This document shows, one piece after another, positions 1-64,000 of a DNA stretch of 64,000 nucleotides. The translations under genes were made by a program, and so were the position numbers. The stretch lies in assembly GCA_025786725.1 (NCBI GenBank), contig JAHLTZ010000009.1, forward strand, positions 1-64,000, written 5' to 3'. Source of the stretch: Syncephalis fuscata S228. Its lineage: Eukaryota > Fungi > Zoopagomycota. The number at the start of each line of letters is the position of its first letter. Within the stretch, counting starts at the first letter, position 1. Under the pieces are notes generated by a model. It was not told where the DNA came from, searched no databases, and saw only the letters and a program-made list of their open reading frames with translations.

Positions 1-1100
1 ATGGCTCGAGGGTAAGCGGTGGACCAGCAGTGGCATTAGTCACATCTTTAACACCTTCCATGCGTGGTTCAATCAAGTGTATATACGACAGGCCCAGTCG
101 ACCAACCATGCGTATCGCTTCGGTATAAAGCGGCCCAGGATCCGTGTCGTGCATATCGTTAAAATGGCCATATGGTGAGAATCGCACGCCAACACGACCA
201 CTACCAAACACACTAATGGCCGCACTAACTACTTGTTTGCAGAATCGTACACGATTTTCTAGCGAACCACCATATTCATCAGTTCGATGATTTGAATTAT
301 TTTCTAAAAATTGATTAATTAAGTAGCCATTTGCCGCATGAATCTCGACACCATCGAAACCTGCATCTTTAGCATTAACACATGCTTGTCGAAACTCGTT
401 AATAATTGTGTTAATTTGATCTATACTTAGTTCTTGCGGCGTTTCGTAAGGCACCATATCGCCTTTACTATTGGCAACCAGCCCGTAGTTACTTGCTATT
501 GGCGATGGTGCCACGGGTAAATGGTTATTGGGCAAATAATCTAATTTCTAATGTTAATTCACTTAAAGCCAGTAAATACGCGCTACCAACGACCTACCAC
601 TGTGGCAAGCACGACCATGATGCCTTTTACAATGTGATCATTTTAATAAATTAGCAGCAATAATTGCAGATGTACACTAGCTTACCAAAGTTGCATTAAG
701 AGCACAGCATCGGGTGTTTTTTGCCTAACAGATGTTACTATCTGTTTCCATGCATCGCGCTGCTCGTCCGACCAGATACCTGGTGCAAATGGATCGCCTA
801 GCCCACCACTCGTGACACCGGTAGCTTCGGTTATAAGAAGGCCACCATGAGTTGCACGCTGCGTATAGTATTCCTGCATCAATTTCTGTGGCATATGCTA
901 AACCAATATATTAGTCAGTAAAGCTTTCTAATTGCGCATATTTACATTAATGGCTCGTCGACGCGTTAACGGTGTCAACACCACTCGATGGCTAAGATGA
1001 AAGTTGCCTACGTCGATTGGTTGAAATAGCGGGTCATCTTTACTATCAATCGCATCTTTGTAGGCACATTAATATCTTCGTTACTTTTACTTTTAATCAT
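1..1100 (-). CDS. Old yellow enzyme / NADH:flavin oxidoreductase (multi-exon, 3' end runs off window)
   Basis: Spliced translation from ATG 1100: PLFQPIDVGNFHLSHRVVLTPLTRRRA...EYYTQRAT-GGLLITEAT...PGIWSDEQ...QLWHHGRACH...AGFDGVEIHAANGYLINQFL...NHRTDEYGGSLENRVRF, all OYE family motifs. Confidence 0.93.
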
Positions 1101-1657
1101 AGTGAATATAGTGATATGGACAAGAATACATAACTGTTTATTTGTTCATAATGTTTTATGTGCTTTTAACATCAAGTAAAACAATCGATATATTTGAAGT
1201 GCAACATGTTTTAGTCACGCCTTTCAAACAACATAGTTATTATCAAACATGGTTTTGTATAAACTGCGCTGTATTATCTAAACATCACCATATCTAACTG
1301 AGATGTGCCATGATATATAGTAAAATGTGCTAAACGGATTATTACAATAAACTAACATGAAGTTATATTAATTGTAGAAATAAATAATCTTTAAATTTAA
1401 TAATCGTTTACACGTTGTAATTGGAATACAATAGTACAATATATATATATATATTTAATTGCAGTTACGTCATCAGTATAGATAGAAACAAACGACAAGC
1501 ATCAATTTGAGTATGCAATTCTTATTGCGTCATTTTCTTACCAATGATTACATTATAGTGCAACAAATAGCACATTTTTATAACTTATCACTCGTCTTAT
1601 TGCTTTTTCTTTTATTATAAACATTTATTGCCATTGCGCTTTACCAAGCTCAGAATT

Positions 1658-2817
1658 ATGCTCAATAAACTAGAAAGTAGTGCAGGGATGACCGGCAGTG
1701 CAGCAAAAGACGCTAGTTGGCATTTTACTCAGTATTTATCAAAGAATAGTACTACTGACCGTTATGCTCTTGTAATCTTGAATCAGCCGTTAAAAACCCG
1801 CTATTTGGATTTACTATGGAAACGCGGTAACTATAGTTAACAACGACCACTTATCTTAATTAATAGTAGTGTATTGAATAGCAACAATACGATTATGCGC
1901 CGATGGTGGTGCCAATCGATTATACGAGGCCATTCAGTCGGGTTTAATGTAAGACAGTGTATATGGATGCTTGCAGTTCAAATTATTCACCGATCTAGTG
2001 AATCCTCGAGTATACAACACCCAGAATATATTTGCGGTGATATGGATTCAGCTAAACCATCCGTAGTAGACCACTTTTTACAAAAGGTAAGTAAATAACC
2101 AATCCACTACCCAATCCACTAACCAATCTATTTAACTCAAAATGGCACAGGGCAGTATTATTGAAAAGAGCAGCAATCAAGATACAACAGATTTTCAAAA
2201 GTGTATTACTGCATTAGAAGCAGTAGAAAAGGATCTTTCTAATAGTGATCATACGATAACATCGCCGGTATAGCCATTCAGTATACTTTTATTTCAGCTA
2301 ACCATCAATGCTATTTAGATGCCTATTATTGCTCTAGGAGGTCTAGGAGGCAGATTTGACCAAGCAATGCACTCAATTCATATCCTATATCAGTCACTGG
2401 AACAGCAACGCCGCATTTACTTGATGACTGAAGAAAGTGTAGCCTTTATACTAGACAAGGTACACATCATTACCATTTACTATTAGCCTACTTATATAGA
2501 TCATTTAAAGGGACAACATACTATTCAAGTTGACTCTACCATTGAAGGACCTACTTGTGGACTATTACCCATTGGCAATAGTAAAGTACGCCTTACTACT
2601 CATGGATTACAATGGGATCTTGGTAGGTCATTCGTATTACTATAATTCTTCATACATTTACACATTTACTTGTAATAAATAAATATTTATTTATTTAGAT
2701 GATGCAGATACATCATTTGGCCGATTACTCTCGACATCTAATGCTTTTAAAGATAAAATTATAAGTATTTCTACGAATGCTCCAATTGTATGGACAGCCG
2801 AATTACGTATTGTATAA
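1658..2817 (+). CDS. THI80: Thiamine pyrophosphokinase (multi-exon)
   Basis: Exons give ALVILNQP, CADGGANRLY, PEYICGDMDS, QDTTDFQKC, LGGLGGRFDQ, GPTCGLLPIG, GLQWDL, FGRLLSTSN and WTAELRIV*. Confidence 0.93.
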
Positions 2818-2915
2818 TTCACTAGTCCCTATAACTATAGCAATACATCAATATATCGATATATTAATATATTAATACACAAATTCATTATAATATCTTA
2901 CCATATTAATGTTGT

Positions 2916-4085
2916 TTATGATTTGACATCTTTCTTTTGTCGAATGGGCATTGTTGTATGTAGTCGTTTTATCCTGGTTGGCACATAACTATTCATGGCC
3001 TGTTTATTCTCTTCAGTATCGGGCAAACGTATATCAAGCCATGGCATAGCAGGGATACGTATTTGATTTACTGCCCAGTCAGCTAAATCGGCCAATCACC
3101 TTCTACATTCGACTTGATACCTATAACAGCTACACGACGTATATTCAATGCCGTAGCCAATCTTTGTTCTGATCCCGCCGGTAGAACAGCCACAGGAACA
3201 CGTCCCGCTCTATAAGCAAGCATAGGTAAATGAGCATACATATGAGCCGGTGACATATCTGCTCGACAAACAACAATAAGCCGTAAGGGTCGATCAGTAA
3301 AGGGTAATACGGTGGCCAATCTAGCCTTATCGTTATCTTCATCACTCATAATCGTATCGGTCATTTCATTTTGTGTAGTAGTAGTAGTAGTAGTAAAAGA
3401 TAGACCATTTCTACTGCGTCGACGTGCTTCTCGTTCCAATACTCTGGTTACTGATGCTAGACCAATACATAAATGATTTAATGTATCTGGCCGTTCTCCA
3501 GGTGTTGGCGGTAGAATAGTATTCGTATTAGCACTAGTAGTCTTAATATCTAATAGTGGGATCTCATTTGAGTTTAAACGCTGTTTATAAGCATAACTCT
3601 TTTGTGGATTTAATGCATGTTGATTTGTTTTACGGTAAATTTGTTGTTTTGTATGATATTCTCCTATAGTTGCTACAGAACTATATTAATTAATTAGTCA
3701 ACTATTCTAATTATTATTAACTATTAATACTTACAAACATAATCGATTGATTAATGTTTCTTGATCAACTACTTGCATGGATGGCCTATTCATATATTGT
3801 ATTATATTATATTATTATATATAATATTGTTTAATAAATCATAATAAACTATAAATACTATACTTACCAGTATATATTATATGGTGCATCAAGCGTAGCC
3901 TTAAATGCTGGACGTCTATTCTTATCGGTGGCACGTACATTACTACGCCCACCAAATGTATTGGCACGGTTATTCTCTTTAGACGTCGATGCAGTGACAC
4001 TGCCAGTGGCTACTCTGTTCAAACCACCTTTTCTATTACTGTGTGTCTGCTTAGTAGAATCAGTCGACGATTTTGGTGTCGACAT
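2916..4085 (-). CDS. POP3: RNase P/MRP protein subunit Pop3/Rpp38-like (L7Ae fold)
   Basis: FKATLDAPYNIYWP, HLCIGLASVTRVLE, LIVVCRADMSPAHMYAHLPML and LPAGSEQRLATALNIRRVAVIGI. One apparent frameshift near 3095 before the ...AMPWL...YVPTRIKRL tail. Confidence 0.75.
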
Positions 4086-4215
4086 ATTGTGCAAGTATTG
4101 ATTATCGAATACACACTTAAGAAAAAGGGAAATGAAGAAATAAAATCGAGTCTATTAATTTCAACATTTGTTATCTATTCTGTATTCAACAATAAGCTCT
4201 TGTTCATAGTAAACT

Positions 4216-7156
4216 ATGACTACTTCCAATAAAGTAATTGATAGTTTGTCGTTATCTACAACGACAGATGACACAAATAACCAGGAAACCAAGGCTGCTA
4301 CCACCTATAAACAGCTTGTAAATAAGCTACTACCAAGACCACAAACGAATGAAGAACGTTTAGCGAGTCATCGACTAGTTCTAGCGTTAAAGAAACAACA
4401 AACAGAGTCTGTACCAAGAAAACATGGCGGTGGTTCACGTACAGGAGGCAAGCTTGTAAAGTTTAATAAGCAAACACTATCGCTATCTACAACTACAACC
4501 ACCGAGACTAGTAATAGTAACAGCAATAGTAGTAGTAACACTGAAGCTATTATACTTGAAAGTATCAAATGTGATGAACATAGTTATTGGCGTACACCTT
4601 GTCCTTTAGCCACAAAGATTCGTGGTCTATTTATTTGTCAATGCGATGCAAATCATTCTTGCCTGACGATGAACCAGGTGTTATTACTGATGAACTTGAT
4701 ACTGAATTGACATCATCAGCATCATCATCATCATCGAGACAAGGTTATCAAATGGTAATACGTGGCTATGATAAATTCTTTTCTATTGGTGATATACCAG
4801 CCACCCAGGTAAATATATATATATATATATTATTATACCAATTAATACATTAAATGAATAGAGAGATGCCATTGAATCCAATACAGTTGGGCCGTATGAA
4901 GTGAGTCAAAAAGAGAATGGATGTATTGTATTTATGGCTGCACTATCTTCAACACAACTCGTGGTTAGTTCAAAGAATTCACTGGGTGGTGGAGATGCAC
5001 TGGCCCATGCAGAAGTGGGACGCCAATGGCTTTATCGACACTTGAACCGAGTCAATAGAACTGAGTTAGAGTTCTGTCAATTATTACATGATCAACAAAT
5101 CACTGCCATATTTGAGGTAGGATTTATTAACTATTATAGTATTAGTACTAAAATATATATATATATATTCTATTAGTTATGTGATGATGCATTTGAAGAA
5201 CATGTTGTAGCCTATCCACCTGAAAGGCGTGGACTTTATTTACACGGTGTTAATCGAAATGTAGTAGAGCTTAAAACATGGCCTAGTAATCAGGTTCAGC
5301 AGTTGGCCGTAGCCTTTGGATTTCATCGTACAGACTATCATGTATTTGATACATTGGATGAAGTGTTGCATTATTGTGAATCAGTACAGAATAAGCAGAG
5401 TATCTATGATAATGGCGAGCAAATAGAAGGGTTTGTGTACGTGGCCACACGGTAAAAGAGAATACACCATTCTTTTTAAATATAAATTTGAAGAACCATA
5501 TTTAATGTTCCGAGAATGGCGTGAAGCAACGAAGGTTCTCCTCGCTGGACGGCCCTATTCACCGCGTTACGTATGGACAGTGGATTACATTCAATGGTGT
5601 AAGAATAAGCTAAAGAAGAGCCTGAGCTATTTAAAGAGTATCAACAAAATCGTGGTATTATTGAAGTAAGAAATGCTTTCCTTGATTGGTGGCAATCACA
5701 AGATAAAGAAATTATAGGCGCACAATTACTACCATCTAATAAGCGTAAAGAGTTATGGAAGACATCAACTGATAACTATAGTAAACAACAACAACAACAG
5801 CAATCAACTACAAAGGTTGATTATAATGAATTTCAACGTGATTCAACTTTATTGTTAAAACGACCGCTTATTACACCTGTAAAGAAATTAGTGATTATAC
5901 CAGTGGCAGTTATTGGCTGTGGTAATTATATAACTAGCTAGTATTAATCGTTAATAACTTTAATATGGATATTTAGGTAAAACAACATTATCTAGAGCAC
6001 TGGCTCAACTATTAGATGCCAGTCATATTGAGAGTGATAACATGGCCGGCAAAAGAAAACGAGATAAATTCAATCAAGCACTAATTGAATCATTAAAGCA
6101 ACACACAGTGGTTATTGCAGATCGGTAATTACTAGAATTACTATAATAATTTATTAAAACTAATATTGATTTAGTAATAACCATCAACCAGATCATAGAG
6201 GAAATATTGCTGGAACAGTTAGAAGTGTTTATCCAGAGGCTGCTCTAGTAGTGATTCATTTTGTTCAACGGCATCCTGATCGTATATTTAGAATGTCTTG
6301 TGAACGAGTTAGACAACGTGGCGAACAGCATCATCAGTAACCCCTATTAAAACACCAGATTATGCCCGTATTATTAGACAATTCCAACGTGATTTTATAG
6401 CACCTGATTCAGAACTGAACCCTGAAGATGCGACCATTGATCGTATTATACCGCTTGATCCACTCGATTCATTACATAAGAATCTACAACTAGTACTTGA
6501 TGAATTAATGCCTCTACTAGATCGACCCTTACCTTCATCGGAACAAGTCAACGATGCTATAGATATGGCTATAACCTTTAAACTACCCATTGATACTAGT
6601 AATACATCTACTATTACGCAACCACCATGTCCACCAGCACCGGCCTATATTGGTATTGCTATTGAATCAGCCTCTATTATGGATAGAATGACCGACTATT
6701 TTGCTTCTCTGGATCATTCACTACAAACGCAATTCTTTAACCAATTAGTGGCCAATGACCGTATTCAATCATCATTTCATGTTACACTTTGCCATATTGC
6801 TGATCGAAAACGTCATTTTCAAAACATTGAAATATGGAAAAAGTATATGTCACATCTTAATAGTCTAGACGATACACAACCCACTATTGTTACCTTCTCT
6901 ATTACGCATATTGTATGGGATAATGATATTATGGCTCTTAGAGTATCTCTACAAAGTCCTGATTGGATAGCTGCCACCAATAGTTATCCACATATTACTA
7001 TAGGTACACGTACAGCCGATGTTAAAGCACGTCAATCAAATCTATTAATGGAACAGGCATTTGCCTCTACTACTCCATCTAATAAAGATCTACCTAATAG
7101 TAGTAGTAATAGTAGTAAAGAAGATCAAAATGAGGTCTCATTACCAACATCTGAAT

Positions 7157-7190
<34 letters not shown>

Positions 7191-7332
7191 AACAGTCCTT
7201 CAACAACCCACTATTTCTTATGCCATGATGGTTACTCAATCACCTTCAACGACAACAATGACAACACCTTCTATTATTACATTGGAACATCCATGGTCAA
7301 TGACCGGTATTCTTACTAGTTATTATCGTTAA
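4216..7332 (+). CDS. TRL1: Fungal trifunctional tRNA ligase (adenylyltransferase, kinase, cyclic phosphodiesterase)
   Basis: IRGLF, RGYDKFF, ligase motif I SQKENGC, FELCDDAFEEHV, kinase P-loop IPVAVIGCGKTT, IADRNNH, and CPDase HxT motifs FHVTL and PHITIGT. Several introns; apparent frameshifts near 4650, 5435, 5615 and 6340. Confidence 0.93.
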
Positions 7333-7696
7333 TGGATAATAATGATAACATTAGTTGATTAAATTATAGTTAATGAAAGGTTCTTTATAGTTTAAATTTT
7401 TTAATAGTAACCATAAGTGGATGATTAACAAATGTAAGACAACCGTTTATGACCTATAATAATGTCATTATAAATAGCAAATATTAGTACAGTTTGTGGA
7501 TAAATATTCTATAAATGTTCACTAATGGTACTAATAGACTTAAACTCAATTAATGTGCATCACAACAATTTCTTAATAAAATAAATTCAATCACTATTCA
7601 ATGGATACTAAAAACCAACAACAACTACCAAATAGACTAACAACAAACTAGCCAGCATAACTATGGGCCAAATAACCACCAACCAATGATTTAAAC

Positions 7697-8802
7697 TTAC
7701 TCGGGCACGTGCGAGAACAAATACGAGACAGATTCACCGTTATGAGTTCGTCGAATGGCTTCAGCAAGTGTGGCGGAAATATCGATGGTGTCTAGCTTTG
7801 CACAGACAGCCTTCTTAGACTCATGCGGCACCGTATTAGTTACGACAATCTTCTCTAGCACTGAATCATTAAGAACGGAAATAGCCTTGCCAGACAGAAT
7901 ACCATGCGTTACAATGGCATAGACACGGGTAGCACCGTTATCTTTCAATGTCTTGGCGGCCAGTCCAAGTGTGCCACAAGTATCGGCCATATCATCAACT
8001 AGGATGGCAATCTTATCGCGTACATCGCCTACAAGTACCATACGGGATACTTCATTGGCCTTCTTGCGTTCTTTGTGAATTAAGGCAAAGTCCAAATCAA
8101 GTCGATCAGCAATTGAAGTAGCACTAGTCAGTTATAGATTGTTATTAATGCTATAGTAATCATGATAACTTGTAAAGTACTTACCGTTTGGCACCACCTG
8201 CATCGGGTGATACAATTACCGCTTTGCGATAATCAGGGATCTCATCGCGGATATATTTAAGTGTTGATGGTTCGGCGTACAAGTTATCGACGGGTACGTT
8301 AAAGAAGCCTTGAATCTGGCTGGCGTGTAGATCCATCGTGATAACATGATCGGCGCCGGCTACCGTTAGCATATTGGCCACCAATTTAGCACTAATAGGG
8401 GCACGGCTCTTATCCTTCTTGTCTTGACGGGCATATGGGAAGCATGGAATGACTGCAGTAATACGACGAGCAGATGCTGTCTTGCAGGCATTGATCATAA
8501 TTAACAGCTCCATAAGATTGTCATTAATCTCGCCCGATCCTGACTGGATAATGAATACATCTTCATCGCGTACTGACTCGCCAATGGTCACGGCAGTCTC
8601 CTGGTTACTATACTTGTAGACACCGACTTTGGCTAACTCTACGCCAAGACGACTAATTAAAATAAAATAAATTAAAAAGATATATCATATAGATTGTTAG
8701 TATTTATCTGACCATAGACCAAGCTTATACGTACGCGGCTACCAGACCGGCTAATAGTCGGTGAGAGCTACCGGCAAAGATTTTGATCGAATTAGTCGAC
8801 AT
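7697..8802 (-). CDS. PRS: Ribose-phosphate pyrophosphokinase (PRPP synthetase)
   Basis: [14 protein letters not shown] start, then [35 protein letters not shown] and [13 protein letters not shown]; 3 exons. Confidence 0.96.
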
Positions 8803-9162
8803 TGTATTCAAAAGAGTTTAGGCTTGGTTATGGTCGTTAAGCTATCGTTCACGAAAGTCGTTCTGGTTTCACAGATAAACTTGACGTAAACACCTGTACA
8901 TGCACACGCGCACACACAGACAAACAGACACACAAACACACAGACACGCGCAAATAAGAATGAACAAGCAATACAGCAGTGCCGGCAGTTACCGCAAGTG
9001 TAAACGTGCGTAGAAACACTTTGCAAGGGACCAGTAACAAGTAAACGGGAGAAAAGCAGCAAATAGAAAAAAAAAGATGAAATCTTCTATATTAGTAACT
9101 ATCATCCATCTCAGTCCACATTGTAAATCGCAGTACTTTATTAATCACGTGATACATATACA

Positions 9163-9300
9163 TTAGCCTGTACCCCAGTTAAGTCGTTCAACATGATCAG
9201 TTTTACGCTGAGTTGGTTTGATCATGCCAAGGAACTGAAGTTCAGCGACTGATTGTACGAAACGGGCTCTAAGTAAATGGGGAGTATTTGCCATTAATTA

Positions 9301-9332
<32 letters not shown>

Positions 9333-12300
9333 CTTTGTTGTAGATGACTTACCGTAACATCATGGCTTTCTCGCTTCGATCATCGTCGGTAGTCATTTTT
9401 GGTTCAACAATAGAACGATACGAGATAAACCAATCGTGTAGATTAATCCATCGACCACATTCAAGATGTAGTTGATATAAAATACAGGTATCTGGTTGCG
9501 TTCTAAGAATGGTAGAAGAGGAGGATATGTTAGATGACCTCTCTCGGCAGCAATGACATCCAAGATAGTGAACAGGAAGACGTAGTGCTGTTTGAGTTGT
9601 AGCTCGTAATTGTGGTGCAAATGTCTATATAAACATTGTAAATAAAACGAGTAATTAGCCATTAATAGCAATAATAGTAATATCCATAACTTACTTTTTG
9701 TAATAAAGATGACGATGAGAAATAACTGCATTCATAAAGTGTATTATGTGTATGATTTGTAAAGTCTCGTCTAAATATATTAATAATAACAGTATTGCAC
9801 ATTAATGTCACTATCAATACCGTTATCATTGGTACTAACTTGAAGAATGTCTCTAACCATTCGGCTACTTCTTTGGTAAGATTTGAATATTCTACTTCAG
9901 CCGGAGAAGCATCTGGTCGCAGAACAACTGGTTTAGAAAGTGATTTTTGCGTAGTTCTATTGGTCTTCTCCCATGCACTGCGAACTACTAAATTGGCCAA
10001 CTCTTTTTTGGTATTTTTATATTTGGCTCTATAGTGTTGTTCTGCCTTATCAAGTGCTTGAATAAAATCTGCTATACATTTAGGCTCAGTGTCATATAAC
10101 TGTGCGCTATCAAGTAATTCATAAACATCCATAAGAATATCTCGTAATTCCGATGAATCTACATGTCTATACCATATAATAAGTTGCTTGTTGTCTCTAT
10201 CGACAATAACTTACTGGATAGCTCGACAGGTTTGGATAACTAATGGTGAATCACCTAAATCCTCTCGTAAGGCAAACATATGCATAATACGTAATTCACG
10301 ACGTCTATTAGGAAGACTTGATAGATGGCGCTGTATCGCTAATAGTATATGAAAAGCGGCAGCCGTTTTTATTCTATGTAGACGTAGTTCTCTAATCCAA
10401 TCGGGTAGACATATTCTTAGTAAATAATCATCGTTTTTAAGTAGTTTCTTTGCTTCTTCAGGTAATATTACTAATGATTCTACATGTCTATTACCATACA
10501 TACATACATATATATATATACGTGTGTGTGGTGTATATTAATTTGTATGTATCTATTACACGTCTATATTGCTAATTACCTTTGAAATGATGGCTGCATT
10601 CGAATCCAATCGGCATGGTTACTTGTAAGACATTTAGTGGTCATTTCTAATTCTTCTTCTAATTGACAAGCCATAAAACTTAATGGATTAGAATAGAAAT
10701 GAGCCATTACCGCATACTGGATTTATATATAAATACATAGTAATCGACGTTTAATAATCATTAATAGCTTACATGTAGGGTGTTAACTACTGAATCAACG
10801 GATAGATTATGTAATGTAAATCGATCTAGAATCAAATTAAACGGTGCCAATCCCAATTGAAATCCATAGTCATTTGAAATAAACAGCTGATCATTATAAG
10901 TATATTTAAAAATAAATAACAAAAAATACTTACTTGATCCACAATAGTATTTAAACATTCATTGGCCTCTTGTAATTTAAACTTTTCCGTTCTTAATAGC
11001 GAAAGAGCCGAAAAGGTAAGCGATTGGTGTACTGTTTCCATTGAAGTGGCCACACCAAATACAAAGATAAATGGAAGTCTTGTTGTATATTCACTAATTG
11101 GTTACAATAAGTTAATGTTACCAAGTATTTATATTCATTACCTGCAAATAGTAATTAGATCATGAAGAACAGTGCTATTAAAGCTTTCAAAGTCTTGAAA
11201 TATAACCACTAGATTCGATGCTTCCTCTAAATATGTAACCATTAGTATACTGCTAGCAAAATCATTATAAATTAATTACCATTAGCCAAATGTTCATACC
11301 ATGCCAACAACGTATGGATATCAAAGTCGGGCATTCGGTTATTTCTTGGCTAAATACTAAAAGTTAATATAATCTATGTATCTATTAGTACACATTTACC
11401 TTTTTATCAAGTGTAAATTCAGGTATCATTTCATTCTACACATGTATATACATATATTAATATAGATCAATATACTATAGTATACTATACAACCTACTTT
11501 TCCATCTTGTTCATCTTCATTTTCAATTTCATAAGTATCCTCTAATTCCTCTATTTCTTCCCCTTCTTCTTCACCTTTCTCTAGTGGTGTATTTGTAAAT
11601 TGAGTAATCATTGCTCGCATAGCAGATCGAATATCGTGACAAGAAGCAGCCTTTAACAGGGCCACATAATGTCCTGGACTCTTAATACCCAATGTAGATG
11701 GTACAGTTAATGTATCAGACATACGACGAAAGATTAGATCATGGTCAGGAATATTAATTCCTAATTAAACAGTATTAATATCAAATAAATTACTAAGTAA
11801 CTAAGTGAATCAAACTGATGTACCTGCAAATACTAATGCTGTAGGAATCTCATGTTGAGGTGGGGGCATAGCACTATTAATCATCTAATTAGCCAATAAA
11901 TTAATTAGTTAAATAGAATAGTTACATTGGATCACTGATAGATGTATAAGATTTATCGGCAAAATGAACCAATGCTTCAAATGTAACACGTTGTGCTTCA
12001 CGTACAATGGTCTATTAATACGTTAATGTTTATTAGTTGCGTAAAAACACACATTTAATACCAATGTATTGTACACACCTCTAGTATTTCACGCATAGCT
12101 CGCCATACTTTGTTAAATGCTTCGTGTCGGCGTTCCATACAAATGAATGGCTCGTCACCATCAAGTAATTGACAGAAACCGTCATGACTCTGCGCCAATA
12201 CCGCTGTTTCTGTCTCGTCTAAAGATACAGTAAACGTATGAGCGTCTATTGACAAGATACGCGTTACTTTTACCTAATGTTTTTGGACGGGTTAGAATGG

Positions 12301-12472
12301 GTTTTACTTTACCGCGACGATTATTGCCGCGTTTTGCCGTTTCTTGAACAACATTCGACGGTAATACCACAAAACAAGACTAATTATAGAGAATAGTTGG
12401 TCTATTTGTAAGCACTAGTGTATACTTTGTAATTACCTCAGTAAGTGATTCAAATTCATTGAGATCCGTCAT
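9163..12472 (-). CDS. ORC3: Origin recognition complex subunit 3 (multi-exon)
   Basis: [63 protein letters not shown]; winged-helix end RLINLHDWF...[34 protein letters not shown]. Confidence 0.9.
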
Positions 12473-12548
12473 GGCGATAATAATAATAATAACAAAAACA
12501 AATTGAATAGTTGTAAAAAGTTTAATTTTATTATTGCCATTTGTAACA

Positions 12549-13935
12549 CTAATATTGATCCTCTAGTCGTATCAATTTCATTAAGGATACATGATGAGCA
12601 TCTAACCGTAGACACACCTAATGTATCATAAATAATAGTTTACAGATAAGTTGCTACTTATATACCTGCCATAGTTGCTATTGATTAGTGTTAATAAAGT
12701 GCTTTACGTATTTATTATCGAGTTCTACTGTTACTTACTAGGCCTGCTTCAATCGCTTTTTGTGAAGCTTTAGTAATAGATTGATTGCTGGCGTGGCTTG
12801 TGGTCGTTTAAATGGAGGTGCATTATACATAAAGCATAATAGAAGACGAGCAGAACTTTTTGTATTGGTGTTTAGTACATGAGTTAGCTCGTCAAAGTGC
12901 TAAATACAATGTTAATGCGATGATTAGTATTAGTATCACTAATGGGTTGTCACCTTAACAATTCGATCAAAAGCTTTTAATGGTAAACGGTTTTCACGAT
13001 AATTAGGATGATGTTGACATGGCAAATGAATCAATGGTGTCTGGTTAATATTTAATAATTAGTCAAATATATGGTTAAATAGTAACAATAAGTACTTTGA
13101 CTTCAATGTATATTTGCTGATCAACTAGAAAATCAATTTTACTCTTGGCAATGGTATATTCTCTTTGAACAGTAGTAGGTCTCCATTTTGTATCATTTTC
13201 TATAAATTGCAAATATATTTAATTTAGATTATTACATAAAGTTGCTTACTTTTATCTAATAATGCGTTTAAATGACCATCTAATAAAAATGATTCAATAA
13301 ATCGATTAGCACGACTCTGATTAATACCAATCCATGTCATTTGTCCATAAGGCGTGTCGGTGGTATCTAATGAAATAGCTTCAACTCTATTGCTGATTAA
13401 TAATATGCTTATCGTAATTCTACTTACGTAAATGTGGTTTTTCTTGAAGGTTTATTTTGTATAGTAGATAATTTACGACGCTTATTGGCTATCTTTGTGG
13501 TCGCAGTCTTTTCTTCATCCGGTCTAGATAACATGCAAGGTATATTTGTAAATTCCAAATCACCTATACGGCCTGTACCTAGTTTGTTGATGTTGGCAGT
13601 GATCAGTATTTACAGTTGTAAACTTACATGGACAATGACAGATTTGCACCTCCTGATATCCTGGTATACGTGCGTGCATAATAAATCGATTTGGTCTAGA
13701 TAGAATAAATAAGATAATGTAACAAGCCATTCTACTTTATGAATATGCAATTACCGTTTAATAATAATGCCATAGATTAATGGTTGAGGAGTGCTATTTG
13801 TGCTATTGGTGTAGTATCTTTCCATGTATCTACAACCGTTGGTTGCGTATATAATTCAATCCCTTGCTCTTTACTTGTAACTACTGACGACTCTTCCTCT
13901 ACTATTGCTTTTGATTCACCATTATTTGATGCCAT
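12549..13935 (-). CDS. SfsA (sugar fermentation stimulation protein A)-family PD-(D/E)XK nuclease, spliced
   Basis: Manual splicing gives PLIYGIIIKRPNRFIMHA...CHCPCTGRIGDL...RKTTFTVEAIS...WIGINQSRANRFIE...VQREYTIAKSKIDFLVDQQIYIEVKT...RMLRHFDEL...LLLCFMYNA...AIEAGLQLWQV. This is the SfsA OB-fold plus nuclease signature. About 8 GT-AG introns and two apparent frameshifts (~13790, ~12790). Confidence 0.85.
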
Positions 13936-14271
13936 GTTATCAATCCTAGATATGCTATTTTGCGCTATATTTGTAATAGTTAACAACGATAGTAGCAATA
14001 TAATTGTAATAGTTACAACGATAGGAAAGAAGTAGATCGATTTATTTAAGTAATAATTTAATCCCTTATGATTACAGTATACCATATTATAGATACTAAT
14101 AAACAAATATACGCTATCAATATTAACGATAACTATCAAATAGTAGACAAGTACTGCTATCAACTTTATTTAAAGACCATCAATTAATAAGTAAAAACTA
14201 TTTTATTAATAATAGCTATTTTTATCTAAATACTACCGCGATTTCTTTTTCGTTATTTACATTCTACGATC

Positions 14272-39539: not shown

Positions 39540-42500
39540 ATGAATCGTCACTATATAGTACCTATACCTCCTCCTCCTCCAGCTCTCTCTACTCCCTCAC
39601 CGCCAACGCGACATCAACCGCCAGATCGCTATTATATTGGACCTTTACCAACTTTATCGTTGGGATTCTACAAATCACCGTCACAACAACGTCCACTACA
39701 TCAGCCATGGTACTATTTTCTATCCTCTCCTTCTCCACTACGTACTAGTCAACGACGACAACAACAACAACAACAACAGCAACAACAGACATTGTCACAG
39801 TCGCGACAACTTGGTAGACAGAACAGACCATCTAGGTGGTTCCGTCATGCACTTAGGTCAAGGTCATGTTTTAATTCATCCTCGCCTATTCAACGATTAA
39901 ATAACCATAGTGACACTAGTGCTAGTCATGAGAACATAAATGCTTTACCTGTGACGTCATCAAATGTACATCAGCCTACTATTAATGAACAACAATCGTC
40001 AACTCATCCTATTTCATTTGACAATAGTACAAGCATTAGTAGTGGCAGTAGTAGTGACCATACAAGTAATGGCATTCACACACCGCTATTATCAGATGTA
40101 CACCACACGACACTTTCATCTGATCGTATTACTCGACCTGTAACACCACAGACACCCGTTGACTCAATAAGGCGAATAGATAGCTCAATACATCCTGCAC
40201 CTAAACGAATAAGCTCTACTGTATCACATAATCAATTGGGTACATCTACTATGGCATTACCGTCAACATCAGCCCCTGTAACAACAATGACAAGTCCTGT
40301 AGAAGAATATAAATCATCACAAATAGTTAATACAACAAATACGAAAAATGAACAATTTGAACAAACAAAAGACAGACGTTTAATGGCTGTGCATACCAAT
40401 TCTATGCCATTATTACAAGCACCTCATGAAACAGTCCATGTAACTGCCAATCAATCAACTACGCCAGATTTAACGACATCTCCTGTAATTACTATGCCAT
40501 CTTCAGAATCCCTATGCCATTTAATGTTATTGCGCGTTGAACGTGTTCATCCACACAATATGCCGGATATTTACCATCAAGGTGTTGCTCTATTTACTTC
40601 TCTTCGTTCTGTTCAATGGCGACAAGTGGTAGGACAGCTGGATGGTCAAAGTCTTTCATTTCATCAGCCATCGTCGCCTTCTTCTTCGGTTCCAGTAAGT
40701 AGATTAGTGTTTAGTTAATATTACTAATTATTTGTATTAGGGAAAGGTACTATATTCGTTACAGTTAGCAAATTATCAACGTGTAAAACTAAGCTATTTT
40801 TCACCACTGGATAATTCACTGGCCTTGGCACTCACTTCAAGGGATAGAGAAGATTTAGTAGAAGTATTCATATTCCAGTTAAAAGAACACAATCTACTAC
40901 AATTATGGTATGGCGGCCTTGAAAAGTATATTGATCAAAAAACAACTTGGGAAGAACAAATGATGGCCGGTAAAGATGTATGTCAATTCCTACGTGTTGC
41001 ACCGATACCTGCAACAAAAATATCTTCAGCTGGATCACCATCAATACAGCAAGAACACCAACGACGAGAACGACAACGACGTCGAGAACAGCATCGACAG
41101 TCAAGGACAAGTCAACGGCGATTAAGGAAACATTCTAAATTACAGAATCGACATTCGATTGATGCAACACAACATATACCAGCACAGCCAGACATGACAG
41201 ATACAGCTGTCGAAAAAGATATGGAATCCTCACTAAAACGACCTTTAAGCTTAGTGGATCGTCGTGTTGTACAAGGTGTATTATCTCGTACGTCCATTGA
41301 TGACGATAGTAATAGTAATAGTAATCGACATTCAAATGATGAAACAAGAAATACGGTGGATGAAAGAATGGCGAAACGTCTTTCTAAACGTCACAGTAAA
41401 CAATCAATTCGGCATAGTAATGTGACAGATGCATCTGGCGATAGTAGTAAAAATTATGATAAGAAGTCTACCACTATATCCGCAGCTATGTCACAAATGG
41501 CCGCTGTAGGTGTAGCACCTATGATTGTACTTGCTGCATCTACAAATATACCTGATATCGAGCCAGTATCTTCTCAAGAGAATGAACAACCGCAGAATGA
41601 ACACGAGCCTATAGCAATAGAGACCATTCATCGATGGTTACCGCCTTCGTTACAGATTATAGTTGAAGTACCGGATATTGGAACCAAGATACAAATTACA
41701 CTGGACATTGCTGAATTCAATTCTCTTTTATCCTATGCTCAACTACGTACTATTGTTCTTAATGTGTTAATGGGCCGCAAAACACCATATAATAAAGGTG
41801 ATACACCAAGTGAGGCAATGGAACGACGTAAACAATTGGCCGCTCTTTGGAAATACTGGAGTCAATGGGAAGTGGGTCTAGTATGGCGACGATGGTATCG
41901 ATTAGACTGGCCTCATCCTGACGCGTATATTTCTATGGCCCGTATTCTAGAACAGGTAGGTATTTGAAGTATATATATATAGTTATATTGTTTATTAATA
42001 TGTTGATAGACTCATGCTCTTGAATTAAGACGCACTTCTCATTATGGCACTTTTATTGATAGCAATCCATTGGATCGACAGCATCGCTCATCTAATGCTG
42101 TGTCAATAAATCGACCATTTTACTTACCAAGTGAGAGTAATTTAAAAACACCGCCACCGGATGTAGAAGGTTGTTTATTGCGTGTATTTACAGCCAAACA
42201 GATACTAGCAACATTTATGACACGTCAACGGAAACATGCCCGTGTTCGTCGACTCTATTTAGCGACACGGGGCCGATATTTGTTTGTAACTACGCCGAAT
42301 CATTTACCATTACCACAATTTACTTCATCCAACTATAATGAAGCTAGTGTAGTAGTACGCCGGTTAAAGACTTGTTTTAGTGAATCCAATCATGATCATA
42401 CAAATCATTTGCATAAAAGAACTGATGATGTAACAATGTTACCGCGACTGGCCGGTGCAGTCATTGCTCTGATCAATTTAGTACGCGTTAATGTAACTAT

Positions 42501-43818
42501 GCCATCGGAAGAAGAGCGTGATAATGAATTACACCGCACACCCGTCGCTAGAACGAGTAGAAATAACGAGAATGAAAACACTGAATTAACAAGGCACCAG
42601 CAAGAAGTGAGTCGTTATTTGCCAGCATCAACATCGCCATCAGCATCAAATCGTGATCATAGCCGGATTAGTGCTTTACAGAGACACCGACTACGATTGC
42701 AACAGCAACGACAAGAACGACAACGATCACAACAACAGCAAAGACGTCTTGAATTAGTATTTCGTAATGGCTATACACTTCGACTGTTAGCTACCGATGA
42801 AAGATCGGCTCAAGAGTGGCGACAGCGACTTCAATCCATCGCTCATTATTGGCGTCAGTATAACGAACAAGAACAGAAATGGAAAAAGGCCGCATCCATC
42901 ATTAGTGGCGCATTTACGAGTCAGCGTCAAGTTCTAGATCGTGATGGCCAACCAATTGATGGATGTAATAAAGAACGTAATAATCATTTACCATTTACGC
43001 GCGAAATTGGCACAACAGAAGACTATGAGACGGGATCGGTTGAAGTAAACGCTCAATTATGGCCTGTTTGTACATCACTAGGCTGTCAATCGATTGTGCA
43101 AACGGGCATTTTGTATCGTAAAACAAGTCGGCGACAACCAGCTTATCGTTTATTCTGTTTATTAACGCGTGATGGCTATTTGTGCTATTTCGATGCCGAT
43201 TCACTTAATATGACTACGCATCATAATAGCACACATTACAATTATATTCAATTGGCGCGAGGACGTACACGATTGCATAGAGCCTACGTTTATTCTCGAT
43301 GTCGTGACCGAGAAGTGGTTCGTCAAACAAAAATGACCTCTATTGATCGGCCTACGAGTCGATATATTGGACAAGGTCTATACACACGGGACAGTTTACT
43401 CGATTGTAGCTTTTCCATCTGGCTTCCTAGTAGACATCAACACTTTTGGCACACCAATGGTCAGCGAGGCCATGTCATCACTTTTCGGGCATCGGATAGA
43501 TCAAGTACAGAGGCATGGGTCACTGCTCTACAGTCAGTTATCGATGGCCTACAATGTTCAATGCCTGATCACACATTAGGGAGAGAAGAAGCGACGCACA
43601 ATAATCACGAAACTAATGAATTGGATGACTCGATTATTGAACAGCATAGTAATTTAGCAGGTAATCTGCGTCATAATAGTACTCGACGAGTAACTGAACC
43701 AAATACATCTCAATTATCTACTTCATTATTGGTAGAGCATGAGGATACAAGTTTTAATTTTATGTCGCCTATGTTTAACGCGTCTTCAATTGATCAAAAA
43801 GAAGATACGATCATTTAA
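39540..43818 (+). CDS. SPO71: Spo71/Mug56-like multi-PH-domain protein
   Basis: VGLVWRRWYRLDW, THALELRRTSHY, PPPDVEGCLLR, LELVFRNGYTLRL...EWRQRL, CTSLGCQSIVQTGILYRK, ITFRASDRSSTEAWV; 2 introns. Confidence 0.75.
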
Positions 43819-44670
43819 AAGATAATATTCATTGCATTGGCTTTGTTTATATTTCTTATTACGTATATCATCATTATAGCATTGTATTGTTTATTTCATT
43901 CTATTTTAACGGCTATTTAGCATCTATTGAATAAATCTATCATTTTAATTCTTGCATCTACACTCTATCGTTAATATTAAACTGCTATCGATGATATCCA
44001 TAGCGTATCAATATATAACACCATGCTATCGCAGTCCGAAAGATAAAAGCAGTCTATCGACAATACAGTATGTTTATGCAATATTCCCGCTGCACCGAAC
44101 ACAGCTGCACCATTTGCATACTTTTACAGCATGACTTCCTATAGACATTGTAATATTTACACATACACATAGGCACACATTGACAATGCCATAGAGTAAA
44201 CTCAGTTTAATTTCATTCACTAATACTACATTAATTACTATTGGGCCTTGTAGGCTGCACTCTCTGCGACAATGATAGGCATTCTTGCCATCAGTTTATT
44301 GGATCTTCTTTGCTGCTATGCACGCATGCATACGTAGATAGACAACTGAAAAGATACGGCTTCCACGACTGATGATCCTCGTAGCGTAAACAATGGCACC
44401 AACCAACACTACAGATATTACCCACACTATAAACATGTACGCCCATCGCTTGCAACGAATAGCCAATGAATGCATGAATAGACACGTGGTGACAGTGCAG
44501 TTAACTGCATGACAGTTTACATGTTATTGATTGGTGCTTATGGCTGTGTTGTTTGTATGGATATCACTTTGCCTTTGCTAAAAAAGGATGAATGGTTGGT
44601 TGGAGAAGTGACCAGAGTGAGCATGTGTGCATATACATATGTAGTGCCATACTATCAGCACTATCATGCT

Positions 44671-44671
44671 A

Positions 44672-44707
<36 letters not shown>

Positions 44708-44716
44708 CTGATGATG
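44671..44716. repeat. (GAT)n microsatellite
   Basis: About 14 near-perfect GAT units upstream of the small secreted protein gene. Confidence 0.9.
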
Positions 44717-44972
44717 GCCATTGTCGTCACCAATAATGTGTTGCTGTTATGAACACTACCAGGAATGGTAGGAAGGATGTTGCTGCTTTATCGTCGTTAG
44801 AATTGACAAAATTACCACGCGGTTTATGGCTTTAAATACAGCCGTCGATTTCGCTTTGCTTCCCCAACTCATACTCAACACCATCTATTAGTTACATATT
44901 TACTGTTTTTATTATAACCAAGACTTTTTAACTACAAGACATCTGTCTAATTATCTATATACATATATCAAC

Positions 44973-45188
44973 ATGCAATTCAAGACTGTCGCTTTGTTCG
45001 CCGCCGTCGTCGCTTTGGCCGGTTTCCAGTTGGTCGCTGCTCTTCCTCAAGCTAACCAGGGATGCGGTAGCGGAATGGTGGAATGCCCAGCAGGCACTAT
45101 TTGCTCTTCTGTCAAAGGCCCCGGCGGACATCCCCTATACTCATGCATGACACCCGCGCAAATCGCCGAACATGCCAAGCACGGTTAA
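44973..45188 (+). CDS. Small secreted cysteine-containing protein (71 aa, 4 Cys), candidate effector
   Basis: Strong context caacATG; signal peptide MQFKTVALFAAVVALAGFQLVAA-LP; C-x6-C-x5-C-x13-C; GC-rich coding island; TATA-like tttaaata at ~44831. Confidence 0.8.
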   Translation: MQFKTVALFAAVVALAGFQLVAALPQANQGCGSGMVECPAGTICSSVKGPGGHPLYSCMTPAQIAEHAKHG

Positions 45189-45635
45189 TAAGACTAGCAG
45201 TAGATAGAGGATGGTCAATATTACATCCAGCGCCGTGGTCTTCTGGCAATAATTATGTGTGAATCCATACACAGATGTTTATAGAGTTGAATTGTTGCTA
45301 ATAAATAATAATAATATAATAATAATTAATACTTGTAATAATTTAAATGTTCGTAATATTAGTCTGTTTATACTATTTGTAAATAACAAATGGTTTTAAT
45401 ATTGCATTGTTTATAATTTTAACATTAACAAGTATAATTGTGCCATAGTTTATACACACATTTATGGATCAATTTACAAGCTATTCATACTATAAATGTG
45501 AATTAACAGTTAAAATTAAAACAAACAATATCAATACTTTTAAGCGATTTACATTATAATAAATCTATATTATAACAACAAAAGTCATATCAAACATAAT
45601 AAGATCAATGTTATGCTACCGATATAATTATCACA

Positions 45636-46302
45636 TTATGCTTCATCTTCACTTTCATCTTCATCTTCATCAGCCGCATCACTAGCCGATAGATTACTGT
45701 CCTCATCTTCATCATCTTCAGATCCACCTGACATATCATCGCCTCGTTCCAATTGACGTAGGTAAGTGCGTCGTTGACGTTCCGTCATACTCGCTAGTAA
45801 ACGTTCTTGTTCTAGTTTTGCTGCTTGAACGGATTTCGCATCATTCATCCTACAAATAGTCATTTTAGTTGTTGATCAATATTCTATTAAACAAAATCAT
45901 TACTACTACTTACTTATCAGATGTAAATGGTTCCTTATTGCATTTGGCACATAGTCGATGTTTAGTAGCACATGGCACGCAAATAACATGATATGCTTGC
46001 TTAATCGCTTTCTGATTACAACGCAAGCTAACCATATCAATTTCCATTAAAGCTAGTCAGTCATCAATGAAGCTTTGCTATTCAGCTTTAAGAGCTTACC
46101 ACTTTTTTGGCTGGGTAAGCGGTTTATACTTGCGATATTGTTTGCGCCATTCCAACACTTCACGGCAATGCGTACACACATGGGTTATAGGCATAGCCAG
46201 AATCTTGGTGGTCTTTTTAGAGGCACGATTATGTCTGAATGCATCTGTATTCTGGTACTTTTGTCCAGTCTTCTTACCACCAGTGGAGCCTCGGCTCGAC
46301 AT
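45636..46302 (-). CDS. C9orf85/DUF2039-like Zn-binding protein
   Basis: MSSRG...QKYQNTDAFRHN...VCTHCREVLEWRKQYRKYKPLTQPKK, then CNQKAIKQAYHVICVPC and C-terminal MTERQRRTYLR. Confidence 0.85.
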
Positions 46303-46453
46303 GTTTGCTACTTATGCTGAATAACAAAAAAAAAGAAAAAGAAAGGCAATTATGTTTTTTACTATTTTCTCTCAAACTATTGGCTCATTAGCTCAGTGTT
46401 GTCGACACACTCCACGACAACTACAACAACGTCGTTTATTTCCCGCTTTAAAT

Positions 46454-47332
46454 ATGGCTTCTACCCAATCTATAGTGAATCCATTGGTATGGATCGACTG
46501 TGAGGTATTTATTTACATAATAAACAAATAGTCTTGGTACTAGTGTCAATTAGATGACCGGCTTGGACAAACAAAACGATTATATTATAGAAATTGCCGT
46601 TTTAATCACTGACGGCGATCTTAATATTGTAGCTGAGGTGCGTGGCTTTTTAGTAAATAGTGTTTTATTTATAGGATAGCACAATTAGGGACCAGAATTA
46701 ATTATACATCAGCCACAATCAGTTATGGATGCCATGAACGAATGGTGCCGTGAACATCATGGCGCGGTACGTCCATTAGTTTATACTACTAACCACCCAC
46801 CTATAGCTCTGTATTAATAGTGCACTATTTTGTATTTTATATAATAGTCAGGCTTGACTGCTGCCGTACTGGCCTCTAAAACTAGCATGAATGATGCGCA
46901 AGAAGCCGTTCTAAACTTTGTTAAACAGCATGTACCAAAAGCACGCACTGCTCCATTGGCCGGCAATTCAGTACATGCAGATCGAGTGTTTCTTTCAAAA
47001 GATATGCCAGAGCTGGAAGCCCATCTTCACTATCGTAATGTTGGTAAATAACATAGCAAGAATCAATATTGTAATCTAAATATAATAACAATACTTATTA
47101 CTATTAGATGTAAGTACTGTTAAGGAATTGTCACGTCGTTGGTATCCAGCAGTTTTCTCCAATGCACCACCCAAACGTGGAAATCATCGGTAAGCTTTAC
47201 CGTTAATTAATTCCATAACATTAATCAATATAATTCCATTTTCTACTTGTCATTTATCATAGAGCAATGGATGACATTAAGGAAAGCCTTAAGGAACTGC
47301 AATATTATCGAGCCAATTGCTTCCGTGCATAG
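46454..47332 (+). CDS. REX2: Oligoribonuclease (DEDDh)
   Basis: [67 protein letters not shown]. Confidence 0.95.
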
Positions 47333-47404
47333 GATAACCATTTATTCATAACAAGCATGGCAATAATAATAAGAGCAAAAGTTGCTGTTGTTTATATGGA
47401 TTAT

Positions 47405-48285
47405 TTATACGGGTTTGGCACATTTACGATATTCAATGGCTTTTGTCTTTGTGCACTGCATTTCTTGCCATGAAATTGGAATCATTGTTGCACCTAAATA
47501 AATAGTAAATGATTAAATTAATTAATAAATAATTAATAAATGATAAATGCCTTACCAGCCACACTACGGGCAAATATAACACCTAGCTCGTTTTGAGCTG
47601 TTGAAAGATAATAAGAGCGTGCATCACCTAGTGAAATCTATATCATTCAATAATGTAGTTGTCAGTATAACATATTATAGATTTATGTGTAGCTTAAACG
47701 CAATAAAGGATACAACTTGAGCACGAACAATATCTCCAGGTCGGAAGCACTGGTAAATCTTTACTTTATCCTTTTCGGTGGCGCGTACATCTTGAACTCT
47801 AAGTTGTTTACCAGCTTTAGCCATGTTTTTTGCTTGTTAGTTATTATTATTATCTACCTAATAATACCTTGAAACTCGTCACGGCATGGTACTGCGCCTA
47901 CAACCATAATAGCAACTGTGGCAAAACGTGGATTGACCCGTAATACTTTACAGGTTACCTGTGTGCAATAATCATTAGCGCTAACGGTTAGTTTACGATA
48001 TTGTAATTACGCCAGTCACTTACAATGCTTTCAACCTGAGGAATTGACGTTTGTTCTCGTTCTCGAATCACTGCGATAGTCGGTAGCTTGGAAAAGTCAG
48101 TCAATTGATGTGTAGACTATCAATAAGCATACCGTGTTATTATCGTCACTCACTGGCACGCTAATCTCGCGTGTACCAACAATCGCTGAATGAATAATGT
48201 CATTGCGTACATAGGTGCCTTCACCGGCACTGTATTGGTGGGATCTACCAAGACGCTGTCCAGGTGTTACTAAGCTTGTTGTCAT
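47405..48285 (-). CDS. CSL4: RNA exosome cap subunit Csl4/EXOSC1
   Basis: VTPGQRLG...[55 protein letters not shown]...RKCAKPV*. Confidence 0.94.
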
Positions 48286-49473
48286 TGTAAAACTGAAAAA
48301 ATATGTAATAGAAAAAGAAAAATAATAAATATTTGATGCGCAGTGATATGATTATTGCCAAAAATTCGGACCACTGTAAATTACACGTTTAACTAGATAC
48401 TTTTGGATGCTACTATTTACCTTATACCGGAGATATAGCTGTAAGCTAGGAATTTAGAATCATTTTTCCTTGTTTGCCTCGTATTATATCTTGGTTCGCA
48501 TAACATAAAACATGCTGCTCATATGTTATAACTTCTATTTGCAGTGTATGGCGTTACACTGTTTATTCCTTTTGACCAAAAGTCATTATATCGGTGCAAC
48601 TACCGTGACGTTCAAAAGAAAATTGTACTGCGTATATTTATGTTTAAATCAATTAGCTGAAGCATTTGGGTTTAGCCAGTTTAATTGAATTATAAGCATG
48701 ATATGTTTAAACATTTCCATACTATGTGTTTAAGTGATATGCTAGTAGAATGAATATACTGTAGTTATAGGACAGTAACAGTAGTATGCCAGTAAATTCT
48801 ATTAGAAAATTCTTTATTAAACAGGTTAGTTAAAAACGGAAAAAAGTTGCACCGTCATACTAAATGATAACGTTGTTTGTTGCTATGTGACGACAATATG
48901 GTTTCTGATTGGTTTATTGCTATATAAAACTGCGGAACTTAATACAAAGTTTGTAATACTTGATACTGTCGGTGATAGGTTTATAACATGAAACGATCCA
49001 AGTAATGATTGTTACATCATAGAGAATGATGTTGCGGCTCCTTGTTAAAAATGGAGTCAATACAACTTAGACAGAAACGTCATTGCCTTTACCCCATACT
49101 TTAGGAGTGTTAAATGACTTTGAAAGTCTATGTTTTTCAAACATGAAATACGTATTTAACCAATTAGTTGCGTAGATGTCAACAAAATAACCTGTTTTTA
49201 TCACTAAATCATATGGAAACAAAGCCCCGTCAGTAATAGTCGAGACGCCCATGCTGCTGCGTTGTCTTCAACATATCTAACTATACCGTGCAACGTACTT
49301 TCGTTTACAAGTCAGCTATAAAATGGACGATTGAATCGTGTTAGATTTCAATTTGTTAACTCATAACGCCTTTACAACCTCGCCAATACACTCTACATCG
49401 ACTACATTGCTCTGCTGCGCAGTTATCCAAATCGCCGGTCGATTCAACAACATCAACCTCTACTACGATCAAA

Positions 49474-50774
49474 ATGGTTAAAATCAACATGTTCACTATT
49501 GCAGCCGGCTGCGTCTTGGCCCTTGCATCTTTCACACCGCTTACCGATGCCATTCCTGTCGGCTTTGATCGTAAGTTAAAAATGATTTATATTAAATTTA
49601 TTGTATTAACGTGTAGCCAAAGCATCTGCTCCAATTGGCGCAAACTTTCTAAATGTAAAAGCAAATACGCAAAACACACTTGGAGTGCCTACACTTGTGA
49701 TTACCAAACTGTTGCAATCAAACAATGTACTGGTTGTAGGCAATGCCAGCTTCCAAAGTAAGCCTGCTTTTTTCAAGTGCTCTAAAGATGCACAATCAAT
49801 GGATAACGAGAAAAAGGCATTTGATGTAAGTACAGTATTTATTGCTATGCAATCATCGATTAACATGTTTGCCAATCCAGCTGCTCAAGAAAGCCAAAGA
49901 CTCGCTTAAAGCTCCAAAAACAGCTGGCAGCCAGTTTATTGCTCAGCCATTGCACGCATTCACCAGCAATGGTGGCTACTGTACAATATATACCTATGGC
50001 GGTAACACTACGCTCAGAGACGCACTTAGCAAGGCCAGTTGGGCAGACAAGGCCAAGTACTTGCCTGTCATTGCCAATCAAATGCTTCAAGGTTTGGCAT
50101 ACATGCATCGTGTTGGTGTGGCGCATAACGACATCAAGCCAGACAGTAAGTTAAATTGGATATTAGTATTCAGTTTGTTAACAATCTGCCATTAATTACT
50201 AGACGTGCTTGTACAAATCTCTGGCAACAACGTCATGACCACACTAATTGATTATGATTTGGGACTGGATATACGAGTTCCTGTTATTCATCTTAATAAA
50301 CCAGTTGTCATCAAGGGTATGACCATGGGATTCAGAGCTCCGGAAGCTCAGATTCCAAATGCCATGGTTGATGCCAGTAAAAGCGACTCATGGAGCGTTG
50401 GAGCCTCCATTTACAACATGTTAACGGGCCTAACTCTTGGTTACGACTATGACAAACAACGTGCCGTCTGGGTCAGCTATATGTTGGCTGCTGGTGCACC
50501 ATCTGCCAATCAAGCCCGACCTGCTGCGCCAGCCAAAAATATGCCAGTCTTCCCGACCAGCCCAAATGGCCAGATCGAAAGGTCACTAGTCACAGCACTA
50601 TCCATTATGGATACACTGTTGACCAAGGATCCCAAAATGCGGCCAACTCCTCAAGCGCTACTTGACAATCAACTTACAGCCGGCAATATGGTGACATGGT
50701 CTTCTGGTGTGCTTAACAAGCTTCGCGGTGTTAAGCAACCCATTAACAATCCGGTGCCTAAAAGAAAGGTGTAG
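49474..50774 (+). CDS. Secreted Ser/Thr protein kinase, copy 1 (signal peptide, intact catalytic motifs)
   Basis: Signal peptide MVKINMFTIAAGCVLALASFTPLTDA-IP; AFFKC, DNEKKAF, HNDIKPDNV, IDYD, GFRAPE, DSWSVG, DPKMRPT. Introns at 49571-49616, ~49826-49880 and 50146-50202. Confidence 0.9.
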
Positions 50775-52317
50775 AAGTATTTGAATAAATACGGTAATAA
50801 AAATCAGTAAAGTAATTTAGCAATGTTTTTTATTTTGTAACAATTAGTAGCCTATTCATGTTTATATATAGTATTTATATTTTTAAATCTACATTATTGT
50901 TTATTTTCTTCCCATTGTGTATTCATCGCATTTTATCGTATATTAATTACGTTTTATTTAAGAATGATATGTGCTTATTACTAACTGCTTCAGCTATAAA
51001 TTTTAAAAGGGGCTATCCACTAAACTATACACACTATAATTTCAACACTATCATTATACTTTTATTGTTGTGTACTAATTCTATCACACATAACTATATC
51101 GTTTGCCGACAACAATATTAATAAAAAGCTATTCTTTTATTGTTATTTGCATTTATTGTATTTACACACTTCTCTCACTGCGCATTTTATGCTATGTAGC
51201 TCTTATTAGAGCCCTGATAGTAGTACGAATATTTAATATTGTCACCCAAATAATAATAAATATAAAATTTTATTAATATAATTTTCTTCAGCTTATTGTC
51301 AGAATTTATAAAGTTGAGAATTTTTGTTATAAATTTGCTGACTCAAGTTATATCTAAAAGTTAAAGCTATTCGATATTGATAACAGTTATTTTATTGAAT
51401 TAATATTGAAATATCTGGTTAAGTTGCCTCTTATGTTTTCTTCCCTTATTTGGGTGTCTGGCTAACTTTACATCGTTACATTTCTGGTGCTGTAACAACT
51501 TTTTGTTAATAAAAGCTATTTTTTAATTTTAGTTACATTGTTGCAATCACCAATGATGCGATGATGTAACGTCGATCAAGCAACTAAATGAAAAAAATAG
51601 AAGTAGCTTAGTCAGATGTTTAGTACTGATTTAAAATAAAAAATATCATTAGTATCAAATGATTTTAGCTTCTAACAATAGCTCAAGTCAGTATACTTAT
51701 AACAAAAGTCGTAATTGTATAAATCTTATTTACGTAATTTAGCTCATTTTAGCCACATTAACAGCAACCTTAATCGTGTTTTATTTGTTAAAAAGCTTCC
51801 AACGATATACTTGTGGCAAATGCAACTTAAAAAACATAATACAAAAATATGATATGTAAAAATTAGCACTAGTAATATTAAAGCAAATGTTTTTATTGAA
51901 GAAAAAATCGAAACCACTAATAAAGCAGATATTATAAAAAATGTGCTATTAAATAGTCTTTTCTTGCAATAATGTTTATTGCAGATTAAACAAAGTGTGG
52001 TGCAAATAAAAAAAATTTAATTAATAAATCATTTAAAATTTTAAAAACGAGGCATTTTTCAAAATTCCCCTTTAAATAAATATAAAAATAAAATTTTAGT
52101 AGAGTAATTAGCACGCACTTTTATATTTAATAATAGTTAATAACTTGTTTGTAATATATATATTTATATAGCATGGCTTACTTATTTAAATGTATTAACG
52201 TAACTTATATATGCACCATTATATGTATGTCACAATAGCCATTGAAAAATAGATACTAATAAGCTGTTTTTTAAACTTTCTTATTAAACGTTTATTATTG
52301 CGTCTATTTAGATGCTT

Positions 52318-53618
52318 TTATAGCCTTCTTTTAGGCACCGGATTGTTAATGGGTTGCTTAACACCGCGAAGCTTGTTAAGCACACCAGAAGACCATGTCA
52401 CCATATTGCCGGCTGTAAGTTGATTGTCAAGTAGCGCTTGAGGAGTTGGCCGCATTTTGGGATCCTTGGTCAACAGTGTATCCATAATGGATAGTGCTGT
52501 GACTAGTGACCTTTCGATCTGGCCATTTGGGCTGGTCGGGAAGACTGGCATATTTTTGGCTGGCGCAGCAGGTCGGGCTTGATTGGCAGATGGTGCACCA
52601 GCAGCCAACATATAGCTGACCCAGACGGCACGTTGTTTGTCATAGTCGTAACCAAGAGTTAGGCCCGTTAACATGTTGTAAATGGAGGCTCCAACGCTCC
52701 ATGAGTCGCTTTTACTGGCATCAACCATGGCATTTGGAATCTGAGCTTCCGGAGCTCTGAATCCCATGGTCATACCCTTGATGACAACTGGTTTGTTAAG
52801 ATGAATAACAGGAACTCGTATATCCAGTCCCAAATCATAATCAATTAGTGTGGTCATGACGTTGTTGCCAGAGATTTGTACAAGCACGTCTAGTAATTAA
52901 TGGCAGATTGTTAACAAACTGAATACTAATATCCAATTTAACTTACTGTCTGGCTTGATGTCGTTATGCGCCACACCAACACGATGCATGTATGCCAAAC
53001 CTTGAAGCATTTGATTGGCAATGACAGGCAAGTACTTGGCCTTGTCTGCCCAACTGGCCTTGCTAAGTGCGTCTCTGAGCGTAGTGTTACCGCCATAGGT
53101 ATATATTGTACAGTAGCCACCATTGCTGGTGAATGCGTGCAATGGCTGAGCAATAAACTGGCTGCCAGCTGTTTTTGGAGCTTTAAGCGAGTCTTTGGCT
53201 TTCTTGAGCAGCTGGATTGGCAAACATGTTAATCGATGATTGCATAGCAATAAATACTGTACTTACATCAAATGCCTTTTTCTCGTTATCCATTGATTGT
53301 GCATCTTTAGAGCACTTGAAAAAAGCAGGCTTACTTTGGAAGCTGGCATTGCCTACAACCAGTACATTGTTTGATTGCAACAGTTTGGTAATCACAAGTG
53401 TAGGCACTCCAAGTGTGTTTTGCGTATTTGCTTTTACATTTAGAAAGTTTGCGCCAATTGGAGCAGATGCTTTGGCTACACGTTAATACAATAAATTTAA
53501 TATAAATCATTTTTAACTTACGATCAAAGCCGACAGGAATGGCATCGGTAAGCGGTGTGAAAGATGCAAGGGCCAAGACGCAGCCGGCTGCAATAGTGAA
53601 CATGTTGATTTTAACCAT
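52318..53618 (-). CDS. Secreted Ser/Thr protein kinase, copy 2 (inverted duplicate)
   Basis: Reverse complement of copy 1; the protein is identical except the last two residues (..KRRL vs ..KRKV). Confidence 0.9.
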
Positions 53619-55167
53619 TTTGATCGTAGTAGAGGTTGATGTTGTTGAATCGACCGGCGATTTGGATAACTGCGCAGCAGAGCAATGTAGTCGATGTAGA
53701 GTGTATTGGCGAGGTTGTAAAGGCGTTATGAGTTAACAAATTGAAATCTAACACGATTCAATCGTCCATTTTATAGCTGACTTGTAAACGAAAGTACGTT
53801 GCACGGTATAGTTAGATATGTTGAAGACAACGCAGCAGCATGGGCGTCTCGACTATTACTGACGGGATTGTTTCAATGTGGACTTCATAGATGTAAGACT
53901 GTCGTGCCTGTATCAACATAGTTAGTTGACCAAATAACTACCCCTGTTCAGAATACATGGGATTCCAAAATTACTTAATGCTTATAAGGTGTGAAGGTAA
54001 TAGTGTCGTTTATTATTGGCCCGTGTTGGTATCATTCCTAACAAGGGGTACTACACATTTCTACAAGAATGCAGGAATTGTAGCTTAGGCTGTTTCATTA
54101 CAACAGTCATATCAGCAATGACGTTCAAATATCGCAAGTTACAAGTCAAGACCCGCTGTTTCATCCATCAATAGGCCAGTCAATCCTACGTTGTCGTGAC
54201 ACGTAACAAACACTATTTTATTGCATGAACAATATAATTTTTTTCCACTTCAAATTAAGCTTTTTTATTAGCTAAATTTACGGATGACATGTTCATTTCA
54301 TATAGTATTTTTCCATTTTCGAATTAAATTACTATAATGAAATATGGTTATACCAAATTTATCAAGAATGAATATACAATATTTAAAGTTGTACGAGAGT
54401 TGTCATCGGCCGCATGGGGGAGGGGAAATATATGGTTGGCAACTTTTTCGTTTGAGGATGTTCATTGCGACTTTTTGATTTGTACGTGAAAATACAGTGT
54501 ATGTTTTGACACTTATTATATCACAATTCCATACCATGTTACAGGTTTTGTACTTGATTGAAATAAGTACTTTATGTTTTAGTCTGGCCATCGTTATGCT
54601 GCTTGCTATTTTAGCTATACACTTAGTAAAAATCAAATTGTTTAGAATTAATAAAAATAAATTTAGTATAGATATTTACTTGATGTTTTTAGTGCTTCTT
54701 TGTAAAACTAGACGGTTTTATTTTAATTGATACATCGAATTCACTATCACCAAAGGCAGTGATTTTTTTTGAGCTGTGGCAAGAAAAATTGAAGACTGAC
54801 AATATGTACACTATTAATACATTTAATATGCTATTAATAACATGTTTTAATGATTGCAACTACTTTTAAATATTATATTATTATTTTATCGTACACACTA
54901 TTTACCAATACTATATTTTATGATTACACTTGTATTCTGTATTTGATAGCTTTTATTATTTACAAACCATGGTAGCATTATTATTATACATAATTATTTA
55001 AAAGCACATTCAATAACAACTATTAATTATAATAAAAATAATTTAGTGTAAATTTATTAACATGTCAAATTAAACAGCATGGCCCAACCATTATTGATAC
55101 ACCTATCAGTCAATTGTATTAGTAAATAATCAAATATAGATTACACATAGCAATAAATAAGATGGTA

Positions 55168-55248
55168 CGCCGTCAGGGTTAAAAAGCTCGTTGATTGATC
55201 CACACGGTTTTTCAGGTGAAGAAATTCAATAAAAAACATCATTCGGCG
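55168..55248 (-). ncRNA. snR47: Box C/D snoRNA snR47/SNORD36 (U36) homolog
   Basis: Terminal stem CGCCG/CGGCG; box C ATGATGT; guide TTGAATTTCTTCAC + D' CTGA (antisense to LSU GTGAAGAAATTCAA); guide CGAGCTTTTTAAC + D CTGA (antisense to SSU GTTAAAAAGCTCG). This is the known dual target pair of snR47/U36. Confidence 0.92.
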
Positions 55249-55423
55249 CTAAAGAGAAAACAAACAAACAAAATTACAAAGTTGTACTTACCAACTACAA
55301 AACCGACAAAGTATGTAAACACGTTTCTCAATACAAGCACACGTGTCTACATACTTGCCTAATTGTCATCAGCGATCGATAGGTGTTATCGATGCATGGA
55401 TGATACTGTCAACTACTACCTTT

Positions 55424-55429
55424 AAAAAA
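55424..55429 (-). terminator. T6 run, putative Pol III terminator of the MRP RNA
   Basis: TTTTTT just after the 3' strand of P1. Confidence 0.6.
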
Positions 55430-55894
55430 GGGACCGGAAACACCGCGAGAGTAAGCCCCGTTGCGTTACGTTCGCCCTTCAGAGCGCTACTGCCAGAGGC
55501 AACCAATGCTTAGTAGGCACGAACGCCGCCGCATAACTGTGCTATGACGAATGGTCGTCCCCGTCCAGGATAGTACTCCGTTGTCACTTCGAACTCGGCC
55601 CATTAAAAGAGCCTCTTCGTTCGTTGGACAAACGGCACGTGCTATACGCCGTCTTCGTCGACAAGCAACGAGGAACGACCTACAACACGCGGGACGAGCA
55701 TGACGAGTGAACAAAAGGTCGTTTACCGGCCGTTCAACACTTTCTGCCAACGTGTCCGGGGACTTTCCCCAAAGCATGTAAATTGAAAGGTCGTGCAGCC
55801 ATCGAACGATAACCACACGCCAATCCGTATGTAGTGCTTTGATATTCTACAACAAGAGAGAGAGAAAAGGCGGCGCTTCGCAGGTGTTTCCGGT
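55430..55894 (-). ncRNA. NME1: RNase MRP RNA
   Basis: P1 helix ACCGGAAACACC/GGTGTTTCCGGT; CR-I GGGGAAAGTCCCCGGAC (55770-55754); CR-V AACGCAACGGGGCTTACTCT (55467-55448) forming P4; GAAAG loop after CR-I; GC-rich; ~465 nt. Confidence 0.93.
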
Positions 55895-56609
55895 AAAGAA
55901 ACGTACAAGTGGGATGCGCGTCAATCGATCGCCTACTTATACTGCCATGTTGTAAAATAAAATATAGATAAAAAACTAAAAGCAAATATTAAAGAATAGC
56001 TAGACAGGGGGTGAGGCCATGTACAACTATAAACTTGTTTAGATGATAGAACAAGAAACTACCAAAAACGGTGATAAACATGTGTCGCATATCTCTTGCT
56101 TTATCTTCAGCTATGCACGTATCATCACCACCATTACTGCTAATAATTATATGACTGGGAATTAACGAATAAATGATCACAGTGAAAACAAAGAAAGACA
56201 AAGGGAGACGATAGTTAATAATAACGTGATATGAATGTCTCATTTCATAGTCTATGGTTGTATACACACACACATGCATTTTTACTCCCTTTCTCTCTCA
56301 CTCTTTGACGCTCGGTTTTCTCTTCACTCTGCCCAATTTATCGCCACCCTTACTCCCCCGCGCACTCACACAGCCAGCTGTCATTATCCTTTTTCTCGTC
56401 TTTCTTTTTGAACACTATTTACTGCTTGCAGTGGTCTAAAGCTAGGTGTTATTGGACGTGTGGTCATTATTTACACGCCATCTTGCTATTGATTACTACG
56501 GCCACTATTCCTATTACTATTATTATTAGTACAGCTACTACTGCTCTATTGTTCGTTTTTTTACGCTTCTTGCTGATTAAGCAGTACATCTGATCGTATT
56601 ATTCTCATC

Positions 56610-57195
56610 ATGTCACATCAAGGCCATCGTCGTGACCGTGCCACGGTGTCGGAATTGAAGCTTAAGAAGTTGTTGGAGAACAACCGTCGTTTGCAGCATC
56701 TATTGGATATGCCTCGTATTCCTGTCAGTGAAGCTAGTATTTCGTAAGTAGAGCCCGCCTTTTGTCTATTTAATCTAGCGTCTAGTTGTTATCTTTTAAA
56801 GAAAGTCACCTATAACATTTCTATTTGTTTGAATTATTATCATTATTATTATTATTATCTACATCTTTAATATTATATTAATAGTATTAGCTATTTTTAT
56901 TAATTTCATTGTTCTTATTTGTAATATTTAAAAGTCATTTTTAGCTTATTATTACGATAATTATACTATAATACTTTATTTATTATTTTCCATTTTATGA
57001 CCATAACAACCATCATTACTATTATCAAATTAAATAACCTGTCATTTACTAATTCTATTTTATCATTTTAGGTTAATTAATTACGTCAAAACAACAAAGG
57101 ATTATTTGATTCCATCAATATGGGGCACTGTTAATCGAAAGGATGATCCGTATGCACCACAAGGCTCTAGCTGTGGTACTTGTACCATTGTTTAA
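56610..57195 (+). CDS. Heterotrimeric G-protein gamma subunit (Ste18/Gpg1-like); missed by the ORF track
   Basis: Exon 1 56610-56743 MSHQ...SELKLKKLLENNRRLQHLLDMPRIPVSEAS; exon 2 57072-57195 LINYVKTTKDYLIPSIWG...CGTCTIV* with CaaX box. Confidence 0.93.
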
Positions 57196-57244
57196 TGTTA
57201 TTACTACTATGACTATGACTGTTACTGTTATTGCAACTATTATA

Positions 57245-58006
57245 CTATCACTATTATTTAATAGCTGTAGCTATAGTAATAGTAATAGTATTTCGAACAT
57301 AATCCATGATACGTATTACGAATAGAGTAAGAGATTATATTATGGCTATAGTATATCTATTTATTTCTCTCTTTCTATCTCATTCTATTCACGCCACAAC
57401 ATATCGGTTATTTTTATACTGCCGGTTGTATCCGACTATTGTGCGTAGTTTTTCTTTTATTTGTTGTTATCGGCGTGTGTATTTGTTGTTTGTGACAACG
57501 ATTGACACTGGCCACAAACAACCATTGTGCCGGTCTTTTCTCGTCTATATCACAATATATCAGCTGTATCTCATCACTCTCGTCCTAATAACTGCACCCA
57601 CCATTATAGTAATAATAATAATAATAAATTTTCACCGCAATCTCCCAGACATATTCCCCATTCTTCCGTACCAATCGTTTATTAGTGCATGGACCTTTTA
57701 CGGCGGAGTTCTCTCGGCTTTTGTTCTACCAAGTCGTTCTATAGTTTATCCTGATCTCGTGATCATGTGAATAGATCAATAATGAGAACTACGTTGTCGT
57801 GACGCGCATTTTCAACCTCCATTTGTTTTCCCCACACATATGCTAACAACAACTAAAAAAATCAGTGTCAATGAATGATCATTTAATACTCAGTTTATTT
57901 TCTCAAGTGCATTTCAATAGTCAGTCTCAAATGGCAAAATACTACAAATAGAGCACTGGTTGGCGAGTGATCCGCCTATTTGACATACAACACCTGTATT
58001 CCAGCT
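57245..58006 (+). repeat. Non-coding direct repeat, copy 1 (other copies ~61075-61723 and 63897 to window end)
   Basis: Colinear similarity, e.g. cagtgtcaatgaatgatcatttaatactcag at 57863 and 61575; aaacataatccatgatacgtattacga-like at 57295 and 63945. Confidence 0.85.
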
Positions 58007-58480
58007 CTTCCTCTCTATCTCTCACTCTCTATCTTTTAAGCCTGTGTTCCACCACATTATTACCTGTTTGCACTGCACGTCACATTGCAGTTCTCAATTG
58101 AATTGTCCACAAGTGACGACTATTCTTCTTTATCATCTTCACCATCGTCTATCTTTCACTTCGTGTCCGTGTGATTGATTGACGTGAAGTGGATCCACGC
58201 TGGAAACACAACGTGTTCTTGTTCATTCCTATTGTGTTACTGCCATCATCGGCAAAACATCCTTGGCATTAGTTACTTATCGATATTAACGATAACGGCA
58301 AAACAACAGTCTTTGCAGTAAAGACGTGACGCACTGTCCTGTTCATTTAAATCCCTTCCGTTTATTCGTTTGGCCTTTTCTTTGCTTAATTCGCCTTCTT
58401 CTCTTCCTCCTCCTTAGCTTGCAAGTCTTTTGCTATATTGATTCATACTTACTTGTTCATTTTTATCATTGATTTCTATT

Positions 58481-60517
58481 ATGTCTACTACTGTTGACAA
58501 AGTTACCGATGCTACAGCTTCTCATCCTGAGTTGCTAGAGCCGACCATTGATGGTGTCAATGCCATTGCCGTACCCAAAGCACTACAAGATGGTAGCGAT
58601 GGTTGGCCCAAGGCCCATATCAGCTCATTTAAACAATATCGTGAAATGTGGGAGGAAAGTCTACGCAACCCAGAAGACTTTTGGTCAAAGCTAGCTAAAG
58701 AAACACTTCATTGGTACCATCCATTCGAAGTTGCTACTAGCGGTGGCTTTGAACATGGCGATGTCGCGTGGTTCCGTGGCGGCAAGCTTAACGTATCCTA
58801 CAACTGTGTGGATCGCCATGCGAATGTCGACCCAAATCGGGTAGCCATGATTTACGAGCCGGATGAACCAAACCAATCGCGTAAAATCACTTATGGCTGG
58901 CTATTCCGTGAAATGAATCGTGTGGCTAATTTGCTACTTAGCTATGGCTTGCGCAAAGGTGACGCCGTGGCCATTTACATGCCTATGGTGCCCGAAACGG
59001 TTGTAGCTATGCTTGCCTGTGCCCGTATTGGCTGTCCACACACCGTTGTATTTGCCGGCTTTAGCTTTGAAGCACTTCGTGATCGTATTAATAACGCTAA
59101 ATGCCGTGTTGTTTTCACCGTTGACGAGGGCCGTCGTGGTGGTCGTCCCATTGCCACTAAGCATATAGTTGACCAGGCATTAGCCCATGGCTGTCCATCA
59201 GTTGAAAAGGTCGTTGTATTCCAACGCGGGCCTGAACCAGCCGACATTGTTATGACAGAAGGCCGTGATGAATGGTGGCATACTGCTGTTGACCGCCATC
59301 GTGCGTACTGCCCACCTGAATGGATGGATGCTGAGGATCCACTATTCTTGTTATACACATCTGGTTCAACGGGTACGCCAAAGGGTGTTGTTCACACGAC
59401 AGCTGGTTATTTGTTAGGCGCAGCCGTTACAACCAAATACGTATTTGATTATCATCCTGGTGATATTCTCGGGTGCACGGCTGATGTCGGATGGATTACC
59501 GGCCATGACTATATCGTTTATGGGCCGATGTGTCTAGGCGGTACTTCAATTCTATTTGAATCGGTGCCGACTTATCCCGATGCCAGCCGATTCTGGAATT
59601 TAATTGCTGACCATAAAATTACACACTTTTACACAGCACCCACGGCTATTCGCGCTTTGCGTCGTCTCGGTGACCAATGGCTTGAAGGCAAGGACCTATC
59701 ATCATTGCGAGTCATCGGCTCTGTCGGTGAACCAATTAATCCTGAAGCATGGCACTGGTACAACGAGAAGGTTGGCAAGAATCGCTGTGCTGTTATTGAT
59801 ACTTATTGGCAAACGGAGACGGGTGCTATTGTACTGACACCATTACCTGGCGCCATCGCTGCTAAACCAGGCAGTGCATCTGTGCCTTTCTTTGGCATAG
59901 ATCTGGCTATTCTCGATCCAGCCACCGGTCAAGAGCTTACGGGTAACGATGTTGAAGGCGTGCTAGCTATTAAGCGCCCTTGGCCATCGATTATGCGCAC
60001 TGTGTACAATACACATGAACGCTATCTTAATGGATACATGCGTGTCTATCCTGGCTATTACTTCACTGGCGATGGCTGTTACCGCGATGCCGATGGCTAC
60101 TACTGGATTCGTGGTCGTGTTGATGACGTTATCAACGTAAGCGGCCATCGATTGAGTACGACAGAAATCGAATCGGCTTTGATTCAACATCCAGCAGTTG
60201 CCGAAACAGCCGTTGTTGGCCAAAACGACGACTTAACCGGTCAGGCCATTTGCGCTTTTGTCACGATTAAGCCAACACATAGCGATGTTATACCTAAAGA
60301 ACTTGTATTACAAGTACGCAAAACAATTGGACCATTTGCTGCACCTAAACATCTTCACTTGGTAGCTGAATTACCTAAAACACGCTCAGGCAAAATTGTC
60401 CGCCGTATACTGCGTAAGATTGTTAACGGTGAAGCTGATAGTCTTGGTGATTTAAGTACCGTCGGCGATCCAAGTGTCGTTGATGATATCATCAAACTAG
60501 TCGCTGAAAAGCAGTAG
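58481..60517 (+). CDS. ACS: Acetyl-CoA synthetase (AMP-forming), intronless
   Basis: [58 protein letters not shown]. Confidence 0.97.
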
Positions 60518-61074
60518 ATGAATACTACATTTGAATTCATTCCATTTCATAATAAACTGATTCTGTTTATAATTAATTAACATGCGTAATATTAAAACTG
60601 ATTCTATTTATAATAATTAACATGTTCAATATTAATAACATTTAGAGTAAGAAAGCTTTACTAAGAGCCGGGAAATCATTAATTGGATTTCTTCATGCAC
60701 GAAAACAAACACAAATTGGATAACAGGGCGGAATGATATAGATGGTTGGCGCACACACACAGACACGCACACGAATAGAGAAAACGAAATAGAATAATAT
60801 GCTAATATCGCATGTTGTTCTAGTTAACTCAAGACAGTGTAATTTGATATTCTCCTTCTATATTTTGTGCCACCCATAATATGGCCGAGCTATATGAATG
60901 TCATCGTGTATATAATAAATAAATATATTCATTTTATTGCAACTATACCAATTTTCTTACCTGAAAATCAATAGACAGCATTGAGCTACAATGCAATAGC
61001 CAGCGTAGGCATAGACATCGGCAAATTTGACACAGAACATTGCCTAAAACGTGCGATTAATATAATAATAATAA

Positions 61075-61723
61075 TTATATTATTATCCAATACTTATAGT
61101 TATATTAATAGCAATAGTATTGCAAACACAATTCATATTATGTGTTGCAAATAGAGTAAAGAAACGCTATTATAGATATAGTGTATCTATCTGTTGTTAT
61201 CGGAGCATGTATTAGTTATTTGTGGCAACGATGACACTGGTCAACTATTGTGCCTGCCTTTTTTGTCTATATCACGGTATCTCAGCTGTATTTCACTTAC
61301 TTTTGTCCTAATAGCTGCACTCACCAGTATAGTAATAATAACAAATTTTATTGTAATTTCCCAACACATGCCCCAATCCTTTCGTATCAACAATCTATTG
61401 TGCATAGACTTTTTGCAATGGGGTTCTTTTGTCCTTTGTTCTGACAAGTCGTTCCATGGCTTATCCTAATTATGTGGTCATGTGAATAAACCGATAACGA
61501 GAGATGCGATGTCATGATGCGTATTTTCAATCTCCATTCGTTTTCTCTGCACCTGGCTAGCAATTAAAGGAAGCCAGTGTCAATGAATGATCATTTAATA
61601 CTCAGCTTATTTTTCCAAGTGTAATTTATTAGCCAAAATCTTAACACTCAAAATACCACTACAAATAAAGCACTGGTTGGCGAGTGATCCGCCTATTTGA
61701 CATACAACAACTGTATTCCAGCT
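61075..61723 (+). repeat. Non-coding direct repeat, copy 2
   Basis: Aligns to 57245-58006 with an internal deletion of roughly 57360-57460. Confidence 0.85.
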
Positions 61724-62329
61724 GGAGTTATTTTACTTTACGTTCTTTAATTTTTGAAAATAAAAGTATTACCGTGATCTACTGTATTGTAATAACTATA
61801 AAGCACTATTTAGTTAATTCGTTTTGTATTGCTTTAGCAGTTATATAATGATACTACCATTGTTTTTATTTACAATGGTATAATTTAAAGATAGTATATA
61901 TACAAGGCGTAGTTTAAAATAGATATGTTTACAGGTGTTTTATTTAAAATTCAATAAGAATTTTTGTTTATATACTAAATCTAATGCTTATAAGTTTAGC
62001 TGTCAATTATAATATCATGTTCTATAATAATGGCATTTGTTTATGCATTGATGTTATTATTCTTATTTCACTGATGACATTGTTCTATAAATATACTTGT
62101 TTTTATTGTTTGTTGTTTGTCATTATTATTACACTCATTGTTCTACTGTTGACATTGTTCTATAATTATATTTGCTTTTATGCTATTACTTTTTATTCTT
62201 TATTCTATTCCACCACTTGAACAACTCCCTCATCTGTATTTCAATTTGTTCATAGTCTTTTTATATACAATGCCACTCGATTCATGGATTGTATATATTA
62301 AATAATTTATTAATTAAATAAAGATAATA

Positions 62330-63435
62330 TTTTACATTAAACAATTTATTAGTTATTTATTGTGATTTGGAATCAAATGACTATTTTTAACAACATTTGC
62401 GTAATTGAACTACACATTTAATCTATTGAACATGAAAACAAGTGGTGAGTGACATCAATCACTAAATACTCATCATTGTAGATTCATTATCTAGTATGCA
62501 TATATCCAGTACACATATATACTCTATTCACCTATATCATTACCATTCTATTCCACATTACTATATACCATTATATAATATACTAGACATATTTTATTGT
62601 TTATATGCTTCATTACACTCTACTCATTCCACTCATTGCATTATATGCACTATAAATTCAATAACGTTTTATATAATTTTTTACCGTACATTTATCATTT
62701 TATATACCATTATATAATCGCCTATCCTCCTCTATCCAAACCTATTTTTGTTTTTGTTCTAGCTGTATTATTAATAAATGTCGACTAATTCCGCTTATTG
62801 ATCATGCATATATGCTCAATAACTTTAACATAACTAATCGTCATTTCACGCCATAGATTCTTTACAATTTATATTATTTTATTGTTTAGTATATACGCGC
62901 TAGTTATTGCAGTTTTCCTTTTTGTTTTAGCTTTATTATTAAGTTCGACTAATGTCGGTCATCTGCTCATGCATATATGCTTAATAACTTGAACATTGCT
63001 AATCTCGCTTAATATTGCGTATTCATTATAATGTTTATCATCTTATTATATATTGGCTACACGCTGTCTATATTCGTTGTCGATATGGTTCAAATTTTTT
63101 ATTAATAAAATTGACATATTGCATTTTGTTCACTGAGTTATATTGATAGAACAAACAATATAAATATGAACAGAGTTATGTTTTATTAAGATTATTTATA
63201 AATAGATTAGATCATGCTAACTAGATATGGTTTAATGTTAAGCAAAACAAAGTGACAGGTATACATAGTAATAATACATACTGCAATAATATATGCATAT
63301 TGGATAATGAACCTATGATGATGAGTATTTGATGATTGCTGTTATTTATCACTCATCATCATGTTTAATAGGTTAGATATTGTTAAAAATATTCATTGTC
63401 CCCCAAATCATACTAAATGGCTAATAAATTCAATT
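62330..63435. mobile_element. Non-autonomous long-TIR element, copy B (opposite orientation to copy A)
   Basis: Left TIR ~62330-62506, right TIR ~63290-63430; interior matches 28640-29000 in reverse complement; internal duplication 62768-62840 / 62935-63007. Confidence 0.75.
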
Positions 63436-64000
63436 AAATTATATAATAATGTTAAATGACACACAATATTCTATATAATGATACAGTTTATTTAGTTCAA
63501 TTAACAAATATTAAAATTAAAAGTAAAAAATAAAATGGTACATAGCATATATATATATTAGTGCAACAACACTACCACAATCAAATAAAACAATTGACTA
63601 AATAATTGCTAATATCATTACTAAAGTAGCTAACATGGTTGTAATTGTAGTGAATGTAACTCATTGTAATATGTTAATATTCAATCAATCTTTCTATACA
63701 TGCCCAACAACAATAACAATGATCAATCTTAAATGTTTCAAGTAAATTAAATAGTATGTTACATTCTTTAAATCAATTTATTAACAACATTTTAATGGAA
63801 ACCAATATAATTATATTGCGTATAACAACAGTATAACTTTAATTGTAATAAACTTTGTTTTAAGGGCTCAAAATAGAGGATACAAGCAGAATTTAACTGT
63901 TATCACTATTATTCAATAACTATAGTAATAGCAATAGTATTTTCAAACATAATCCATGATACGTATTACGAGTAAAAAGACACTCTTATAAATACAATGT

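Follow-up and report, generated by a model that had tools for sequence, protein, structure and literature searches.

The 64,000-nucleotide stretch of Syncephalis fuscata S228 DNA analysed here (the window) contains two mirror-image copies of one four-exon gene, each with a product of 378 residues made up of an N-terminal signal-peptide-like segment and a single protein kinase domain, joined by a short linker. Judged by their sequences, the two are good candidates for secreted enzymes acting on the host fungus. The source, as given by the NCBI names on three of the proteins (P0008, P0012 and P0006), is an obligate mycoparasite, as an earlier note, made from the letters of the DNA alone, had surmised. 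Our main reading, held with about even confidence, is that the gene specifies a secreted Ser/Thr kinase acting at the host and belongs, as an active member, to a family of about 85–90 genes.

Structure and transcription of the gene pair

The two copies are borne on the arms of an inverted repeat recovered in a repeat search of the window (1576 nt each, 99% identity), and converge on a unique spacer (Table 1). Before the last three codons, the arms differ only once, synonymously, at position 50297, with no other difference ahead of position 50767, and the protein products differ in their last two residues only, the C-termini being KRKV or, in copy B and its database model P0008, KRRL. The introns of copy A measure 52, 55 and 57 nt and are all of the form GTAAGT..AG. 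The frame check and the dN/dS calculations were made on exons joined by local scripts; analyses of the whole protein started from the database entries P0012 and P0008. Apparent extra copies on contig C162 were rejected, as this is a redundant contig (99.6%) of the same palindrome.

The expression evidence comes from the cDNA of one run (X1), in the form of a public Logan contig that is spliced at all three introns of copy B. The stretches skipped in it (52890–52946, 53212–53266 and 53470–53521) have CT..AC ends, which correspond to GT..AG on the minus strand. The contig extends to position 53714 on copy B, and the mirror stretch of copy A is identical to this extension and lacks an ATG. Given that the 96 nt of 5' UTR in the cDNA contain no ATG, the predicted signal peptide begins at the first AUG. 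Hence the gene proposed in the earlier note is transcribed and spliced, and its first AUG opens the segment that had been read there as a signal peptide. Word depth in the cDNA contig is 1400–1650 as against 5 in a neighbouring contig, contig depth being a poor measure of expression.

Table 1. Features of the palindromic kinase gene pair and of a further family member in the window
Feature	Positions	Strand	Description and basis
Left repeat arm	49226-50801	+	248 nt upstream sequence, entire copy A and 27 nt 3' flank; identity lost outside the arm
5' UTR	49378-49473	+	at least 96 nt, no ATG; start context ATCAAAATGG
Copy A gene	49474-50774	+	P0012 (KAI9596729.1), 378 aa; sequence reading, frame check
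Copy A exons	49474-49570, 49623-49825, 49881-50145, 50203-50774 (incl. stop codon)	+	cDNA shows the splice junctions in copy B, which is identical
Predicted signal peptide	49474-49551	+	aa 1-26; likely cleavage after TDA; n/h/c layout by inspection
beta1-turn-beta2 stretch LLQSNNVLV, at the place of the Gly-rich loop	49709-49735	+	no glycine; alignment with canonical kinases, DSSP of model
beta3 Lys84 and invariant Cys85 (KC signature)	49775-49780	+	family N-lobes: K in 21/22, C in 22/22
alphaC Glu95	49808-49810	+	invariant in 22/22 members; inside model helix 89-108
Cys134 in beta5, three residues ahead of the gatekeeper position	49980-49982	+	invariant in 21/21 family exons
Catalytic loop HNDIKPD(N)	50124-50145	+	Asn codon split by phase 1 intron 3, completed at 50203-50204
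DYD replacing DFG	50250-50258	+	metal-binding Asp kept, Gly to Asp; family signature IID[FY]DL
APE, end of activation segment	50337-50345	+	sequence reading
Spacer separating the convergent copies	50802-52290		unique, AT-rich, 1489 nt; GC 0.26 over 51001-52000
Right repeat arm	52291-53866	-	carries copy B
Copy B gene	52318-53618	-	NCBI model P0008 (KAI9596730.1) matches
Copy B exons	53522-53618, 53267-53469, 52947-53211, 52318-52889	-	cDNA contig
Third family member	21812-23022	-	signal-peptide-like start; pseudokinase; N-lobe 96.9 bits against family profile

The predicted N-terminal signal peptide

The protein opens with MVKINMFTIAAGCVLALASFTPLTDA, followed by IPVGF, and in this segment the n-region is basic, the hydrophobic core spans about 12–17 residues, and small residues occupy the −3 and −1 positions. 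All of the highest Kyte-Doolittle 19-residue windows of P0012 fall within it (best 1.73), and the hydropathy windows revealed neither a second hydrophobic segment nor a membrane anchor elsewhere in this protein; an ER-retention signal is likewise absent from the C-termini of the pair. This predicted layout, with its sole hydrophobic segment, agrees with the earlier description of a signal peptide followed by a lone kinase domain with no transmembrane segment. The layout is kept in four further database proteins (P0001, P0009, P0006 and P0032), in the paralogues and in the S. pseudoplumigaleata homologue, and the codons of the signal peptide show a dN/dS of 0.08. Across the family, signal-peptide-like starts were found upstream of 17 of the 22 sampled loci, the corresponding count for the opposite strand being 3 of 22. 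The hydrophobic stretch, of up to 17 residues, could be an uncleaved signal anchor, and this counts against the secreted-effector reading. So does the finding of no known host-translocation motif; the motif A-T-P-[IV]-G-F after the signal peptide was entertained as a translocation signal and dropped, as it is present in some family members only.

A misreading of the N-terminus, such that the hydrophobic start is absent from the protein or is no targeting signal and the enzyme is an ordinary cytosolic kinase, appears very improbable to us. It could draw on the NCBI model P0008, which begins at the second methionine; however, that start lies five residues in, and both candidate starts precede the hydrophobic core. 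Moreover, the cDNA shows neither an upstream ATG nor an upstream exon within 96 nt, and divergent paralogues, as well as two further species, show this layout too.

The kinase domain

P0012 matches the Pfam Pkinase profile (PF00069) with 82.8 bits against a cut-off of 31.7, over profile positions 42–261 of 263, leaving the first 41 positions unaligned; single exons score 33.6 and 31.9 bits. The motifs were located at K84 (in FFKC), E95, H182–N189 (HNDIKPDN), D205–D207 (DYD) and A234–E236 (APE), and the protein holds all the catalytic residues tested (K84, E95, D184, K186, N189, D205 and E236). The GxGxxG loop is missing from P0012, its place in the alignment being taken by LLQSNNVLV, and the canonical DFG triplet is absent, with DYD in this protein and D[FY]D throughout the family. 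The inventory of motifs given in the earlier note, including the want of a Gly-rich loop, is therefore correct in each part. Both the loss of this loop and the Gly-to-Asp change in the DFG could weaken ATP binding or catalysis. The cysteine at the beta5 position (Cys134) finds no counterpart in the same column of 20 canonical kinases aligned with it.

An AF2 model (pTM 0.74, core pLDDT 85–95) predicts a full bilobal kinase fold. With this model as the query, Foldseek gave e-values of about 1e-12 to CaMKII, CDK2 and IRE1 and a probability of 1.00 to many kinases, and VIA gave Z-scores of 21–22 over 270–295 residues to Sky1p, DYRK1A and CLK, with an rmsd of 3.4–4. The Pkinase score and these fold comparisons together support the assignment of the domain to the ePK fold.

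Against paralogues at C361:203-209 kb, in which frameshifted members were read with X at each break, dN/dS is 0.12 at a dS of 0.66. On this codon comparison, purifying selection acts on the pair. Selection of such strength is not the arms-race signature frequent in effectors, and it counts against the effector reading.

Family size, degeneration and distribution

A profile of the family N-lobe yielded 103 exon matches in the 29.4-Mb genome, which amount to about 85–90 loci, and even the weakest of these matches still belong to the family, with the cysteine kept in 20 of 20. The loci sampled (n=22) share intron positions, signal-peptide-like starts, the DFD/DYD motif and two invariant cysteines. 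The family signature comprises an N-lobe of the form xFxKC ... E..AF ending at a phase-0 intron, the beta5 cysteine, an intron in the codon of the catalytic-loop asparagine and D[FY]D; both copies in the window carry every one of these features. The expansion proposed in the earlier note is thus borne out, and signal-peptide-like starts recur across it. The three members that the note placed in AT-rich accessory islands of the window all belong to the family, and two of them are intact. The third has HGNINTD in place of HxDxKxxN and INYEQS in place of DYD, and we rejected it as an intact kinase on the loss of its catalytic loop and DFG equivalents. The AT-rich islands hold only loosely, GC varying between 24 and 50% in the window, with genes at about 40% and the spacer at about 26%.

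Many members of the family are similarly degenerate, having lost the lysine, the catalytic loop or the DFG while keeping the cysteine pair, and it follows that the common function of the family need not be catalysis. This retention of fold-specific cysteines in much of the family, together with the missing Gly-rich loop and the DYD of the pair itself, would suit a secreted binding protein of kinase fold, a pseudokinase whose function is to bind ATP or some partner from host or parasite without real catalysis. We consider this improbable for the pair, since all six catalytic residues are kept between it, its paralogues at a dS of 0.66 and the S. pseudoplumigaleata homologue, a pattern not easily accounted for unless catalysis is under selection. 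Furthermore, the Gly-rich motif is dispensable in the FIKK kinases, of which those assayed so far are active without it (PMC7116245).

A search of 1.84 billion representative proteins returned 7 matches, among which the true kin come only from Syncephalis, Thamnocephalis and two metagenome ORFs; when a set of 5.8 billion proteins is included, the kin outside Syncephalis still amount to one Thamnocephalis fragment and these two ORFs. A search with P0006 alone added one S. plumigaleata homologue. Generic kinases overwhelmed a profile search based on 8 family sequences, which drew in no new kin, and the look-alikes in the ESM Atlas were generic kinase clusters. The position of the catalytic-loop intron is common to the S. 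pseudoplumigaleata and Thamnocephalis homologues and a metagenome contig. By these sequence searches the family is restricted to Syncephalis and its relatives, and a single-copy orthologue spread across saprotrophs, which the earlier note had held would tell against its reading, was not among the matches. The S. pseudoplumigaleata homologue is 51–53% identical to the protein of the pair, which is not appreciably lower than the 57% of one housekeeping neighbour, FOL3, and as a sequence comparison this counts against the effector reading. That homologue adjoins FOL3 and a ferric reductase; near the S. fuscata counterparts of these two genes, on contig C317, no family kinase was found, and we accordingly claim no positional orthology.

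ATP is available in the ER and Golgi, where Fam20C and VLK phosphorylate proteins in animals. The kinase could in the same manner be a lumenal or cell-surface enzyme of the parasite, phosphorylating in these compartments proteins that the fungus itself secretes or builds into its wall, rather than being delivered to the host. Such a role is equally compatible with the predicted signal peptide and the intact catalytic residues, strong purifying selection is in keeping with it, and the high word depth, poor measure though it is, would suit an abundant housekeeping-like transcript. Nevertheless, we regard this role as unlikely: the pair has neither an ER-retention signal nor a membrane anchor, Pfam matches it neither to Fam20 nor to another family of secretory-pathway kinases, and a housekeeping role does not predict some 85–90 highly divergent paralogues, many without catalytic residues, limited to a parasitic lineage.

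Proposed role of the kinase pair

Returning to a secreted kinase acting at the host, we propose that the product of both copies is one and the same Ser/Thr protein kinase of the secretory pathway. Its signal peptide, if cleavable as predicted, would carry a basic kinase domain of 38 kDa (pI 9.7) through the ER to the outside of the parasite hypha. The domain probably retains phosphotransfer activity, all the residues for it being kept (Lys84, Glu95, Asp184, Lys186, Asn189 and Asp205), and as a kinase of the non-RD type (HND) it may not need phosphorylation of its activation loop. Because kinases need ATP, the site of action would most likely be the cytoplasm of the host hypha or the parasite-host interface. 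The pair would represent one active member among about 85–90 genes, some for active kinases and others for pseudokinases, that are confined to Syncephalis and its relatives. More tentatively, the family as a whole may constitute a secreted kinome resembling that of the ROP kinases, in which active kinases without a Gly-rich loop, their N-lobe possibly stapled by a disulfide, and pseudokinase partners are delivered through the haustorium into host hyphae and rewire host signalling. Such a disulfide, if the cysteine pair does form one, would adapt the ePK N-lobe to oxidising compartments in an unusual way.

To our knowledge, hardly any effectors are known from fungi that parasitise other fungi, and molecular work on zoopagalean mycoparasites has barely begun. 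The present analysis provides a concrete, expressed and apparently active member for cloning and assay, a family signature (KC, the beta5 cysteine, D[FY]D, no Gly-rich loop and shared introns) with which other Zoopagales can be mined, and a natural series of active and dead paralogues in which the adaptation of the kinase fold to the secretory pathway can be followed.

Comparison with known kinase families

Secreted kinases directed at the host are known from apicomplexans, oomycetes and bacteria. Our literature search found no paper on secreted kinases of Syncephalis or other Zoopagales or on this family. Nor did it find one on kinases that a true fungus secretes towards its host, the nearest finding being predicted families of microsporidia. 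In two microsporidian species, expanded protein-kinase families occur among the predicted host-exposed proteins (PMC5423893). These signal-peptide kinases resemble ours in being expanded and predicted to be host-exposed in fungus-related parasites, but they differ in lineage and in their animal hosts, and no microsporidian protein was among the homologues found in our protein searches.

The best structural neighbours are the CMGC kinases Sky1p/SRPK, DYRK1A and CLK, with which the domain shares an insert between alphaG and alphaH. However, sequence identity to them is only 16–20%, and they reside in the cytosol or nucleus and possess both a Gly-rich loop and DFG. Since many other ePK groups score almost as well in the structural comparison, we claim no group membership. 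At the level of Pfam families, the matches at E <= 0.1 were confined to Pkinase, PK_Tyr_Ser-Thr, APH, Kdo, Pkinase_fungal and Kinase-like, with none to Fam20/Four-jointed or CotH. P0012 itself matched neither Kinase-like (PF14531; cut-off 25 bits) at this threshold nor Pkinase_fungal (FunK1, PF17667; cut-off 24.1 bits), while P0009 and P0006 reached 15.4 and 17.9 bits against the former and 15.4 and 16 bits against the latter. Membership in the ROPK, FunK1, Fam20 and CotH families was rejected on these results.

The Plasmodium FIKK kinases likewise combine a kinase domain without the canonical Gly-rich ATP-binding motif with otherwise conserved catalytic residues, and they are expanded and exported into the host cell (PMC7116245). 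Unlike the Syncephalis protein, they are restricted to apicomplexans, depend on PEXEL-type export and bear a FIKK motif N-terminal to the domain; P0012 has neither of these features, and no FIKK kinase was among the PDB sequence or fold matches listed. The parallel with the Toxoplasma gondii ROP kinases comprises a signal peptide, predicted in the Syncephalis family, ahead of one ePK-fold domain and a large lineage-specific expansion of active kinases and many pseudokinases in a parasite that touches the host cytoplasm. In contrast to them, the Syncephalis family has no arginine-rich amphipathic helices and carries signatures of its own (KC after beta3, the beta5 cysteine and DFD/DYD), specific homology between the two is not detectable, and rhoptry secretion has no fungal counterpart. 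The likeness to the ROP and FIKK kinases is thus one of analogy and not of homology. Should the Syncephalis family indeed prove to be a secreted kinome of the ROPK type, the apicomplexan strategy would have been invented convergently, and this would be the first case of effector kinases operating between two fungi, with the pair described here among the catalytically competent and highly expressed members of the family.

Structure and expression of the inverted gene pair

A repeat search of the locus detected a single inverted pair, with 1576-nt arms that are 99% identical and separated by 1489 nt, and similarity is lost outside the outer arm ends. Copies A and B carried by these arms are convergent, near-identical versions of one gene. 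Base-by-base comparison revealed just one difference before 50767, at 50297, which is synonymous in the codon frame; past 50767 the arms diverge, and hence only the final two residues distinguish the products (KV versus RL). The copy A tail resembles a monopartite nuclear localization signal, and neither the paralogues nor S. pseudoplumigaleata keep the basic tail of the window copies. The introns of copy A are of the form GTAAGT..AG, with lengths of 52, 55 and 57 nt, and a frame check established that the joined frame is open. Both NCBI models are labeled 'kinase-like domain-containing protein [Syncephalis fuscata]', with that of copy B starting at the second Met and using an intron-1 acceptor 6 nt upstream, which adds Lys-Ala. 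Searches were run exon-wise and full-length analyses used these two models (P0012 and P0008), the exons being joined for the frame check and dN/dS only.

The stretch is present in one public run, X1, whose kind was guessed as RNA. Placed against window 48800-54300, a contig of 854 nt from this run skips exactly three stretches with CT..AC ends, corresponding to GT..AG on the minus strand. Given that the contig lacks exactly the intron stretches, the run contains cDNA, and all three introns are confirmed; intron 1 is in the 52-nt form of P0012 and not in that of P0008. The gene is thus expressed, and because the arms are identical the transcript may stem from copy A or copy B. Word depths of 1400–1650, as against about 5 for a neighboring contig, hint at strong expression, depth being no measure of expression. 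The contig extends to 53714, 96 nt past the ATG, and this leader is devoid of ATGs (start context ATCAAAATGG), so that no AUG precedes that of MVKINMF... in the known transcript. A misread N-terminus is an unlikely rival reading.

Features of the window and of related loci
Feature	Location	Strand	Description
Inverted repeat arms	49226-50801 / 52291-53866		
Copy A gene	49474-50774	+	P0012, KAI9596729.1, 378 aa
Copy A exons	49474-49570, 49623-49825, 49881-50145, 50203-50774	+	sequence reading
Copy B gene	52318-53618	-	P0008, KAI9596730.1, 375 aa
Stretches skipped by cDNA	52890-52946, 53212-53266, 53470-53521	-	last is intron 1 (mirror 49571-49622)
C-terminal tails	50751-50771, 52321-52341	+, -	PVPKRKV (A), PVPKRRL (B)
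Motif at predicted cut	49552-49575	+	A-[TI]-P-[VIL]-G-[FY]-like
Cys85, Cys134 codons	49778-49780, 49980-49982	+	beta3, beta5
Third window member	21812-23022	-	
Flanking housekeeping genes	6508-7332, 15286-16497, 42070-43818, 58469-60517		tRNA ligase phosphodiesterase domain, eIF5, PH-domain protein, acetyl-CoA synthetase
Tandem paralogues (L022)	G000:C361:202500-210000		genes ~290-1800 and 5440-6935, spacing 5134 nt
Copy of window locus (L023)	C162:1-6000		
Members with Gly-rich stretch	C246:217000-221000, C246:189700-193500		L026, L027
S. pseudoplumigaleata locus (L045)	KZ989174.1		
T. sphaerospora locus (L046)	KZ993806.1, 8-638		

The predicted secretion signal

Judged by sequence, the N-terminus has a signal-peptide layout: an n-region carrying Lys3, a hydrophobic core, FTIAAGCVLALA, and then SFTPLTDA leading into IPVG, which places Thr at -3 and Ala at -1. 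All top Kyte-Doolittle 19-residue windows of the protein fall within this segment (best 1.73), and the C-terminus is hydrophilic and lacks HDEL. The predicted mature protein (352 aa, 38 kDa, pI 9.7) has two N-x-S/T sequons and two cysteines. In 17 of 22 family loci a crude signal-peptide test was positive in the 400 nt preceding the N-lobe exon, whereas the opposite strand gave a positive in 3 of 22, and all five full-length independent database models begin with Met followed by a hydrophobic stretch. At the level of sequence layout, the signal-peptide starts described in the earlier note hold. The motif at the predicted cut also occurs at the starts of L030, L039, L040, L043 and L044 and in the S. 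pseudoplumigaleata homologue (P0009), that is, in some members and not family-wide.

The kinase domain

The Pfam Pkinase profile recovers the window protein with 82.8 bits (cut-off 31.7), aligning only from profile position 42, which points to an atypical N-lobe. An AlphaFold2 model from a 28-row alignment (pTM 0.74) has a kinase core with pLDDT 85–95 and disordered residues 1–38. Foldseek matched it to many kinases (E ~1e-12) and VIA-align gave Z 21–22 over 270–295 residues to Sky1p, DYRK1A and CLK; the best match in a PDB sequence search reached only 1.5e-9. The entire catalytic set is in place, namely Lys84, Glu95, His182-Asn-Asp184-Ile-Lys186-Pro-Asp-Asn189, Asp205-Tyr-Asp, Ala-Pro-Glu236, Asp250 and Arg335; the motifs of this subfamily are intact, as earlier reported for both copies. 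The D-x-K-P-x-N form is that of Ser/Thr-type kinases, and HND marks a non-RD kinase. The lack of a recognizable Gly-rich loop was likewise borne out, with LLQSNNVLV occupying the GxGxxG position in an alignment with canonical kinases. The motif is missing from FIKK kinases too, and every FIKK assayed to date is active (PMC7116245), so lacking it does not preclude activity in the window protein.

A large family in the S. fuscata genome

Exon-by-exon searches of the organism's own 29.4-Mb assembly recovered the two window copies, contig C162 and a tandem pair of paralogues at C361:203-209 kb. C162 (13.5 kb) begins inside the palindrome and matches window 49210-55991 at 99.6%, making it a redundant or allelic contig; small contigs likewise duplicate several other family loci. 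The C361 paralogues share 81% DNA identity with the window gene (dN/dS 0.12 at dS 0.66) and match each other at 99%, but only across a gene-sized unit (dS 0.012). One has lost 1 nt at a single site (aligned to window 50672) and the other 1 nt at each of two sites (49899 and 50588), none in a homopolymer run, implying either recent pseudogenes or assembly errors; such deletions cut the NCBI model P0001 short at 328 aa.

Twenty further loci from the genome were examined, and each has an N-lobe exon of this type. Their introns fall at shared profile positions, one of them within the catalytic-loop Asn codon. The family is typified by x-F-x-K-C followed by E..AF, which ends at a phase-0 donor, the beta5 Cys, AHNDIKPxN, IID[FY]DL replacing DFG, xPE and DxWxxG. 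A profile of 22 N-lobe exons (E <= 0.001) yielded 103 exon matches in the genome, about 13 of them on redundant contigs, leaving ~85–90 loci. Its weakest 20 matches still belong to the family: the Cys is kept in 20 of 20 and the Lys in 9, so the tail of the matches consists of pseudokinase members. Roughly one in three of the members sampled has lost catalytic residues (for example L031, L025, L039, L040 and L042). Of the three window members, copies A and B are intact, but the third has lost catalytic residues. Such losses in the family would accord with the rival reading of the window protein as a non-catalytic binding protein, although the window pair retains the full set. L026 and L027 retain a Gly-rich stretch, GGGDGSG (LGGGDGSGMDIALG), between beta1 and beta2, which other sampled members lack, and this suggests that the loop was lost secondarily inside the family.

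Of the two cysteines in the mature protein, Cys85 immediately follows the beta3 Lys, and Cys134 lies in beta5, three residues ahead of the gatekeeper column. Both are invariant in sampled members (loci L024-L067), including those without the catalytic Lys or other catalytic residues, and neither column holds a Cys in 20 aligned canonical kinases. As beta3 and beta5 are neighboring antiparallel strands in the kinase N-lobe, it is a reasonable guess that the pair may form a cross-strand disulfide stapling the N-lobe; if so, it would suit an oxidizing compartment.

Distribution and genomic setting

Exon 4, searched with HMMER against a set of 1.84 billion representatives (E <= 0.001), retrieved seven proteins, two of which are generic multi-domain kinases. 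The other five are a paralogue, the distant S. fuscata member P0006, a fragment from Thamnocephalis sphaerospora (P0007) and two metagenome ORFs. In word-indexed searches of 5.8 billion proteins, the only additions were P0009 (51–53% identity, also with a putative signal peptide) and an S. plumigaleata homologue of P0006 (40% identity). The Thamnocephalis fragment (L046), which comes from another zoopagalean fungus, and a metagenome contig both have the DFD/DYD motif and the catalytic-loop intron; in L046 the motif is DFD, the intron lies inside the catalytic-loop Asn codon, and the contig stops short of the N-lobe. The family is hence expanded and lineage-restricted, as had been proposed, and we found no description of it as far as our literature searches reached.

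The S. pseudoplumigaleata gene shows no synteny with either S. fuscata locus. It is flanked within ~5 kb by FOL3 and a ferric reductase, which in S. fuscata lie ~15 kb apart (C317:50712-67966) with no family kinase detected between them; members have thus moved or turned over between the species. These neighbors are 57% (FOL3) and 94% (ferric reductase) identical, placing the kinase at the fast end of the range without being extreme. In the window, housekeeping genes flank the kinase loci, so the family sits between ordinary genes and not in a large separate compartment.

Functional implications

The window thus holds a real, expressed pair of genes for kinases with a predicted secretion signal, belonging to a large family, in an organism that is indeed a mycoparasite. 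From entry into the secretory pathway, phosphorylation of host proteins might follow, a proposal that rests on the need for ATP, the parasitic lifestyle and an analogy to the ROPK and FIKK kinases. A predicted signal peptide would equally serve a kinase that works in the lumen or at the surface on proteins of the parasite itself; the lifestyle and the analogy speak for host targets. In the profile searches and among the sequence and fold matches listed, neither ROPK nor FIKK families showed homology to the window family beyond the kinase fold. By this analogy, the window pair would be candidate effectors, a type of parasite weapon already known, here in a fungal form specific to the lineage.
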